Assembly (NCBI GenBank): GCA_965263315.1
Contig: CBDHGZ010000004.1
Span: 489,251-553,250, forward strand
Reading direction: 5' to 3'
DNA: 64,000 nt
DNA from: Lacipirellulaceae bacterium
Lineage (GTDB): Bacteria > Planctomycetota > Planctomycetia > Pirellulales > Lacipirellulaceae
Part shown: positions 1-64,000 of the stretch, piece by piece
How positions within the stretch are numbered: the stretch's first letter is position 1
Layout of the letters: each line of letters begins with the position of its first letter
Program-made: the position numbers and the translations under genes
Notes under the pieces: generated by a model
The model's input: only the letters and a program-made list of their open reading frames with translations
Database searches by the model: none
What the model was told of the DNA's origin: nothing

Positions 1-809
1 CCTTAGATTCGCCAAGCACTGACCTTAGTTGCCCCGCTGTTCCGCGTGCTCGCGTTGTCGGTGTCCCCTTCAACGTTTGCGATTACGAAGACGCAATTTC
101 CTGGCTCGTGGCTTCTGCGGAAAATTCGCGGCAAGATGCTCGCGCCCGTTACGTGTGTGCAGCCAACGTGGCGGACGCGATGAATGCTCGCAAAGACGTT
201 GAGTTTGCTGCCGGCATGGAGGCCAGTGATTTGGTCGTCCCTGACGGCGCTCCTGTCGTGTGGGCGATGCGTTCTGCCGGGCACGCCATCCGCAAACGGG
301 TCTATGGACCCACGCTGATGCAAAAGGCGTTGGAAACAGAGGCGGTTGCTGAGCGCCGGCATGTATTGATCGCCGGGTCTGAGGAGTCCCGCGAAGGGGT
401 TCGGCAACGCTTCCCCCATGTGAACTGGGTTGGCGATCTCGATTTCTGGTTCAACAAGCTCGATGAACAACAGTACTCAAATTTGGCTCAGCGTTATCAA
501 GAGCTGGATCCGGATTACGCCTGGGTTTCGCTTGGCGATGGCAAGCAAGTTCGCTTTATGCATAAGTTTGCTCCGCGCGTGTCGCAGGGCGTATTGCTTG
601 GCGTGGGCGCCGCCTTTGACTTCCATGCTGGCAAGACGCGCCAGGCGCCGCAGTGGATGCAAGACAACGGCATGGAGTGGTTCTTTCGCCTAGCGACCGA
701 GCCACGCCGACTATGGCGCCGCTATCTGCTGCACAATCCTCCGTTCTTGTACCACTGGCTCGCGGAGGTCGTACGTGGCCCCGCCAGACCGGTCGCCATC
801 ACTGACTGA
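1..809 (+). CDS. WecB/TagA/CpsF-family glycosyltransferase (N-acetylmannosaminyltransferase-like); 5' end lies upstream of the window (reading frame open from nt 3)
   Basis: In-frame translation from nt 3 gives ...VVGVPFNVCDYEDAISWL... and later GLEWFFRLATEPRRLWRRYL, typical WecB/TagA/CpsF motifs. There is no start codon inside the window, so the gene is 5' partial. Confidence 0.8.
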   Translation, partial: LDSPSTDLSCPAVPRARVVGVPFNVCDYEDAISWLVASAENSRQDARARYVCAANVADAMNARKDVEFAAGMEASDLVVPDGAPVVWAMRSAGHAIRKRVYGPTLMQKALETEAVAERRHVLIAGSEESREGVRQRFPHVNWVGDLDFWFNKLDEQQYSNLAQRYQELDPDYAWVSLGDGKQVRFMHKFAPRVSQGVLLGVGAAFDFHAGKTRQAPQWMQDNGMEWFFRLATEPRRLWRRYLLHNPPFLYHWLAEVVRGPARPVAITD

Positions 810-887
810 CGGCGACCTGAACCGCTAACGCTGCTCTTCACCTTTTTCAACGAACAAGCGACGGATTGCTGATACCCCTGCAAGACT

Positions 888-1739
888 ATGCCTGCTGACG
901 AATCTCAACTGACTTTTCCTACCGATAGCCCGCTGGCGGGTGACGCCCTCAGCACTTCACCGGGCGAACAACCAGCCGGTGAGCTCTACGAAGCCGCGCG
1001 GCCAAGAGTGATTATCGCCTTGCCGGCTTTCAACGAAGAGGAGTCGCTAGGCCCTTTGCTTGACGGCATTGGTCTGGCGATGGCAGGCTCCGGCATCGAG
1101 TACTCGATCATCGTCGTTGATGATGGCAGCACGGACGACACGGCACGGATCGCCAGCCAAGCATCATTCCGCTTGCCAGTTACATTAATCGAGCACGAGC
1201 AGAATAGCGGCCTAGCCGCGGCACTGCGGACAGGGTTCCAGGCGGCGACTGAGAAAGCGCGTCCTGGGGATGTGATCATCACGATGGACGCCGACAACAC
1301 TCATCCACCGGGGTTGATGCACCGGATGCTGGGGATGGTTGGCGAGGGATGCGACGTCGTCATCGCGTCACGTTTTCAGACCGGCTCTCAAGTCCACGGA
1401 GTGCCTCTTAGTCGCGTATGGCTAAGTGTCGGCGCACGCTGGCTCTTCACCCTCGCGTTTCCGATTCGTGGAGTCCGCGATTACACATGTGGTTTTCGTG
1501 CTTACCGAGCCAGCGTGCTCCAAGATGCCTTGGCTGAGCATGGTGACAACTTCGTCAGCGAGCGCGGCTTCTCTTGCATGGTGGATGTCCTACTCAAGCT
1601 CCGCCTCAGTGACCTCATCATGGCCGAAGCTCCCATGATCCTGCGATACGACCTCAAGGGCGGCGCTAGCAAAATGCGAGTCTTCAAGACGGTCATGCAG
1701 ACTTTGTCTTTGATTGTTCGCAGACGGGTTGGCGGCTGA
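888..1739 (+). CDS. GT2-family glycosyltransferase, Dpm1/ArnC-like polyprenyl-phosphate sugar synthase
   Basis: 283 aa with the GT-A fold signature (VVDDGSTDDT ... ITMDADNTHPP) and the architecture of dolichol-phosphate mannosyltransferase/ArnC homologs. Confidence 0.8.
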   Translation: MPADESQLTFPTDSPLAGDALSTSPGEQPAGELYEAARPRVIIALPAFNEEESLGPLLDGIGLAMAGSGIEYSIIVVDDGSTDDTARIASQASFRLPVTLIEHEQNSGLAAALRTGFQAATEKARPGDVIITMDADNTHPPGLMHRMLGMVGEGCDVVIASRFQTGSQVHGVPLSRVWLSVGARWLFTLAFPIRGVRDYTCGFRAYRASVLQDALAEHGDNFVSERGFSCMVDVLLKLRLSDLIMAEAPMILRYDLKGGASKMRVFKTVMQTLSLIVRRRVGG

Positions 1740-1805
1740 TGCTTTTGTGGATCGCGGCGTGATTCGACAACCCGAGAGACTTCCCTTCAAGGCGGCACAA
1801 TACTG

Positions 1806-3230
1806 ATGCAACAAGAATCACAACAACAGTGGGCGGTCGTTGGTGGCGGCGTCTTGGGTCTGTCGCTCGCCCACCGTTTGGCGAAGCGCGGCGTCCGCGT
1901 CACGCTGTTGGAAGCGGCGCCGGAATTAGGGGGCTTGGCGAGCGCCTGGCGGCTCAAGACGGACCATGACGAAGTCGTCTGGGACCGCCACTATCACGTG
2001 ACCCTATTGTCGGACACGGTGCTCCGAGACTTGCTGGAAGAGATTGGACTGACCGACCACATGCGCTGGGTTGAGACCAAGACCGGTTTCTACAGTGGCG
2101 GTGAGCTGCATTCGATGTCGAACTCGTTGGAGTTCTTGAACTTTCCGCCGCTCACTTTGATTGAGAAGATTCGTTTGGGGATGACGATCTTCTACGCCTC
2201 CCGAATCAAGGACTGGCGACCACTTGAGAAAGTGTCCGTTGCGGATTGGCTTCGTAAGTGGTCCGGCGAAGGAGTCTTTGAAAAGATCTGGCTGCCGTTG
2301 CTTAAGGCAAAACTCGGAGAGACCTACCGAGAGACTTCCGCGGCGTTCATCTGGGCTCATACCAATCGGATGTACAAAGCGCGGCGGTCAGGCCTGAAGA
2401 AAGAGATGTTTGGCTATGTTCGCGGCGGCTACGCCAGCATCTTGGACCGCCTGGCACAGGTGCTTAGTGAGATGGGCGTCGCGGTTCAGTGCTCGGCCCC
2501 CGTGCATGACACCGTGTCCACTGATGAGGGGCGCGTTCTCGTCCAATATGGCGAAGGGCACAGCGCTGAGTTTGATAACGTGGTCTTTACGGTTCCGTCA
2601 CCCGTAATTGCCAATGCCTGCTCTGAGCTGGAAGCTGAGGAGCGTCGCCGACACCAAGAGATCAAATACTTGGGGATCGTCTGTGCTTCGCTATTGTTGA
2701 AGAAACCAATCTCACCTTACTACGTAACCAACATTACGGATACCTGGGTGCCACTGACAGCCGTGATCGAAATGACCACGATTGTGCATCCGAGTGAACT
2801 GGGCGGTCGTTCGCTAGTTTACTTGCCGAAGTACGTGCCTTCGGACGACCCGCTATTCGAAGAGTCTGACGAGAGCTTGCAGGAAAGATGGCTGGGGACG
2901 CTTGAGAAGATGTATCCCCACTTTTCTCGCGACCAAGTAGAAGCTTTTCAGGTGTCGCGGGCCAGGAATGTCATGGCGCTGCCTACTTTGAATTACTCTT
3001 CGAAGCTCCCGCCAATGCGGACGTCGGTCCCTGGAGTGTTTGCTATTAACTCCGCACATATTCTTAAAGGGAATCTGAACGTCAATGAAACGATCGAACT
3101 AGGTTACGAGGCGTTCGACCGTCTGTTGGCGCCGATCATCGACGCAGGCCCTGCGCAGCGGCTTGCTCTCTCCAACATCGACAGGTCTGAGAATGTCGCC
3201 GACGATTGCGAGCTTGTCGCTCGATCTTGA
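1806..3230 (+). CDS. NAD(P)/FAD-dependent oxidoreductase (amine-oxidase / protoporphyrinogen-oxidase-like fold)
   Basis: N-terminal dinucleotide-binding motif VVGGGVLGLSLAHRLAKRGVRVTLLEAAPELGGLASAW in a 474 aa product. Confidence 0.7.
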   Translation: MQQESQQQWAVVGGGVLGLSLAHRLAKRGVRVTLLEAAPELGGLASAWRLKTDHDEVVWDRHYHVTLLSDTVLRDLLEEIGLTDHMRWVETKTGFYSGGELHSMSNSLEFLNFPPLTLIEKIRLGMTIFYASRIKDWRPLEKVSVADWLRKWSGEGVFEKIWLPLLKAKLGETYRETSAAFIWAHTNRMYKARRSGLKKEMFGYVRGGYASILDRLAQVLSEMGVAVQCSAPVHDTVSTDEGRVLVQYGEGHSAEFDNVVFTVPSPVIANACSELEAEERRRHQEIKYLGIVCASLLLKKPISPYYVTNITDTWVPLTAVIEMTTIVHPSELGGRSLVYLPKYVPSDDPLFEESDESLQERWLGTLEKMYPHFSRDQVEAFQVSRARNVMALPTLNYSSKLPPMRTSVPGVFAINSAHILKGNLNVNETIELGYEAFDRLLAPIIDAGPAQRLALSNIDRSENVADDCELVARS

Positions 3231-4203
3231 TGACAAGTGGGCCTACCTCAAGGCGCGGGGTGATGGGAGCTGGGAGTCTTTCCCCAGTATTCTCGACCGC
3301 GTCGTGCCACGTTTATTGGAATTCCTTGCCGATCGCGATCTGCGAATCACGTTTTTTATCGTGGGGCAAGATGCCGCGCTGCAACACAACCGTGCTCTCC
3401 TGCAGGCCATCGCAGACGCTGGGCACGAAGTTGCGAATCACTCTTTTCACCACGAGCCATGGTTGGCCGAAAAACCAGCCCAAGAGATCGCCGCCGAATT
3501 ACAACAAGCCGAGGAGGCCATTCTTCAGGCAACCGGACAGCGCACGCTCGGCTTCCGTGGCCCCGCTTTCAGTCGGTCGCCGGAGCTGCTGTCGGTGCTG
3601 GTGGATCGCGGCTATCAGTATGACGCGTCTTCGTTTCCTACGTTTATTGGGCCGCTTGCCCGAGCCTACTTTATGATGACGGCGAAACTGGACGCCGACC
3701 AACGATCGACTCGCAGCAATTTGTATGGATCCGTTAAGGATGGTTTCGCAACGCTGCGGCCTCATGAGATCGCCACCAACAGCGGGCCACTCTGTGAGAT
3801 TCCTGTTACGACGATGCCCTTGACGCGGGCTCCTATCCATTTGAGCTACTTGTTCTTCCTGGCGCAACGTTCGCCTTGGCTCGCCAGGGCTTACTTCCAC
3901 TCGGCCATTCGACTGTGTCGTTGGCGCGGGTTGGAGCCTTCTTTATTGCTCCACGCGCTCGACTTCTGGGGCTGTGATGATGACGACCAGATGGGCTACT
4001 TCCCAGGTATGGGGCTTACGGCGGCGGAAAAAATGGAGCTGTTGAGCGATGTCCTTGAGACTGTAGGTCGGCACCATCGCTTGGTTACTATGGATGAGCA
4101 CGCCTCCAGGTTTTGTCGCCATAGTCCAGCAAGTGACTTCGCCGGTGTTGTGGCTCCCTCCGCTGAGCTGCCAGTTTCCCCTGGCAGTCCGCTGGAGGTC
4201 TAG
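3193..4203 (+). CDS. polysaccharide deacetylase family protein (NodB-homology domain, ArnD-like)
   Basis: Motifs FFIVGQDAALQHNRALLQAIADAGHEVANHSFHHEPW. The ATG at 3193 overlaps the end of the upstream gene; an alternative TTG start lies at 3163. Confidence 0.75.
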   Translation: MSPTIASLSLDLDDKWAYLKARGDGSWESFPSILDRVVPRLLEFLADRDLRITFFIVGQDAALQHNRALLQAIADAGHEVANHSFHHEPWLAEKPAQEIAAELQQAEEAILQATGQRTLGFRGPAFSRSPELLSVLVDRGYQYDASSFPTFIGPLARAYFMMTAKLDADQRSTRSNLYGSVKDGFATLRPHEIATNSGPLCEIPVTTMPLTRAPIHLSYLFFLAQRSPWLARAYFHSAIRLCRWRGLEPSLLLHALDFWGCDDDDQMGYFPGMGLTAAEKMELLSDVLETVGRHHRLVTMDEHASRFCRHSPASDFAGVVAPSAELPVSPGSPLEV

Positions 4204-4205
4204 GC

Positions 4206-5798
4206 ATGGCTACGATTGATGCGATGCCGACCACACGGGCGGAGCGGCGCCAGGCCTCGACTCCGGCCGGCGACCTCCCGCCGGCGCGGGAGCGAACCAT
4301 TATCGCGGCCGTGATGCTGTGCTTGCTGGTCTATCATGGACTCACGATCAGTCGGCAATGCTTGTTTACGGACGAGATTCGTGAAATCGCCATTACTCAG
4401 TGGCCGACGATCGATTTGCTGTTTGCGAATGACTCGATGCCCCCGTTGTTCCCCCTGCTGCATCGTGCATGGCTACAGGTATGGGGAACCGATGCGGCGG
4501 CGCGCTGGTTCTCGGCCCTATGCGGGATGTTGAGCGTGATTGCCGTGTGGCAATTCACGCGCTTGTTGGTCGATAGAGTCACTGGTGTGACGGCAGCCGC
4601 TCTCTTTGCCGTGATGCCGTTGCCGCTCTACTATGCGCAGCTCGTTCGGGGGTATGCGCTGATGGGGCTGCTGGCAGTGTTGGCGATTGGCACTTTCGCG
4701 CTGGCGGAGCGGGGTCGACGCTCAGCCTACTTTGCCTTCGTGGGGGTCTCCGTGGTGGGGATGTACGAGCACTACTACTTCGCCATTTTGCTGCTGAGCC
4801 TGGCCCTGGTGTGGCTTGTTTCTCGGCCAAGGCTCCCGAAGTCTCGCGGGCTGGCAGCCTTCGTTGCCATTGCGCTGTTATCGGCTCCGGTGATTTTCTT
4901 CCTCAAGACCGACTTCGGTTTCCAGAAGGAACTCCGCGCGCCACGGCCGATGAGTGTGGCCGCATTGGGCTACACCTTCACGAGTTTCTTCTCTGGCTAC
5001 TCGCTCGGACCGTCAAAGGCAGACCTCCATACTTTGTCGACCGTTGAGGCAGCGGTAATGATTGCTCCTTGGGCCTTGGCGATCACAGGATGCGTCGCCC
5101 CGCTGGCGGTTGCGGGGTTTCGTCGGCTGCGTGAGGTGCGTCTCGCCGGACCGTTGGTGGCGATGATAGTCCTGCCCGTGTTGATTACTGGTGGACTCGG
5201 GGCGTTGGCTGGCATCACCTACAACGTGCGCTTCGTGGCTTGGTGCGCAGCCCCTCTGGCTGTGCTGCTTGGCGCTGGGGCCTGCGCTCCTGGATTGTCG
5301 CCTCTGCGTCGCGCGGCCACCCTCGGCCTCGTCGCCGTGATGGTGGTGGCCCTTGCCAATCGCAACCTAAACCCACGGTATTTCAACGAAGAGTATCGGT
5401 CCGTCGCAGCGTACCTTGACGAGCATGCCCATGCTCAAGCGGCCATATTCTGTGTGAGTGGTTATGCGGCGGGTGGCGTGCGGTACTACTTGCCAGGGCA
5501 TCAGCAGCGGGTCTTGGAGCTACCTACGCCTGGGCAGTCTAGCGAAGTAGTCACCACTGTTGGTCAAGTAGACCAAGCGGTGGCAGTTGTCCGATCAACT
5601 CCGGCCAGCCAAGCGTGGCTACTCTACTGCAGGCCCTTTCATGGTGACCCGGAAGGCAAACTGCTGGCGGCTCTACGAGCAGAATTTGCCCTTGAAGAGG
5701 CCGCCCGCGCTGCTGGGATTGTGCTGTTCCGAGCGACCGCATTTGCTTCCAAAGAGCCGCCGCCAGAGGACGCTACTGTGAGTCGCACAGACAGATAG
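4206..5798 (+). CDS. integral-membrane GT-C fold glycosyltransferase (GT39/GT83, ArnT/PMT-like) with a C-terminal soluble domain
   Basis: 530 aa with more than 10 predicted TM helices and an N-terminal region like ArnT / dolichyl-phosphate-mannose protein mannosyltransferases. Immediately follows the deacetylase gene. Confidence 0.65.
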   Translation: MATIDAMPTTRAERRQASTPAGDLPPARERTIIAAVMLCLLVYHGLTISRQCLFTDEIREIAITQWPTIDLLFANDSMPPLFPLLHRAWLQVWGTDAAARWFSALCGMLSVIAVWQFTRLLVDRVTGVTAAALFAVMPLPLYYAQLVRGYALMGLLAVLAIGTFALAERGRRSAYFAFVGVSVVGMYEHYYFAILLLSLALVWLVSRPRLPKSRGLAAFVAIALLSAPVIFFLKTDFGFQKELRAPRPMSVAALGYTFTSFFSGYSLGPSKADLHTLSTVEAAVMIAPWALAITGCVAPLAVAGFRRLREVRLAGPLVAMIVLPVLITGGLGALAGITYNVRFVAWCAAPLAVLLGAGACAPGLSPLRRAATLGLVAVMVVALANRNLNPRYFNEEYRSVAAYLDEHAHAQAAIFCVSGYAAGGVRYYLPGHQQRVLELPTPGQSSEVVTTVGQVDQAVAVVRSTPASQAWLLYCRPFHGDPEGKLLAALRAEFALEEAARAAGIVLFRATAFASKEPPPEDATVSRTDR

Positions 5799-5824
5799 CC
5801 CCCCGAGGATGGCTGATGCGAGTC

Positions 5825-5913
5825 TCAGGAACACGAGGCCGCCCGCGGATAGCTGTTTAAGCGGTTCTTGGGCCCGAGCCGGTCATGCCGATTCAAGAAA
5901 CGCTGTCGCAAGG
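5825..5913 (+). repeat. copy C of a ~90-nt repeated sequence family (3 copies in window), probable sRNA or regulatory element
   Basis: Aligns with 41503-41598 (+) and 55261-55345 (-): tCAGGaACAcgaGGCcgCCCGCGgATaGCtGtTTAaGCGgTTCTTGGGCcCgAGCcGGTCAtGcCgATTCAAGAAaCGCTGT. Confidence 0.6.
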
Positions 5914-5914
5914 G

Positions 5915-6133
5915 TCACTCGGTTAGGGGTTCCGACTCTTGTGTTAGCTTGTCGCCTCGGCAATCGGGGGACGGGCTTGTGCAGGCGTCGCAGATAGAAT
6001 TGCCTTGGTCGTCCTTGAAGCCGGCGAGTCCGCCGCAGGATCCCTTGATGCGACGGTTGGAAATCAGCACACCAACGCCCATCCCCGCCAGGGCGATCAA
6101 GAAGACGGCAAGCGTAATGAAGAAGGTCGGCAT
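5915..6133 (-). CDS. nqrM: (Na+)-NQR maturation protein NqrM
   Basis: 72 aa, one N-terminal TM helix plus conserved Cys cluster (CGG...CDAC...C). Lies directly downstream of apbE in the nqr operon. Confidence 0.8.
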   Translation of the reverse strand: MPTFFITLAVFLIALAGMGVGVLISNRRIKGSCGGLAGFKDDQGNSICDACTSPSPDCRGDKLTQESEPLTE

Positions 6134-6139
6134 GGCCTA

Positions 6140-7204
6140 TTAGTTTGCTTCGGCTTTGTTTGCTTCGGCGGCGAGTTGCTCAGCCCAGGCGCTGGTGGTT
6201 CGTTCGATAGGACCACAGTCTGATCGCTCCACGAAGAACGCCGCGATGTCGTGGTCCTCTGACCAATCATACCCACGTTCGGGTCCCATGACTAACAGGG
6301 CGGTTGCCAATGCGTCTGCCTCCATGCAGGTGTCGGCACGCACGGTGACGGTCGCCAGGTTGTGCGTCACCGGTCGGCTGGTGGTGGGGTCGATCGTGTG
6401 CGAATAGCGAGTGCCGTCCAGTTGGAAGAAGTTGCGGTAGTCACCGGATGTGGCGACCGCGTCGCCTGACAATTCAACGACCATCTGGATCGAACGTCCC
6501 GCTGAGTCGGGCTTTTCGATGCCAATCCGCCATGGTGCGCCGTCTGGTTTAGTTCCCCTCGTTGCCACCTCGCCACCAATTTCCACCATATAACTGCTCA
6601 CCCCCTGCTCTTGGAGCAGTCTGCCAATTTCATCGGACGCATAGCCTTTGGCGACGGCGGATAAATCGACATAGACCTGGGGATTAGTTTTGCGGAGGGC
6701 AGGTGGATCGATTCGCACTTCCACCTGTTGGTAGCCGATCCGCTGTCGAGCCTGGGCAATGGCGTCGTCGCTAGGCGGGTCGCGCCGACGGCCTTCAGGG
6801 CCAAACCCCCACAGGTTTACCGCCGGACCCACGGTGGGGTCGAAAGCGCCGTCCGTTGCTTTGGCAATCTCCAAGGCGAAGCGAACGACTTCTGCCGTCT
6901 CGTGAGAAACGGAAAACCAAGTCTCGGTCTCATGCTGATTGAACTGAGAGAGTTCCGACTCGGCGTCGTAGGTCGACATCTGCCGATTGATCTCAGCCAG
7001 ACGACTACCAACGGCCTGTTGAAGGCTTTGCGTTACGCGAGAACTGACGACGCTGCATTGGTACGCGGTCCCCATCGTGGGGCCCTCGAACGTCAGCACC
7101 GATAGCGAGGAACGAGCGGGACGAAACGCAGGCGAGAAGACTGCGATGGCAGCGGTAGCAACAACGAGGGCTACCAACAACTCACGCAGTGAAGGTCGCA
7201 TCAC
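6140..7204 (-). CDS. apbE: FAD:protein FMN transferase ApbE
   Basis: Lipoprotein-like N-terminus, TMGT motif and ApbE-family length (354 aa). Overlaps nqrF by 4 nt. Confidence 0.85.
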
Positions 7205-8421
7205 CCACCGAAGTCATCGAATGCGATGTTCTCTTGTTCCACGCCTAGGTCGTCAAGCATCTTGAAGACGGCCGAGTTCATCATTGGTGGACCACAGATG
7301 TAATACTCGATGTCTTCTGGAGCGGGGTGCTCGTTTAGATAATTGTCGAGCAGCACCTGATGAATGAAGCCGACGTAGCCATCCCAGTTGTCCTCGGGGA
7401 GTGGCTCCGAGAGGGCGATGTTGAACTTGAAGTTGGGGAACTGCCGTTCGATTTCGCGGAAGTGGTCGATGTAGAACAACTCTCGCAAGCTCCGGCCACC
7501 GTACCAATAGGAAACCTTGCGGCCCGTTTTGAGGTTCTTAAACAGCTCGAAGATGTGGCTGCGGAGCGGGGCCATACCTGCGCCGCCACCGATGTAAACC
7601 ATCTCCGAGTCGGTGTCTTTGATGAAGAACTCGCCGTAAGGCCCGGAAATCGTCACCTTGTCGCCTGGCTTAAGGCTAAAGATATAGCTCGACATCTTGC
7701 CCGGCGGTGTCCCCTCGGGAGCGCGCGGCGGGGGGCTTGCGACGCGGACGTTGAGCATGATGATGCCCTTCTCGCCCGGGTAATTGGCCATGGAGTAGGC
7801 CCGGACAACCGGTTCTTGGACGTCCGACACGTAGCGCCAGACGTTGTACTTGTCCCAGTCGGGATGGTACTCCTCTTCGATCTCAAAGTCCTTGTAGGCG
7901 GCGACGTGCGGCGGGCACTCGATCTGGATGTAGCCGCCTGCTTTGAAGTCGACGTCTTCGCCTTCGGGGAGCTTGAGTTTGAACTCTTTGATGAAGGTCG
8001 CCACGTTGTGATTGGAAATGACCTCGCATTCCCACTTCTTGGTCTCGAAGGCCTCGGGCGGCACCTCGACCTTCATGTCTTGTTTGACGGCTACTTGGCA
8101 CGAGAGGCGGCAACCTTCACGGGCTTCTTTCTTGTTGATATGCGACTGCTCCGTAGGGAGGATGTCGCCACCGCCGTCGTGCACTTTCACAAGGCATTGG
8201 GCGCAGGTACCGCCGCCACCGCAGGCGCTGGAGACGAAGACGCCTTCATCGGCCAACGCTCCAAGCAGCTTACCGCCTGCGGGAACGTGGATCGTCTTTT
8301 GCCCGTTGATTTCGATCGCCACATCGCCACTAGGCACCAACTGCCACTTGGCGACCATAATGATGGCCACCAAGGCAAGGACAATGGCGGTGAACATGAC
8401 AACGCTAAGAAAGACGGCCAT
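7201..8421 (-). CDS. nqrF: Na+-translocating NADH:quinone oxidoreductase subunit F
   Basis: N-terminal TM helix, 2Fe-2S ferredoxin domain ([10 protein letters not shown]), FAD/NAD-binding domain; 406 aa. Confidence 0.9.
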
Positions 8422-8512
8422 GGGTAGGGCTCTTGGCTGTTAGCTAAGGTCAAAAAGCAATGAGGTGTTTGCTGGGGGCCAACAGCCAGGGTCGACAGCC
8501 AACCACCTCTTC

Positions 8513-9148
8513 TCACATTCCACCGAACGACATAAACGCCAAGGCCATCAGGCCGACGGTCATAAAGGTGATGCCCAGGCCCTTGAGGCCATCGGGCACG
8601 TCGCTGTATTTCATCTTCTCGCGGATGCCGGCCAGGGCGGCAATCGCCAACGCCCAACCAACGCCCGAGCCGAAGCCAAACGTGCAGCTTTCGGCAAAGT
8701 TGTATTCACGCTCGACCATGAAGAGGGAACCGCCCAAGATGGCACAGTTCACCGTAATCAGAGGTAGGAAGATGCCAAGTGCGTTGTAAAGGGCGGGCAC
8801 GTAGCGATCGAGTGTCATTTCGAGGATCTGAACCATCGCGGCTATCGTGCCGATGTAACTGATCAAACCCAAGAAGAGGAAGTCGCTTTCTGGCGTGACA
8901 CTCAGAGCCGCCGAAACGGATGACGGTAACAACTTGTACAGCGCGCCTTCCTTCAGCAAGTATTGGTAAATCAAGTTGTTGGCGGGAATCGTAAGCGTCA
9001 TGATCACGATCACGGCGATGCCCAAGCCCACAGCCGTCTTCACGTTCTTCGATACAGCCAGGAATGTGCACATGCCCAGGAAGAACGCCAACGCCAGATT
9101 CTCGACGAAGACGGCTTTCAGGAAGATGTCGAGGTGATGTTCAATCAT
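8513..9148 (-). CDS. nqrE: Na+-translocating NADH:quinone oxidoreductase subunit E
   Basis: 211 aa polytopic membrane protein; N-terminus ...[21 protein letters not shown] matches the NqrE/RnfA family. Confidence 0.9.
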
Positions 9149-9221
9149 GATTTGGTGAGTCGTGGTTGGTGGCGATGACTCGCTAGGGGGCGTCCGGAGC
9201 GGGCCGGAAGGTCTACGATGC

Positions 9222-9866
9222 TCAGCCGTCGTGCTCGACTTGTTCGGGCTTAAAGGTCCGCAAGATCCAAATGAAAGCCCCGATCAGGAAGAACGCACTG
9301 GGAGGCAACAGCATCAGGCCATCGGGCTCGTACCAACCGCCTTCAGAAACCTTTGGCAGGAGAGTGAGGGTGCCGACAACGGGGATCGTAAGGGTGCCGT
9401 TTCCAAAGAGCTCGCGAATGACGCCCACAACGATCAAGATCAACCCGTAGCCCAGCGCGTTTCCGATGCCATCGAGAAAACTCATGCTCACGTTGTTCTT
9501 CATGGCGAAAGCTTCGGCTCGACCCATCACGATGCAGTTGGTGATGATAAGGCCAACGAAGACGCTCATGGTCTTGCTAGCTTCAAAGGCGTAAGCCTGA
9601 AGGAACTGATCGACCACGATTACCAGCGAGGCGATGATCGTCATTTGGACGATGATGCGAATCGAGCTGGGAATGAACTGACGGATCAGGCTGACCGAGG
9701 CGTTGGACATCGCCGTCACGAAGACCACGGCTACGGCCATGATGATGGACGTTTCCAGCTTGGTCGTCACTGCCAATGCCGAACAGATACCCAGCACCTG
9801 TAAGGCGATGGGGTTGTCATTGAACAGGGGGTTCAGCAGGACTTCTTTGGCTTTAGATTCAGCCAT
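9222..9866 (-). CDS. nqrD: Na+-translocating NADH:quinone oxidoreductase subunit D
   Basis: 214 aa; ...[30 protein letters not shown] is the NqrD/RnfE signature. Confidence 0.9.
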
Positions 9867-9913
9867 CGCGTTTTGCTCCAGGGACCTTGGCGTCTAAGCC
9901 GCCAAGCAGTGAT

Positions 9914-10699
9914 TCAGCCGTCACCTTTGGTTTGTGCCTTAATGAACGGACCGAAGCCGTTTTCGCCTAGCCAGTAGTCGACCAAGTGATCGACCCCTTT
10001 GGAGGTGATCGTCGCGCCCGACAGGCCATCGATTTGGGTGTCGCTCGTGGCGGTTCCTTTGACGACGTTCAGCGCTACCTGGCCATCGTCACCGTAGATT
10101 TGTTTGCCGGCCCAGCTGGCTTTCCAAGTGGCATTATCGACTTCACCACCGAGGCCTGGCGTTTCGGCATGCTTGTAGAAGGTGATGCCTCGAACGGTGG
10201 TACCGTCGGACTCCAAGGCCAAAAAGCCCATGAGAGTGGACCACAAGCCTTTTCCTTCGACCGGAAAGATGTAGCCTTCGACCTGCTCGTTGGTGTCCAC
10301 GATCTTATAAACCGGTGCGGCGGGGGCACGAAAGCGGACCCCCATTAAAGCGTCGGCCGGCTCAATGGGAACCTGCAGCGATGCATCCTTGGCTGCCTTG
10401 GCCGCATCGTACTTGGCGCCGTATTTCTCGACCTTGTCCTCTTCGTTGACCTCCTCGCCCGTGGCCAAATCGATTAGGACCTCGCGAATTCGCTTCTCAA
10501 AGATGGCGTCAACCTCGGACGACGCGGCACCTTTATCGCAAAGTCCTGCCGACAAGAGAACGTTTTTCTTTTTGTCTACTTCGCGATTACGAAGTTGCCG
10601 GTCCTTAAGCGACTCGGCGGCTCCCGAAACCAAGAGGGAGCACGCGACGCATAGGACGGTGGCGACCAGGAAGGTGCCGGCGGTGCTGTTAGGCGACAT
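9914..10699 (-). CDS. nqrC: Na+-translocating NADH:quinone oxidoreductase subunit C
   Basis: 261 aa, N-terminal TM anchor and FMN-attachment motif (GLSGATITS). Confidence 0.9.
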
Positions 10700-11957
10700 A
10701 GCGGGCGGCCCTCCTCGTGACGTTGGCTTGGATCACGGCGTAATCGATAAGCGGCGCCATCACGTTGCCAAACAAAATGGCCAGCATGATGCCCTCCGGA
10801 AATGCGGGATTGATCACCCGAATCAAGATTGTCATCACACCGATCAACCCCCCGTACCACCACTTGCCGGTTTCCGTCATGGAAGCGGATACCGGGTCGG
10901 TGGCCATGAAGACCGTCCCAAAGGCGAAGCCGCCGATAACCAAATGCCAAAGTGGCGAGATGTGGGTCATCGGGTTGTCGGAAAGGTCGCGGAAGGCCCA
11001 GAGCACGGTGGACATCGCGAGGGCGCCGGCGACAACTCCCGCCATGATCCGCCAGGATCCAATTCCCGTGGCGATCAGCAACCCAGCGCCAAGCAAGCAG
11101 GCTAGCGTGGAGGTTTCTCCCATTGATCCCGGGATCGTGCCGAGGAAGTTTTGCATGAAGCTTAGCCCGTTGGTCGATGCCGCTTCGGCGGCCGTGCCGA
11201 TCGCGGCGGTCGACATGCCAGTGAGCGTGGTGGCGCCGGTGTAGCCATCGGCTTTAACGGCAGTCCAGACCTTGTCGCCAGAGAGGAACGACGCATGGGC
11301 AAAGTACAGGAAAGCCCGGCCTGTGAGGGCGGGATTGAGGAAGTTTTTACCCGTACCGCCGAAGATCTCTTTGCCAATAACGACGCCGAAGGCAATGCCC
11401 AGAGCGACCTGCCACAGCGGAATCGTGGGGGGCAAAGTCAGCGGAAACAGGGCGCCGGTCACGAGAAAGCCTTCGTTGATCTCGTGACCTCGGACCGTGG
11501 AGAAGACCGCTTCTAAGTTGCCGCCTACTGCCATCGTTACGATGTACACCGGCAAGAAGAACAACAGGCCGTGCACCAAGTTGGAGAGCTGATTAGCGGG
11601 GTCATAGGGCAAACCGATTTGCTGCATGATCCAATCGCGATCGTCCAACCCGCCCAGGCCTAGGCCCGTGATGGAGCCGTCGAAAGGCTCGGCGCCATAC
11701 TCGTGGATCGCCAAGTTTGCTTGATAACCGGTGTTCCAGACGGCCATGAAGAAGCAGGGCCCCAGGGCGATGACCACCATGATCATCATCCGCTTCATAT
11801 CGAGGCTATCGCGAACATGGGCGCCCGCTTTGGTCACCTCGCCGGGCGTGTAGAGAAACGTATCGATCGCTTCATAAAGAGGATAGAGCTTCTCGAGCTT
11901 ACCCCCCTCTTTGAATAGCGGTTCGACCGCGTCGAGTTGGTTGCGTAGGAGTTTCAT
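10689..11957 (-). CDS. nqrB: Na+-translocating NADH:quinone oxidoreductase subunit B
   Basis: 422 aa polytopic membrane protein of the NqrB/RnfD family; overlaps nqrC by 11 nt. Confidence 0.9.
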
Positions 11958-12016
11958 GTCTTCGTGGTTCGTGACAGGCGGCTCGTGACTGGTGGCACGT
12001 GACCCGAGCGGGGGGG

Positions 12017-13384
12017 TTATCCCTCGTGTTCAATCGTGGTCAGGCTTTTTCGCAGCATGGGCCCATAGTCGTTCTTGCCGGGGCAAACAAAGGTGCAAAG
12101 CCCCAGGTCCTCTTCATCCAGTTCTAGACAACCGAGCAACTGGGCCGAGTCGGTATCTTGAACGCAGAGCGCTTTTAGGAGCGGCGTGGGGATGATGTCG
12201 AGCGGCATTACCTTCTCGTACATCCCCATCGGCACGATGGCTCGGTGGCTACCTTCGGTGGAGGTTGTGAACTTCCAGCGACGTGACGCAGAGCTAAGCC
12301 ATGCCGAGGCAAAAACGGGCTTGATCGAAAACCGGTCGAAGCCGGGCAACATCCAACCAATCAAATCGCGGTGATCGCCTTCGGCCAAGAGCGAGACCTG
12401 GGTGTGACGACGGCCGAGAAAATCGGTGGGAGCGTGACTCTTGCGGCCCGACAAGACCGACCCGGAGACGACGCGGACCGTTTGCCCTTCTTTGACGGAC
12501 GTCTCACCGGCGGTGAGTTCCGTGAGCGAGGCGCCTAGCTGGGTGCGAACCAGTCGGGGGCTGGCGGCAGCAGGGCCGCCCAGGGCCACGATTCGCTCAA
12601 CGATGAGCCGGCCGGTGAGCATCAATCGGCCGATTGCGATAACGTCTTGGTAGCCGATATGCCAAACGGTGCGTTCCATGCTTGCCGGGGCGAGCATGTG
12701 GATGTGCGTGCCTGCCAGGCCGGCCGGATGGGGGCCGGCAAACTCCGCGACTTCGACACAGCCAAGGTCTTCGCCTGGAATCGTCGCGCCGGTCGCCTTA
12801 CACAGATAGGTGGCGCCGTCGGTAAGGGTGCTCAATGCCTGGAGGCCCGCCATAAAATCGCCGGCCGCTTCCTGGATCACCGCGGCCGGATCGGCGGCAA
12901 GCGGATTGGTGTCGATGGCGGTGACAAAGATCGCGTGCGGTCGCGAGCCAGGCGCCGGAACCTTGCTGTAGGGCCGGGTCTGCAGGGCGGTCCACAGGCC
13001 AGACTCGATCAAGTTGCTTTCAACTTGCTCGGCAGGGAGCTGCGCGAGGTTCTGGTCCGGGTAAGACGCAAACGTGACTTCCTCGTTGCCCTCTAGAGCA
13101 ATAACAATGGACTGGAAGGCTCGCTTCGCGCCACGGTTAACGGCAACCACCTTGCCACAGCCGGGCGAGGTGAACTTAACGCCTGGAGTCTTCTTGTCTG
13201 TGAAAAGAACTTGGCCAATCTTGACCGAGTCGCCCTCGGCGACTTCCATCGTCGGCTTCATGCCGATGTAGTCTTCGGCAACCAGGCCAACGTGCTGAAT
13301 CAGCGGACCTTGATTGATTGCCGACTTAGGTTCGCCCGCAATGGGGATGTCGAGACCTTTGCTGATCTGAAAAGTTCTGGTCAT
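12017..13384 (-). CDS. nqrA: Na+-translocating NADH:quinone oxidoreductase subunit A
   Basis: 455 aa soluble subunit; N-terminus [19 protein letters not shown] typical of NqrA. First gene of the operon. Confidence 0.9.
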
Positions 13385-13488
13385 GTGTTCTTGCGTTAGG
13401 GGCGGCCGGTTGGTCGCAAGAGCGGGGCCGTCGGCCGGGGCCGCGCCTCGGTACCGAAGTAAAGATCGTCAGCCGGCGGACAATGAAT

Positions 13489-13504
13489 TGTGAAGATTTT
13501 CACA
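13489..13504. promoter_or_regulatory. CRP/FNR-family consensus binding palindrome TGTGA-N6-TCACA upstream of the nqr operon
   Basis: TGTGAAGATTTTCACA is a perfect match to the CRP half-sites, inside an AT-rich stretch about 105 nt upstream of the nqrA start codon. Confidence 0.5.
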
Positions 13505-13683
13505 AATTCGATGCTACGTCAATGGTAGTAAGGGTTTTTTGTCTGTCGTAACCCGCGGGAATGCGGTGGTCCGCAGGCTTAGGGGTGGGCCGTGGTGGCG
13601 TGCGTCCGCGGGGACTCGCGGAGGGGCGTGTCTATGGCTGACTACTCTCGAACGACTCTTCCTAGGACATAACCTCCCTGCCG

Positions 13684-13724
13684 ACGGATGGGCCCTACGG
13701 ATGGGCCCTGCCGACGGATGGGCC
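13684..13724. repeat. tandem direct repeat (ACGGATGGGCCCT x2 plus a partial third copy) in the nqrA-sucC divergent intergenic region
   Basis: Read directly from the sequence: ccgACGGATGGGCCCTACGGATGGGCCCTgccgACGGATGGGCCagcc. Confidence 0.6.
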
Positions 13725-14000
13725 AGCCTTTGGGAAAGCCACGGCCGTTTGCAGCACTGTTTGGTTCCTGAAGATGATAGACGAATTCTGCAGCGCAGCA
13801 ATGAGACGATTACCCGTAGCGGGCGAAAGATCGCGTTTTCCTCTATTGAGTTTGGGGCTCGCCGCTCGGTTGCCGTGAAGTCTGGGTTTTTGCAGGGGGT
13901 GGCCCGTTGAAGCTTTTGACAACCCGCGCCTATACTCCGGCGTCGCCTTGTCGAAGCGGCATCAATCAGGCATCAGAGAATCCCCGAGTTAAGCCCACCG

Positions 14001-15187
14001 ATGAACATTCACGAGTTCCAAGCCAAGCAGCTCTTTCGCGAATACGGGATCTCTGTTCCCGAAGGGATTGTGGCCACCACAGGCGAAGAGGCGGCGGCTG
14101 CCTTCGAAAAGCTAGCGGGGGCGATTGCCGTGGTGAAGTCGCAGATCCATGCCGGCGGTCGTGGCAAGGGAACCATCAAAGGAACCGATCAGCACGGGGT
14201 GGAACTAGTCAAGTCGGCTGACGACGCGCGTCGCGTGGCCGATGCCCTACTTGGAGGCGAGTTGGTAACCATCCAGACCGGTCCATCTGGTCAGACCGTC
14301 CGTCAGGTCCTGGTTGAGCAAGGTTGCGACATCGCTAGGGAGTTGTACCTAGGCATCGTGGTTGACCGAGCAGCGGGCAAGCCCGTCTTGATGGTCAGCA
14401 CCGAAGGCGGCATGGACATTGAGAAGGTGGCCGAAGAGACGCCCGAACTGATTCACACCGCAGCCTTCGACCCCGACGCGGGCCTACAGCCCTATCAAGT
14501 ACGGTCCTTGGCCAAGAAGCTGGGCCTGGAAGGCCCGGCTGCAAAGGCAGCTGGCAAGTTCTTCGGTGGCATTTGCAAGCTGTTTGTGGAAAGCGATTGC
14601 AGCCTGGCTGAAATCAATCCGCTGGTCGTCACGGGCGATGGCGCGTTGATGGCGCTGGACGGCAAAATGAACTTTGACGAGAACGCCTTGTTTCGTCACC
14701 CAAACATCGCCGAATTGCGTGACAAGTCTGAAGAGGATGCCAACGAACTTCGTGCCGGCGAGGCGGGGCTTAGCTACGTGCAACTGGAAGGCAACATTGG
14801 TTGCCTCGTCAACGGGGCCGGGTTGGCGATGAGCACCATGGATATCGTCAACTACACGGTGGCCAGCCGGCGAACTTCCTCGACGTGGGCGGTGGCGCCA
14901 ACAAGGATCAGGTGACCGAGGCCTTTAGAATCTTGTTGGGCGATGAGAATGTCAAAGCGGTTCTGGTAAACATCTTCGGCGGAATCATGCAGTGCACGAC
15001 GATCGCCAATGCGGTGCTGGCCGCCTACAAGGAAGTTGGCTTCAATGTGCCGCTGGTTGTGCGACTCGAAGGGACTGAAGTGGAAGAAGGTCGCAGGATT
15101 CTGGCTGAGAGCGACGTGGATATCATCACGGCCGAAGGCCTGACTGACGCTGCCAAGAAAGTTGTCCAGGCGGCCACCGCCGCCTAG
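14001..15187 (+). pseudogene. sucC: succinate--CoA ligase (ADP-forming) beta subunit, interrupted by an apparent single-nucleotide deletion near 14850 (genuine frameshift or sequencing error)
   Basis: ORF 14001-14915 is SucC through ...[13 protein letters not shown], then reads out of frame. ORF 14801-15187 in the +1 frame continues [25 protein letters not shown]... to the normal C-terminus. Inserting one nt after gtcaa restores the conserved MDIVKLHGG motif. Confidence 0.75.
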
Positions 15188-15283
15188 CGGTTAGTGATGA
15201 GCCAAGTGGTCTTGCTACGGACCCGCTGGCCCGCGCCGCGTTCTGCTAATCGCCCCAACAACTAACCGTGAAGAGCTTTCAAG

Positions 15284-16174
15284 ATGTCCATTCTCGTAAA
15301 CAAAGAAACCCGTCTCATTTGCCAAGGCATTACGGGAAAAGCGGGTGAGTTCCACAGCAAGAACTGCCAAGAGTATGGCACCGCTTTGGTTGGTGGCGTA
15401 ACGCCCGGCAAGGGCGGGCAAACGGTCCTCAATGTCCCTGTGTTCGACACGGTTGGCGAAGCGGTAGAGAAAGCGGGCGCCACGGCGAGCATGATTTTTG
15501 TGCCACCACCTTTTACCGCCGATGCGATCCTTGAAGCGGCCGATGCAGGCATCGAAGTGATTTGCGCCATCACCGAGGGCGTACCGGTGCTCGATATGGT
15601 GCGCGTCAAACGGGAATTAGATGCACGTGTGGCGGCAGGTCAGAAAGTAAGGCTGGTGGGGCCTAACTGTCCTGGGGTCATCACGCCCGAAGAGTGCAAG
15701 ATTGGCATCATGCCGGGCTACATCCACAAGAAGGGCCCTGTTGGCTTGATCAGTCGCAGCGGCACGCTCACGTACGAAGGCGTTTGGCAGCTAACCAATT
15801 TGGGGCTGGGCCAGTCAACGTGCGTAGGAATCGGCGGCGACCCGGTCAACGGAACCAACTTTATTGATTGCCTGGAACTCTTCCAGGCCGATGGCGACAC
15901 CGAAGCCATCCTAATGATGGGTGAGATTGGCGGTACGGCCGAAGAGGAAGCAGCCGCCTACATCAAAGAACATGTCACCAAGCCTGTCGCCGCTTTCATT
16001 GCCGGCCGCACGGCTCCTCCCGGCAAGCGAATGGGCCACGCCGGCGCCATCATCTCTGGCGGCAAGGGAACCGCAGACGATAAGATCGCCGCGTTGCAAG
16101 ACGCCGGTATCGAAATCGCGGAAAGCCCCGCCGATATGGGCGCCGCGCTCAAGCGAGCCATGGAGAAAGCGTAA
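15284..16174 (+). CDS. sucD: succinate--CoA ligase alpha subunit
   Basis: 296 aa, conserved CoA-binding N-terminus ([11 protein letters not shown]) and phosphohistidine region. Confidence 0.9.
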
Positions 16175-16200
16175 GCATCAAGCTCAGCTAGGTATCCGGG

Positions 16201-17547
16201 CTAGGAAGCGTGCTGTAGTTCCTGAGCTTGCTGTTCGTTCTGCTCTTGCTCTCGGCTCTTTTTGTAAGACCGCCAATCTTTGCCAACGATCAGCCTTGCG
16301 CCGCGGCGGAAGGTCAGAAACGACCAGGCCCAGCTCATCACGACGAACAGCCGGTTGCGGAAGCCGGTAAGGAAGAAGACGTGAACCACGAGCCAAACCA
16401 GCCATGCAAAAAAACCGGCAAAGCGGAACTTGCCGACCTCGGCAATCGCCCGGCTGCGGCCGATAGTGGCCATTTGGCCCTTGTCATGAAACTTGAACGT
16501 CTCACGTGGTTTGCCGGCGATTTCATCCCGGATCGTCTGGGCGACAAACTTCCCCTGCTGAACGGCCACCGGTGCCTGTCCTGGTAGTTGTTTGCCCGTC
16601 TCGGGATCGACAAAGGCACACTGATCGCCCGCGACAAAGACGTTTGGCAAGCCAGGTGCTGAAAGATCTTGCTCAACGATCACTCGACCAGCACGGTCGC
16701 ACTCCAGACCGGTCGATTTGCCCAGCGAAGATGCCTTAACCCCAGCTGCCCAAAGGACCGTAGAAGAGCGGATTCTCTCACCGGCCAGCTCGACGCCTTC
16801 GGCGTCGATATTTGTCACTTTGCTGGACGTCCATACCTGCACGCCCAGTTGTTCAAGAAAACGCATCGCCTTGGCCGACAGCTTCTCGTCGAACATCGGC
16901 AGAATGCGAGGGCCAGCCTCGATGAGAATCACACGGGCCGATCGCGCGTTGATGTGGTGGAAGTCGCGGGCCAAGGTGAACCGACTCATTTCGCCGATCG
17001 ACCCAGCAAGCTCCACGCCAGTCGGTCCGCCTCCGACAATCACAAACGTTAAATGCTTCTTGCGGTCGTCAGCGTCTTCACAAAGCTCCGCTTGTTCGAA
17101 CGACAGCAACACCCGTCGGCGGATCTCAGTAGCCTGCTCAATGGTCTTCAAGCCCGGGGCGTGTTGTTCCCACTCCTCGCGACCAAAGTAGCCGTGCATG
17201 GCGCCACAAGCCAGCATCAAGTAGTCGTACTCTTCCGGTCCGTGGTTGGTGTCGAGCCGCTGGTTTTGATAATCGACGCCAGTGACTTCGCTACAGACCA
17301 CCTCGACGTTGTCTGCATTCGAGAGGATGCCTCGAATCGGAGCAGCAATGTCCGCGGGGCTGAGGCCGGCCATCGCCACCTGGTACAGCAAGGGCTGGAA
17401 GAGATGATGGTTGCGCTTGTCAATTAGGGTCACGTGAACCGAATCGGCGTCGGCAAGCTGCTTGGCGGCGGAGAGGCCGGCAAAACCTCCGCCAACAATC
17501 ACAACACGCTTTTTGCTGGTTCGGTGGCGGTCTTGAGTCATGGACAA
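16201..17547 (-). CDS. ndh: type II NADH dehydrogenase (NDH-2), FAD-containing, with C-terminal membrane-anchor extension
   Basis: VVIVGGGFAGLSAAKQL Rossmann motif, second dinucleotide fold, hydrophobic C-terminal tail; 448 aa. Confidence 0.85.
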   Translation of the reverse strand: MSMTQDRHRTSKKRVVIVGGGFAGLSAAKQLADADSVHVTLIDKRNHHLFQPLLYQVAMAGLSPADIAAPIRGILSNADNVEVVCSEVTGVDYQNQRLDTNHGPEEYDYLMLACGAMHGYFGREEWEQHAPGLKTIEQATEIRRRVLLSFEQAELCEDADDRKKHLTFVIVGGGPTGVELAGSIGEMSRFTLARDFHHINARSARVILIEAGPRILPMFDEKLSAKAMRFLEQLGVQVWTSSKVTNIDAEGVELAGERIRSSTVLWAAGVKASSLGKSTGLECDRAGRVIVEQDLSAPGLPNVFVAGDQCAFVDPETGKQLPGQAPVAVQQGKFVAQTIRDEIAGKPRETFKFHDKGQMATIGRSRAIAEVGKFRFAGFFAWLVWLVVHVFFLTGFRNRLFVVMSWAWSFLTFRRGARLIVGKDWRSYKKSREQEQNEQQAQELQHAS

Positions 17548-17667
17548 GGTTTCCGCAGTTGGGCCAGTTTACCAGGCAGGTTCGCCAGGGTTCTGACACG
17601 GGTAGGTGCGCAGGAGGGGAGCGCGGGGTGGGATCGCGAGGGCATTTAGCCTCGTGTCCTTCCATGC

Positions 17668-17673
17668 TAGAAT
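17668..17673 (+). promoter_or_regulatory. candidate extended -10 element (TGcTAGAAT) upstream of tRNA-Val
   Basis: TGCTAGAAT 57 nt upstream of the tRNA, with a TTAGCC -35-like hexamer 16 nt further upstream. Sequence-only guess. Confidence 0.2.
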
Positions 17674-17729
17674 GCCACGGCAAGGCTTGGTAGTCCTTTT
17701 CCCAGGGCTCGCGCGGCCCTGCTACCCTA

Positions 17730-17805
<76 letters not shown>

Positions 17806-18044
17806 TTTTCTCTCTGCCCCCCTCGCATACGAGGCAATTCTCGCTGCCATCTGCGGCTGGCATCCGTGCCCCTACCAAGGGTTTCAGAACTCGACAGATG
17901 AAGAACGCGATAAAGCGCAGCGGTGATGTAGCGGCCCCACCAGCTGCTACCGGCAATGCTGATCCAGGCGTGATTTCTTGTAACCGTCACGGGAACTCGA
18001 GATTGGAATCCCGTCTGCGAAGAAGTCAAGTTCGGCAGAAGAAG

Positions 18045-18118
18045 TGACCCCGGCGGGATTCGAACCCACAACCTTCGGCTTCGGAGGCCGACGCGCTATC
18101 CAGTTGTGCCACGGAGTC
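18045..18118 (-). tRNA. tRNA-Arg (anticodon CCG)
   Basis: Minus-strand cloverleaf: acceptor GACTCCG/CGGGGTC (one G-U), anticodon stem TCGGC/GCCGA with loop CTCCGAA, T-loop GGTTCGAATCC. Confidence 0.8.
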
Positions 18119-18248
18119 GGGTAACTTGGCAGCGTATCTCATGCCTGGCAGACCTGCAACGGGTTGCTGGTAGTGCGATGGCGAGAGTAAGGTCTCTTGC
18201 GAATGCTACAGCGCCGCGGTTCGCCCTCGCCAGAGCTATGGAGTTTCG

Positions 18249-18947
18249 ATGCCCGCCAAGCAGACCTTTCCTGGCTTTCCTTTAGGCTTGTTGCACTTTC
18301 TCGAAGAGCTTTCCCGCAACAACCACAAGAAGTGGTTCGACGCCAACAAGGCGCGGTACGAACGTGATGTCAGGGAGCCCGCCTTGGAGTTTGTCGCGGC
18401 AATGGCGGCGCCGTTGGGGAAGATCTCGCCCCATTTCCGGGCGGTCCCCAAGAAGGTGGGGGGCTCACTGATGCGGGTGCACCGCGACGTGCGATTCTCC
18501 AAGGACAAGACACCTTACAAGACCAACGTGGGCATCCAGTTTCGCCATGAGGCAGGCTGCGATGTCCACGCGCCGGGGTTCTACTTCCACATCGACACCG
18601 AGCAGGTGTTTCTTGGCGCCGGGGTTTGGCATCCCGAGTCCAAGGCCCTCAATGCCATTCGCGCGGCAATCGACGAAGACCCCCAGGCATGGAAGCGCGC
18701 TAAGGGTGGCAAAGCGTTTCGTGACCATTACGAGCTTTCAGGCGACAGTCTCAAGCGACCCCCGCGGGGATACGACACGGAACATCCGATGATTGAAGAT
18801 CTCAAGCGCAAGGACCACATTGCCATTTGTAAGCTGGATCATGACGTCTTGTTCGAGCCTGATTTGGTGAAGCAGGTGTCGGCCAGATTTCGCGCGAGCA
18901 AAGCCTACGTCCAGTTTCTATGCGAGGCGATTGGGGTCGCGTATTAG
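18249..18947 (+). CDS. DUF2461 (TIGR02453) family protein
   Basis: 232 aa; motifs LHFLEELSRNNHKKWFDANKARYE ... VHRDVRFSKDKTPYKTNVGIQF are characteristic of TIGR02453. Confidence 0.75.
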   Translation: MPAKQTFPGFPLGLLHFLEELSRNNHKKWFDANKARYERDVREPALEFVAAMAAPLGKISPHFRAVPKKVGGSLMRVHRDVRFSKDKTPYKTNVGIQFRHEAGCDVHAPGFYFHIDTEQVFLGAGVWHPESKALNAIRAAIDEDPQAWKRAKGGKAFRDHYELSGDSLKRPPRGYDTEHPMIEDLKRKDHIAICKLDHDVLFEPDLVKQVSARFRASKAYVQFLCEAIGVAY

Positions 18948-19042
18948 ACGTCGGCGTTTGCCGCTTGGTATAACGTAGGGACACGTCCTTCCTCTCCGCC
19001 CGCCGCATGAGCGTGGGTCCCGCCACTCGCAGGAGGTTCTCT

Positions 19043-19921
19043 ATGCGTAGCATTCAATGGCTGATGGTTTTTATCGCGGTGGGCAGTTTCTTCAGCCTGC
19101 GAAGTGCGACGGCCGAGCAAGCCGAATCGTGGAAACTCGTATGGTCAGACGAGTTCGATGTGGATGGCCGGCTTGATCCAGAGAAGTGGGGATACGAGCG
19201 TGGTTTTGTCCGCAATCGTGAGGTGCAGTGGTACCAGCCTGACAACGCGTTCTGCGAAGACGGCATGCTCGTGATCGAAGGCCGCCGAGAGGCTAAGCCA
19301 GTGCAGGTCAAACGCCGTGGCGAAGTGCGCACGGTGCAGACGCAGTACACCTCATCGAGCGTTACCACCTGGGGCAAATTTAGTTGGCTGTATGGCCGAC
19401 TCGAGGTGCGGGCCAAGATTGTGGCAGAGGAGGGGCTTTGGCCGGCGATTTGGACCCTGGGCGAGCGTGGCCGATGGCCGGCCAACGGCGAAGTTGACTT
19501 GATGGAGTATTACCACCATTCAATCCTCGCCAACGCCGCGTGGCGCGGCCAGAAGGATATCGTGTGGGACTCGGTGAAAAAGCCTATGGCTGATTTTGAC
19601 GCCGAGTGGGCTAAGGAGTTTCATATTTGGAGGATGGACTGGGATGCCAAGCGGATTGTCCTTTCCATTGACGATCAGGTGATTAACGAGATCGAGACCA
19701 CTGCTGCGAATCAAACGGCCGATCCCCCACCCTTCGCCCAGCCGCACTACTTGCTGCTCAACCTCGCTATCGGAGGAACCAATGGCGGCGATCCCGCGGC
19801 GGCAACCTATCCGTCCAGATATCTGGTGGACTACGTGCGGGTGTATCAAGCCGTTGAAGAATCTGGCGAGGCTCGATTGCCCTTGAGCCAGAATAGCGCC
19901 ACGATGTCGTATGCCGAGTGA
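19043..19921 (+). CDS. secreted glycoside hydrolase family 16 (laminarinase/beta-glucanase-like)
   Basis: Signal peptide MRSIQWLMVFIAVGSFFSLRSATA, catalytic E-x-D-x-x-E motif (GEVDLMEY) and the concanavalin-like fold pattern WPAIWTLG. Confidence 0.8.
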   Translation: MRSIQWLMVFIAVGSFFSLRSATAEQAESWKLVWSDEFDVDGRLDPEKWGYERGFVRNREVQWYQPDNAFCEDGMLVIEGRREAKPVQVKRRGEVRTVQTQYTSSSVTTWGKFSWLYGRLEVRAKIVAEEGLWPAIWTLGERGRWPANGEVDLMEYYHHSILANAAWRGQKDIVWDSVKKPMADFDAEWAKEFHIWRMDWDAKRIVLSIDDQVINEIETTAANQTADPPPFAQPHYLLLNLAIGGTNGGDPAAATYPSRYLVDYVRVYQAVEESGEARLPLSQNSATMSYAE

Positions 19922-20484
19922 GCGACGACGGCCGACACCACCTCACCTGACAACTGAGCCAGTGCCCCCAGGTAGAGCCCTCCCAGTGTGGCCACGGCAA
20001 CATACGCGCGGGACATGGGATGCGCCAGGCCAAACAGTACGCTTGCCGCCAGCACCCCTGCCCAAGGGCCTAGCCAACCGCCCAAGGCTGGTTGCAGGAC
20101 TCCCCGGAAGAGCATCTCTTCCCCCACTCCGGCAATGATCGCCAAGGCAAGAACCGTGGCGGGCGTGCTGTTGCCCACCAACCTACTGACCAGGTTCTGA
20201 GCGAGTTCCCGCAGTTCACTCAGGGGGCGCCAGGCGGCTCTCTGCAGGATGGCGAGGAACAGCACCATTGGCAGAGTGGCTAAGAGGCCGACGCCCACTG
20301 ACAGGAGAATTCGCCCCGTTGGGTTCAGTAAGTCGCCAAGCGAAACGTCAAACAGCCAGGCCAGCACGAAGGCCACCGGAACCAATGCTGCCTCGGCCGC
20401 GCAGGCTAGGAGCATCCGCTTGTGCGGGGATTCCTTTGCGGGGGTGCTGCAATCTTCCCCCGGTGGTTGGTTGTGATTTGTCAC
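19846..20484 (-). CDS. CPBP-family intramembrane metalloprotease (CAAX protease / Abi-like)
   Basis: Multi-TM protein with EExLFRG and downstream His motifs (GVGEEMLFRGVLQ ... FGLAHP). The 3' end overlaps the GH16 gene by 76 nt (convergent). Confidence 0.7.
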   Translation of the reverse strand: MTNHNQPPGEDCSTPAKESPHKRMLLACAAEAALVPVAFVLAWLFDVSLGDLLNPTGRILLSVGVGLLATLPMVLFLAILQRAAWRPLSELRELAQNLVSRLVGNSTPATVLALAIIAGVGEEMLFRGVLQPALGGWLGPWAGVLAASVLFGLAHPMSRAYVAVATLGGLYLGALAQLSGEVVSAVVAHSAYDIVALFWLKGNRASPDSSTA

Positions 20485-20711
20485 AAGTTGGACTGGGGAT
20501 TGGCTTTTCGGGCTGTTGGGCGGTTGACGGTTGTTACAGAGCGTAGCTACATTGCCGATTCATTTTGACGGCAATTCTGCAGCTCCAGCGGGGCGGACCT
20601 CCTCGGCAGCCGCTACTCGGGATGCCTTTCGCAGCCAGATTCCTTTCGGCTCGCGACCGCGCCGTCATTGATCATCCTCAGAACTCGACTCACGCGAAGG
20701 ACGAATCCGGC

Positions 20712-23399
20712 ATGGCGAAGAAGAGCCCCCGCGGCGCCAAGATGGTCTATTACTTTGGCAAAACCAAGACCGATGGCGACGGTTCGATGAAAACGCTCAT
20801 CGGCGGCAAAGGCGCCAACTTGGCCGAGATGACCTCGATTGGTCTGCCGGTTCCTGCTGGTTTCACCTGCACCACCGAGTGCTGCGATCTGTACTACAAG
20901 CAGGGAGAGAAGCTGCCAAAGGGTTTGATGGATCAGGTCGCTACGGCCGTCAAGACGCTTGAGAAAGAGACCGGCAAGAAGTTTGGCGACAAGAAGGATC
21001 CGCTGTTGGTTTCTGTTCGGTCGGGCGCCGCGGTGTCTATGCCGGGCATGATGAACACGATCTTGAACCTGGGCCTAAACGACGAATCCGTTGCCGGCTT
21101 GGCAAACGCCACTGGCAACGAGCGGTTTGCCTACGATTCCTACCGCCGCCTGATCAACATGTATGGCGATGTCGTGATGGAAGTCCATCACGAGTATTTC
21201 GAAGAAGCCTTCACCAAGATCAAGACCAAGTACGGCGCGGCGGAAGATACCGACGTCCCAACAGAGGGCCTAGTCGAGCTCGTTGAAGCTTACAAGAAGG
21301 TCTACAAGAAGCATACGAAGACCGATTTTCCTCAGGACCCCATCTCGCAGCTTGAGCTGGCCATTGAGGCGGTTTTCAAGAGCTGGATGACCGACAAGGC
21401 CATCAGCTACCGACGGATCGAAGGCATTACCGGCCTGGCGGGTACTGCCGTCAATGTGCAGTCGATGGTCTTCGGCAACATGGGCGATGATTCGGGCACT
21501 GGCGTGGCGTTCACCCGGAACCCCTCGACGGGCGAGAACAAGTTCTACGGCGAGTTCCTGATCAATGCCCAGGGTGAGGACGTGGTGGCTGGCATTCGCA
21601 CGCCTGCCCCGGTCGCCGACATGCCCAAAATCTGGAAGGCGGAAAACGACAAGACAATCGGCAAGAAGGTCCATGCCGAGCTGATGAAGATTAAGACCAA
21701 GCTCGAAAAGCACTACAAAGACGTGCAAGACATCGAGTTCACGATCGAGAAGGGCAAGCTTTACATGCTGCAAACGCGGACTGGTAAGCGAACCGGTCCG
21801 GCTGCAGTACGAATCGCCTGCGAAATGGTCAAAGAAAAGCTGATTCCCGAGAAGACGGGAGTTATGCGGATTCCGCCCAACGACTTGACCCAGCTACTCT
21901 TGCCGTCGTTTGACCCGGCGGCAAAGAAGAAGGCGTCGCCGCTAACCGTAGGTTTGCCGGCGTCCCCTGGCGCCGCGTTCGGAAAGTTGGCGTTCAGCGC
22001 CGATGAGGCAGTTGACCGCGCTCACGAAGGCGAGCAAGTTCTGCTGGTCCGCAAAGAGACCAGTCCCGAAGACGTTGACGGCATGCACTCGGCGGCCGGT
22101 ATTCTCACCAGTACGGGCGGCATGACCAGTCACGCCGCGGTCGTTGCCCGCGGCTGGGGCAAGTGCTGTGTTGCCGGCGCCGGTGACATCGAGATCGACG
22201 AGAAGGGCAAGAAGATTAAGGTCAACGGCAAGACCTACGGCAAGAACGATGTGCTATCGATCGACGGTTCGACGGGCGAAGTCTTCGCCGGCGAGATGCC
22301 CACGGTCGCTCCCAAGTTGTCCGGTAACTTTGCCACCGTCATGGGCTGGGCAGACAAGTACCGAAAGCTTGGTGTCCGCACTAATGCCGATAGCCCGGCC
22401 GATAGCAAGCGAGCTCGGGAGTTTGGCGCCGAGGGGATTGGCCTTTGCCGCACGGAGCACATGTTCTTCGAAGGCGACCGCATCCTCGCCATGCGTGAGA
22501 TGATCTTGGCTGGTAGCTTGGAAGATCGCCAGAAAGCTCTGGCAAAGCTGCTGCCGTTCCAGCGGAAAGACTTTGAAGGCATCTTCAAAGCCATGAAGGG
22601 ACTGCCAGTCACCGTCCGCTTGCTTGACCCTCCGTTGCACGAGTTCCTTCCGCACGATCGCAAGGGACAAGCCGATGTGGCAAGGGTGTTGGGTATCAAG
22701 CCTGCCGAGGTCGAACGCCGGGTTTCGCAGCTGCACGAGATGAACCCCATGCTGGGCCATCGCGGTTGCCGCTTGTCGATTACCTATCCGGAAATCCTCG
22801 TCATGCAGGTCACGGCGATCACCGAAGCGGCGATCAACTGCAAGAAGAAGAACATCGACGCCCGCCCCGAGATCATGATCCCGCTGGTTGGCACCGTGAA
22901 AGAATTGGCATTGCTTCGCAAGCTAGCCGAAGAGACGGTGGCCAACGTGAAGGCCAAGAAGAAGTTCACGGGCAAGCTCGGTGAACTGATCGGCACGATG
23001 ATCGAGATCCCGCGTGCCGCGTTGACAGCCGACGAGGTGGCGACCGAGGCTGACTTCTTCAGCTTTGGCACCAACGACCTCACGCAGATGACCTTTGGCT
23101 ACTCGCGGGACGATGTTAATGGCTTCTTGCCGGACTACATCGGCCAAGAGATTCTTGAGAAGGACCCGTTCCAGTCGCTCGATGCGACGGGCGTAGGCCA
23201 GTTGGTGGCGATGGCCGTCGAAAAGGGCCAATCGGTTAACAAGAAGATCAAGCTTGGCATTTGTGGCGAGCACGGCGGCGATCCGTCGTCGATCGACTTC
23301 TGCCACCAAGTTGGCTTGAACTACGTCAGCTGCAGCCCGTTCCGCGTGCCAATTGCCCGTCTCGCGGCCGCTCAAGCCGCTTTGACTAACGGCAAGTAG
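20712..23399 (+). CDS. ppdK: pyruvate, phosphate dikinase
   Basis: 895 aa with the N-terminal PEP-utilising ATP-grasp region (MVYYFGK...GGKGANLAEM), central phosphohistidine domain (GGMTSHAAVVARGWGK) and C-terminal TIM-barrel (NDLTQMT). Confidence 0.9.
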   Translation: MAKKSPRGAKMVYYFGKTKTDGDGSMKTLIGGKGANLAEMTSIGLPVPAGFTCTTECCDLYYKQGEKLPKGLMDQVATAVKTLEKETGKKFGDKKDPLLVSVRSGAAVSMPGMMNTILNLGLNDESVAGLANATGNERFAYDSYRRLINMYGDVVMEVHHEYFEEAFTKIKTKYGAAEDTDVPTEGLVELVEAYKKVYKKHTKTDFPQDPISQLELAIEAVFKSWMTDKAISYRRIEGITGLAGTAVNVQSMVFGNMGDDSGTGVAFTRNPSTGENKFYGEFLINAQGEDVVAGIRTPAPVADMPKIWKAENDKTIGKKVHAELMKIKTKLEKHYKDVQDIEFTIEKGKLYMLQTRTGKRTGPAAVRIACEMVKEKLIPEKTGVMRIPPNDLTQLLLPSFDPAAKKKASPLTVGLPASPGAAFGKLAFSADEAVDRAHEGEQVLLVRKETSPEDVDGMHSAAGILTSTGGMTSHAAVVARGWGKCCVAGAGDIEIDEKGKKIKVNGKTYGKNDVLSIDGSTGEVFAGEMPTVAPKLSGNFATVMGWADKYRKLGVRTNADSPADSKRAREFGAEGIGLCRTEHMFFEGDRILAMREMILAGSLEDRQKALAKLLPFQRKDFEGIFKAMKGLPVTVRLLDPPLHEFLPHDRKGQADVARVLGIKPAEVERRVSQLHEMNPMLGHRGCRLSITYPEILVMQVTAITEAAINCKKKNIDARPEIMIPLVGTVKELALLRKLAEETVANVKAKKKFTGKLGELIGTMIEIPRAALTADEVATEADFFSFGTNDLTQMTFGYSRDDVNGFLPDYIGQEILEKDPFQSLDATGVGQLVAMAVEKGQSVNKKIKLGICGEHGGDPSSIDFCHQVGLNYVSCSPFRVPIARLAAAQAALTNGK

Positions 23400-23443
23400 G
23401 TCCTGAGTGCCTTAGATCTCAGCGAACCTTGAGATGACAACCA

Positions 23444-23486
23444 GAACCCCGCCATCGGTAAGTGCCGGTGGCGGGGTTTCTTTTTT
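23444..23486 (+). terminator. rho-independent terminator downstream of ppdK
   Basis: Perfect 10-bp stem AACCCCGCCA/TGGCGGGGTT with a 14-nt loop, followed by TTTCTTTTTT. Confidence 0.7.
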
Positions 23487-23493
23487 GGACCGG

Positions 23494-24351
23494 TTAGCCT
23501 GCCTTGCGACGCGTCTCGGGCGTAGCAGGCTCGGTGTCGGCGTCGTGAATCACCCGTATGGTGGCGCCGGGTGGTGTCCGGCGTTCGCGGACGAATCCTC
23601 GTTCGCCTTCGCGGAAGAAGGACGCATAGTCCGCCGCAGGGCCGTCGGAGAATTCCGTCTCAAGGGCCGCCAGCCGGCTTTCCAGCGAAAGCCCACTGCG
23701 ATAGATCAATTGGTAGGCGGCCTTAATGTTGCGAATATCCTGCAGATCGAAGCCGGCTCGGCGAAGGCCGACTTTGTTGAGGCCCACCACGGCTCCGCTG
23801 CCGCCATCGATCATGACAAACGGGGGAATGTCCTGCGTGACACGAGCCATGCCACCAACCATGGCGACCCGACCGACGCGACAGAACTGATGAATGGCCG
23901 CCCCACCGCCCAGGTAGGCCCGTTCGCCGACGGTGACGTGTCCAGCAATCATCACGTTGTTCGTCAGCACCACGCGGTCCTCAATCACGCAGTCGTGCGC
24001 TACGTGCGAGGCCACCATCAGCAGGCAATCGCTGCCGATGCGCGTTTGCCCCCCCGCGGTCATGGCCCGGTGAACGGTGACGTTCTCGCGGATGATGTTG
24101 CGGTCGCCGATAAACAGCGGTCCTGGTGACTCGATCCGCTTGAGGTGCTGGGGCAAACCGCCAAGGACAACGCCTTCGCCCACTATGTTATCGGCTCCCA
24201 GCGTGACGCCCTCTTTGATGGTGGCTCGGGAAGCGATCTGGCAGCCGGGACCGATGACGGCTCCAGCTTCGATCACGGAGAAGGGGCCTATTTCGACTCC
24301 CGGGCCGAGCTGGGCCGCGGGGTGAACCATGGCGAGCGGGTCGATCAGCAC
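23494..24351 (-). CDS. lpxA: acyl-ACP--UDP-N-acetylglucosamine O-acyltransferase
   Basis: Left-handed beta-helix hexapeptide repeats over about 190 aa plus the LpxA C-terminal helical domain; 285 aa with a short C-terminal extension. Confidence 0.85.
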   Translation of the reverse strand: MLIDPLAMVHPAAQLGPGVEIGPFSVIEAGAVIGPGCQIASRATIKEGVTLGADNIVGEGVVLGGLPQHLKRIESPGPLFIGDRNIIRENVTVHRAMTAGGQTRIGSDCLLMVASHVAHDCVIEDRVVLTNNVMIAGHVTVGERAYLGGGAAIHQFCRVGRVAMVGGMARVTQDIPPFVMIDGGSGAVVGLNKVGLRRAGFDLQDIRNIKAAYQLIYRSGLSLESRLAALETEFSDGPAADYASFFREGERGFVRERRTPPGATIRVIHDADTEPATPETRRKAG

Positions 24352-24690
24352 GTTGGGTCCTTCCAGCTGCGCAAGCCACGGCCGGCTGGGGCGAAAAGCG
24401 TTGCGGGGCGCTCGTCGCTACCAGAAAATGGCCGATGGCTCGAGGGTGGCCGACTCTCGGGTCGCCTGCGTAGGCGGTACCGAATGGTGGTCGGCTGAAG
24501 CGAGTTTCCACCAGACCGTGGTATCGGCCTTTTCGGCAATGCTGGCTTAGCCGGAGATGCCGATTCTGCAGACATGCGCGCCGTGCCATGCTAGCAACCC
24601 CATGGCCCCGCCCCTACTTTTGCCTACAATCAGCGTGTAGATCGAACCCGCGCTCGGCGCCACTCTCCCCCTTACTGCTAGGCAAGTACG

Positions 24691-25038
24691 ATGCCCTCGA
24701 CAACGGAACTCTACGACGAAGCTGACAAGCTCAAGGACGCCGGCGACCTGGACGGCGCCGTGGAAAAGCTAAAGGCGGCGCTTGAGATGGACGCCAACTA
24801 CGCGCTGGCACATTCTGCACTGGCCGTCGTCGAGCAGCGGCGTGGCAATCACGAGATCGCCATCTCTCATGCCAAGAAGGTAACGGAACTTCAGCCAGAC
24901 GACGCCTTCAGCTTTACCGCTCTGAGCGTCACTTACCAACGGGCTTACGCGGGGATGGGCGAGATGAGCTACATCCAACTGGCCGAGGACGCCATGGCGA
25001 AAAGCCGCGATGTGCAGATGGCGCAACAGCAACAGTAG
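24691..25038 (+). CDS. small tetratricopeptide-repeat protein
   Basis: 115 aa; TPR-like helical repeats (DLDGAVEKLKAALEMDANYALAHSALAVV...). Confidence 0.55.
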   Translation: MPSTTELYDEADKLKDAGDLDGAVEKLKAALEMDANYALAHSALAVVEQRRGNHEIAISHAKKVTELQPDDAFSFTALSVTYQRAYAGMGEMSYIQLAEDAMAKSRDVQMAQQQQ

Positions 25039-25063
25039 CGTCTTAGCGTCAGCAACGAGCCGT

Positions 25064-25104
25064 AAACAAGAAAGCAGGGTGAAGGCCATCGAGCCTTCAC
25101 CCTG
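25064..25104. terminator. bidirectional rho-independent terminator between convergent genes
   Basis: 13-bp stem GCAGGGTGAAGGC/GCCTTCACCCTGC, 6-nt loop, T-run on the plus strand (TGTTTTTTG) and a T-rich run on the complement. Confidence 0.7.
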
Positions 25105-25133
25105 CTGTTTTTTGATCGATCTTTGGTGAGCGT

Positions 25134-25556
25134 TTAGGCGCCTGCCTTGCCGCCGACGACGCGTTTTTGGACGTCTGTCTCAAGCACGCCAAAAGCCTGC
25201 TCGTGCCGCTGCACGCTCAGGTGCAGAGCTTGCAGCATACGCTTAGCGGTGTAGTAGTTAGTGACGATCCGCTGCTTTACCTGTACCGGTTCGGTGGGCA
25301 CGCCGTAGGGCTGCGAGTTGAGACCGAAGTCGAGGATCAATTCCTCGGGAGTACCCGTTACGCGGCAGAAGTTTGCGTAACTGCAAAGCGCTTCTTTGTC
25401 CTGGACTTCGACGCGCTGACGTTGAGCCTGTTGCGGGCCACCCTCAGGGGCCGGGACGGCTTCAGGGATCTCTGGTGCGTCTTGGTTTTCCGGTGTGTCG
25501 GCCACGATACGGTTCCCCTGGTGATTCTGATGGCCCTGTGGCGGGCCGTTAGTCAA
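25134..25556 (-). CDS. DUF3467 domain protein
   Basis: C-terminal ...CSYANFCRVTGTPEELILDFG... matches the DUF3467 core; N-terminal Pro/Gln-rich low-complexity region. Confidence 0.6.
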   Translation of the reverse strand: MTNGPPQGHQNHQGNRIVADTPENQDAPEIPEAVPAPEGGPQQAQRQRVEVQDKEALCSYANFCRVTGTPEELILDFGLNSQPYGVPTEPVQVKQRIVTNYYTAKRMLQALHLSVQRHEQAFGVLETDVQKRVVGGKAGA

Positions 25557-25671
25557 TCCATGATTGTCGTGCTGTTCTGGTCACGATCCTGCGTGACCTC
25601 CGAAGCCTTGAATCTAAGGCAAGGATTGCGGTTGAGCTATCCCCCATTACTGCCAACTCAGCTTGCCCTGT

Positions 25672-26355
25672 TTACGTACCAGCAGTTTCGTTGCGGCGAA
25701 GGCTGAGGATGACGCTTGTTGAATCCGTCCGGGGGGTTAGGTACTCAGCCACTTTGCGAAGCTCCAGGTGAGTCATCAGCCCATGATGGCGTGCTTCGGC
25801 TCGCTCCTCGGGCCAGGACCGGCCCTTGATCAGCAGGAGCCGGTCAAAGCCTTCCCAGCGGTCCTGCAGCCACCACAGCATCTTACGCATCGGAGCCACG
25901 GCTCTGGCTACCAGCGTATCGAAGGGCGCCGCTTCAAGTAGGTCTTCGACCCGTACCGCGTGGACCGGTGTATCCAGGCCCAATTGCTCGACCATTTCCG
26001 CCAGTGCAGCGGCTTTTTTCTTTACTGACTCGCACAGGCTCATCCTTAGGTCCGGCCGTACGATCGCCAGCACAATGCCGGGCACGCCGCCGCCAGAGCC
26101 CACATCCAAGACCCGTTCGCCACGTTCCAACAGCTTGGCCAGCTCCAGGCTGTCCGCAACATCGCGGGTGACAAACTTCTCAAGCGTGGTGTGCCGAGTG
26201 AGATTCATCCGCTCATTCCAAGCCCAAAGCAATTTGCGGTACGAGTCGAGCTGCTCGACCTGCTCAGGCGGCAGATCGATCCCGGCACGTTCCAGTGCGT
26301 GTGGCAAGGATGTCGGTTCGATGTTATCAGCAGCGGCTGGCAGCGGTTCAGTCAC
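25672..26355 (-). CDS. rsmG: 16S rRNA (guanine527-N7)-methyltransferase
   Basis: 227 aa; SAM-binding VLDVGSGGGVPGIVLAI and the RsmG/GidB family architecture. Confidence 0.85.
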   Translation of the reverse strand: MTEPLPAAADNIEPTSLPHALERAGIDLPPEQVEQLDSYRKLLWAWNERMNLTRHTTLEKFVTRDVADSLELAKLLERGERVLDVGSGGGVPGIVLAIVRPDLRMSLCESVKKKAAALAEMVEQLGLDTPVHAVRVEDLLEAAPFDTLVARAVAPMRKMLWWLQDRWEGFDRLLLIKGRSWPEERAEARHHGLMTHLELRKVAEYLTPRTDSTSVILSLRRNETAGT

Positions 26356-26462
26356 AGGGCCTCGGAGGTAGGGGTGAACTTGTAGCGAGGGTTAAGTATC
26401 TTGCTTTGTTCTACCGTTGACCAGATGGCACGCGAAGTCATCGTTTCCCGCACCTTAAGTCT

Positions 26463-27398
26463 TTGCCTGCTACGACCGCTGTGTTTGGCCTGATCAATCT
26501 CCACAAGACGAAGGGTATGACCTCGCGAGACGCGGTCAATCGTGTCCAGTGGTTGGTGCGCCGCGCCCAGGGCCAGGATGGCCAGCTGGCGCCCAAGCGA
26601 ACCAGTAGCAAAGTGGGCCACGCGGGGACACTCGATCCCATAGCCACTGGTGTGCTGGTGATCTGCATTGGGCCCGCTACGCGCTTGATCGAGCACCTGC
26701 AGCGAATGCCCAAACAGTATCGGGGCACGTTTCTGCTTGGGCAGCGAAGTCCTAGCGACGATGTCGAGCTGGAGCCTGAGCACTTGGTCGATCCGCCCAT
26801 TCCAGGTTGGACCGCTATCGAAGACGCTGCCACTAATTTCTTGGGCCAGATCCAGCAAACGCCACCGGCGTACTCGGCCATCAAGATCGACGGCCAAAAA
26901 GCCTACGACCTTGCCCGCAGCGGAGCCACGGTCGAGATGAAGCCTCGGCCGGTCACGATCCACCAGATCGACGTCGTCCGATACGAATATCCTGAGCTCG
27001 TGCTGGACATTATCTGCGGAAGCGGCACGTATATTCGATCGCTAGGACGCGACTTGGCCCAATCGCTCGGGACGGCCGCCGTGATGAGCGAACTGCAGCG
27101 GACTGCCATCGGGCAGTTTACGCTGGACAACGCCGTGTTGCCGTCCGAGTTGAACGAGGAAACCTTTGCCAACGCACTGCTGCCGCCTGACCTGGCGGTG
27201 GCCGACGCCCAACGCGTTAATCTCACAGCCGAAGAGGTCGAACTCATTCGCAGCGGCCGACCCATCGAACCGCGCCAAGAACTAACGCCCCGTGAGTTAG
27301 CGATGTTCACCCCCGATGGCGCTCTATTGGCCCTCGGTAAGCGAAAACGCGGCGGCCTTGTTTGGCCTGTTCGGGTGCTTGCCGATCAGCGTCAGTAA
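26463..27398 (+). CDS. truB: tRNA pseudouridine(55) synthase
   Basis: GLINLHKTKGMTSRD ... GHAGTLDPIATGVLVICIG catalytic-Asp motif. Uses a TTG start at 26463. Confidence 0.85.
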   Translation: MPATTAVFGLINLHKTKGMTSRDAVNRVQWLVRRAQGQDGQLAPKRTSSKVGHAGTLDPIATGVLVICIGPATRLIEHLQRMPKQYRGTFLLGQRSPSDDVELEPEHLVDPPIPGWTAIEDAATNFLGQIQQTPPAYSAIKIDGQKAYDLARSGATVEMKPRPVTIHQIDVVRYEYPELVLDIICGSGTYIRSLGRDLAQSLGTAAVMSELQRTAIGQFTLDNAVLPSELNEETFANALLPPDLAVADAQRVNLTAEEVELIRSGRPIEPRQELTPRELAMFTPDGALLALGKRKRGGLVWPVRVLADQRQ

Positions 27399-27700
27399 GC
27401 CCTCCGGCGTGGGGGGCCCAGCCCTCAGCTGAGCCTTAGTCCCGGTGCCGATTCGAACCGATCCGTTTCGGTGGTTCCTAGAGATCGGCCAACGTCGCTC
27501 TGCGGAGGGCGCGATTAGAGCGATCGTACCTGCGAGTCGGTTTAGCGGGCTCGCGAGATTCACTCGGGTGCTAGCGTCATGTTTGACTCGTGTCATGTTG
27601 TGACCTAAGTGCGGTCGAACTTCTTGGATGACGGGGCGATGTGCGCGCTTGCGCTGGCTGTCCCGGAGTCCTGGCCCCCGAATCCTCCTTATGCCCGATC

Positions 27701-30558
<2,858 letters not shown>

Positions 30559-30695
30559 GTTCAGAAATTGGCCTCCTACGCGACAGAATCGCTAGATTCG
30601 TCGCTCATCGTGAAGTACCCTTGAGAAGAGACAGGGCAAACGCTGCCAACGCGGCTGTGTTTGGACTGACTGACCAATGCCTCATGGGGAATACG

Positions 30696-31187
30696 ATGCC
30701 TGCCCGTAGTTTGCTGCTTGCTGTGACTGTTCTGTCGACTTCCGTTGCCGCCATTCTGCCGGCGGCGTTTGCGCAGGAGGACACCTCGGTTGTTGTTTCG
30801 GTCCAGGGCCCTACCCTAGCGGCGCCAGCTGCTGAAACGGTCGTCGAGTACACGCCGCATGTCGTGGCGGCTCCCGTTGTACCCGCGGTAGAGTGTTGTC
30901 CGATAGAAGTGCTCCGCGAAGTCGCAACCTTCTCGGCCAAGCGCGCTTACCGCTGCTACGGCGCCCCGGTCCATACCGTGTTGTGTGTCGACAACCCGGC
31001 CGACTGCTGCAAAAAGTTGTTCAGCGTGCCGGTCTGCGTGCCAGCATGCTGTCTCGACACGCCGGTTTGCGTCGACTCACGTGTCGGCCTGTTGGGCCGT
31101 GGGCATGTGGTCTATCGATGGAAGTGTGGTTTCGAGGCCGTCATCACCTTCCGGGTCCACGGCGGCGCACTGATCGCCTATCGCTAA
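30696..31187 (+). CDS. secreted cysteine-rich hypothetical protein
   Basis: Signal peptide MPARSLLLAVTVLSTSVAAILPAAFA followed by a mature region with about 14 Cys in CC / CxxxxC arrangements. Start could also be the ATG at 30684. Confidence 0.5.
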   Translation: MPARSLLLAVTVLSTSVAAILPAAFAQEDTSVVVSVQGPTLAAPAAETVVEYTPHVVAAPVVPAVECCPIEVLREVATFSAKRAYRCYGAPVHTVLCVDNPADCCKKLFSVPVCVPACCLDTPVCVDSRVGLLGRGHVVYRWKCGFEAVITFRVHGGALIAYR

Positions 31188-31199
31188 GTACCACTTCGG

Positions 31200-32801
31200 C
31201 TACTTGTCTGCTGGTGGCTTGCTGACCATCGAATCGAGCATCGTCCCGATTAGGGCCGTGGTCTGCGCGTCGCTGCTATCCGACTCGCTGGCGCCTTGGC
31301 CGACAACCATGACGCGTGGCGTGATGCTAATGCCACTGTCGCCAACTACCTTAAGCACTTCGACCAGAGCGGCATTGCCTTTGCCGATTTGCTCGGCAAT
31401 CAGCTGGTAGGCAGCCGCTTGGGCCTCGGCTTGAATACGAACGGCTTCGGCCTCGGCACCCGCCTCGATAATCCGACGCTCTTTGGCTTGCTCAGAGATC
31501 TGCACCGCGTACTTTGCCGTGGCCAGCTTCTTCTCCTCTTCCGCCTCCTGCTCGGTGCGAGTCAGTTCCTTCTTTTGTTCAGCAGCCCGCTGCTGCTCCT
31601 TGAAGGTTTCTTGCTCCTGCAGTGCGATCTCGCGGTCAGTCTGGGTCTTGAGCAAAGGTCCCAGTGTCTTCTCGTCGCCCACGTCGCCAATGCGAACGGC
31701 TGTTACCGTAGCGCCGATCTTTGCCATTTCCTCTCGCAGCATCTTGAGCGACTGGCTCTCCTGTAGCGAACGTTGCTGAACATAATCCAGTGCTTTGACG
31801 CCCTCCGCATTGTTGCGGAAGATCGCGCGCACGGCGCTGTTCATGACCGTCCGGAGGCCTTCTTGGTCGTTCCCGACCGTGGCGACTAATAGCGGGGCAT
31901 TGCCCGGCTCGATTTCATATTCCACACGCACATCGACAGGGAAGGTGTAACCGTCAGACGTGCGGACGACGATTTCGCTTTCTTCGTGTTCGCCACTCTT
32001 GGCGACCGTCGCGTCCGTGTAGCGGACAACCTGTTTTCTGGTCGAGATAACAGTGACTTCGAGCGCTCGGGTGTTGAGGTAGTACTGGTCTGGGCGGAGA
32101 GGATCACGCCAGATGCCACGCTGCCCTTTGGCAACCAAACGACTTAGTCGTCCCTGGGACGCCTGCTCACCGTTAGCAGGCAAGTCTGGTCGTCCGCCCA
32201 CGTTGGACTTGACCACGCCAACGGTTGCCTTATCAATGGTCGTGACGGGAGCCAACTCAACGTTGAATAGCTTGGTGTTGATGCGATACGAACCGGGCTT
32301 CAGGACCGAAGTTTGTGGTCCCTTGTAGCCTCCGCCATCCGTCAGATAGTACTTAGCGTCGTCCAGCATCTGGCGCACTTCGCCTGCTTCCCATTCGGGC
32401 GCGTAAGTGGTGTCTGCAGGCAAGGGCTGGCCATCACGGGCATTGAGTAAGCCCACTTGTCCGGCAGGGATATCGATCAGCGGCTCGAAGTCGATATCGT
32501 AGATCCCGGGCCAATAGCCAGGGTGCCAACCGGGACCAAGAATCTTGGCCTGTGGCCCTTTCTCGCCATTGGTGGCGATGATCTTGCCCGGCGGCAGGGA
32601 TTCCACAGCAATGTTCTTGCTAACCAGCCCGATGCTGTCCTCAGCAACATAGCGGAAGGACGCCAGAGCGAATCCTGCCACAATGGCCAACCCAGCGCAG
32701 GCAGCGGCCGCTACCTGCAACTCCGTGCGAGGCGTCTTCACGGCAGCGTAGAGAAGCAGGCCAGCGAGAACTACTCCCGTGAGTAAGAAGATAGCCGACA
32801 T
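31200..32801 (-). CDS. flotillin-like SPFH/band-7 family protein
   Basis: N-terminal TM segments, SPFH domain, long C-terminal coiled-coil rich in E/A/Q (EQQRAAEQKKELTRTEQEAEEEKKLATAKY...); 533 aa. Confidence 0.75.
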   Translation of the reverse strand: MSAIFLLTGVVLAGLLLYAAVKTPRTELQVAAAACAGLAIVAGFALASFRYVAEDSIGLVSKNIAVESLPPGKIIATNGEKGPQAKILGPGWHPGYWPGIYDIDFEPLIDIPAGQVGLLNARDGQPLPADTTYAPEWEAGEVRQMLDDAKYYLTDGGGYKGPQTSVLKPGSYRINTKLFNVELAPVTTIDKATVGVVKSNVGGRPDLPANGEQASQGRLSRLVAKGQRGIWRDPLRPDQYYLNTRALEVTVISTRKQVVRYTDATVAKSGEHEESEIVVRTSDGYTFPVDVRVEYEIEPGNAPLLVATVGNDQEGLRTVMNSAVRAIFRNNAEGVKALDYVQQRSLQESQSLKMLREEMAKIGATVTAVRIGDVGDEKTLGPLLKTQTDREIALQEQETFKEQQRAAEQKKELTRTEQEAEEEKKLATAKYAVQISEQAKERRIIEAGAEAEAVRIQAEAQAAAYQLIAEQIGKGNAALVEVLKVVGDSGISITPRVMVVGQGASESDSSDAQTTALIGTMLDSMVSKPPADK

Positions 32802-33008
32802 AGGATCGCCTTTTTGTAACGGGGGGCTCGGGGCAAACAGCTCTCGCGAACCTGGCGCTGGGGCCAGGGTCCTACAACCGTACCACCGAAAGCACGGTGA
32901 CGTTGAGAGACCCTTCGCTAAGGCTGGCTCGATCTTGGCCCAGACGTTGACACTTGCCGAGCGCAGGCGTTATTCTCGACACAATTGGCTCAGAATGAGA
33001 CAGGCAGC

Positions 33009-33065
33009 ATGAACGGTCTTCACCCCCGCCGCGAGATCATTATTGTCCGGGATCAACGGTCCTAG
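33009..33065 (+). CDS. candidate 18-aa leader peptide MNGLHPRREIIIVRDQRS (Ile/Val-rich) of a cimA attenuator
   Basis: Small ORF with three consecutive Ile codons plus Val, located 144 nt upstream of cimA and 30 nt upstream of a terminator hairpin. Confidence 0.4.
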   Translation: MNGLHPRREIIIVRDQRS

Positions 33066-33094
33066 GGCACCGCGGCAAAAGAACGTCCAACGCC

Positions 33095-33132
33095 AGCCCT
33101 GAGGCCGATCAAAGCCTCAGGGCGTTTTTGTT
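33095..33132 (+). terminator. intrinsic terminator / attenuator hairpin in the cimA leader
   Basis: 10-bp stem GCCCTGAGGC/GCCTCAGGGC, 8-nt loop, followed by GTTTTTGTTT; lies between the uORF and the cimA start. Confidence 0.55.
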
Positions 33133-33208
33133 TAAAGGCTGTTAGCGGTTTGCCGTTGGCTGATACGGACCCTCGCTAATGGCTCACCGCTAACCGTAGC
33201 AAGCCGCC

Positions 33209-34801
33209 ATGCGCAGCATCGAGATTTACGACACCACGCTCCGAGATGGCGCCCAGGGTGAGGGGGTGAACTTCTCGTTAGAAGACAAAGTGCTGATTGC
33301 ACGTCGGCTTGATGAGCTGGGGTTTGACTACGTGGAGGGTGGCTATCCGCTGTCCAATCCTAAAGATGCCGAGTTCTTCCAGCGAATGGCGGCCGAGCCG
33401 CTGAGGAACAGCAAGGTTTGCGCGTTCGGCATGACCCGCCGCAAGGGCGTGAAGCCGGCGGACGATCCGGGGATGCAAGCGCTGATGGCGAGCGAGGCGC
33501 CCGTTGTGACGATTGTGGGCAAGACCAGCGCGTTTCATGTGGCGGAGGTGCTTCGCGTTAGCGAGCAAGAGAACCTCGACATGATCGCAGAGACTGTGGC
33601 CTATTTTGTCGAGCAGGGACGCGAGGTGATCTACGATGCCGAGCACTTCTTCGACGGTTGGAAACTTGACGCTGCCTACGCCGCCAAAACAATTCAAGCC
33701 GCTGCCGATGCGGGCGCCATTCGCATCGTAATGTGCGACACCAATGGCGGCTCGATGCCGGAGGAAGTGGCCCGAATCACCAAGGAAGCGGCGGCGATTG
33801 TGCAGACGCCGCTAGGCATTCACACGCACAACGACTGCGACTTGTCCGTGGCTAATTCACTAGCAGCGGTCGACGCCGGCGCCGTGCATGTGCAGGGCAC
33901 CATCAATGGCTTGGGCGAAAGGTGTGGCAACGCCGATCTGGTATCAACCGCGGCCAACCTAGCGCTAAAGAAGGAAGGCTACGAAGTCCTCGGTGGCGGC
34001 GCGCAGCAGAATCAAGCTCTGGAGCATCTGACCGAGCTGTCTCGCTATGTCTACGAGATTGCCAACATGAGCTACCGCACGAACCAGGCGTTCGTCGGTC
34101 CCAGCGCCTTCGCCCATAAGGGTGGCATGCATGTGCACGCCATCAATCGTGTAGCGGCCAGCTACGAGCACATTTCGCCCGAGACGATTGGCAACGAGCG
34201 CCGGGTATTGGTCAGCGAGTTATCTGGCCGGTCGAACATCGTGGCCATGGCCACCAAACACAACATTGCGGAAGACAAGCAATTGATGGATGCGATCCTC
34301 CGCGAGGTGGTTGATCGCGAAAACTCGGGCTACCAGTACGAAGCAGCCGAGGCTTCCTTTGCCTTGTTGGTCCGGAAACTAGCTGGCACGTTTACGCCCC
34401 ACTTTGAGCTCGTGAAGTTCCATGCGGAGGTCGAAAGCCGCGGTGGCCAGCCGGTGACCGAGTCGACCGTCAAGTTGCTCGTCGCCGACGAAGTCCGCCA
34501 TGAAGTGGCCGAGGGCGATGGTCCCGTGAACGCGCTGGACGCCGCTTTGCGAAAGGCCCTCAATGGCCACTTCCCGGCGCTCGATCAGATGCAATTGGTT
34601 GACTACAAGGTCCGCGTCGTCAACTCCGAAGCCGCCACGGCCGCCAAGGTCCGCGTGGTAATCGAAACCCGCGACGCCGATGGCGAAGTCTGGGGCGCCG
34701 TGGGCGTCGATGAAAACATCATCCAGGCCAGCTGGGAAGCGCTGGTCGACAGCTTCGAATACAAACTCTGCAAACAAGAGGGGCTTGGGACCACGGCCTA
34801 G
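33209..34801 (+). CDS. cimA: (R)-citramalate synthase / 2-isopropylmalate synthase family (530 aa, CimA-type with C-terminal regulatory domain)
   Basis: N-terminal DRE-TIM barrel motifs (IYDTTLRDGAQGEGV, HTHNDCDLSVANSLAAV) and the LeuA-dimer C-terminal domain. Length and architecture fit citramalate synthase (TIGR00977-like). Confidence 0.75.
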   Translation: MRSIEIYDTTLRDGAQGEGVNFSLEDKVLIARRLDELGFDYVEGGYPLSNPKDAEFFQRMAAEPLRNSKVCAFGMTRRKGVKPADDPGMQALMASEAPVVTIVGKTSAFHVAEVLRVSEQENLDMIAETVAYFVEQGREVIYDAEHFFDGWKLDAAYAAKTIQAAADAGAIRIVMCDTNGGSMPEEVARITKEAAAIVQTPLGIHTHNDCDLSVANSLAAVDAGAVHVQGTINGLGERCGNADLVSTAANLALKKEGYEVLGGGAQQNQALEHLTELSRYVYEIANMSYRTNQAFVGPSAFAHKGGMHVHAINRVAASYEHISPETIGNERRVLVSELSGRSNIVAMATKHNIAEDKQLMDAILREVVDRENSGYQYEAAEASFALLVRKLAGTFTPHFELVKFHAEVESRGGQPVTESTVKLLVADEVRHEVAEGDGPVNALDAALRKALNGHFPALDQMQLVDYKVRVVNSEAATAAKVRVVIETRDADGEVWGAVGVDENIIQASWEALVDSFEYKLCKQEGLGTTA

Positions 34802-34906
34802 GGGCCCGGGCTTCTCAGCCCTGGCCACCCTGCAAGCGAACCCCTGCTTCCTGGTATCTTGTTTGGCTCTTGGAAGACTCCGTGCCCTCTGTGATGCCGT
34901 GGTGCT

Positions 34907-37900
34907 ATGCCCCCGACCGACCTCGCCAGCTTACCTGCTCAGTACGATCACGCCGCCGCTCAGGCGAAGTGGTACAGCTTTTGGGAATCAAACGGCTATT
35001 TCCACGCAGACGCCAAGAGCGACAAGCCACCGTTCACAATCGTTATCCCGCCGCCGAACGTGACCGGCGCGCTTCATCTGGGACACGCCCTGAACAACAC
35101 GCTGCAGGATATTCTTTGCCGCATGAAGCGGATGCAGGGTTTTAATGTTTTGTGGCAGCCCGGCACCGACCACGCCGGGATTGCGACGCAGGCCCGCGTT
35201 GAGAAAAGGCTGCTGGAGACCGAGGGTAAATCGCGTCACGACCTGGGCCGCGAGGGCCTGGTCGACCGCATCTGGCAGTGGAAAGACCAGTACGAAGCCC
35301 GCATCACCGGTCAGCTCAAGCAGCTTGGTTGTTCTTGCGATTGGGAGCGACAACGGTTCACGCTGGACGATCAGTGCGCCCGGGCCGTGCGGGAGACGTT
35401 CTTCAAGCTCTTCGCCGACGGGAAGATCTACCGCGGCAAGCGACTGGTTAACTGGGACACCTACCTGCAAACGGCCGTCAGCGACGACGAGGTGTTCCAC
35501 GAGGAGAAGAAGGGCCACTTCTGGCATTTTCATTACCCGGTCGTTGATCCGCAGCCGGGCGAGCCGACGTCCGTCGAGATCGCTACCACCCGGCCCGAGA
35601 CGATGCTCGGTGACACCGCCGTGGCGGTGCATCCCGACCCCGCCAAGCAACTCGCCAAGGTCGAAGCGGAGTTGAAGGAAAAACTCGCGGCGGCGAAGGA
35701 GAACGAACGTGAGCCGATTGAGAAGCAGCTCGAAGCGCTCGCCGAGCGGCGCACCACGATGCTGCCGAAGCTTGAACAGTTACGCGACATGGCCGCGCGG
35801 GGCGTGAAGCTCCAACTGCCGCTGTGCGATCGCGAGATCCCGCTCATCGCCGACATCTGGGCCAAGCCAGAACTCGGCTCGGGCTGCGTGAAGATCACCC
35901 CCGCGCACGACGCCAACGACTACGAGGTTTGGCAGCGCACCGTCAATGGGGACGGGGCTGACATCGGCGCGATTAACATCATGAACGCCGACGGCACGCT
36001 GAACGACACCGTGCCGGAGGCGTTCCGCGGCCTGACGATGAAGAAGGCCCGCACGGCAGTAATCGAAGCGCTGGAGGCCTGCGGCGCACACGATCCGGAG
36101 TCCGATGTCGAAGACCGCGTGATCGACCTTGCCCACAGCGACCGGTCGAAGACGCCGATCGAGCCGTACCTGGCCGACCAGTGGTTCGTGAAGATGGATG
36201 AGTTGGCCCAGTCCGCGATGGACGCCGTGACCAGTGGCAAGGTGAAGATCACACCGGAACGTTACACGAAGACTTACCTCGACTGGCTCAGCGAAAAACG
36301 CGATTGGCCCGTCGGTCGCCAGTTGTGGTGGGGGCATCGGATTCCGATTTGGAGTGAGGGTGACTACCCAGAAGGAAAGCAAGTAGCTGACGAGCAAGCG
36401 TCAATTGGGCGCGAAGAAGCCTTCATTCGGCAGATGAATTCTTGGGAAGAATCGGGTCGCATTGCGGTCAGGTCTCGCCAAGGGTCATTGAAACAGAAAG
36501 TTGATGAGCAGCGATTACGTCAGGTGCTAGTGTGCGTCCGCGATGAAGCGGATATGGAAGTGGTTAGACGATTGTCCGAGCACGGCTTCAAGCAAGACGA
36601 AGAGGTCCTCGACACTTGGTTCAGCTCCGCCCTCTGGCCGTTCTCCACGCTTGGCTGGCCGGAGTCGACCGAGGAACTCAAGACCTTCTACCCGACCAGC
36701 GTACTGATCACTTCGCGGGACATCATCACACTGTGGGTCGCGCGGATGGTGTTGATGGGGCTCTACAACAAGCCTCTCGGTGACGACGGGGACGCGATTC
36801 CTTTCCCGGAGGTCTACATCCACCCCAAGATTCTCGACGGCTTCGGCGAAACGATGAGCAAGTCGAAGGGGAACGGCGTCGACCCGCTCGACGTGATCGA
36901 CAAGTTCGGGGCCGACGCCCTGCGGTTCGGCATCGCGTACCTGACGACCGAAACGCAGGACGTGCGGATGCCGGTGGAGTTCGTCTGCCCGCACTGCGAC
37001 GCGACGATCAAGCAGACGAAGAAGAACCGCATCTTGCCGCTGGTGGAGTGCGACAAGTGCCAGCAGCCCTTCAGCACGCAGTGGGCGGAGACCGAGGAGG
37101 AGAAGTCGCACGCCCGCGGCGCCGTGACCAGCGAGCGGTTTGAGCTGGGCCGAAACTTCTGCAACAAACTGTGGAACGCCAGCCGATTCGCGTTAACCAA
37201 TCTTGAGGGCTACCAGCCGGCGGCGATCGCCGCCAACGACTTGCGGATCGAAGACCGCTGGCTGTTGTCTCGGTTGGCGACCGTGACGCGCGAGGTGACC
37301 GAAGCGCTGGAAACGTACCGCTATGCCGATGCGGCCCGCACGCTGTACGACTTCGCCTGGAACGAGTTCTGTAGCTTCTACGTCGAGATGACGAAGGCCC
37401 GATTCAGCGAGGCGGGCGCCGACAAGCAAGTCGCCCAGGCGGTGCTGGCCCACGCACTCGATACGCTCCTGCGGCTGCTGCACCCGATGACGCCGTTCTT
37501 GACCGAAGAGGTTTGGCAGTTGTTGGGCGAAGTGGCGCCTGTGAGAGGCTTCGAGCCAGCGGCCTCGCCCGCGGTCGAGTCCGTGTGCGTGGCTGCTTGG
37601 CCAGAGGTTAGCACGGCAGACTCGGACGCGTCCATCGAAGCACAGTTTGCCAGTTTTCAGGCCGTGTTGGGCGTCGTCCGCGAGGTTCGCCAAGGTCAGG
37701 GGATTCCTTGGACAGAAACCCTGGAGTTTGCCGTCAAGTGCGATGCCGAGACGGCCACGCTGCTAGAGCCGATGACCCCGTACTTCGCACAAATGGCCAA
37801 GGCGACTCCCACGGCGATGGGCCCCGCGGCTACGGCGCCCGATGTAACGGTTAGCAAACCGGCCGCCGGTGGCGAGGTGCATGTGGACGTCAGCCAGTTC

Positions 37901-38107
37901 ATCGATGTCGACGCGGAGATCAAGCGGCTCACCAAGGAACGCGACCAAAAAGCCAAGTTCGTCAAAGGCCTGGAAGGCAAGCTGGCGAACGACAAGTTCG
38001 TGGCCAACGCTCCGGCGGAGGTCGTCGAGCAAGAGCGCGGCAAGCTTGCCGACGCACAGCAAGCGATTGCCGCGCTCGATGCATCGTTGGCAAAACTCTC
38101 CGGTTGA
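34907..38107 (+). CDS. valS: valine--tRNA ligase
   Basis: 1066 aa; HIGH-region (PPPNVTGALHLGHALN), KMSKS (ETMSKSKGNG), editing domain and C-terminal coiled-coil. Confidence 0.9.
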   Translation: MPPTDLASLPAQYDHAAAQAKWYSFWESNGYFHADAKSDKPPFTIVIPPPNVTGALHLGHALNNTLQDILCRMKRMQGFNVLWQPGTDHAGIATQARVEKRLLETEGKSRHDLGREGLVDRIWQWKDQYEARITGQLKQLGCSCDWERQRFTLDDQCARAVRETFFKLFADGKIYRGKRLVNWDTYLQTAVSDDEVFHEEKKGHFWHFHYPVVDPQPGEPTSVEIATTRPETMLGDTAVAVHPDPAKQLAKVEAELKEKLAAAKENEREPIEKQLEALAERRTTMLPKLEQLRDMAARGVKLQLPLCDREIPLIADIWAKPELGSGCVKITPAHDANDYEVWQRTVNGDGADIGAINIMNADGTLNDTVPEAFRGLTMKKARTAVIEALEACGAHDPESDVEDRVIDLAHSDRSKTPIEPYLADQWFVKMDELAQSAMDAVTSGKVKITPERYTKTYLDWLSEKRDWPVGRQLWWGHRIPIWSEGDYPEGKQVADEQASIGREEAFIRQMNSWEESGRIAVRSRQGSLKQKVDEQRLRQVLVCVRDEADMEVVRRLSEHGFKQDEEVLDTWFSSALWPFSTLGWPESTEELKTFYPTSVLITSRDIITLWVARMVLMGLYNKPLGDDGDAIPFPEVYIHPKILDGFGETMSKSKGNGVDPLDVIDKFGADALRFGIAYLTTETQDVRMPVEFVCPHCDATIKQTKKNRILPLVECDKCQQPFSTQWAETEEEKSHARGAVTSERFELGRNFCNKLWNASRFALTNLEGYQPAAIAANDLRIEDRWLLSRLATVTREVTEALETYRYADAARTLYDFAWNEFCSFYVEMTKARFSEAGADKQVAQAVLAHALDTLLRLLHPMTPFLTEEVWQLLGEVAPVRGFEPAASPAVESVCVAAWPEVSTADSDASIEAQFASFQAVLGVVREVRQGQGIPWTETLEFAVKCDAETATLLEPMTPYFAQMAKATPTAMGPAATAPDVTVSKPAAGGEVHVDVSQFIDVDAEIKRLTKERDQKAKFVKGLEGKLANDKFVANAPAEVVEQERGKLADAQQAIAALDASLAKLSG

Positions 38108-38129
38108 CGCTTTGCCGCCTGGCGGTGGC

Positions 38130-38567
38130 TTAGTCACGCAGCACGAGCACGGGGCAATGGGCCGATCGGACTACACGCTCTGCGACTGATCCCACAAACA
38201 GCCGTTGCAGACCATGCCGGCCGTGCGAAGGCATCAGGATCAGGTCGTAGTGATGCTCCTCAGCAAACTTGGCAATCTCTTCAACCGGGTAGCCAAACAC
38301 CACTTGGAAATTGACTTCCTTGCGCCAGCGGCCATCGTCCTTGCCGCGGAAGGCGACTTCCAGCCGCTCGCGACGTGTCTCGTCTGAGATCGCCTCCCAG
38401 ACGATTGCCGGGTCGGCCACGGCGTATGCTTCCAACGGGGGGGCGACGTGGAGCACGGTCACATCGCCCGGGTCATCAACCAGAGTTAAGGCTTCACGGA
38501 TGGCCTGTTCAGATTCTTCGGAGAAGTCGGTCGGCGCCAGCACCCGTTTACTGGGGATACGGATCAT
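38130..38567 (-). CDS. universal stress protein (UspA family)
   Basis: MIRIPSKRVLAPTDFSEESEQA ... HYDLILMPSHGRHGLQRLFVGSVAERVVRSAHCPVLVL matches the UspA fold. Start chosen at the internal Met at 38567; the ORF extends to 38645. Confidence 0.75.
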   Translation of the reverse strand: MIRIPSKRVLAPTDFSEESEQAIREALTLVDDPGDVTVLHVAPPLEAYAVADPAIVWEAISDETRRERLEVAFRGKDDGRWRKEVNFQVVFGYPVEEIAKFAEEHHYDLILMPSHGRHGLQRLFVGSVAERVVRSAHCPVLVLRD

Positions 38568-38656
38568 CGTCGGTCTCCTTCTTCGGCAGTGAGAAAAGGA
38601 AAAGACGCCTGTCCATCCGGAAGCACAAAGGGAAACCCTTGACACCCGGCAGGCGG

Positions 38657-39028
38657 CTACGAAGGCTCACTGCTGAGGCCATCGCAGCTAACAACGTCGA
38701 CTCGGTTTTCGATCCTTTCCACACCTGGCAAATCGCTTAGCGACGCCTGGAGTGATTGCTTGAGGTAGAACGACGGCACCCGGCCGGTGACGACCAGTCG
38801 TAGGCCGTGGACTGCTACCTGAATTGTATCCAAATGACCAGAAAAGTGAGGGTTTTGGCTGAGCCTGCTGAGAGCTTGGGTATAAGTTTCCTCGGCCCGC
38901 TGCTGAGGGGTGATCACCGGGAGTGTCCATAGGGGTGGCCGAGCCAGACCGAGACGACCAAGAGACGAGGGGGCCGAGGTAACCATGAGTAACTTCCCGC
39001 CTGGGTTACGAATCGTTGCCTGGAACAC
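38657..39028 (-). CDS. BON-domain protein (OsmY-like)
   Basis: ...GLRLVVTGRVPSFYLKQSLQASLSDLPGVERIENRVDV is a BON domain. The exact start is uncertain (Met at 39028 or 38986). Confidence 0.55.
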   Translation of the reverse strand: MFQATIRNPGGKLLMVTSAPSSLGRLGLARPPLWTLPVITPQQRAEETYTQALSRLSQNPHFSGHLDTIQVAVHGLRLVVTGRVPSFYLKQSLQASLSDLPGVERIENRVDVVSCDGLSSEPS

Positions 39029-39234
39029 AGCCTTGCAAATCGCGAACCAAAGCGCCCTGATCCGGTTGCGCCGGGCTTTTGGCTTGCCTCGACGTTTTCG
39101 TCTATCCGGGGGGCGTGCGGCGGTGTCTCACTTGTTGTGCCTCTGCCGCACAACCGCACGCTGTCGGCTGTCTTTTACTGGCTCGGCGTGCTAGAAAACG
39201 AGAAGTTCCACGGAAATTTTGTCAGGACGGTTGG

Positions 39235-40698
39235 ATGTCGCTGGAGTCGCTGCAGAGCTACCGTGAAGTTGCCTACTACGTGGGCTGGTCTGACGAGGAT
39301 GCCGAGCGTCTGGTTGCAGCGAGCGATTTGTTGCTGGCCGAAGCCGAGTGGCTGGTGAATGATTTCTATCAAGAGATTGGTAGACACCCGGAAGCCGCAG
39401 CCGTCATCACGGGCGGTGAGGCGCAGATAGGTCGACTGAAGAAGACTCTGCTGGAGTGGTTGCGGCGGCTCGTGAAAGGGCCGTTTGACGCAGAGTACCT
39501 AGCCGCACGGACCGAAGTAGGTCGACGCCACGTGGCGATTGGGCTCGAGCAGAGGTTCGCCAGCGCCGCGCTAGCGCGATTGCGAAGCGGCCTAACGCGC
39601 AGCTTGGCCAGCCGCTGGGAGGGCTCGCCAGCCGATTTGATGCAACTGGTCGATTCGATCGACAAACGGATCGACCTCGATGCCATCATCATTCAAGAAG
39701 CATACCAAGAAGCTCACTTGGCGAAGCATCAGTCGTTGAGCAAGGAGAATCTCCAGTTGCGCGCGGTCTTGCAGCGCCACGCGCCGCCGATGGATATGGT
39801 AGGCGATTCGGCGGCAATGCAGGCCGTGTATCAGCTGATTGAGCGGGCCGGGCCAACCGACAAGCCGATCCTCGTGCAGGGAGAGACAGGGGTTGGTAAA
39901 GAGTTAGTCGCCCGAGCCTTGCACCAATCTAGCGACCGCAGCGAACAGCCTTTGGTAACGATTAACTGTGCTGCCTTGCCAGAAAACCTGCTGGAAAGCG
40001 AACTGTTTGGACACGAAAAAGGGGCATTCACGGGCGCCGTGGCGGCCAAGCCTGGGCTGTTTGAGGTGGCCGATGGCGGGACGCTCTTTATCGACGAAAT
40101 TGGTGAGCTTGCAGGCGGTCTCCAGGCGAAGCTCTTAAGGGTACTTGAAGATGGCGCTTTCCGACGTGTCGGCTCGGTGAAAGAGACGCGAACCTCCGTA
40201 CGCATCTTAGCGGCCACCAACCGAGATCTGGGGCAAGAAGTTCAAGCGGGACGGTTTCGCGAGGACCTCTACTATCGGATCAACGTGATTTGTATCCAAC
40301 TCCCGCCGCTCCGCTCTCGCGAGGGCGATCTTGCCCAGCTGGTGCAACATTTTGCAGGCGAGGAATGGTCACTCGAGCCTGGTTTACTAAGTTTGCTACA
40401 GTCTTACGGTTGGCCAGGCAACATACGCCAGCTGCAGAACGCTATCGAGCGCGCGAAGATTCTGGCGCAAGACGAGATCCTGCGCGCCGAGAATCTTCCG
40501 CCGGAGATCGTGCGCGTGAGCCATCGCCCCAATACTCCTCCGCCTCGCAAAGGTGAAGATCTTGAGTCGATCAACCGGGCGCATATCGCGGAGACGCTTG
40601 AGCGCTTTCATGGCAACAAGAGTCGAGCAGCGCGGGCGCTGGGGGTCAGCCGCCGGGCGATCTATCGCTTGATCGAGAAGTACGGATTGGACGCCTAG
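39235..40698 (+). CDS. sigma-54-dependent transcriptional activator with an N-terminal globin-coupled-sensor (protoglobin) domain
   Basis: N-terminal DFYQEIGRHPEAAAVI...GRLKKTLLEWLRRLVKGPFDAEYLAARTEVGRRHVAIGL resembles the protoglobin sensor globin. Followed by AAA+ sigma54-interaction domain (GETGVGKE, GAFTGA, ESELFGHEKGAFTGA) and a C-terminal Fis-type HTH. Confidence 0.7.
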   Translation: MSLESLQSYREVAYYVGWSDEDAERLVAASDLLLAEAEWLVNDFYQEIGRHPEAAAVITGGEAQIGRLKKTLLEWLRRLVKGPFDAEYLAARTEVGRRHVAIGLEQRFASAALARLRSGLTRSLASRWEGSPADLMQLVDSIDKRIDLDAIIIQEAYQEAHLAKHQSLSKENLQLRAVLQRHAPPMDMVGDSAAMQAVYQLIERAGPTDKPILVQGETGVGKELVARALHQSSDRSEQPLVTINCAALPENLLESELFGHEKGAFTGAVAAKPGLFEVADGGTLFIDEIGELAGGLQAKLLRVLEDGAFRRVGSVKETRTSVRILAATNRDLGQEVQAGRFREDLYYRINVICIQLPPLRSREGDLAQLVQHFAGEEWSLEPGLLSLLQSYGWPGNIRQLQNAIERAKILAQDEILRAENLPPEIVRVSHRPNTPPPRKGEDLESINRAHIAETLERFHGNKSRAARALGVSRRAIYRLIEKYGLDA

Positions 40699-40815
40699 CC
40701 GCTTTTCTTGGCCGAGCGGTGGGCCGTTGGGCACGGTCGTTGCAGGCGTGTTGTAGGCACGGGGATATTTCCGCCCCTCGTCTGTCGTCCCGAGCCCAAT
40801 CCGGAGGCCAGCATT

Positions 40816-41262
40816 ATGTCATTGGCTACACCCGTTTCGACTGCGGCTACCATCCAGCCGAGTGTCTGCTATCACGACGTAGACGCTTTGCTGTCTAGCT
40901 TAGTTCGTCACCTCGACGGTCCACCTTGGTCCGATCCCACGATTGCATCCTTGTTGGACAGTCTCGTTTTGCACTTAGAGGCTCATCTTGAGACGGTTCT
41001 GGAAGGCGGCTTTGCGCCTCTGGTTCACGAAGACCCTCGGCTGGCGGCGCCCGTGGAAGCCTTGCTTCGCGAGGCGAAGTCTCAGCTCTTCCGAGCGCGC
41101 GAGTTGGCCGATCGGGCTAGGCGGCAGGCACGGTTGCGGACCACATGGATCGCCATGGGTAGAGCGGTACGCGAGCTCCACCGAGCTGTCGAGCGACAAG
41201 AAGCGGCAGAACGTGAGTTGCTCAATGAGGCGTATCAGCGAGACATAGGAGCGAGGGACTGA
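40816..41262 (+). CDS. hypothetical protein, helical/coiled-coil, possibly cotranscribed with the sigma54 activator
   Basis: ORF begins 118 nt after the activator stop; no recognisable domain. Confidence 0.35.
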   Translation: MSLATPVSTAATIQPSVCYHDVDALLSSLVRHLDGPPWSDPTIASLLDSLVLHLEAHLETVLEGGFAPLVHEDPRLAAPVEALLREAKSQLFRARELADRARRQARLRTTWIAMGRAVRELHRAVERQEAAERELLNEAYQRDIGARD

Positions 41263-41502
41263 CTAGAGCAGGTTTCGAGACGCTTCTCCTCTTGAGGGGA
41301 GAAGTTGGGTGAGGGGTAAATCCTCGGTGATTCTCCACCCACTCCTAACCCCTCGCTGAAAGCTAGGGGGAATTGAAATCGGCTCTATGGCATGAGCGGG
41401 GGCGGATCCGGTAAGTGCGGCGCCAAGAGCCAAGCGAGGTATGCCGGCAAGTGAACGCAATGGTGTTTCCCGCGTTTTTGATCGGGCACGGCCACTGCGA
41501 CT

Positions 41503-41598
41503 CGCAGGAACAGAGGGCTACCCGCGAATGGCCGATTAAGCGTTTCTTGGGCTCAAGCTGGTCACGTCATTTCAAGAATCGCTGTAAGGCCGATTGCC
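41503..41598 (+). repeat. copy A of the ~90-nt repeated sequence family
   Basis: GCAGGAACAGAGGGCTACCCGCGAATGGCCGATTAAGCGTTTCTTGGGCTCAAGCTGGTCACGTCATTTCAAGAATCGCTGTAAGG. The 27-nt core GCGTTTCTTGGGCTCAAGCTGGTCACG is identical to copy B. Confidence 0.6.
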
Positions 41599-41709
41599 GC
41601 ACAGACGCTTGCCATCGCAGTGCCTTTGCAAGCTATAATGGTAACGCCGAATGGCTTGCTCACGAGAGTCGTCGGCTCGCTCAGCCAATCGTCAGCCAAG
41701 GACGCCGCC

Positions 41710-42120
41710 ATGCCTGTTGCCATGGAACTCTCGCGGATCATAATCAGCGAGATCAACGACCAGCAAGTGATCTATCTTCGCGAAGTCGACGGCGACCGAG
41801 CATTTCCCATTCTGATTGGCATCTTTGAAGCGACCAGCATCGATCGCCGCGTAAAGCAAGTTGAGTCTCCACGGCCCTTGACACATGACTTAGTGGTCCA
41901 GGCGGTTGAGTTACTTGGCGGCGATCTTCAGGACGTGGTCATCAACGATCTTCGAGACCATACCTACTACGCGCAGATCCGCGTACGACAGGATGGCGAG
42001 CTCGTAGAAATCGACGCCCGACCTTCCGATGCGATTGCCGTGGCAGTGACGTGCGATCCTCCTTTGCCGATCTATGTGGCCGAGGATGTGCTGAACGATG
42101 TGATGCGTGAGCAGGCGTAG
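41710..42120 (+). CDS. bifunctional nuclease family protein (DUF151/BFN domain)
   Basis: MPVAMELSRIIISEINDQQVIYLREVDGDRAFPILIGIFEATSI... matches the DUF151 fold. Confidence 0.7.
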   Translation: MPVAMELSRIIISEINDQQVIYLREVDGDRAFPILIGIFEATSIDRRVKQVESPRPLTHDLVVQAVELLGGDLQDVVINDLRDHTYYAQIRVRQDGELVEIDARPSDAIAVAVTCDPPLPIYVAEDVLNDVMREQA

Positions 42121-42136
42121 CGGCTATTGTGCCGAG

Positions 42137-43924
42137 CTAGCCGATCACATCGGCGAAGGCCGCGTTGAGGGCTTGCAAGCTAGCCTCTCCACGATCCGCT
42201 TTGACGACAGCATTCACGCGCATTTCGCTGGTGCTGATCATCTCGACATTAATGCCAGCCTCGGACAATGCCCGAAACATACGTACGCCGACGCCCGTGT
42301 GACTGCGGATGCCAACGCCCGTGACCGAGAGGATCGCAACGGCGTCGGTAGCCTCGTAGGTCCCACCGAAGCGATCTGTGATGCGTTTCGCAACCGATGC
42401 TGCTTTGTCGACATCTTCAGCAGGAACGGTAAAGGCCAGCGTCGTAGTGCCTTCAGCACCGATGCTCTGCACGATCATGTCGACCAGAATCGAATCCGCC
42501 GCGACCTGCTCGAAGATGTCTGCGGAAATGCCAGGCGTGTCCGGCACATCAGTTAGCGATACCAGGGCTTGTGAACTGTCGAGTTCGCAACCATGGATGG
42601 TAAGGTCTTCCATAGCCTGCAGACGGCTGACAACAGCCACGGCATCGGCTTCCTGCGCCCGTTTAGCGGCCGATAGCGAGTCCTCAAACGTTGCACGCTC
42701 GGCCGGAGTCTTGTCGAGTTCGAACTCTGCGTGGGCTGCTCGCAGCGCTGCCAGTCCCTTGTCACGCTGAACGAGACACGAGACCTTGATCGCGCTGGTG
42801 GTGATCGCCTCGATGTTGATGTCGGCTTCGGCAAGGGCGCGGAACAGACGATCCGCCACTCCTGACTGACTGGCCATCCCGAGGCCAACGACAGACACTT
42901 TTGACACGGTGGCATCGTGTGAAACATCCTCCGAGCCAACCGCTTTGGCTGCCTGCTGGGTGGCTTCTAGTGCGCGAGATAGATCACTCTCTAGCACGGT
43001 GAAAGAGATGTTGGCGCGCCCTTCGCTGCCTGTATTCTGCACCACCATATCGACGGCCACGTTTGCGGCTGCCAGCTGCTGAAAGATCGATAGACTTATT
43101 CCCGGTTTGTCCGGGACGCCCGCGACGGTGATGCGGGCCTCGGCTTTGGTGAGCGCCGCGCCGCTAACCGCGCGCTCGGCGGACTCGGCAATGGGACCAA
43201 TGATGGTGCCAGGTTCATCCGTAAAGACGCCGCTGTTACGCACATGGATCGGCACGTTGAATTTCTTGCCGAACTCGATGCTGCGGCTATGCATCACCCC
43301 AGCGCCCAGACTGGCCAGCTCAAGCATTTCATCATGCGATACGTTGTTCATCTTGCGAGCATCAGCCACGATGCGTGGGTCGGTGGTGAAGACGCCATCC
43401 ACGTCGGTATAGATTTCACACATCTCGGCCCCAAGCACGGCAGCCAGCGCCACGGCTGATGTATCGCTGCCTCCCCGGCCGAGCGTGGTGATGTTGAGAT
43501 CGTTGTCTACGCCCTGGAACCCGGCAGCAATGACGATATTCCCCTCGCCAAGCAGCCGCTTCATGCGGTCTGTCGTGATGGATTGAATCCGCGCTTTGCC
43601 ATGCGAGCTGTCCGTCCGAACACCAATCTGTCCTCCCGTTAGACTGACCGCTTTGCCGCCGAAGTCGTGAATCGCCATCGCCATCAAGGCAACAGAGACT
43701 TGCTCGCCGGTGGAGAGAAGCATGTCCATCTCGCGGGCAGGTGGTTCATCGCAAACCTGCCCGGCTAGGTCGACCAGCGCGTCGGTGTTCTTTCCCATCG
43801 CGCTGACAACCATCACGACCTGATGGCCTTGTTGCTGAGCCCGCAAGGCTCGTCTCGCTGCCGCCCGAATCTTCTCAGCATCGGCAACACTCGTACCGCC
43901 AAACTTTTGAACAATAAGTGACAT
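42137..43924 (-). CDS. lysC: aspartate kinase with four C-terminal ACT domains (about 595 aa)
   Basis: Catalytic domain (IVQKFGGTSV ... VVSAMGKNTD) followed by two tandem ACT pairs (two repeats of the ...AKISVVG/GVG... pattern). Confidence 0.85.
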   Translation of the reverse strand: MSLIVQKFGGTSVADAEKIRAAARRALRAQQQGHQVVMVVSAMGKNTDALVDLAGQVCDEPPAREMDMLLSTGEQVSVALMAMAIHDFGGKAVSLTGGQIGVRTDSSHGKARIQSITTDRMKRLLGEGNIVIAAGFQGVDNDLNITTLGRGGSDTSAVALAAVLGAEMCEIYTDVDGVFTTDPRIVADARKMNNVSHDEMLELASLGAGVMHSRSIEFGKKFNVPIHVRNSGVFTDEPGTIIGPIAESAERAVSGAALTKAEARITVAGVPDKPGISLSIFQQLAAANVAVDMVVQNTGSEGRANISFTVLESDLSRALEATQQAAKAVGSEDVSHDATVSKVSVVGLGMASQSGVADRLFRALAEADINIEAITTSAIKVSCLVQRDKGLAALRAAHAEFELDKTPAERATFEDSLSAAKRAQEADAVAVVSRLQAMEDLTIHGCELDSSQALVSLTDVPDTPGISADIFEQVAADSILVDMIVQSIGAEGTTTLAFTVPAEDVDKAASVAKRITDRFGGTYEATDAVAILSVTGVGIRSHTGVGVRMFRALSEAGINVEMISTSEMRVNAVVKADRGEASLQALNAAFADVIG

Positions 43925-44005
43925 AGGAAAATGATTGGTGTCGACGAGGAGGGATGACGTGTGCGAATGGACGAACGAAGAGTTCATCTGGTCGTTGAGT
44001 TGTAG

Positions 44006-45244
44006 TCAATCCTGGTTAGTAAATCGTGCCATCGCGTCCCAGCCATGGTCGAAGACAAGCTCGGAGGCAGCCGCGTTGGTGTCGCCATAAGCGGTGAATG
44101 AGTCGGAGGCGAAACCAGCGCCGGCCATGGCCACGGGGACGTATCCGTGGGTGTGCTTCTTGGTGCTGAGGTAGGTGGGGTGGTCAGGACTAATCATTAC
44201 TCGCCAGTCGCCTTGCGTCTTCAGCTTCTCAACCAAGGGCCCGACGACATGGCGATCGATCTGGCCAATGGCTTTCACTTTCTCTTCAACTCTGCCTTCG
44301 TGGCTCGCTTCGTCCGGGGCCTCGACGTGAACACAGACGAGGTCGTACTTGTCGATCGCTTCGATCGCATAGCGGCCTTTGGCGGCGTAGTCGGTGTCGA
44401 GGTATCCCGTGGCGCCCGGCACCTCGATGCGGTCCCAACCCACCAGGGCGGCGATACCGCGGAGTAGATCGACGGCGGTAATCATAGCTCCGCGCGGTCC
44501 AAACTTTTCTGCGAACGGCGTTAACGAAGGCGCCCCGCCTTGGCCCCAAAGCCAGACGTTGGTTGCAGGCCGTTTGCCTGCCTCGATCCGCCTACGATTA
44601 ACGGGATGGTTGGCGAAGAGTTCCGTTGTGGCGTCCATCAATTCCACCAGGATGTCGCCACCGGGGCCACGAGGATGAGCGTCGGCGATTGACAGATCAG
44701 TCCAGTCGTGGGGGGCTTCGGTACGCGTTTCGTTGGTGAACGGGGCGGCGAGCTTCGCTCCGCGCCAGATCAGTAGGTTGCGGTAGCTTACGCCAGGGAC
44801 GAATTCCAAGGCGTCGTTCCACTTGGGGTCACTGGCAATCTGTGATTGCGCGTCCGCCAGCAGGGCGGTCGACTCTTCGGTAGAGATGTGATTAGCGGTA
44901 AAGTCCTGCATGACCGTGCCGTCCACGTCGTCCACTTCGCCAACCGTGACCAGGTTGCATCGCACAGCCCAGTCTTGTGCATCCAGCGCAATGCCTTGCG
45001 CGGCGGCTTCCATCGGCGCGCGTCCGGTGAAATGCTCGAAGGGGTCGTAACCCAGTAAACTCAAGTTGCCGATTTCCGACCCAGCCGGCAGTTCCTTTGG
45101 CGTGTGCATAGCCCGCGCGATCACGCCCTCAGCAACCAGTGCGTCCATATTGGGAGTGTCAGCCGCTTCGAGTGGCGTCTTGCCATCGAGCGAAGACTGA
45201 GGCTCATCAGCAGCGCCGTCGGGGATGATAATGGCGTATTTCAT
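44006..45244 (-). CDS. cofactor-independent phosphoglycerate mutase, archaeal type (ApgM family; members in this context are proposed homoserine kinases)
   Basis: MKYAIIIPDGAAD N-terminus and metalloenzyme/alkaline-phosphatase-superfamily architecture. Sits between aspartate kinase and homoserine dehydrogenase. Confidence 0.7.
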   Translation of the reverse strand: MKYAIIIPDGAADEPQSSLDGKTPLEAADTPNMDALVAEGVIARAMHTPKELPAGSEIGNLSLLGYDPFEHFTGRAPMEAAAQGIALDAQDWAVRCNLVTVGEVDDVDGTVMQDFTANHISTEESTALLADAQSQIASDPKWNDALEFVPGVSYRNLLIWRGAKLAAPFTNETRTEAPHDWTDLSIADAHPRGPGGDILVELMDATTELFANHPVNRRRIEAGKRPATNVWLWGQGGAPSLTPFAEKFGPRGAMITAVDLLRGIAALVGWDRIEVPGATGYLDTDYAAKGRYAIEAIDKYDLVCVHVEAPDEASHEGRVEEKVKAIGQIDRHVVGPLVEKLKTQGDWRVMISPDHPTYLSTKKHTHGYVPVAMAGAGFASDSFTAYGDTNAAASELVFDHGWDAMARFTNQD

Positions 45245-45726
45245 AGAGGTACTAGACCACGACGACACAACGATCACGACGTACGAGGGATATCAGAGTA
45301 CGTCGCGAGTGATGCCGTCCTTGAGTTGGACGTTGTTGAAGTTGATTGGGAAGCCTTGGCTGCTGGCTGGTCAGCTTGAGATAGGTGAGTCTTTGAGCCT
45401 TGTGAATTGACTGGATGGATTCGACTGCCTTGAGTTCAACGATGACACATTGCCGGCCAAGACGTTAATTCGTAACCCCGACTCTAAGCGAAAGTCATCA
45501 TAATCGCCGGATAAGTCGAGTTGATGCTTGAACGAGACACCCATCCTCGACAGCTCGTGACACCAACAGGTTTCGGAGACCGACTCGAGCAGTCCGGGGC
45601 CCAGCGCCCTGATGAATACGAAACGTCGCTTCGATCACGGCAGAAGCAAGGCGCTCTACCTCCGTTGGGATTGGCTGATGTTCGGACACTCTGTAAGTGG
45701 TGCTCGTTGTGTCGTCCTGGTTCCCA

Positions 45727-47022
45727 TTAATCCCGCACCCACATTTTCACTGGTTCTCCGCGGCAAGCTTCCAAAGCGGCGATTTTGGCGCAGGCTTTGT
45801 CGGTGGCGGCTTCGCTGGCTGCGTGGGTCATGATTACCAGCGGCAGAACGGTGTCGCCTTCCAGTGGTTCTTTTTGCAAGACCGAGGCGATGGAAATGCC
45901 TTCGTCACCAAATGCTTTAGTCACTTCGGCCAGTACGCCTGGGTGGTCCTCGACCATCGCCCGCACGTACCGTTTTCCGGTGGAGCTAGCGAAGTCCGCT
46001 TGGTCCACGCCTTGGATCTCTTCGGACCAAAGCTTGAGCGTGTGGAATGTGACTGCTGTTCGACCAACGGCCGTATCGATCAGATCCGCCACAACGGCGG
46101 ATGCCGTGGGCATCTGGCCGGCTCCTTGGCCGTGGTAGAACAGCGGCCCCACCGCGTCGCCCTTAACTAGCACGGCATTGAACGGCCCGCCGACTTCGCC
46201 TAGCGGACTGCCCGCTTTCACTAGGGCGGGATTCACTTCGCAATCGAGCCGGCCATCACGCAGGTCGGCCACGGCCAAGAGTTTGATGCGGTAGCCCATC
46301 TCTTGCGCGTATTGCACGTCGAGCAGATCAACCGTGTCGATGCCGGAACGAGGAATGTCCTTCCAATCGAGACGGGCTCCAAATGCAATCTGGGCCAGGA
46401 TCGCCAGCTTCTGGGCCGCGTCGGTGCCGTCGACGTCCATCGCAGGGTCAGCCTCGGCGTAGCCAAGACGCTGGGCCTCGGCCACGACGTCGGCGTAGGG
46501 GGCGCCTTCGCTGTGCATCTTGTCGAGGATGAAGTTGCTCGTGCCGTTCAGGATGCCGTGAAGCGATGTGACGCGATTGCCTGAGAGGCACTGGCTGAGG
46601 TTGGCAATGATGGGGATGCCACCGGCGACGGACGCCTCGAATGCAATCGACCGGCCCAGCTCGCGAGCTTTGTCAAACAACTCCGGCCCGTGCTCGGCGA
46701 GCAGGGCCTTGTTGGCGGTGACCACATCCTTGCCCGCCTCCAGCAGCTTGAGCATGACCATGCGGGCCGGTTCGACACCGCCCATCAGCTCGCAGGCAAC
46801 TTTAATCTCGGGATCACCCAGCACTTCGTCCAGGCTTTCGGTGACAACACCAGCCGGCAGATCACAGTCCCGGGGCTTGCTGGCATCGCGGACCACGGCC
46901 TTTTCCAGCCAAAGCACCCGGCCCGCCTGACGGGCCGTGCGGTCGCCATGATCGAGCAGAATCTTTGCAACGCCGGAACCGACGGTCCCCAGCCCAATGA
47001 GAGCAACTTTTGTCTTTTCCAC
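45727..47022 (-). CDS. hom: homoserine dehydrogenase
   Basis: N-terminal NAD-binding (VALIGLGTVGSGV), catalytic domain and C-terminal ACT domain; 431 aa. Confidence 0.9.
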   Translation of the reverse strand: MEKTKVALIGLGTVGSGVAKILLDHGDRTARQAGRVLWLEKAVVRDASKPRDCDLPAGVVTESLDEVLGDPEIKVACELMGGVEPARMVMLKLLEAGKDVVTANKALLAEHGPELFDKARELGRSIAFEASVAGGIPIIANLSQCLSGNRVTSLHGILNGTSNFILDKMHSEGAPYADVVAEAQRLGYAEADPAMDVDGTDAAQKLAILAQIAFGARLDWKDIPRSGIDTVDLLDVQYAQEMGYRIKLLAVADLRDGRLDCEVNPALVKAGSPLGEVGGPFNAVLVKGDAVGPLFYHGQGAGQMPTASAVVADLIDTAVGRTAVTFHTLKLWSEEIQGVDQADFASSTGKRYVRAMVEDHPGVLAEVTKAFGDEGISIASVLQKEPLEGDTVLPLVIMTHAASEAATDKACAKIAALEACRGEPVKMWVRD

Positions 47023-47250
47023 AGCTTCGCCTGGGCAAATCCACCGGTGATCTTAGAGGAGGGCTCGGGCGTCCCTCGACCAGACCCGACATCGTACTTG
47101 CTGGTTCGGCGGAACGTCAATGATCGGCATGGTTTGCGCTCGGTCCCGGGGGCGGTAGAATCGTGCGTCTAACTGGCCGTGGTCGAGGACGGCTGGGCTG
47201 CAATCGAGGTCTCGATCCCCTACTGCTTTCAGCTTTGCCCCCTGCAATTC

Positions 47251-49917
47251 ATGCCCCGATACAACCCCGCGACGATTGAACCCAAATGGCAGGCCTATTG
47301 GGACGAGCACAAGACGTTTGCCGCTCCTAGGCTGCCCCAGGAATCCGGCAAGAAGCTCTATGCGCTGGATATGTTTCCTTACCCGTCTGGCGACGGCCTG
47401 CACGTGGGGCATCCCGAGGGCTACACGGCCACGGATATCGTCTGCCGTGCACGGCGGATGCAGGGGTACTCGGTCGTTCACCCAATGGGCTTCGACGCCT
47501 TTGGACTGCCGGCCGAGGAGCATGCCATCAAGACAGGCGAGCATCCGCGGATTCAGACCGAGAAGAACATCGATACATTCCGCCGGCAGCTAAAGATGCT
47601 GGGCTTTAGCTACGACTGGGACCGTGAGATTGCCACCACGGACGTCGCCTACTTTCGCTGGACGCAGTGGATCTTCTTGCAACTCTTCGACACGTGGTTT
47701 GACAAGGACCAACAACGGGGCCGACCGATAGCCGAGCTGCCAATTCCCGCTGACGTGCAGGCTGAAGGCGAACGGGCCGTCGCGGCCTATCAGGATGAGC
47801 GCCGGCTAGCTTACCAGAGCGAAGCGCCCGTGAATTGGTGCCCAGCGCTGGGCACCGTATTGGCCAATGAGGAGATCATCGATGGCAAGAGCGAGCGAGG
47901 CAGCCATCCGGTCGAACGCCGACCGCTCCGTCAATGGATGCTTCGCATTACCGACTATGCCGACCGCTTGGCCAGTGAATTGGACGAACTCGACTGGCCC
48001 GAGGGTGTCAAGGCGCTGCAACGCAATTGGATTGGCCGCAGCGTAGGGGCCGAGGTTGATTTTTGCATCGACGATCACCATCGAGCCTCTGGTGATTCGC
48101 CGGGGGCTAAATCGTCACCAGGGTCCGAATGGTCGGACAAGCCCGCGGACAATGTGCTCCGCGTCTATACAACCCGCCCGGATACCTTGTTTGGCGCCAC
48201 TTACATGGTGATTGCGCCGGAGCACCCGCTGGTCGAACCGCTTACGACCGCAGAGAACGCCGACGCCGTGAACGAGTACGTGCGGCAGGCTTCGCTCAAG
48301 AGCGACCTCGATCGCACCGAGCTGGCCAAAGAGAAAACGGGCGTTTTCACCGGCAGTTTTGCCATGAATCCCGTGAATGGCGAAGCGATACCGATCTGGA
48401 TTGCCGACTACGTACTCATTAGCTATGGCACCGGCGCCATCATGGCGGTGCCGGCGCACGACGAGCGAGACTTCGAATTCGCCAAGCAGTTCGATATCGC
48501 CATCAAGCAGGTCGTGAAGCCGGCGAGCTACGCCTCGCCTGAGCAGCAAGCGAGCCTGGAAGCCTGCGAGCAGGTCTTCACTGACCAAGGCGTCGCTACG
48601 AACTCGGGCCAGTTCGATGGTCTGCCGACCGCCGAATTCAAGCAGAAGATCACCGCCTGGCTTGCTGAGCGAGGGTTGGGCCAAGAGGCGGTCAATTACA
48701 AGCTGCGCGACTGGCTCTTCAGCCGGCAGCGGTTCTGGGGCGAGCCGTTTCCAATCCTGCACGAGCTGGACGCCCACGGAAAATCGACTGGTCGGGTCAT
48801 TGCCGTACCGGAGGACCAGTTGCCGGTCGACTTGCCTCACCTCGAGGATTTCAAACCGCCCGGAACGCCCGATCCGCCGCTAGAAAAGTCGCCCGAGGCG
48901 TGGCTTTATCCAGAGATCGATGGCACCACCTACAAACGCGAAACCAACACCATGCCGCAGTGGGCGGGTAGCTGTTGGTACTACCTACGGTTCCTCGATC
49001 CGACGAACGACACCGCTGCTATCGATCCCGCGATTGAGCAAGCGTGGATGCCGGTCGACCTGTACATCGGCGGCGCCGAGCATGCGGTGCTGCACTTGCT
49101 GTACGCTCGCTTCTGGCACAAGGTGCTCTACGACCGCGGCGTGGTGAGTTCGCCTGAGCCGTTCCACAAACTGGTAAACCAGGGCATGATCCTGGGCGAA
49201 AACAACGAGAAGATGTCCAAGAGCCGTGGCAATGTGGTCAACCCGGACGACATTGTCAGCGAGTACGGCGCCGATGCGCTGCGGCTCTACGAAATGTTCA
49301 TGGGGCCCCTGCCTGATTCCAAGCCGTGGAACATGGAGGGCGTGGCCGGTGTGGCAAACTTCCTGGGCCGGGTCTGGCGTCTGGTCATCGATTGGCAGAA
49401 CGATGAAGAACTGGTTGTCGACGCCAAGGTGGTCGACACGGAGCCGACCGCCGAGCAGCTCTTTCACTTGCACAAGACGATCAAGGGCGTCACCGAAGAT
49501 ATCGATCGGCTGGCGTTCAACACGGCGATTTCCAAGATGATGGAGTTCGTCAACTTCTTCAATAAACAGGATGCTAGGCCGCGCGTCTGCATCGAACCCT
49601 TTGTCCTACTGCTTTCGCCCTTCGCGCCGCATCTTTGCGAAGAACTTTGGCAAGCCCTCGGGCATTCGAGTACACTCGCCTACGAGCCGTGGCCTGCGTT
49701 TGACGAGGCTCATCTGAAGCAGGACACGGTCGAGTTGCCGGTGCAGGTGAACGGCAAAGTCCGCTCAAAGGTCACGGTTTCCGCAGACGCCAGTCAGGAC
49801 GAGGTTTTGGCCACGGCAAAAGCCGATCAGAAGGTGGCGCCTTTGCTGGAAGGCAAGACAATTGCGAAAGAGATTTATGTCCCCGGGCGGCTAGTCAACC
49901 TGGTTGCCAAAGGGTGA
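47251..49917 (+). CDS. leuS: leucine--tRNA ligase
   Basis: HIGH motif ([16 protein letters not shown]), KMSKS (KMSKSRGN), CP1 editing domain; 888 aa from the ATG at 47251. Confidence 0.9.
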
Positions 49918-50009
49918 GTGAGTTTCCACGGATGCGAGAACGCCAAGGATGGTCCACCACTGGCGGGGCGCCCAGCGTCTTGGCAGTTCTCATCTTTAGG
50001 AACTGAGCT

Positions 50010-51296
50010 ATGAAGAACGTCGTCGCCGTTGTCTTGGGAGGTGGTCGGGGAACTCGGCTTCAGCCGCTGACGACCTATCGCAGCAAGCCGGCCGTACCTC
50101 TGGCTGGCAAGTATCGGCTGATCGACATCCCCATTAGCAACTGCCTCAATAGTGGCGTTGATCATATCTTCGTCCTAACGCAGTTCATGACCACGAGCCT
50201 GCATCAGCACATTCGTGGCGCCTATCGCTTCGATGCCTTCCATGGAGGGTTTGTCGAAATCCTCGCCGCTCAACAAACCATCGGCCCCGAAGACGACTGG
50301 TATCAGGGCACGGCCGACGCGGTACGCAAGAACCTGCGGTACCTGTTGCAGACAGGCATTGAGTATGTGTTGATCCTATCGGGCGACCAGCTCTACCGAA
50401 TGGACTTCGCCAAGATGGTGGCGGAGCATAAGGCGTCGGGCGCCGAGGTATCGATCGCTGCCAAACCGGTTGATCGTTCCGAAGCAGGCGCCTTGGGGGT
50501 GATGCGAGTTGATGACTCGGGCCGCGTGATTGGCTTTGTCGAAAAACCACAATCGAGCGAACTCATCGATAGCGTGGCGATGCCGCCCGAGTGGATCGAC
50601 GCCCGTGGCGTCGACAGCCAAGGCCGAGACTGCTTGGCCAGCATGGGTATCTACCTGTTCAACCGGCAGACGCTGATCGACGCCTTGGAGGAGAGCGACT
50701 CTTCGGACTTTGGCAAGGAGATCTTTCCGCGGGCGATCCAAGATCGCCACGTGCAATTGCATTTGTTTGATGGCTACTGGGAAGACATCGGTACGATCAA
50801 ATCGTTTTATGAATCCAACCTCGAGATGGCCCAGGCGAACCCGCCATTTGAGCTTTCTTCAGCCACGTCCCCCATCTTTACCCGGGCCCGATTTCTGCCG
50901 CCCACGCGGATTGATGGGGCCGAAGTTTCTGGCAGCTTGATCGCCGATGGTTGTGTGATCGAACCTGGCGCGCGGATCGAGAATAGTGTGATTGGCCTGC
51001 GTTGCAAGATTGGTCGGGAGACGGTCATCAAGGACTCCGTCTTGATGGGCGCCGATTACTACGAAACCGCCGCCGACGTTGCTGCTTTGCCCGCAGACAC
51101 GCCACCGATCGGCTTTGGCGCGGGTTCGGTCGTCGAGCGGGCGATTGTCGACAAGAACTGCCGGGCTGGCGAGGGGACACGAATCGTCAACGAGGCGGGG
51201 CATGAAAACTACGGCGAAGGCCGCAGCGTGGTGATCCGAGACGGCATCGTCGTGGTGCCCAAGAACAGCACTTTACCCGCGGGTTGGAGCCTATAA
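50010..51296 (+). CDS. glgC: glucose-1-phosphate adenylyltransferase
   Basis: VLGGGRGTRLQPLTTYRSKPAVPLAGKYRLIDIPISNCLNSG N-terminus and C-terminal left-handed beta-helix; 428 aa. Confidence 0.9.
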   Translation: MKNVVAVVLGGGRGTRLQPLTTYRSKPAVPLAGKYRLIDIPISNCLNSGVDHIFVLTQFMTTSLHQHIRGAYRFDAFHGGFVEILAAQQTIGPEDDWYQGTADAVRKNLRYLLQTGIEYVLILSGDQLYRMDFAKMVAEHKASGAEVSIAAKPVDRSEAGALGVMRVDDSGRVIGFVEKPQSSELIDSVAMPPEWIDARGVDSQGRDCLASMGIYLFNRQTLIDALEESDSSDFGKEIFPRAIQDRHVQLHLFDGYWEDIGTIKSFYESNLEMAQANPPFELSSATSPIFTRARFLPPTRIDGAEVSGSLIADGCVIEPGARIENSVIGLRCKIGRETVIKDSVLMGADYYETAADVAALPADTPPIGFGAGSVVERAIVDKNCRAGEGTRIVNEAGHENYGEGRSVVIRDGIVVVPKNSTLPAGWSL

Positions 51297-51467
51297 GCCT
51301 GTCCGACGGCCGTCCGCCTGGCGAATATTCGATACAAGCCCCCCAGCCATGCTTTCTCTGGGTGCGAACGTGGACGACTCTTGGCACGTATGACATATTG
51401 GAGGTTCGATCCTAGGGGCAGCCGGCCCCCGCCCCCCAATCCCTGACAAGACGATTCCCAAACTGAC

Positions 51468-52241
51468 ATGCATCGCTCAGCCCGTTACCTCTTTCTTGCA
51501 CTGGTCGTTTGCCTGCTGGCTCACAGCGTGAGTTCTGCTCAAGAAGACCTGGCGATCACGATTGAGCCCTACACCGGCCCGCCTGTTTTTCTTCCCGAGG
51601 GTGAAGCACCGCCCAAGCCCCGCGTCGTGCAAGACCGTGGCAAAAAGGCCGAAACCTACAAGACGGGAGAAAAGCGAATTGAGCGTGAAGTAGCCAAGTA
51701 CTCGGACGATTCGTTTGTTGCCAACGGGATGTATCGCGAGTACTTCAAGTCGGGTCAGGTTTTCGTCAGTGGGCAGTTCAAGTACGGCAAGCGTGATGGC
51801 GAGTGGGTCTTCTATCATGAGAATGGCGAACTCGCCAAGAAAGTAAGCTACGTCAACGGTCAACCTGACGGCGTCGTGGAAACACGCGACGAGAAAGGTG
51901 CCTTGCAAGCTCGACGTGAATACCAAGGTGGTAAGCGAGCTGCGACGTGGTTGATTTATGCCCCAGGCGGTGAGCAAGTGATTCGTGAAGAACACTACGT
52001 GGATGGCAAGCCAGACGGGCTCTGGAAGAATTGGTTTGCTGACGGCCAACTGCAACGCGAGAGCCCTTTCAAGGCCGGCGTCCGCGAGGGCGTTGCCAAA
52101 GAGTGGTCTGAAGAGGGCAAGCTGCTAGCTGAAGTTAGCTTTGCAGGCGGTAAACGTGACGGCGTCTCGACTCGCTGGATGGATGATGGCAGCAAAGTGG
52201 TCCGGCGCTTCAAAGAGGGAAAGCTCACGCTCGGCGAGTAG
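51468..52241 (+). CDS. secreted MORN-repeat-variant protein (YwqK-like repeats)
   Basis: Signal peptide, then repeated G-x-x-DG-x-W/Y modules (GKRDGEWVFYHENGEL, GQPDGVVETRDEKG, GKPDGLWKNWFADGQL ...). Confidence 0.6.
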   Translation: MHRSARYLFLALVVCLLAHSVSSAQEDLAITIEPYTGPPVFLPEGEAPPKPRVVQDRGKKAETYKTGEKRIEREVAKYSDDSFVANGMYREYFKSGQVFVSGQFKYGKRDGEWVFYHENGELAKKVSYVNGQPDGVVETRDEKGALQARREYQGGKRAATWLIYAPGGEQVIREEHYVDGKPDGLWKNWFADGQLQRESPFKAGVREGVAKEWSEEGKLLAEVSFAGGKRDGVSTRWMDDGSKVVRRFKEGKLTLGE

Positions 52242-52417
52242 GGGGATCCGAAGAGTCCTATTACGGGACAATTCCCTTCGCTAGTAGCTGAAGCTTCCGT
52301 GGGCGGAGACTTTCGCGGCGGCGCAGTCGTACCACTCGCTATTCTTGGGCCGTTGCCTACAATCTGAGGAGTTGATGCTCCTTCCGCCAACCCCCGCCCC
52401 GTACGAATAAGTCCTGG

Positions 52418-54697
52418 ATGGCTGCCGACCCGTCCCCCTCTGACGACTCCCCAGAACCGCACTCCCGATCGGACGACGCCTCCGGTGGCGAAACCGACGG
52501 TTCGCCTACCGGAAAATCGAGCGGTGGGCGTGGCTTGGCTCCCTCTAACTGGGTCGTCATCGTTCTTCTCGCACTGACACTGCTGATGATCGCTCAGCAG
52601 TTTAATGCGAGCGTCAAAGAGGTTTCCTATTCGTTCTTCCTGACCGAAGTACAGGCCGGCAACGTTTCGGAAATCCGTGTCGAAGGCCGACGCCTTAGCG
52701 GCAGCTTCCTTCACGCGCCGGTGGTAAATAAAGAGGGAACGCTACTTCGCCGAGGCGATCAACCCGCCCGGCAAGATGGACAGTCGGGTGATAACACAAC
52801 TTCCAAGGATGAACTTGGCAGTACGGTCGGCGTCGAACCTGATGCTGAGAATGCAGGACCCCCCATCGATGGCTCGTCTGCCGATGACGCTGCCAACGAG
52901 GGACCGCAGGACGATTCTCCTACCAAATCAGGCACGACGGATGACGACTCTGAGGGGCCCATTCCCGCGGCGGACGAGCCACTCGAAGAGATCCAGCTGG
53001 ACAAAGACTTCTACGTCGTGGTTCCCGGAGTCTTTGATAGCGACTTGCGTAATGAACTAACTGAGAACGGGGTGCGCATTCGGGCGATTGAGCCTCTGAA
53101 CTGGGACGGGCTGATCGCTTTGCTGTGGGTCGGTCTGTTGATCGGCCTGTTCATCATGATGTTCTCGTTCTTCCGTCGCACCCGCGATCAGATGATGGGC
53201 GGAGGAATGTTGGGCGGTGTTACCAAGAGCCCGGCGCGCAGGTACGACTCTGAAGAGGGGCCCGGGATTACGTTCGAAGACGTCGCGGGCCTCAAGGGAG
53301 TCAAGCAGGATCTGAAAGAGATCGTCGAGTTTCTTCGCGACCCCGAGAAGTTTCAAAGACTTGGCGCCAGGGTGCCCAAGGGGGTGCTCCTGAACGGACC
53401 GCCCGGCACTGGTAAAACGTTACTTGCCAAGGCCGTGGCGGGCGAAGCGGGCGTGCCGTTCTTTTCGATCAACGGCTCGGAGTTCATTCAGCTCTTCGTC
53501 GGCGTTGGGGCCAGTCGTGTGCGGGATATGTTTAAGACTGCCAAGAAGAGTGCCCCCTCCATTCTCTTTATCGATGAGATTGACGCGGTTGGTCGCCAGC
53601 GTGGCGCGGGACTAGGCGGTGGCCATGACGAACGCGAGCAAACGCTCAACCAAATCCTCAGCGAAATGGACGGCTTCACACCCTCAGAAACCGTCATCGT
53701 CATGGCCGCGACCAATCGGCCTGATGTGTTGGATCCTGCTCTTTTGCGGCCCGGCCGATTTGATCGTCATGTGACCGTCGATCGTCCTAGTATCGAGGGC
53801 CGCAATCAGCTCTTCGAAGTTCACACGCGGGAGGTGCCCCTTGCCGAGGACGTGGACTTTTCCAAATTAGCACGCGCCACAGTGGGGCTTACCGGAGCGG
53901 ACATCGCCAACCTGGTAAACGAAGCCGCGCTGTGGGCCACTCGCCACGACCGGTCGATCGTCTCGATGGATGACTTCGAATACGCCCGCGACAAAGTGCT
54001 GATGGGGGCCGCCCGCGAAGAAGTGTTGACCGAGCATGAGAAGCAGGTGACCGCCTACCATGAAGCGGGGCATACCCTCGTGGCGTGGAAACTGCCTGCC
54101 TGTGACCGCGTCCACAAGGTGACGATTATTCCTCGTGGTCGTGCTTTGGGCGTTACCCAGTTGGTGCCCGAAGAAGACCGGCACAACATGTCGGAGTCAG
54201 AGATGTACGCCCGCCTGGCGATGAGCCTGGCTGGCCGCGCGGCGGAGAAGCTGGTCTTTGACGAATACAGCGCGGGCGCGCAGAGTGACCTCGACAGCGC
54301 TACGAAGCTGACACGAAAAATGGTTACTCACTGGGGCATGAGCGAGCGCTTGGGTCCGGTGGCCTACCACAACGGTGGCGAAGACCCCTTCTTGGGCCGT
54401 GAGATAGTCCAAGAGCATCGTCAATACAGCGAGCACACGGCGCAGATTATCGATGACGAAGTGTCGAAAATCTTGCATGCTGCGGCGGATCGTGCAATGC
54501 GCGTCTTATCGGAGAACCGATCTGCCTTGGACAGCATCACCAACGCCCTGCTTGAGCGTGAAGAGATCGACGAAGAGGAGATTTCCGAACTGATAGGCCC
54601 CCCCGCGCAGGACTCGCGAACCGCGCCCGCGGTGATTTCTTCAACGCCTCCGACCGTGTCGGAAGTCAACGTACACGCTTCACGTCCTAAGGATTGA
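52418..54697 (+). CDS. ftsH: ATP-dependent zinc metalloprotease FtsH with an extended, acidic, low-complexity periplasmic region
   Basis: AAA+ module ([22 protein letters not shown], Walker B IDEIDAV), HEAGH zinc motif, two TM helices; 759 aa. Confidence 0.9.
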
Positions 54698-54706
54698 CCA
54701 CTAGCG

Positions 54707-55033
54707 ATGAGCCAGGATTCTTCCCCACAGCAAGTTGCTCACATGGTGTACTTCACACTAAAGGAGAGCAACAACGAATCGCGCAAGGCGCTGGTCGAAT
54801 CGTGCGAGAAGTACCTTACTGACCACCCAGGCGTAGTGTATTGCAGTTTCGGCGTTCGAGGCGATGACTTCACGCGGCCGGTGAATGATCAGGAATTTGA
54901 TGTTGCGCTGAACGTCGTCTTCGAATCGCGGGATGCGCACGATCACTACCAAGAGTCTTCGCGCCACCTGGAATTTATCGCGACCAACAAGCCCACGTGG
55001 GCCAAAGTGCGGGTCTTCGACTCGTATCTCTAG
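54707..55033 (+). CDS. Dabb-family stress-responsive A/B-barrel protein
   Basis: 108 aa; MVYFTLKE...HDHYQESSRHLEFI pattern of the Dabb / stress-responsive protein fold. Confidence 0.65.
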   Translation: MSQDSSPQQVAHMVYFTLKESNNESRKALVESCEKYLTDHPGVVYCSFGVRGDDFTRPVNDQEFDVALNVVFESRDAHDHYQESSRHLEFIATNKPTWAKVRVFDSYL

Positions 55034-55260
55034 TGCTTCAGGGGTCGGCCAGAGGAGTCGTCCTCGCCATCTGCGGCACCAAGCAGTACGGGATGGAAAC
55101 GGGGAAAGCTTCAGCTAGAGGCTGCAAAATCGCCCCAGCCCCCCTACAATGACAGGCTGTTACGAGCCCAGGGCTGCATCGAGGCACTTCCGAAGGGCCA
55201 CAGCTATGCCTGGGGTAAAGTGGAAGGGAGGGCCAGGTCGCGGTCCGCGTGCTACCGCGG

Positions 55261-55345
55261 TTCTTGAATTGGCGTGACCAGCTTGAGCCCAAGAAACGCA
55301 TAAACAGCCATCCGCGGGTGGCCACGTGTGCCTGCAACTTGCAGT
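55261..55345 (-). repeat. copy B (reverse orientation) of the ~90-nt repeated sequence family
   Basis: Reverse complement reads GCAGGCACACGTGGCCACCCGCGGATGGCTGTTTATGCGTTTCTTGGGCTCAAGCTGGTCACGCCAATTCAAGAACCGCGGTAGC. Confidence 0.6.
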
Positions 55346-55372
55346 AGGCCCGTTCCCCTGCAGCAGCATCTG

Positions 55373-57637
55373 ATGAAGACGCCCTCTTTCGAATCCGAAC
55401 ACTTCCTCAATCGCGAGCTGAGCTGGCTAGAGTTCAACGCGCGCGTCTTGGAAGAGGCTCAGAACGAGGAGAACCCTCTTCTGGAGCGGGTGAAGTTCCT
55501 CTCGATCTTCGCGTCGAACTTGGATGAGTTTTTCATGGTTCGCGTGGCTGGGCTCCGCGAACAGGTCTTCGGCGCGTTGGCGCCACAAGATCCGCCGACC
55601 GATGGATTGAGTCCGTTGGCTCAGTTGCAGCGCATTTCATTTCGCACCAGACAGTTGGTAGATCATCTCTACGCCTGTTGGAATCGATCGATCGTGCCGG
55701 CGTTGGAAGCCGAAGGCGTACGCACCGTCAAGGAGGCTGATCTCTCTGCGGCCGTACGGAAGTCGCTGGACAAGTTCTTTCGCCAGCGTGTTTTTCCCGT
55801 CCTGACCCCAATGGCGATCGATCCGAGCCATCCTAGCCCGCGATTTCACAACCGGGGCTTCTATCTGGCCGCAGACCTAAGGCGCGAGCGAGGCATTGGC
55901 CCCGAGCGTTTGTTTGCGGTAGTTCAGGTGCCTCAGGTACTGCCTCGCTTCGTGCCAGTCGAGGTTGGGGGAACCGAGTTCGTATGGCTGGAAGATCTTA
56001 TTGAATCTCGCCTACCGGAGCTGTTCGGTGGCTACCAGATTGTGGGCTGTGGCGGTTTTCGTGTGACGCGCGACATGGACATCGATCTGCTCGACGAAGA
56101 GGGCGACGACATGCTCCGTGCGATCGAGTCACGCCTGCGGGCCCGGCAACGCAGCGAAGCGGTGCGGCTCGAGGCCTCGGTCGACATGCCAACCAAGCTT
56201 CTCAATCGTGTTGCCGACGAGGAATCGGTGCGGCGTGGCGAGGACCAGTCGCCAGACCACTACAACGAGGTGTATCGCGTCGATGGTCCGCTCGACATGA
56301 CGGGGCTTATGGAGTTGGCTTCGCTGGTGGATCGCAAAGACTTGCGAGATCATCGCTTCACGCCGAGTGTTGAGTCTGATTTGCATGCCGACTCAGACAT
56401 TTTTGCCGCCATCACGCGTCGTGACATCTTGCTGCACCATCCTTTCGACTCCTTCTTGCCCGTCGTTCGATTTGTCCAGCAGGCGGTAAGCGATCCCAAT
56501 GTGATGGCGATCAAGCAGACGCTCTACCGCACTAGTGGCGATAGTCCGATTGTGAACGCATTGATCGACGCTGCTGAGGCGGGCAAGCACGTCACGGCGT
56601 TGGTGGAACTCAAGGCGCGATTTGACGAAGCCGCCAACATCGGTTGGGCTCGTCGCATGGAGCAGGCAGGGGTCCATGTTGTTTTTGGATTCATGGATCT
56701 GAAGACCCACTGCAAGCTGGCTTTGGTGGTTCGCCAGGAAGGCAAGAAGGTCCGCCGATACGCCCACTTAGGCACCGGCAACTACAATCCGACCACAGCG
56801 AGACTGTATACCGATGTCGGGCTGTTTACTGCCGATAAGACGGTGACCGAAGACGTTTCCGCCCTGTTCAATTTCCTCACTGGCTACTCACAGGGACATG
56901 AGTGGAAGAAGCTGGTCGTAGCGCCGCAGGACTTGCACGAGCGGACGATTGAGTTGATTGACGAGCAGGCCTCGTTGGCTGCCGCGGAGAAGCCGGCGCG
57001 GATTATCGCCAAATTGAACTCGCTGGTTGACCGGGAGACGATTGAAGCGCTTTATCGCGCTAGTCAAGCAGGTGTCTCAATCGATCTGATCATCCGCGGC
57101 GTCTGTTGCCTAAGGCCCGGACAACCTGGACTAAGTGACAACATTCGTGTCCGCAGCGTGGTTGATCGTTTCTTGGAGCACAGCCGCATTATTGCTTTTG
57201 GCGAAGGCGAGGATCAGCAGGTCTTTCTAAGCAGTGCCGACTGGATGCCGCGCAACTTTGAGCGACGCGTTGAAGTGATGTTCCCCGTCGAAGCGCCGGA
57301 GTTGAAGGAGCGCATTGTCCACGAGATTTTGCCTGCCTACTTAAGGGACAATCAGCGTGCCCGAGTGCTGCAGTCAGATGGGGCCTATTTGCCGACGCCG
57401 CTCAAACCTTCCGAGGGCGTGCATCGCAGTCAGCAAGAATTGATGCATCTGGCCAATGGTGAGACACCGCTCATAGGCCCGGCTCCCAGGACTACAACCA
57501 CGCGAAAGGCAAGCAAGAAGAAACCTTCTGCCAAGAGCCCCGATAAAGAGTCCGCCAAATCCAAGCCAGAAACCAACGGTGCGGCCAACGGCGCGTCAAC
57601 GCGCAAGAAGCGGAAGCCACGGGCACCAAAACCGTGA
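55373..57637 (+). CDS. ppk: polyphosphate kinase 1
   Basis: N-terminal domain (FLNRELSWLEFNARVLEEA), PLD-like catalytic domains, Lys-rich C-terminal tail; 754 aa from the ATG at 55373. Confidence 0.9.
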   Translation: MKTPSFESEHFLNRELSWLEFNARVLEEAQNEENPLLERVKFLSIFASNLDEFFMVRVAGLREQVFGALAPQDPPTDGLSPLAQLQRISFRTRQLVDHLYACWNRSIVPALEAEGVRTVKEADLSAAVRKSLDKFFRQRVFPVLTPMAIDPSHPSPRFHNRGFYLAADLRRERGIGPERLFAVVQVPQVLPRFVPVEVGGTEFVWLEDLIESRLPELFGGYQIVGCGGFRVTRDMDIDLLDEEGDDMLRAIESRLRARQRSEAVRLEASVDMPTKLLNRVADEESVRRGEDQSPDHYNEVYRVDGPLDMTGLMELASLVDRKDLRDHRFTPSVESDLHADSDIFAAITRRDILLHHPFDSFLPVVRFVQQAVSDPNVMAIKQTLYRTSGDSPIVNALIDAAEAGKHVTALVELKARFDEAANIGWARRMEQAGVHVVFGFMDLKTHCKLALVVRQEGKKVRRYAHLGTGNYNPTTARLYTDVGLFTADKTVTEDVSALFNFLTGYSQGHEWKKLVVAPQDLHERTIELIDEQASLAAAEKPARIIAKLNSLVDRETIEALYRASQAGVSIDLIIRGVCCLRPGQPGLSDNIRVRSVVDRFLEHSRIIAFGEGEDQQVFLSSADWMPRNFERRVEVMFPVEAPELKERIVHEILPAYLRDNQRARVLQSDGAYLPTPLKPSEGVHRSQQELMHLANGETPLIGPAPRTTTTRKASKKKPSAKSPDKESAKSKPETNGAANGASTRKKRKPRAPKP

Positions 57638-57639
57638 AG

Positions 57640-58557
57640 CTACGGCGTGGCCGCTGGAGAATTCGTCTCCACCGTTTTTCCTGCGAGGCGCCCATGGGGC
57701 TTCTTCGAGAGGCTCGGTGCTCGCGAGTTCTTTTCTTCCAAGAGCCCTCGAATGGCGTCGATGTACTCTCCCATCAAATGATCCGAGAAGTGATCTACCC
57801 GCCATCGCTTCAGCGAACGCAAGAACCCCCAGAAGCGATCGCGCATCCGCAGCAGGCCGTGGATGTTGTTTAGCTTGCCATTGCGATCAAGGTACAACTC
57901 TTGTCCCGTATGTCGATAGCCTAGCCAGCGGGGTGGTACGCGAGGCACGATGTCGTTGTTATTGACCCAGCGATAATACTTCAGACGCACGTAGTTGACG
58001 TACCGTTTGTTTCCCACTCGAGGGCTGCCATAAGTGAAGAGGGCCTCGGGCGTGGAGTTGATGTGCGAGAGCTTGCAACGGCCTGCACAGATGGCGGCCA
58101 TCGCGCCACCGAGTGAGTGACCGGTAAACCAAAGCGTGCGGTCATTGCTTACCAGAGCTTTCTCTAGTCGAGGCCACAGGTCGTCCACCTCTCGCTTGAA
58201 CCCTCGATGGACACGACCGACGGTTTCCGCCAAGTCGGTCATGGCGTCTAGGTCTGCTCGGATGTCATTCCATTCATGTGGCTCGGTGCCCCGACAACTG
58301 ATGACGGCGTCGTGCTGGTTGGCAAAGAGATAAGCTTGGGCTCCGTCGCGATCGTAAAAGCGAATCTCCGGGAAACCAATCTCGTTGGCAGCGCGACCCG
58401 CCTCAGCACGCGAGAAATAGGACAGTCGCGAGAGTTCCGCGAAGAGGAGCGACTTTTCTAGTAGCCCCATGTCCACAACGGGCCCTTGCAGCCGCGTGTG
58501 GGTAGCAAGGCGATCCCCCGCGGCTTCCATCTCCTCGGAAATCTGTTTATCGCCCAC
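57640..58557 (-). CDS. class 3 lipase family alpha/beta hydrolase
   Basis: GHSLGG nucleophile elbow preceded by VISCRGTE (lipase_3 signature). Confidence 0.75.
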   Translation of the reverse strand: MGDKQISEEMEAAGDRLATHTRLQGPVVDMGLLEKSLLFAELSRLSYFSRAEAGRAANEIGFPEIRFYDRDGAQAYLFANQHDAVISCRGTEPHEWNDIRADLDAMTDLAETVGRVHRGFKREVDDLWPRLEKALVSNDRTLWFTGHSLGGAMAAICAGRCKLSHINSTPEALFTYGSPRVGNKRYVNYVRLKYYRWVNNNDIVPRVPPRWLGYRHTGQELYLDRNGKLNNIHGLLRMRDRFWGFLRSLKRWRVDHFSDHLMGEYIDAIRGLLEEKNSRAPSLSKKPHGRLAGKTVETNSPAATP

Positions 58558-58661
58558 GCCAACGCCTCGAAAGCCAACGGAAAAAACGACTGCGCTTCCG
58601 TAGCAGCTTACCGGCCAGAGGACAGTGACTCAAGCAACGGGCTGCGAAGAGAGAGGCGCCA

Positions 58662-60188
58662 TCACGGGGCGTTTGACTTTTTTTGACGAGATATCCAAAA
58701 CCGCTCGGCTTTGGCCATGTCGCGGCGTTGGTCATCGTCAATCTCGGTGAAGTTCTCCCGCATTGCCGTGAGCCAATCGAGGAAGAATTGACAGCTCTCC
58801 CTGCTAATTCTCGGTCCTTTGTCGTCCGAGACGTAGTAGGGACTGCTCAATGCCATGTTGTAGCGATCTTCGCTGGTTGTGACCGCGCGGACGGCAAACC
58901 AGCCGCTTGCGGTGAAGTCCAACTCAGGAAGCTTGCCACCCGCGTTTGCCCAATCTCGCAGACCGACACTCTCGGTTACCTCGCCGTTCTGAATTAGGTC
59001 GAGGTACTCGACTTTGGTCCGCGTGCTGAGATTGAGGCCAATCGCAGCATAGAAGGGCTCTTGTTCGCTGGCGAAGAAGGTAAATCCAGGTGGTTCGCCA
59101 AGCACCTGAGGCCGAAGCAGCGGGCCGCTGGTGACAACCGTTTGTCCCGCTAGGACGGACTCCCACCAAGTGTCGGGGGTGAACTCGCCGCCGCATTGAG
59201 CGTAGACCCTGTTGGCTCCGAGGGGGCTGCTGTTTTCGCCCGAGCCGCTACCCGCCACCGCGGGAAGGCGAAGGCCTGCGTTAAGGATATGAAAGTAGAT
59301 CTGCTCCCGCCAACGGCCTGGTCCTTGAGGGCCCGGGTAGCGCGCGCGTGGCGCGGGGTAGCCGTTGCCGCGTTTCCCCACCCGCGGTTCAGTGGTCACA
59401 CGCTCCAACACGCAGGCTGCGTCGAGAACGCCATGCGCGAGCCAAACGGGCAACGGCCAAGCGGTGAGGTCGGCAGCAACCAGGCGATAGCCCGCTTGCC
59501 GTGCGGACTGTAGGTCTTTGATCGCACCAGCTTCGACGACGGATAACTCCTCCGCAGAGATTGAGGATTGCGGGCCAAATAGAAGCAGGTCTCCTTGGTC
59601 GCTACGTAGGCGGGCAGCATTCTCGAAGACGCCAGCAGGCAGAGTGGCTTTGCGTGGTAGCGGGCGTTTTGTCTCCTTCCATGGGTCGGACGGCGTGCGT
59701 TGCCAAGTTGTTAGTGGGACGTAGGTCAACTGTTCGGCGCGAAGTACGACCCCCAAATCGGTTAGCGGGCGGTCGCAATCAAGATCTGCGGCCAACCAGC
59801 CTTCCTTTACAAGGTCAGCAAAGGCGGACATCTCAATCCGTTTGGTGTCTTCCGACCGTCGCTGAATCTCGAAATGGCCTGAGCGGGTTTTGCGTTCCCA
59901 GCCTGCGTCCAGATCGAACTGGTACTGGCCGCGGCGGAGTCCAAGCACCGCTTGGCCGTCGACGTAGAAGTGGTTGCCATGTTTAGCGAGCCCCAGACCA
60001 CGGGTGTTCACAACCCTTTTTCGTGAGTCTTGGAGCTCGATCCTGGCGGCCAGCGGCATGCCGGTGTTTGCCTCGATAACCTGGATGGTCAGTTCACCGT
60101 CAGGCTTGGCCCCGGCACGCTCGACTCCAGCGGACCCCATTCCGATCGCCAACAGAAGCGCGACAGTGCAGCGGAAAGCAAGGTCCAT
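58662..60188 (-). CDS. secreted hypothetical protein (508 aa)
   Basis: Signal peptide MDLAFRCTVALLLAIGMGSAGVERAGA; no domain recognisable by eye. Confidence 0.4.
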   Translation of the reverse strand: MDLAFRCTVALLLAIGMGSAGVERAGAKPDGELTIQVIEANTGMPLAARIELQDSRKRVVNTRGLGLAKHGNHFYVDGQAVLGLRRGQYQFDLDAGWERKTRSGHFEIQRRSEDTKRIEMSAFADLVKEGWLAADLDCDRPLTDLGVVLRAEQLTYVPLTTWQRTPSDPWKETKRPLPRKATLPAGVFENAARLRSDQGDLLLFGPQSSISAEELSVVEAGAIKDLQSARQAGYRLVAADLTAWPLPVWLAHGVLDAACVLERVTTEPRVGKRGNGYPAPRARYPGPQGPGRWREQIYFHILNAGLRLPAVAGSGSGENSSPLGANRVYAQCGGEFTPDTWWESVLAGQTVVTSGPLLRPQVLGEPPGFTFFASEQEPFYAAIGLNLSTRTKVEYLDLIQNGEVTESVGLRDWANAGGKLPELDFTASGWFAVRAVTTSEDRYNMALSSPYYVSDDKGPRISRESCQFFLDWLTAMRENFTEIDDDQRRDMAKAERFWISRQKKSNAP

Positions 60189-60303
60189 GGAGCAGATCTC
60201 GGGGCGTGGGCAATGCTCTTAAGCCTAGCATACCCTGCGCGGTACACAGGGCCGCGCAGCCCGCTAGAATAGGACGGCAACATTCGCAAGAACTCGAAGA
60301 GCT

Positions 60304-61269
60304 ATGTCACAAGACTACTACAAAACCCTGGGCTTGGAGCGCGGCGCCTCAGACGACGCCATCAACCAGGCCTACCGTGAACTGGCCCGGAAGCACCACC
60401 CGGATCTCAACCAAGGAGACGCTGCGTCCAAGAAGAAGTTCCAGGATGTGCAGCAGGCCTTCGAGGTCCTGGGCGACAAAGACAAACGCGCCAAGTACGA
60501 CCGCTTTGGACATGGCTTCGAGGGGATGGGAGCCGGGGGGCCGCAAGGCTGGCCAGGCAGTGGCGCTGGATCTGGTGGACAGCCGTTTGACGTTGGTGAT
60601 CTGTTTGGCAACGCCGGCGGCGCCGGTGGCGGCTTTGCGGATCTGTTTAAGCAGTTCTCAGGAGGCCGAGGCGCCGGGCCTGGCGGATCGGGGCCTGGTT
60701 CTCCACGCCGCGGCGCCCCAGCCAGTGGTGCGGACCTTCAGCACGAGATTACCATTCCTTTTTCGACAGCGGTCTCCGGTGGCGAGGCGGCCATTAGTGT
60801 GCCGCGTGCGCATGGCTCTGCGGAAACCATCACCGTGAAAATCCCGGCTGGGATTGAAGACGGCAAGCGGATACGTTTGCGTGGCCAGGGAGATTCCAGT
60901 CCCCTAGGAGGGCCCGATGGTGACCTGCTGCTTACGGTTCACGTGGCCAGCCACCCGTGCTTCAGCCGGCGTGGCACCCGACTGGATGTGACCGTTCCGA
61001 TCACGCTGGCCGAGGCGGTTCTTGGCGCCAAAATCGACGTGCCCACGCCTCGTGGGACGGTCGCCTTGAGCATCCCCCCAGGCACCAGCAGCGGGAAACG
61101 CTTGCGGGTCAAAGGGCAGGGGATTGCGTTGGCTGACAAGCCGCCAGGTGATTTGTTTGTCGAGCTACAGATCGTTTTGCCGGAGTCGATGAGCGATGAC
61201 CAGCGGCGTGAACTTGCTGAGCTGATTGGCGAGCAACCTGCGAACCCGCGTGCTGAACTACGGTGGTAA
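60304..61269 (+). CDS. DnaJ-class chaperone lacking the zinc finger (CbpA-like)
   Basis: J-domain (DYYKTLGLERGASDDAINQAYRELARKHHPDLN), Gly-rich region, two C-terminal beta-sandwich client-binding domains; no CxxCxGxG repeats. Confidence 0.8.
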   Translation: MSQDYYKTLGLERGASDDAINQAYRELARKHHPDLNQGDAASKKKFQDVQQAFEVLGDKDKRAKYDRFGHGFEGMGAGGPQGWPGSGAGSGGQPFDVGDLFGNAGGAGGGFADLFKQFSGGRGAGPGGSGPGSPRRGAPASGADLQHEITIPFSTAVSGGEAAISVPRAHGSAETITVKIPAGIEDGKRIRLRGQGDSSPLGGPDGDLLLTVHVASHPCFSRRGTRLDVTVPITLAEAVLGAKIDVPTPRGTVALSIPPGTSSGKRLRVKGQGIALADKPPGDLFVELQIVLPESMSDDQRRELAELIGEQPANPRAELRW

Positions 61270-61273
61270 GCCG

Positions 61274-61636
61274 ATGAACAGGTTTCTCGTTGCCCATGCC
61301 GAAACGAGTCGCGAAGCGATCGCGCCGTTAGAGCAACTTGATCCACCCTCAAGGGCCGTGGTCGTCATGGCGTTGCTCGGCATTCTGCTGCTGGGCATGT
61401 TCCTGGTGGCTATGATCTTGCTGGGCGGTCGGTGGGCGCGCCGAGGCGGCGCAAACCTGCGCCAGAAGAGTACCGTGCCACCTCGCCGTGCTGACGGCGG
61501 GCGCGGTCTTATCGACGTCTCTTTTGAGCAGGAGACCCACACCGATGCTCATGACAGGACGTCCGATATTGGCTCGCGAAGTCTGGGACCGAATACCCTC
61601 TGGGGAGATGCCACGGAGGATACCGTTGCCGACTGA
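61274..61636 (+). CDS. hypothetical small membrane protein
   Basis: One hydrophobic helix (AVVVMALLGILLLGMFLVAMILLG); lies where rpmH is normally found upstream of rnpA but is not an L34. Confidence 0.3.
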   Translation: MNRFLVAHAETSREAIAPLEQLDPPSRAVVVMALLGILLLGMFLVAMILLGGRWARRGGANLRQKSTVPPRRADGGRGLIDVSFEQETHTDAHDRTSDIGSRSLGPNTLWGDATEDTVAD

Positions 61637-62033
61637 CGACGCCAGCTTTGATGCCGCGGGGCGTAGTGGGTTTAGCAAGCCACTGCGCTTGCTCAAGTCC
61701 GCCGAGTTCGATGCTGTCTTCGCTGCCAAATGTAGCGCTGCGGATGGCGTGCTAATTGTTTACGGCATGCCGACCACCCTGGGGCATCCGCGCTTGGGCA
61801 TGGTTGTTTCGCGCAAGGTTGGCAACGCCGTGCGTCGAAACCGTTGGAAGCGGCTGTTGCGAGAGTCTTTTCGATTGTCTCAACACGAGCTTCCCGCTGT
61901 TGACCTGGTTTGCCTGCCGCGGCTGCGGGATGAACCAACCTTTGAGTTGGTATCCAAGTCCTTGCTTCGGCTTGCTGGCCGCATCGCCAAGAAGGCAGCG
62001 GCAAGGCCGTTGAGGCCCGGCGAATCATCATGA
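61608..62033 (+). CDS. rnpA: ribonuclease P protein component
   Basis: ...[27 protein letters not shown]... RnpA signature. Start assigned to the Met at 61608. Confidence 0.75.
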
Positions 62034-62278
62034 CCAAGCTGCTGGCATTGCTGTCGCTTCCCGTCGAGCTACTGGGTTGGCTTCTGATTGCCTTGGTGAA
62101 GATGTACCAAGTTCTTCTGAGCCCGTTGCTCGGCCAACAGTGCCGGTTCACGCCGACTTGCAGCGAATACTACATCCTCGCCGTGCGTAAGCACGGACCT
62201 CTCCGAGGATCGTGGCGAGGATTCCTGAGAATTCTCAAATGCCATCCCTATCACGATGGGGGCTACGATCCTCCGTGA
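62030..62278 (+). CDS. yidD: membrane protein insertion efficiency factor
   Basis: [53 protein letters not shown]; overlaps the rnpA stop. Confidence 0.85.
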
Positions 62279-62456
62279 CGGGCGGCTGGAGCCGTTGCTA
62301 GCGGCCGCTGGCATGCGTCTTGATTGGGTTAGGCGAAACCGATACCCTCCCCCGACTTGCGCCGGGAAACACGCCGCCATAGGTGTGCGCTCGGCAGCTG
62401 GGAATAAGGATGTTCTCAGCCGAATAGCACCACCCAACCATACCGGAGCGCTCGGC

Positions 62457-64000
62457 ATGATGCGTCGCGCACCGATTCTCTATTCCCTTGCTGGTCTGAT
62501 GCTTTGCTCAGGCTGTGCTTCGTCTTTGTTCCAGCAGGAACTCGACGCGCGTGCTCTTGAGGATGTCACCCGCGACGATGCGAACCTAATCTCCAAGTAC
62601 ACGCATCCGTTCGGCATGGACTACGTCCAAGTCGAAGCGGTTGCCCTGGTCACAGGTCTTGATGGAACGGGTGGCGACCCGCCGCCCACTCAGCATCGGG
62701 CGGCACTTCTAGACGATATGAAGCGTCATAACGTGCCCAGTCCCAATCGTATGCTGGCCTCGGACAGCACGGCCCTCGTCTTGGTAAAGGGCTATCTGCG
62801 GCCTGGTATGCAGAAGGGGGACAAGTTTGATGTCGAAATCCGCACGCCTTCGCGTAGCGAAGCAACGAGTTTGCGCGGCGGATGGGTGCTTCCCGTACGT
62901 TTGACAGAACACGCCGTTCTGGGACAACAGGTTCGGCAGGGGCACACACTGGCCCACGCTGAGGGCGATGTGCTCGTTGATCCATCCTCGGATGACGCTG
63001 AGGCTCTCGCCACACGTGGTCGGATCTTAGGAGGTGGCGTGGCGACGAAGAACCGCCCCATGGGACTGGTCATTAGTCACGACAAGGCCTCCTACAATCT
63101 GGCCAAGAGTATCGGTAAGGCTATTAACGAGAGGTTCCACGCTTACCGCAGCGGTCGCAAGCAAGGGGTTGCCAATCCAAAGACTCCCGAGTTTATCGAC
63201 CTAGTTCTGCACGACCGCTACACAGAGAATCTCACTCGTTACATTAAGGTCATACGCAACATCGCCGTTGCTGAATCGAGCAGCGAACGGCAACAGCGAC
63301 TCGCGCGGCTGTCGACCCAACTGCTAGATCCCGTCACAACGGCCAATGCCGCTATTCGCCTTGAAGCCATCGGTGATGAACAGGCGATCGAGATTCTGAA
63401 ACTGGGCGCGGAGCACAACGACCCCGAAGTGAGCTTCTACGCTGCCGAGGCGCTTGCCTATCTAGACGATACCGCTGCGGTCCCTCCGCTCGCGCGAGCA
63501 GCCCGCGAAGAACCAGCTTTTCGCGTCAATGCCCTCGCCGCGTTGAGCGCCATGGATGACATCGTGGCCTACGATGCGCTCCAAGAGTTGCTAGCCGTCA
63601 AGAGCGCCGAGACGCGATACGGCGCCTTTCGTGCCTTGTGGTCAATGGATGCGGGCGATCCGATGATTCGCGGCGAGCAACTCAGCGGACAGTTTAGCTA
63701 TCACCGGCTGGATATCGATTGCCAGCCCATGGTCCACGTGACGCGAAGCTACCGCCCCGAGATCGTTCTCTTCGGCGCGAACCAAGAATTCCAGCTGCCG
63801 ATGGTCCTCGATGCAGGCAAGCACATTTTGGTAAACGGCTTGAGTGGCGACCGCGTGACCGTCAGCCGCTTTACGCCGAATGAACCAACGCAGAAGAGAA
63901 ATGTTTCGACGTCGGTCGACGAGGTGATTCGCGCCGTTGTTGAGTTAGGCGGCAACTACGCCGACGTGGTCCAGGCCCTCCAGCAGGCTAAGGAAGACGG
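62457..64000 (+). CDS. FlgI-like (flagellar P-ring family) lipoprotein with an inserted HEAT-repeat region; 3' end beyond the window
   Basis: Lipoprotein signal (LAGLMLCSGCAS), FlgI-like motifs (ALVTGLDGTGGD, SLRGGWVLPV, C-terminal VDEVIRAVVELGGNYADVVQALQQAK), and an internal block of PBS-lyase/HEAT-like repeats (DPEVSFYAAEALAYL ... RVNALAALSAM ... RYGAFRALWSM). No stop before the window end. Confidence 0.55.
   Translation, partial: MMRRAPILYSLAGLMLCSGCASSLFQQELDARALEDVTRDDANLISKYTHPFGMDYVQVEAVALVTGLDGTGGDPPPTQHRAALLDDMKRHNVPSPNRMLASDSTALVLVKGYLRPGMQKGDKFDVEIRTPSRSEATSLRGGWVLPVRLTEHAVLGQQVRQGHTLAHAEGDVLVDPSSDDAEALATRGRILGGGVATKNRPMGLVISHDKASYNLAKSIGKAINERFHAYRSGRKQGVANPKTPEFIDLVLHDRYTENLTRYIKVIRNIAVAESSSERQQRLARLSTQLLDPVTTANAAIRLEAIGDEQAIEILKLGAEHNDPEVSFYAAEALAYLDDTAAVPPLARAAREEPAFRVNALAALSAMDDIVAYDALQELLAVKSAETRYGAFRALWSMDAGDPMIRGEQLSGQFSYHRLDIDCQPMVHVTRSYRPEIVLFGANQEFQLPMVLDAGKHILVNGLSGDRVTVSRFTPNEPTQKRNVSTSVDEVIRAVVELGGNYADVVQALQQAKED

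Follow-up and report, generated by a model that had tools for sequence, protein, structure and literature searches.

We find that the leader of the citramalate synthase gene (cimA) in this Lacipirellulaceae bacterium is very likely a classical ribosome-mediated attenuator, which would sense charged tRNA-Ile, and probably charged tRNA-Val, and gate the expression of cimA and, very probably, of a co-transcribed valine--tRNA ligase gene (valS). An Ile-responsive leader-peptide attenuator had been suggested here by a sequence-only reading, and this suggestion is supported by the alternative pairing of the leader RNA, by its conservation among relatives, by a constraint on the reading frame of the leader peptide, and by a Leu-rich twin of the element located 5' of leuA. 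All positions given below refer to the window, i.e. the whole stretch of 64,000 nt that was analyzed, and the features described are on its forward (+) strand unless stated otherwise.

The source locus shows the traits of a classical attenuator—i.e. a short ORF downstream of a promoter, with a start and an in-frame stop, followed by a terminator that precedes a biosynthetic gene. A putative sigma70-type promoter (32947–32976) combines a -35 element (TTGACA), a spacer of 18 nt, and a -10 element (TATTCT), and the ATG of an upstream ORF (uORF) lies 32 nt past the latter. This uORF (33009–33065) encodes the predicted leader peptide MNGLHPRREIIIVRDQRS, with 18 codons followed by a TAG stop at 33063–33065. 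Its regulatory codons (33036–33047) are ATC ATT ATT, i.e. three Ile codons (33036–33044), then GTC (Val). Among all leaders seen this is the shortest, with an Ile content of just three and a single Val. The terminator hairpin formed by GCCCTGAGGC and GCCTCAGGGC (33096–33123) starts exactly 30 nt past the uORF stop, and it has 10 bp (8 of them G-C), a loop of 8 nt, and GTTTTTGTTT immediately after it. Its predicted fold has an energy of -22.3 kcal/mol (z = -4.8), and none of 200 shuffled sequences folds as well. As such, the 18-codon uORF with three Ile codons and Val, the strong GC-rich hairpin of 10 bp with its U-tract 30 nt farther on, and the presence of cimA downstream, all of which had been read from the sequence alone, are borne out. 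Specifically, the downstream ORF (33209–34801, 530 aa) matches the (R)-citramalate synthase model TIGR00977 with 623.6 bits (cutoff 450).

The leader can be divided into segments with alternative partners. Segment A (segment 2; 33058–33069, GGTCCTAGGGCA) includes the uORF stop codon, is the predicted 5' strand of an antiterminator, and resembles the 3' arm of the terminator. Segment B (segment 3; 33096–33106, GCCCTGAGGCC) is the terminator 5' arm and the alternative partner of A, segment C (segment 4; 33114–33123, GCCTCAGGGC) is the terminator 3' arm, and the U-tract (33124–33133, GTTTTTGTTT) is the predicted site of intrinsic termination. Segment 1 (33044–33054, UGUCCGGGAUC) is a partner of segment A in the source locus, where it is possibly an anti-antiterminator or pause-hairpin strand. 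Two simpler origins of the hairpin are ruled out: it is not the terminator of the upstream gene, as the upstream ORF (31200–32801) is on the opposite strand and divergent, and it is not a generic repeated terminator or REP-like element, being present as a single copy per locus and as a single copy in the 64-kb window.

For comparison, we used 80 cimA loci from Pirellulales records, taken as one genome per species, in which CimA identity ranges from 65 to 81%. Most of these loci carry a near-identical terminator stem 5' of cimA (CCCTGAGGCC...GGCCTCRGGG followed by a T-run). A covariance model (R1), built from 43 Pirellulales cimA loci, detects a single element per locus, always 5' of cimA, in ~50 of the 80 (about two thirds), and has exactly one match in the 64-kb window (33035–33131; 73.6 bits, E = 3.7e-14). 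A scan of metagenome contigs with a pattern made only of A, B, C, and the T-run—i.e. with neither Ile codons nor cimA specified—returned 51 further loci, ~44 of which have a CimA homolog 20–250 nt downstream.

The order of the elements is constant among these loci, with a sigma70-like promoter, the uORF, segment A overlapping the stop codon, segment B, segment C, and a U-run. A promoter of the form TTGACN-N16-19-TANNNT is located within 230 nt upstream in 43 of 53 related loci compared with 40 of 2650 background windows (1.5%), and the first in-frame ATG is usually found 26–47 nt past the -10 element. Segment A has the consensus CGGCCNTARGGGC, stop codon included, and resembles C, both being complementary to B; arm B (GCCCTGAGGCC) is nearly invariant between loci, and the linker that joins A and B is variable and measures ~25 nt. 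The leader uORF of the relatives ends ~30 nt before the terminator and contains runs such as IVIIVA, GIIIIAEDRP, and AIVIIPQEVRP. A GGAG motif is conserved 8 nt before segment A, and may help to park a ribosome on the stop codon.

The element is missing from about a third of the cimA loci, including those of Botrimarina, Adhaeretor, Bythopirellula polymerisocia, and MAGs labelled Kuenenia. It is also missing from 3 close relatives of the source (L008, L012, and L013) though these have the same divergent flanking gene, and it has therefore been lost repeatedly or is dispensable.

The gene that follows cimA in the source locus is valS (34907–38107), which matches the valine--tRNA ligase model NF004349 with 1019 bits and is separated from cimA by a gap of 105 nt with no terminator-like site. 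Among the 80 loci, valS is the next gene after cimA on the same strand in 70, with gaps mostly of 0–250 nt and some overlaps, and a terminator-like site lies between the genes in only 6 of 68 loci, mostly where the gap is long. Because the adjacency is conserved and there are almost no terminators between the two genes, the regulated unit is probably a cimA-valS operon. The control of cimA suggested by the earlier reading is supported, with two amendments: the regulation probably extends over both cimA and valS, and the leaders are enriched in Val as well as Ile codons. Leader-peptide attenuation of an aminoacyl-tRNA synthetase operon is known from E. coli, where pheM precedes pheST. By analogy, an operon with valS would explain the Val co-enrichment, since the Val codons would tie ValRS synthesis to the charging of tRNA-Val if valS is co-transcribed. 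Unlike in pheM-pheST, the synthetase gene here comes second, and the gene ahead of it serves the biosynthesis of another amino acid; we infer the control of valS only from the conserved adjacency and the lack of terminators between the two genes.

The hairpin itself is strongly constrained. In all related loci the stem is GC-rich and 10–14 bp long, with a short loop and 6–9 U immediately after it, and the terminator energies of the 43 folded loci range from -17 to -30 kcal/mol. The B:C helix is 93.7% paired across 43 sequences with 24 double-change cells, a result reached by none of 500 shuffles. The hairpin thus shows every canonical feature of an intrinsic terminator in all loci, which argues against an explanation that we consider improbable, namely that the uORF senses Ile but acts mainly post-transcriptionally—i.e. 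through re-initiation, mRNA stability, or Rho access—with the hairpin serving a structural or processing role. This explanation would agree with the proposal that leader ORFs near genes raise translation through re-initiation, Planctomycetes included, where such ORFs close to genes appear merely as a statistical peak (PMC4833913), and it gains from intrinsic termination being uncharacterized in Planctomycetota. For re-initiation, however, the distances are unfavorable. The uORF stop is 143 nt from the cimA start in the source locus, far above the typical 10–15 nt, and in other loci the distance from stop to cimA ranges from ~90 to >500 nt when cimA is the next gene and reaches ~2 kb with a TPR gene in between.

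Attenuation by alternative pairing is supported by the behavior of segment B. When the source locus is folded without arm C, B pairs with the stop-codon segment A, and the resulting antiterminator has a predicted energy of -22.0 kcal/mol vs -22.3 kcal/mol for the terminator, including an extension of GATC at 33107–33110 with GATC at 33051–33054. Taken alone, the source-locus antiterminator is not more stable than those of shuffled sequences (z = -1.4). All 43 loci show the same B:A pairing once C is removed from the fold, with energies of -16 to -32 kcal/mol, and several loci carry compensatory variants. For example, B reads GAAGCCC where A reads GGGCTT (L037 and L056), GACGCC where A reads GGCGT (L058 and L079), and ..GGTC where A reads GACC or GATC (L034, L046, and L073). 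Among these carriers, L058 is the cultured Bremerella cremea JCM 17758 and L079 is the cultured Bremerella sp. JC770.

A column-wise count of A:B pairs on the model-fitted alignment A2 did not separate the helix from shuffles; this count is uninformative because the helix is highly conserved and there is a register shift between TAGGG and TAAGGG. The A:B pairing was assessed instead by folding each locus and by a permutation test on duplex energies that is free of register. The mean energy of native A:B duplexes is -17.5 kcal/mol compared with -15.7 kcal/mol for cross-locus duplexes, and none of 2000 permutations equals the native value; random upstream 19-mers paired with B have a mean of -6.9 kcal/mol. 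A mutually exclusive antiterminator, in which the terminator 5' arm pairs with the stop-codon segment, is thus present.

The pairing of segment 1 with segment A is not a conserved feature. In the source locus, the 1:2 hairpin (33044–33054 with 33058–33069) has a predicted energy of -11.1 kcal/mol, with a marginal z-score of -2.0. Across 53 loci, a conserved 1:2 hairpin was sought and not found, with fold z-scores of ~0, and segment A is substantially paired with upstream sequence in 27 of the 53. As such, the predicted four-segment layout is proposed for the source locus only and not for the family. Because the 1:2 hairpin is not conserved, most members would act as three-strand switches that read through, and do not terminate, when the leader is left untranslated.

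The reading frame of the leader is tied to the RNA structure. A pair of Ile codons (ATHATH) is located within 50 nt upstream of segment A in 41 of 53 loci vs 4.4% of background windows, and its distance to A equals 1 modulo 3 in all 41, where chance would give one third. The last Ile codon is separated from A by a modal distance of 10–13 nt (13 nt in the source locus). In 36 of the 41 loci, this frame first meets the conserved stop within A, and in the other five its first stop lies 2–5 nt before A. Composition is also biased: the 14 codons before A include 23% Ile, 16.8% Val, and 2.7% Leu compared with 4.6%, 9.6%, and 8.6%, respectively, in CimA, and this Ile/Val enrichment is confined to the leader frame, the other two frames showing nothing similar. 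Among Ile codons, ATT accounts for 72% in the leaders vs 22% in cimA, where it is a minor codon. The metagenome leaders, which were found without specifying Ile codons, have II within the last 16 residues in 42 of 46 unique sequences, and their Ile, Val, and Leu contents are 20%, 17%, and 1.8%. Orthologous cimA leaders thus keep both the uORF and its Ile run, always in one frame and with a constant spacing to the antiterminator strand.

A C-terminal Arg-Pro of the leader peptides was considered as a TnaC-like peptide stalling motif and rejected. The dipeptide is lost in every locus where A has shifted away from the stop codon (it is gone in L003, L006, L007, L043, L049, L069, and L073), and the source locus has Arg-Ser. 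It is more simply explained by the RNA, because the constraint CGGCCN-TAR-GGG dictates the peptide tail.

The amino acid encoded in the leader also changes with the downstream gene. Two metagenome matches precede a canonical 2-isopropylmalate synthase gene instead of cimA, with a Leu-rich leader in one of the two (L103). Pirellulales leuA loci were then gathered by protein search and contig look-ups, and all those retrieved carry the same scaffold 5' of leuA, as R1 matches, for a total of nine independent loci. The leaders of these nine loci contain 41% Leu, 3.5% Ile, and 1.4% Val—for example MHQNLLLPLLLLLLADDRP, MALLNLLPYLLLLLVLGRP, and ...LALLLLLELRL—with runs of Leu codons located before the terminator that include the rare CTA, TTA, and CTT. 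A search of the 64-kb window for leuA found no such gene there. Regulatory codons that change in step with the end product of the downstream gene, while the RNA scaffold remains homologous, are a hallmark of leader-peptide attenuation, and this comparison with leuA extends beyond the checks that the earlier reading had suggested. Furthermore, because the frame relation is strict, the Ile enrichment is specific to one frame, and Ile is exchanged for Leu, the translation of the uORF must be under selection.

These data also bear on whether the promoter, the uORF, and its terminator are a small gene in their own right, encoding a hydrophobic micro-protein or sRNA, with cimA expressed from a separate promoter. 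The leader peptides are indeed hydrophobic, like small membrane peptides, the transcript would be short and ended by a strong terminator, and the source locus has 76 nt, with another hairpin, between the U-tract and cimA. However, the peptide sequence is not conserved beyond its Ile/Val content and the tail set by segment A, its composition turns Leu-rich when leuA is downstream, and a small gene has no need for a stop codon placed inside a strand that covaries with the terminator 5' arm. The element is always directly 5', on the same strand, of cimA, leuA, or an operon with cimA as its last gene, and in many loci the distance from U-tract to start codon is 20–60 nt, which leaves no room for a second promoter. 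We therefore regard an independent small gene as very improbable.

Equally hard to sustain is a switch that is set by a trans-acting factor—i.e. uncharged tRNA as in a T-box, a riboswitch metabolite, or an RNA-binding protein—with the uORF being incidental. Such mechanisms would all involve a conserved terminator/antiterminator pair, and leuA of Geobacter is controlled by a T-box leader (PMC2700814). Against it, Rfam scans of the source leader (E up to 10) and of five related loci (E up to 1) returned only lncRNA and miRNA noise. In these scans, neither the T-box model nor riboswitches or other Rfam families matched, and there was also no match to Leu_leader, Thr_leader, His_leader, Trp_leader, ilvB-OMG, leu/phe leader, or other leader models. 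The source leader RNA is ~125 nt from ATG to U-tract with no conserved aptamer-like domain, and among relatives there is little conservation of the RNA beyond A, B, and C, and no aptamer of appreciable size. The frame relation (41 of 41 distances), the frame-specific Ile enrichment, and the exchange of Ile for Leu all speak for a role of the uORF itself. The Pirellulales element resembles the Geobacter leuA T-box in that tRNA charging would set a choice between terminator and antiterminator before a gene of the isopropylmalate/citramalate synthase family, but unlike a T-box, which binds uncharged tRNA directly and requires no translation, its frame constraint shows that the ribosome is involved.

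That a short ORF and a hairpin resembling a terminator came to lie together by chance in an intergenic region has a negligible probability: short ORFs are frequent, a scan of 5 kb has 7 terminator-like sites vs 4.3 expected, and the source uORF, taken alone, could be due to chance, but the whole arrangement is kept in ~100 other, independent loci with statistics far from background.

Leader-peptide attenuators of branched-chain amino acid genes are well known in E. coli and Salmonella, and include ilvL (ilvGMEDA) and ivbL (ilvBN). These enterobacterial systems have been reviewed (Salmon, Yang & Hatfield, EcoSal Plus 2006, as cited in PMC10272879). Like ilvL and ivbL, the Pirellulales cimA leaders contain a short ORF rich in branched-chain codons, the terminator 5' arm has an alternative partner upstream, a stall at the regulatory codons would favor the antiterminator, and the response would be multivalent (Ile and Val here). 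Unlike ilvL and ivbL, to which they have no sequence or Rfam relationship, their targets are cimA, i.e. the pyruvate route to Ile, and valS instead of ilv genes, their stop codon is inside the antiterminator strand, and most members have no conserved 1:2 hairpin. Leu codons are depleted in the cimA leaders, in contrast to ilvL, which is rich in Leu, Val, and Ile.

The leuA twin follows the logic of the enterobacterial leuL (Rfam Leu_leader), with runs of Leu codons before a terminator, and classical attenuators of leuA and ilvB have been predicted in Actinobacteria (Seliverstov et al. 2005, PMC1262725). Unlike these, the Pirellulales elements belong to another phylum, have unrelated A, B, and C sequences with no Rfam match, and use one scaffold for both Ile and Leu versions. 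They also resemble the ilvB-II, ilvB-OMG, and ilvB motifs, including the uORF motif of Corynebacterium ilvB-II (PMC10272879), in that a conserved RNA motif is associated with a uORF whose start is in frame with its stop and whose branched-chain residues are enriched. In the open-access full texts, a body of literature that does not include the survey of Lopatovskaya et al. (2010), we came across no account of leader-peptide attenuation in planctomycetes or 5' of cimA. Within this open-access literature, the earlier statement that attenuation is undocumented in Planctomycetota thus holds.

In the attenuator that we propose, transcription would start from the promoter at 32947–32976, and a ribosome would translate the 18-codon leader behind the advancing RNA polymerase. 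With plentiful Ile-tRNA, the ribosome would reach the TAG stop and cover segment A (33058–33069), so that B:C forms and transcription stops in the U-tract. With scarce Ile-tRNA, the ribosome would stall on ATC-ATT-ATT (33036–33044), with its leading edge ~10 nt farther on and just short of A; in the source locus the stalled ribosome would also mask segment 1, leaving A free for B. The A:B antiterminator would then form first, the terminator would be pre-empted, and cimA-valS would be transcribed. If the leader of the source locus is not translated, the 1:2 hairpin would sequester A, as in the textbook four-segment design.

The footprint of a ribosome extends ~10 nt beyond its A-site codon. The geometry of the loci fits such a stall: the last Ile codon is located 10–13 nt from A in most of them, and the stop codon of all 41 loci with an Ile pair either falls within A or precedes it by at most 5 nt. 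The sequence parts, the alternative pairings with their conservation and covariation, the frame constraint, the codon enrichment, and the exchange of Ile for Leu are observed, whereas we infer the footprint geometry, the coupling of transcription and translation, the response of the cells, and that transcription does end in the U-tract.

To our knowledge, gene regulation in Planctomycetota is almost unexplored. On balance, we favor the view that the elements described here represent an undescribed, order-wide family of modular leader-peptide attenuators in Pirellulales, built on a single scaffold with an Ile/Val version for cimA-valS and a Leu version for leuA, and that they would provide direct genomic evidence of tight transcription-translation coupling, because the mechanism needs a ribosome within about 30–60 nt of RNA polymerase. 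Ribosome-mediated attenuation would then extend to a further phylum, Planctomycetota (order Pirellulales), with citramalate synthase, and probably also valS, as a new target. Spatially separated transcription and translation has been claimed for Gemmata, and this claim is debated (Gottshall et al. 2014, as discussed in PMC6212462). Tight coupling in Pirellulales, if true, bears on that claim, with Gemmata belonging to a different order. That about two thirds of the Pirellulales cimA loci have kept an element that would work only with translation close behind transcription speaks for coupling as the usual state of these cells.

The occurrence of Ile and Leu versions on one scaffold is a natural specificity-swap experiment, and the scaffold offers a compact, amino-acid-responsive switch for planctomycete genetics. 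For the physiology of these organisms, the presence of the element indicates that the citramalate route is regulated, and hence is probably their main entry into isoleucine. If the proposed attenuation is true, both the pyruvate route to isoleucine and the synthesis of ValRS would be coupled to tRNA charging.

In the window, valS, encoding valine--tRNA ligase (34907-38107), lies directly 3' of cimA on the same strand, separated from it by an intergenic gap at 34802-34906. The same succession of cimA and valS, adjacent and on one strand, is found in 70 of 80 Pirellulales loci (observed in the window and across L002-L079). The spacing between the two genes in these Pirellulales loci is mostly 0-250 nt, with the genes overlapping in some cases, and terminator-like sites between them are nearly lacking. 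cimA-valS looks like a conserved operon, and such an operon may explain the Val codons of the leader.

The Ile codons of the leaders also have a composition of their own. Across the leader frames of the window and L001-L080, ATT accounts for 72% of Ile codons and ATC for 26%, while the preference is reversed in cimA (22% ATT and 76% ATC). The ATT preference may have been selected, either to slow decoding through wobble or to keep structure weak where the sensing codons lie. Upstream of Pirellulales leuA (2-isopropylmalate synthase), a homologous attenuator scaffold is present with Leu-rich leader peptides (loci L103, L087, L134, L135, and L137-L143). These peptides are 41% Leu, with Leu runs of up to 6, and rare Leu codons (e.g. 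CTA, TTA, and CTT) are numerous in their leaders.

Part of the leaders upstream of cimA also carry a GGAG motif at a constant offset, its first G 8 nt 5' of segment A, the antiterminator strand overlapping the uORF stop (e.g. the Pirellulales loci L032, L061, L057, and L053, and the metagenome loci L081-L131). The motif forms the Glu codon four codons ahead of this stop. Among genome leaders 22 of 53 have it, and among metagenome leaders 35 of 50, compared with a background of 3.7%. It is not present in the window's leader, nor in the leuA leaders. GGAG resembles a Shine-Dalgarno sequence and may keep the ribosome on segment A as it terminates.

Between the attenuator U-tract and the cimA start codon, the window contains a second stable hairpin of 9 + 9 + 2 bp (33141-33194; folding energy -29 to -34 kcal/mol, with z = -2.6), which occurs only once within the window. 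In one sub-lineage (L014 at 645-3000, L015, L027, L099, L118, and L083), the gene next after the Ile leader and terminator encodes a membrane protein of ~750 aa with TPR repeats at its C-terminal end, and cimA is not reached until ~2 kb further downstream. This gene is either an insertion into the attenuated operon or itself Ile-controlled. Separately, the cimA upstream region of L012, a MAG with no attenuator, has a long imperfect inverted repeat at ~2900-2994 (units GGGTTCAGGG and CCCTGAACCC).

Despite their close kinship to the window, L008, L011, L012, and L013 have no leader and no terminator upstream of cimA, yet they keep the window's divergent 533-aa upstream ORF at 65-70% identity. 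The comparison points to the attenuator having been lost, or gained, recently among Lacipirellulaceae-like genomes.

Follow-up and report, generated by a model that had tools for sequence, protein, structure and literature searches.

An undescribed, low-copy, non-coding intergenic repeat family in an uncultured planctomycete

The stretch of DNA analyzed in this study (64 kb, hereafter the window) is ordinary chromosome and carries the nqr operon together with the genes for tRNA synthetases, FtsK, FtsH, polyphosphate kinase (ppk1), and aspartate kinase. The proteins that flank the repeat described below are nearest to those of Posidoniimonas, Pirellulimonas, and Botrimarina (Pirellulales); PPK1 is about 70% identical, and the closest proteins from MAGs reach 82-87%. 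The GC skew is uniformly positive across the window, so that neither an origin nor a terminus lies within it, and a clustering of the repeat copies close to an origin was rejected. No transposase or integrase was detected by Pfam in the about 45 main ORFs of the window that were scanned, and none was found in 64 kb plus 3.6 kb of the source genome. This is in agreement with the first-pass annotation, which had reported no association of the copies with insertion sequences or transposase genes.

Two converging tRNA genes, 17730-17803 (+) and 18045-18118 (-), lie about 240 nt apart; Rfam matched nothing else in the window. The FtsK/SpoIIIE homologue (976 aa, 27628-30558, +) contains two long, highly acidic, Glu/Asp-rich tracts of low complexity, which consist at the DNA level of GAR-rich repeats of 9-12 nt (28300-28436 and 30334-30551) and dominate the list of direct repeats in the window. 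Between the genes for phosphoglycerate mutase and homoserine dehydrogenase is a spacer (45256-45721) with a frameshifted PDDEXK_3 pseudogene on the minus strand, which matches the intact gene at the same position in the related contig L150 (tblastn E = 2.5e-21, split over two frames) and is flanked by a 29-nt inverted repeat (45256-45284 and 45693-45721, 86% complementary). In relatives, that neighborhood has one or two PDDEXK_3 genes, which are intact. A 34-nt inverted repeat (85% complementary) between the 3' part of the PMT_2 gene (5585-5618) and the valyl-tRNA synthetase gene (36645-36678) is probably due to chance.

A sequence of about 103 nt occurs at three loci of the window: copy A at 41490-41592 on the plus strand, copy B at 5811-5913, also on the plus strand, and copy C at 55247-55349 on the minus strand. 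A profile built from the three sequences gave exactly three strong nhmmer matches in the window, at 41491-41602 (+, E = 1.3e-34) for A, 5812-5924 (+, E = 1.4e-34) for B, and 55348-55249 (-, E = 2.2e-33) for C; the next-best match was a partial copy at 5772-5817 (E = 1e-4), and the remainder was noise. The covariance model, run with filters off, scored copies C, A, and B at 119.9, 114.3, and 114.1 bits, respectively, and 15 bits or less elsewhere in the window. Copy C is identical in the ENA contig L023 from the same strain. The pair A/C is the longest repeat in the window that is not of low complexity (93 nt, 83% complementary), and ungapped, in-register comparison over 95 nt gave identities of 74% for A-B, 81% for A-C, and 80% for B-C. 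Homology ends sharply at about 103 nt, and the flanks beyond the element are unrelated between the copies.

These results confirm that three loci hold one shared sequence, as the first-pass annotation had claimed. Its alignment of about 85-95 nt was right as to homology but began too late, because the true start lies about 13 nt further 5' and takes in a 13-bp palindrome. It had also described a 27-nt core common to two copies. The core, GCGTTTCTTGGGCTCAAGCTGGTCACG, is indeed identical in two of them, but these are the 41.5-kb copy (A, 41540-41566, +) and the 55.3-kb copy (C, 55273-55299, -) and not the 5.8-kb copy that it had named; copy B differs at 5 of the 27 positions. The flank motifs that it quoted are present, and in a motif scan of the window the sub-motifs were confined to the copies, with the sole exception of a copy of the 5' module alone upstream of B.

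The full copies are all intergenic and lie in both orientations, as had been stated, and analysis of the flanking genes placed them in three settings without a consistent orientation or position: a convergent 3' gap (B), the region upstream of a putative promoter (A), and, in antisense, a 5' leader (C). Copy A starts 228 nt past the stop of a 184-aa ORF (40708-41262), and its 3' end is about 17 nt upstream of TTGCCA-N19-TATAAT (TATAAT at 41634-41639), the putative promoter of a gene for a BFN-domain protein with its ATG at 41710. Further upstream of copy A is a gene for a sigma-54 enhancer-binding protein (39079-40698, +) with an N-terminal protoglobin sensor domain (Pfam Protoglobin, 4.4e-34; Sigma54_activat, 1.3e-69); this protoglobin/sigma-54 activator gene is followed by the 184-aa ORF, which has no Pfam match, just 5' of copy A. 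Copy B fills nearly all of a 116-nt gap between two convergent genes, from the stop of a PMT_2 glycosyltransferase gene (5796-5798, +) to the stop of nqrM (5915-5917, -). The latter gene (5915-6133, -) encodes only 72 aa, below the usual ORF length cutoff, but it matches PF04400 (25.2 bits versus a cutoff of 22), directly follows apbE, and is the last gene of an nqrABCDEF-apbE-nqrM operon; counting it reduces the apparent spacer around copy B from 341 to 116 nt. Copy C, on the minus strand, occupies part of the Dabb-ppk1 spacer, and about 24 nt separate it from the ppk1 ATG (55373, +). We infer that the 5' leader of ppk1 contains this copy in antisense, following a conserved putative promoter block at a distance of about 95 nt, in which case the ppk1 mRNA would carry its reverse complement.

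The element is composed of two modules. The 5' module begins with the palindrome CTGCRA-N-TYGCAG, followed by GGAACA (GGCACA in C) and then by GGCC-N-CCCGCGG-AT-GGCT. The 13-bp palindrome is located at 41495-41507 (+) in A and 55332-55344 in C; its counterpart in B (5816-5828) is degenerate. The sequences CTGCGA-C-TCGCAG of A and CTGCAA-G-TTGCAG of C differ by a symmetric double change (pair 14-18: GC twice, AU once). Taken by itself, the palindrome motif shows no enrichment in the window (11 matches versus 8.9 expected). The 3' module (A, 41539-41583, +; B, 5860-5904; C, 55257-55299) is an 11-nt internal inverted repeat, AGCGnTTCTTG/CAAGAAnCGCT, with a 23-nt spacer. Its stems are invariant in all copies, including the 10 pairs of helix 3, which never vary, and only opposed single bases change. 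The partial copy, B' (5772-5817, +; profile positions 2-47), consists of the 5' module only, that is, the palindrome and the AGCCCCCCGAGGATGGCTG block. It is arranged in tandem with copy B, immediately 5' of it, and overlaps the PMT_2 ORF at its final codons and TAG stop. The match has three mismatches in the sub-motif, for which 0.17 matches would be expected in the whole window, and local alignment of B' to module 1 was significant against shuffles (p<=0.01). The idea that the 5' module was once duplicated in all copies was rejected; only the upstream flank of B is significantly similar to it, and those of A and C are not.

No terminal inverted repeats were found: the two ends of the element do not pair with each other, and the only inverted repeat common to the copies is the internal one in the 3' half. 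Likewise, no flanking direct repeat common to the copies, as would be left by a target-site duplication, was found. The 8-mer GGCCGATT occurs twice in copy A only, at 41530-41537 and 41588-41595 (+), where it brackets the 3' module and not the whole element. The pair resembles a target duplication around a mini-element of about 50 nt; however, B and C do not have it, and it may have arisen by chance (probability of about 0.16 for any 8-mer repeat in 146 nt).

The repeat family is non-coding and is not a gene remnant, given that substitutions show no excess at third codon positions, the frame concerned has no start codon in A, the overlapping ORFs have no Pfam match, and a six-frame search returned no homologue. 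Substitution counts at the three codon positions were 7, 11, 7; 7, 7, 4; and 7, 5, 7 for the three pairs, so that the earlier statement that changes are not concentrated at third positions is borne out. In contrast to the in-frame stop that had been reported in one copy, one frame was found open through all three copies. A composite query of six frames of all three copies, designed to detect also spurious ORFs annotated over further copies elsewhere, matched none of 5.8 billion protein clusters at E<=10. It could be argued that the copies are remnants of a protein-coding gene, a family of small ORFs, or the ends of a larger known mobile element, since that shared frame is open and since A is overlapped by a longer spurious ORF of 137 aa and C by two of 99 and 80 aa. 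However, the absence of a third-position bias, the missing start codon, the empty protein and Pfam searches, the sharp end of homology at about 103 nt, and the absence of IS genes from the window all speak against it, and we regard this reading as hardly credible and effectively already refuted.

The element also does not correspond to any described family. With Rfam 15 at gathering thresholds, the whole window yielded the two tRNAs only and no match at any copy. In E-value mode (E<=10), nothing was found around A and C, and around B there were two chance-level matches of 15 and 12.7 bits, compared with gathering thresholds of 50 and 33. No match was found by blastn in plasmid and phage records. 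The first-pass annotation, which had called the family undescribed, is thus upheld on this point by the absence of a credible Rfam match, of a protein homologue, and of a plasmid or phage match.

The RNAalifold consensus of the three copies has three short hairpins with 28 pairs; 96% of the cells pair, and two pairs are compensatory. Several alternations between G-U and G-C favor the A-sense strand; G-U pairs exist on that strand only. With three sequences, however, the consensus structure is not significant, since 119 of 500 column shuffles do as well. Variable columns are as frequent among paired (15/56) as among unpaired (11/33) columns (p = 0.63), and the 19-26% divergence is thus spread evenly over both. 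On neither strand was the folding energy better than that of dinucleotide shuffles (z between -1.5 and +0.7); the MFE z-scores of the three copies were +0.67, -0.37, and -0.23 in sense and -1.50, +0.38, and -0.06 in antisense. Consensus scans found no sigma-70-like promoter or intrinsic terminator at any copy, and there is no U-tract. Sigma-54 and ECF promoters, IHF, attC, and parS/matS sites, and ends of the IS200/IS605 type were rejected on inspection by eye against the consensus sequences, on account of unfit spacings or invariant bases. The folding and covariation analysis that the first-pass annotation had proposed therefore lends no support to an RNA gene, in that the three-hairpin model is not significant.

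The region upstream of ppk1 allows the locus of copy C to be compared with its relatives. A block at 55121-55152 (+), GCTGCA...CCCCCTACAATG, can be aligned in three related genomes that do not have the repeat (L025, about 9780-9815; L024, about 1095-1130; L153, 6637-6670). In the form GCTGCA-N18-CCCCCTA(C/T)AATG, it is thus kept in four Pirellulales genomes, and the rest of the spacer is unalignable. The block is probably the ppk1 promoter, a reading based on its TACAAT/TATAAT box and its conservation. The PPK1 proteins of these relatives are 82% (L024), 79% (L025), and 75% (L153) identical. Downstream of the block, their leaders measure about 105-190 nt and are unrelated, compared with about 215 nt here, including the reverse complement of the element. 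The element is missing from the syntenic Dabb-ppk1 spacers of all three relatives although the promoter block is conserved, and for this reason we take it, from this alignment, to be a lineage-specific occupant of the ppk1 leader and not a conserved part of the locus.

Searches of 88.7 kb from seven related Pirellulales contigs (L024, L025, and L150-L154) with nhmmer and with the covariance model found no copy. At the density of the window, about 4.2 copies would be expected there, and the Poisson probability of finding none is about 0.016. The covariance model gave a weak match in the MORN-FtsH spacer of L025 (6747-6849, -; 13.5 bits, E = 0.14), which resembles both ends of the element (GGCTAGAGCGAGTCGCTC... 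and ...CACGTAAAATCAGGATTCGCTCTAGG) and not the middle. Given the amount of sequence searched, this score is not significant, and the match, which could be a strongly diverged relative or due to chance, was rejected as a copy of the family. A scan of GTDB (one genome per species) with the pattern TTCTTGGGCNCNAGCNGGTCA returned 22 single matches in unrelated phyla, which is chance level: about 17 would be expected for 18 fixed bases in 2x596 Gb. When these matches were examined with nhmmer, only the pattern was matched, and the longest match, L014, is without the rest of the element. A JGI metagenome scan with a spaced pattern of 21 bases found one unrelated sequence, in four contigs, and the IMG/VR viral scan gave chance matches only, the pattern being too loose. 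The repeat family is accordingly undescribed, confined to one lineage, of low copy number, and without positive evidence of function.

Our preferred reading, which we hold tentatively and at slightly less than an even chance, is that this non-coding sequence is a dispersed intergenic repeat, low in copy number and restricted to one lineage, that is broadly akin to ERIC/RU-type units, MITEs, and mosaic REP clusters and is co-transcribed in the UTRs of its neighbors. It is supported by the three full copies and the truncated tandem half copy, which are highly significant as a repeat. Truncated and mosaic copies are typical of dispersed repeats. The copies have no fixed orientation or position relative to genes, and they have no promoter or terminator of their own and are neither coding nor gene remnants. 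The element is missing at the syntenic Dabb-ppk1 spacer though the promoter block is conserved, and the leader is longer here. No copy was found in the 88.7 kb of relatives, and the GTDB, JGI, and IMG/VR scans stayed at chance level. The even distribution of the divergence over paired and unpaired columns points in the same direction.

In mechanistic terms, the copies would have been laid down by a process at the DNA level, either mobilization in trans or recombination. The spread would have taken place within the source lineage after its split from the sequenced relatives, by insertion in either orientation into non-essential transcribed spacers. At present, each copy is probably a passive part of a neighboring transcript. 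The 3' UTRs of both PMT_2 and the nqr operon would include copy B, and the 5' leader of ppk1 would include copy C in reverse complement; copy A is located just upstream of the presumed promoter of the BFN gene. The short hairpins of the copies could modestly affect mRNA ends or translation.

Several observations do not fit this reading well. The marks of known mobile repeats are missing, namely terminal inverted repeats, a shared target-site duplication, and a nearby transposase, and a GTAG or CGTC tag is not conserved. If the source genome was included in the GTDB scan with only the window masked, the 21-nt core occurs nowhere else, and the family would be tiny and local. The two compensatory pairs and several changes from G-U to G-C keep the pairing on the A-sense strand only, and the long stem is invariant while the opposed bulge bases vary freely; together, the strand-limited pairing and the invariant stem hint at selection on structure. 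Similarly, the identity of A and C over 27 nt, compared with 81% overall, hints at constraint or gene conversion.

The first-pass annotation considered a small RNA or a regulatory repeat. In the former case, the copies would be paralogues encoding a small RNA that acts in trans, or members of a single sRNA family with at least three loci, and would be transcribed from promoters within or adjacent to the element. In favor of this, the copies lie between genes, measure about 100 nt, and are strand asymmetric in their G-U pairs, their three-hairpin consensus includes two compensatory pairs and forms in 96% of the cells, and no known RNA family matches, so that such an sRNA would be new. However, the copies have neither a sigma-70-like promoter nor an intrinsic terminator and their flanks are unrelated, they fold no better than shuffles, and the covariation is not significant (119/500; p = 0.63). 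Moreover, copy B fills a 116-nt gap between two stops, copy C is on the strand opposite to the ppk1 leader that contains it, and the element is not conserved in relatives, either at the syntenic region upstream of ppk1 or at the other sites sampled. The annotation had itself listed among its grounds for refutation that these three were the only matches and that relatives did not conserve them, and as far as the accessible data go, this is what was found. We therefore consider sRNA genes unlikely, whereas a regulatory repeat is possible. A selected cis-acting RNA module in UTRs, which would act, for example, as a 3'-end stabilizer, a processing site, or a leader structure that controls ppk1 translation, is doubtful. 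In its favor, copy B occupies the very site at which two converging transcripts have to end, the ppk1 leader has the reverse complement of copy C at about 24 nt from the ATG, and the stems of the 3' module are invariant. In a variant of this proposal, the sense copies A and B would base-pair in trans with copy C, which is antisense in the ppk1 leader; the 93 nt over which A and C show 83% complementarity include 27 nt without a mismatch, and transcripts through A and the ppk1 leader could thus form a long duplex. Yet the copies face both ways in their host transcripts, although a single RNA function should be specific for orientation, there is no U-tract or excess folding stability, relatives manage the same genes without the element, and transcription through copy A is only presumed. 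The most far-reaching version would be a functional RNA private to one uncultured lineage of Pirellulales, in which A, and B in the PMT_2 3' UTR, pair with the ppk1-leader copy and couple polyphosphate kinase expression to distant transcription, or else a new class of structured sRNA in Planctomycetota, a phylum in which, to our knowledge, almost no sRNAs have been described. We find this very unlikely.

The element might instead act as double-stranded DNA, as a site for a dimeric protein such as a transcription factor, a nucleoid or segregation protein, or a recombinase. The candidate targets would be the 13-bp palindrome CTGCRA-N-TYGCAG, the CCGCGG block, and the TTCTTG/CAAGAA inverted repeat. 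The double change between A and C keeps the symmetry of the palindrome even at the innermost A/T pair, which could not pair in a hairpin with a 1-nt loop, and this fits recognition of duplex DNA better than an RNA hairpin. A DNA site would also be indifferent to orientation, as observed, and two copies are placed where a regulator might act, A about 17 nt upstream of a putative -35 box and C between promoter and start codon. On the other hand, a hundred conserved bases far exceed the needs of a binding site, the palindrome is degenerate in B, and the motif is unenriched in the window (11 versus 8.9 expected). In addition, the neighbors (a nuclease-domain protein, ppk1, the end of the nqr operon, and a glycosyltransferase) have no obvious common function, and copy B lies between two 3' ends, where there is nothing for a regulator. 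Taken jointly, this site and its candidate targets appear quite unlikely.

If the element is a dispersed intergenic repeat, as we prefer, it is a minor item of annotation, a new small repeat family in an uncultured planctomycete, which would account for three unusually long spacers and could be a useful marker of strain or lineage. It is also a caution that repetition alone is poor ground for calling sRNA genes. If the complete genome has many copies, the family would represent a new non-autonomous element without inverted-repeat ends, and this would imply a novel mechanism of mobilization. The finding would gain weight in that case, and also if copy C, antisense in the ppk1 leader, turned out to have a regulatory role.

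Among the known systems, ERIC/IRU and the enterobacterial RU-1, RU-2, and RU-3 are intergenic repeat units (PMC2759123, PMC3184786) that the element resembles in many respects. They are about 100-170 nt long, non-coding, and restricted to intergenic regions, usually transcribed spacers; their copies are 70-90% alike, occur in either orientation, may be truncated or mosaic, and have no transposase of their own, and the copies described here are dispersed in the same way. However, ERIC/RU are imperfect palindromes whose ends pair in one long stem-loop, in contrast to the three short hairpins without excess stability found here, and several genera carry them in tens to hundreds of copies, compared with 3.5 known copies in one lineage. 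The element is similar to MITEs in being a small, non-autonomous-looking, AT/GC-neutral intergenic insertion that is absent from the syntenic site in relatives, but the defining terminal inverted repeats and target-site duplications of MITEs were not found here, and no parent IS is known.

REP sequences are palindromes of 20-40 nt with a conserved GTAG or CGTC tag and have been reported in Planctomycetes (PMC3733652); REP, BIME, and REPIN elements are mobilized by RAYT transposases (PMC3733652, PMC2817692). Like them, the element contains short GC-rich palindromes, is extragenic, has a mosaic or tandem arrangement (the half copy beside B), and can lie between convergent genes, as they often do. 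In contrast, a REP is a single palindrome present in more than 100 copies, whereas the element is about 103 nt long with three different short palindromes and apparently has a low copy number. Of the tags, GTAG was seen only beside copy C (CAGTAGGCC and GGTAGCA), and A and B do not conserve it. The copies do not behave as a TR/VR pair of a diversity-generating retroelement; the substitutions between them are of all types instead of adenine specific, and no RT was found by Pfam among the window ORFs scanned. Multi-copy sRNA genes, such as Ssr9 with ISPpu9 in Pseudomonas putida (PMC12288879), are also dispersed non-coding paralogues of about 100 nt in one genome; they differ in having mapped transcripts and an associated IS, whereas no promoter, terminator, or IS was found here. 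Because terminal inverted repeats, target duplications, a GTAG/CGTC tag, and a single long hairpin are all missing, the repeat can be classed only within the broad class of small intergenic repeats.
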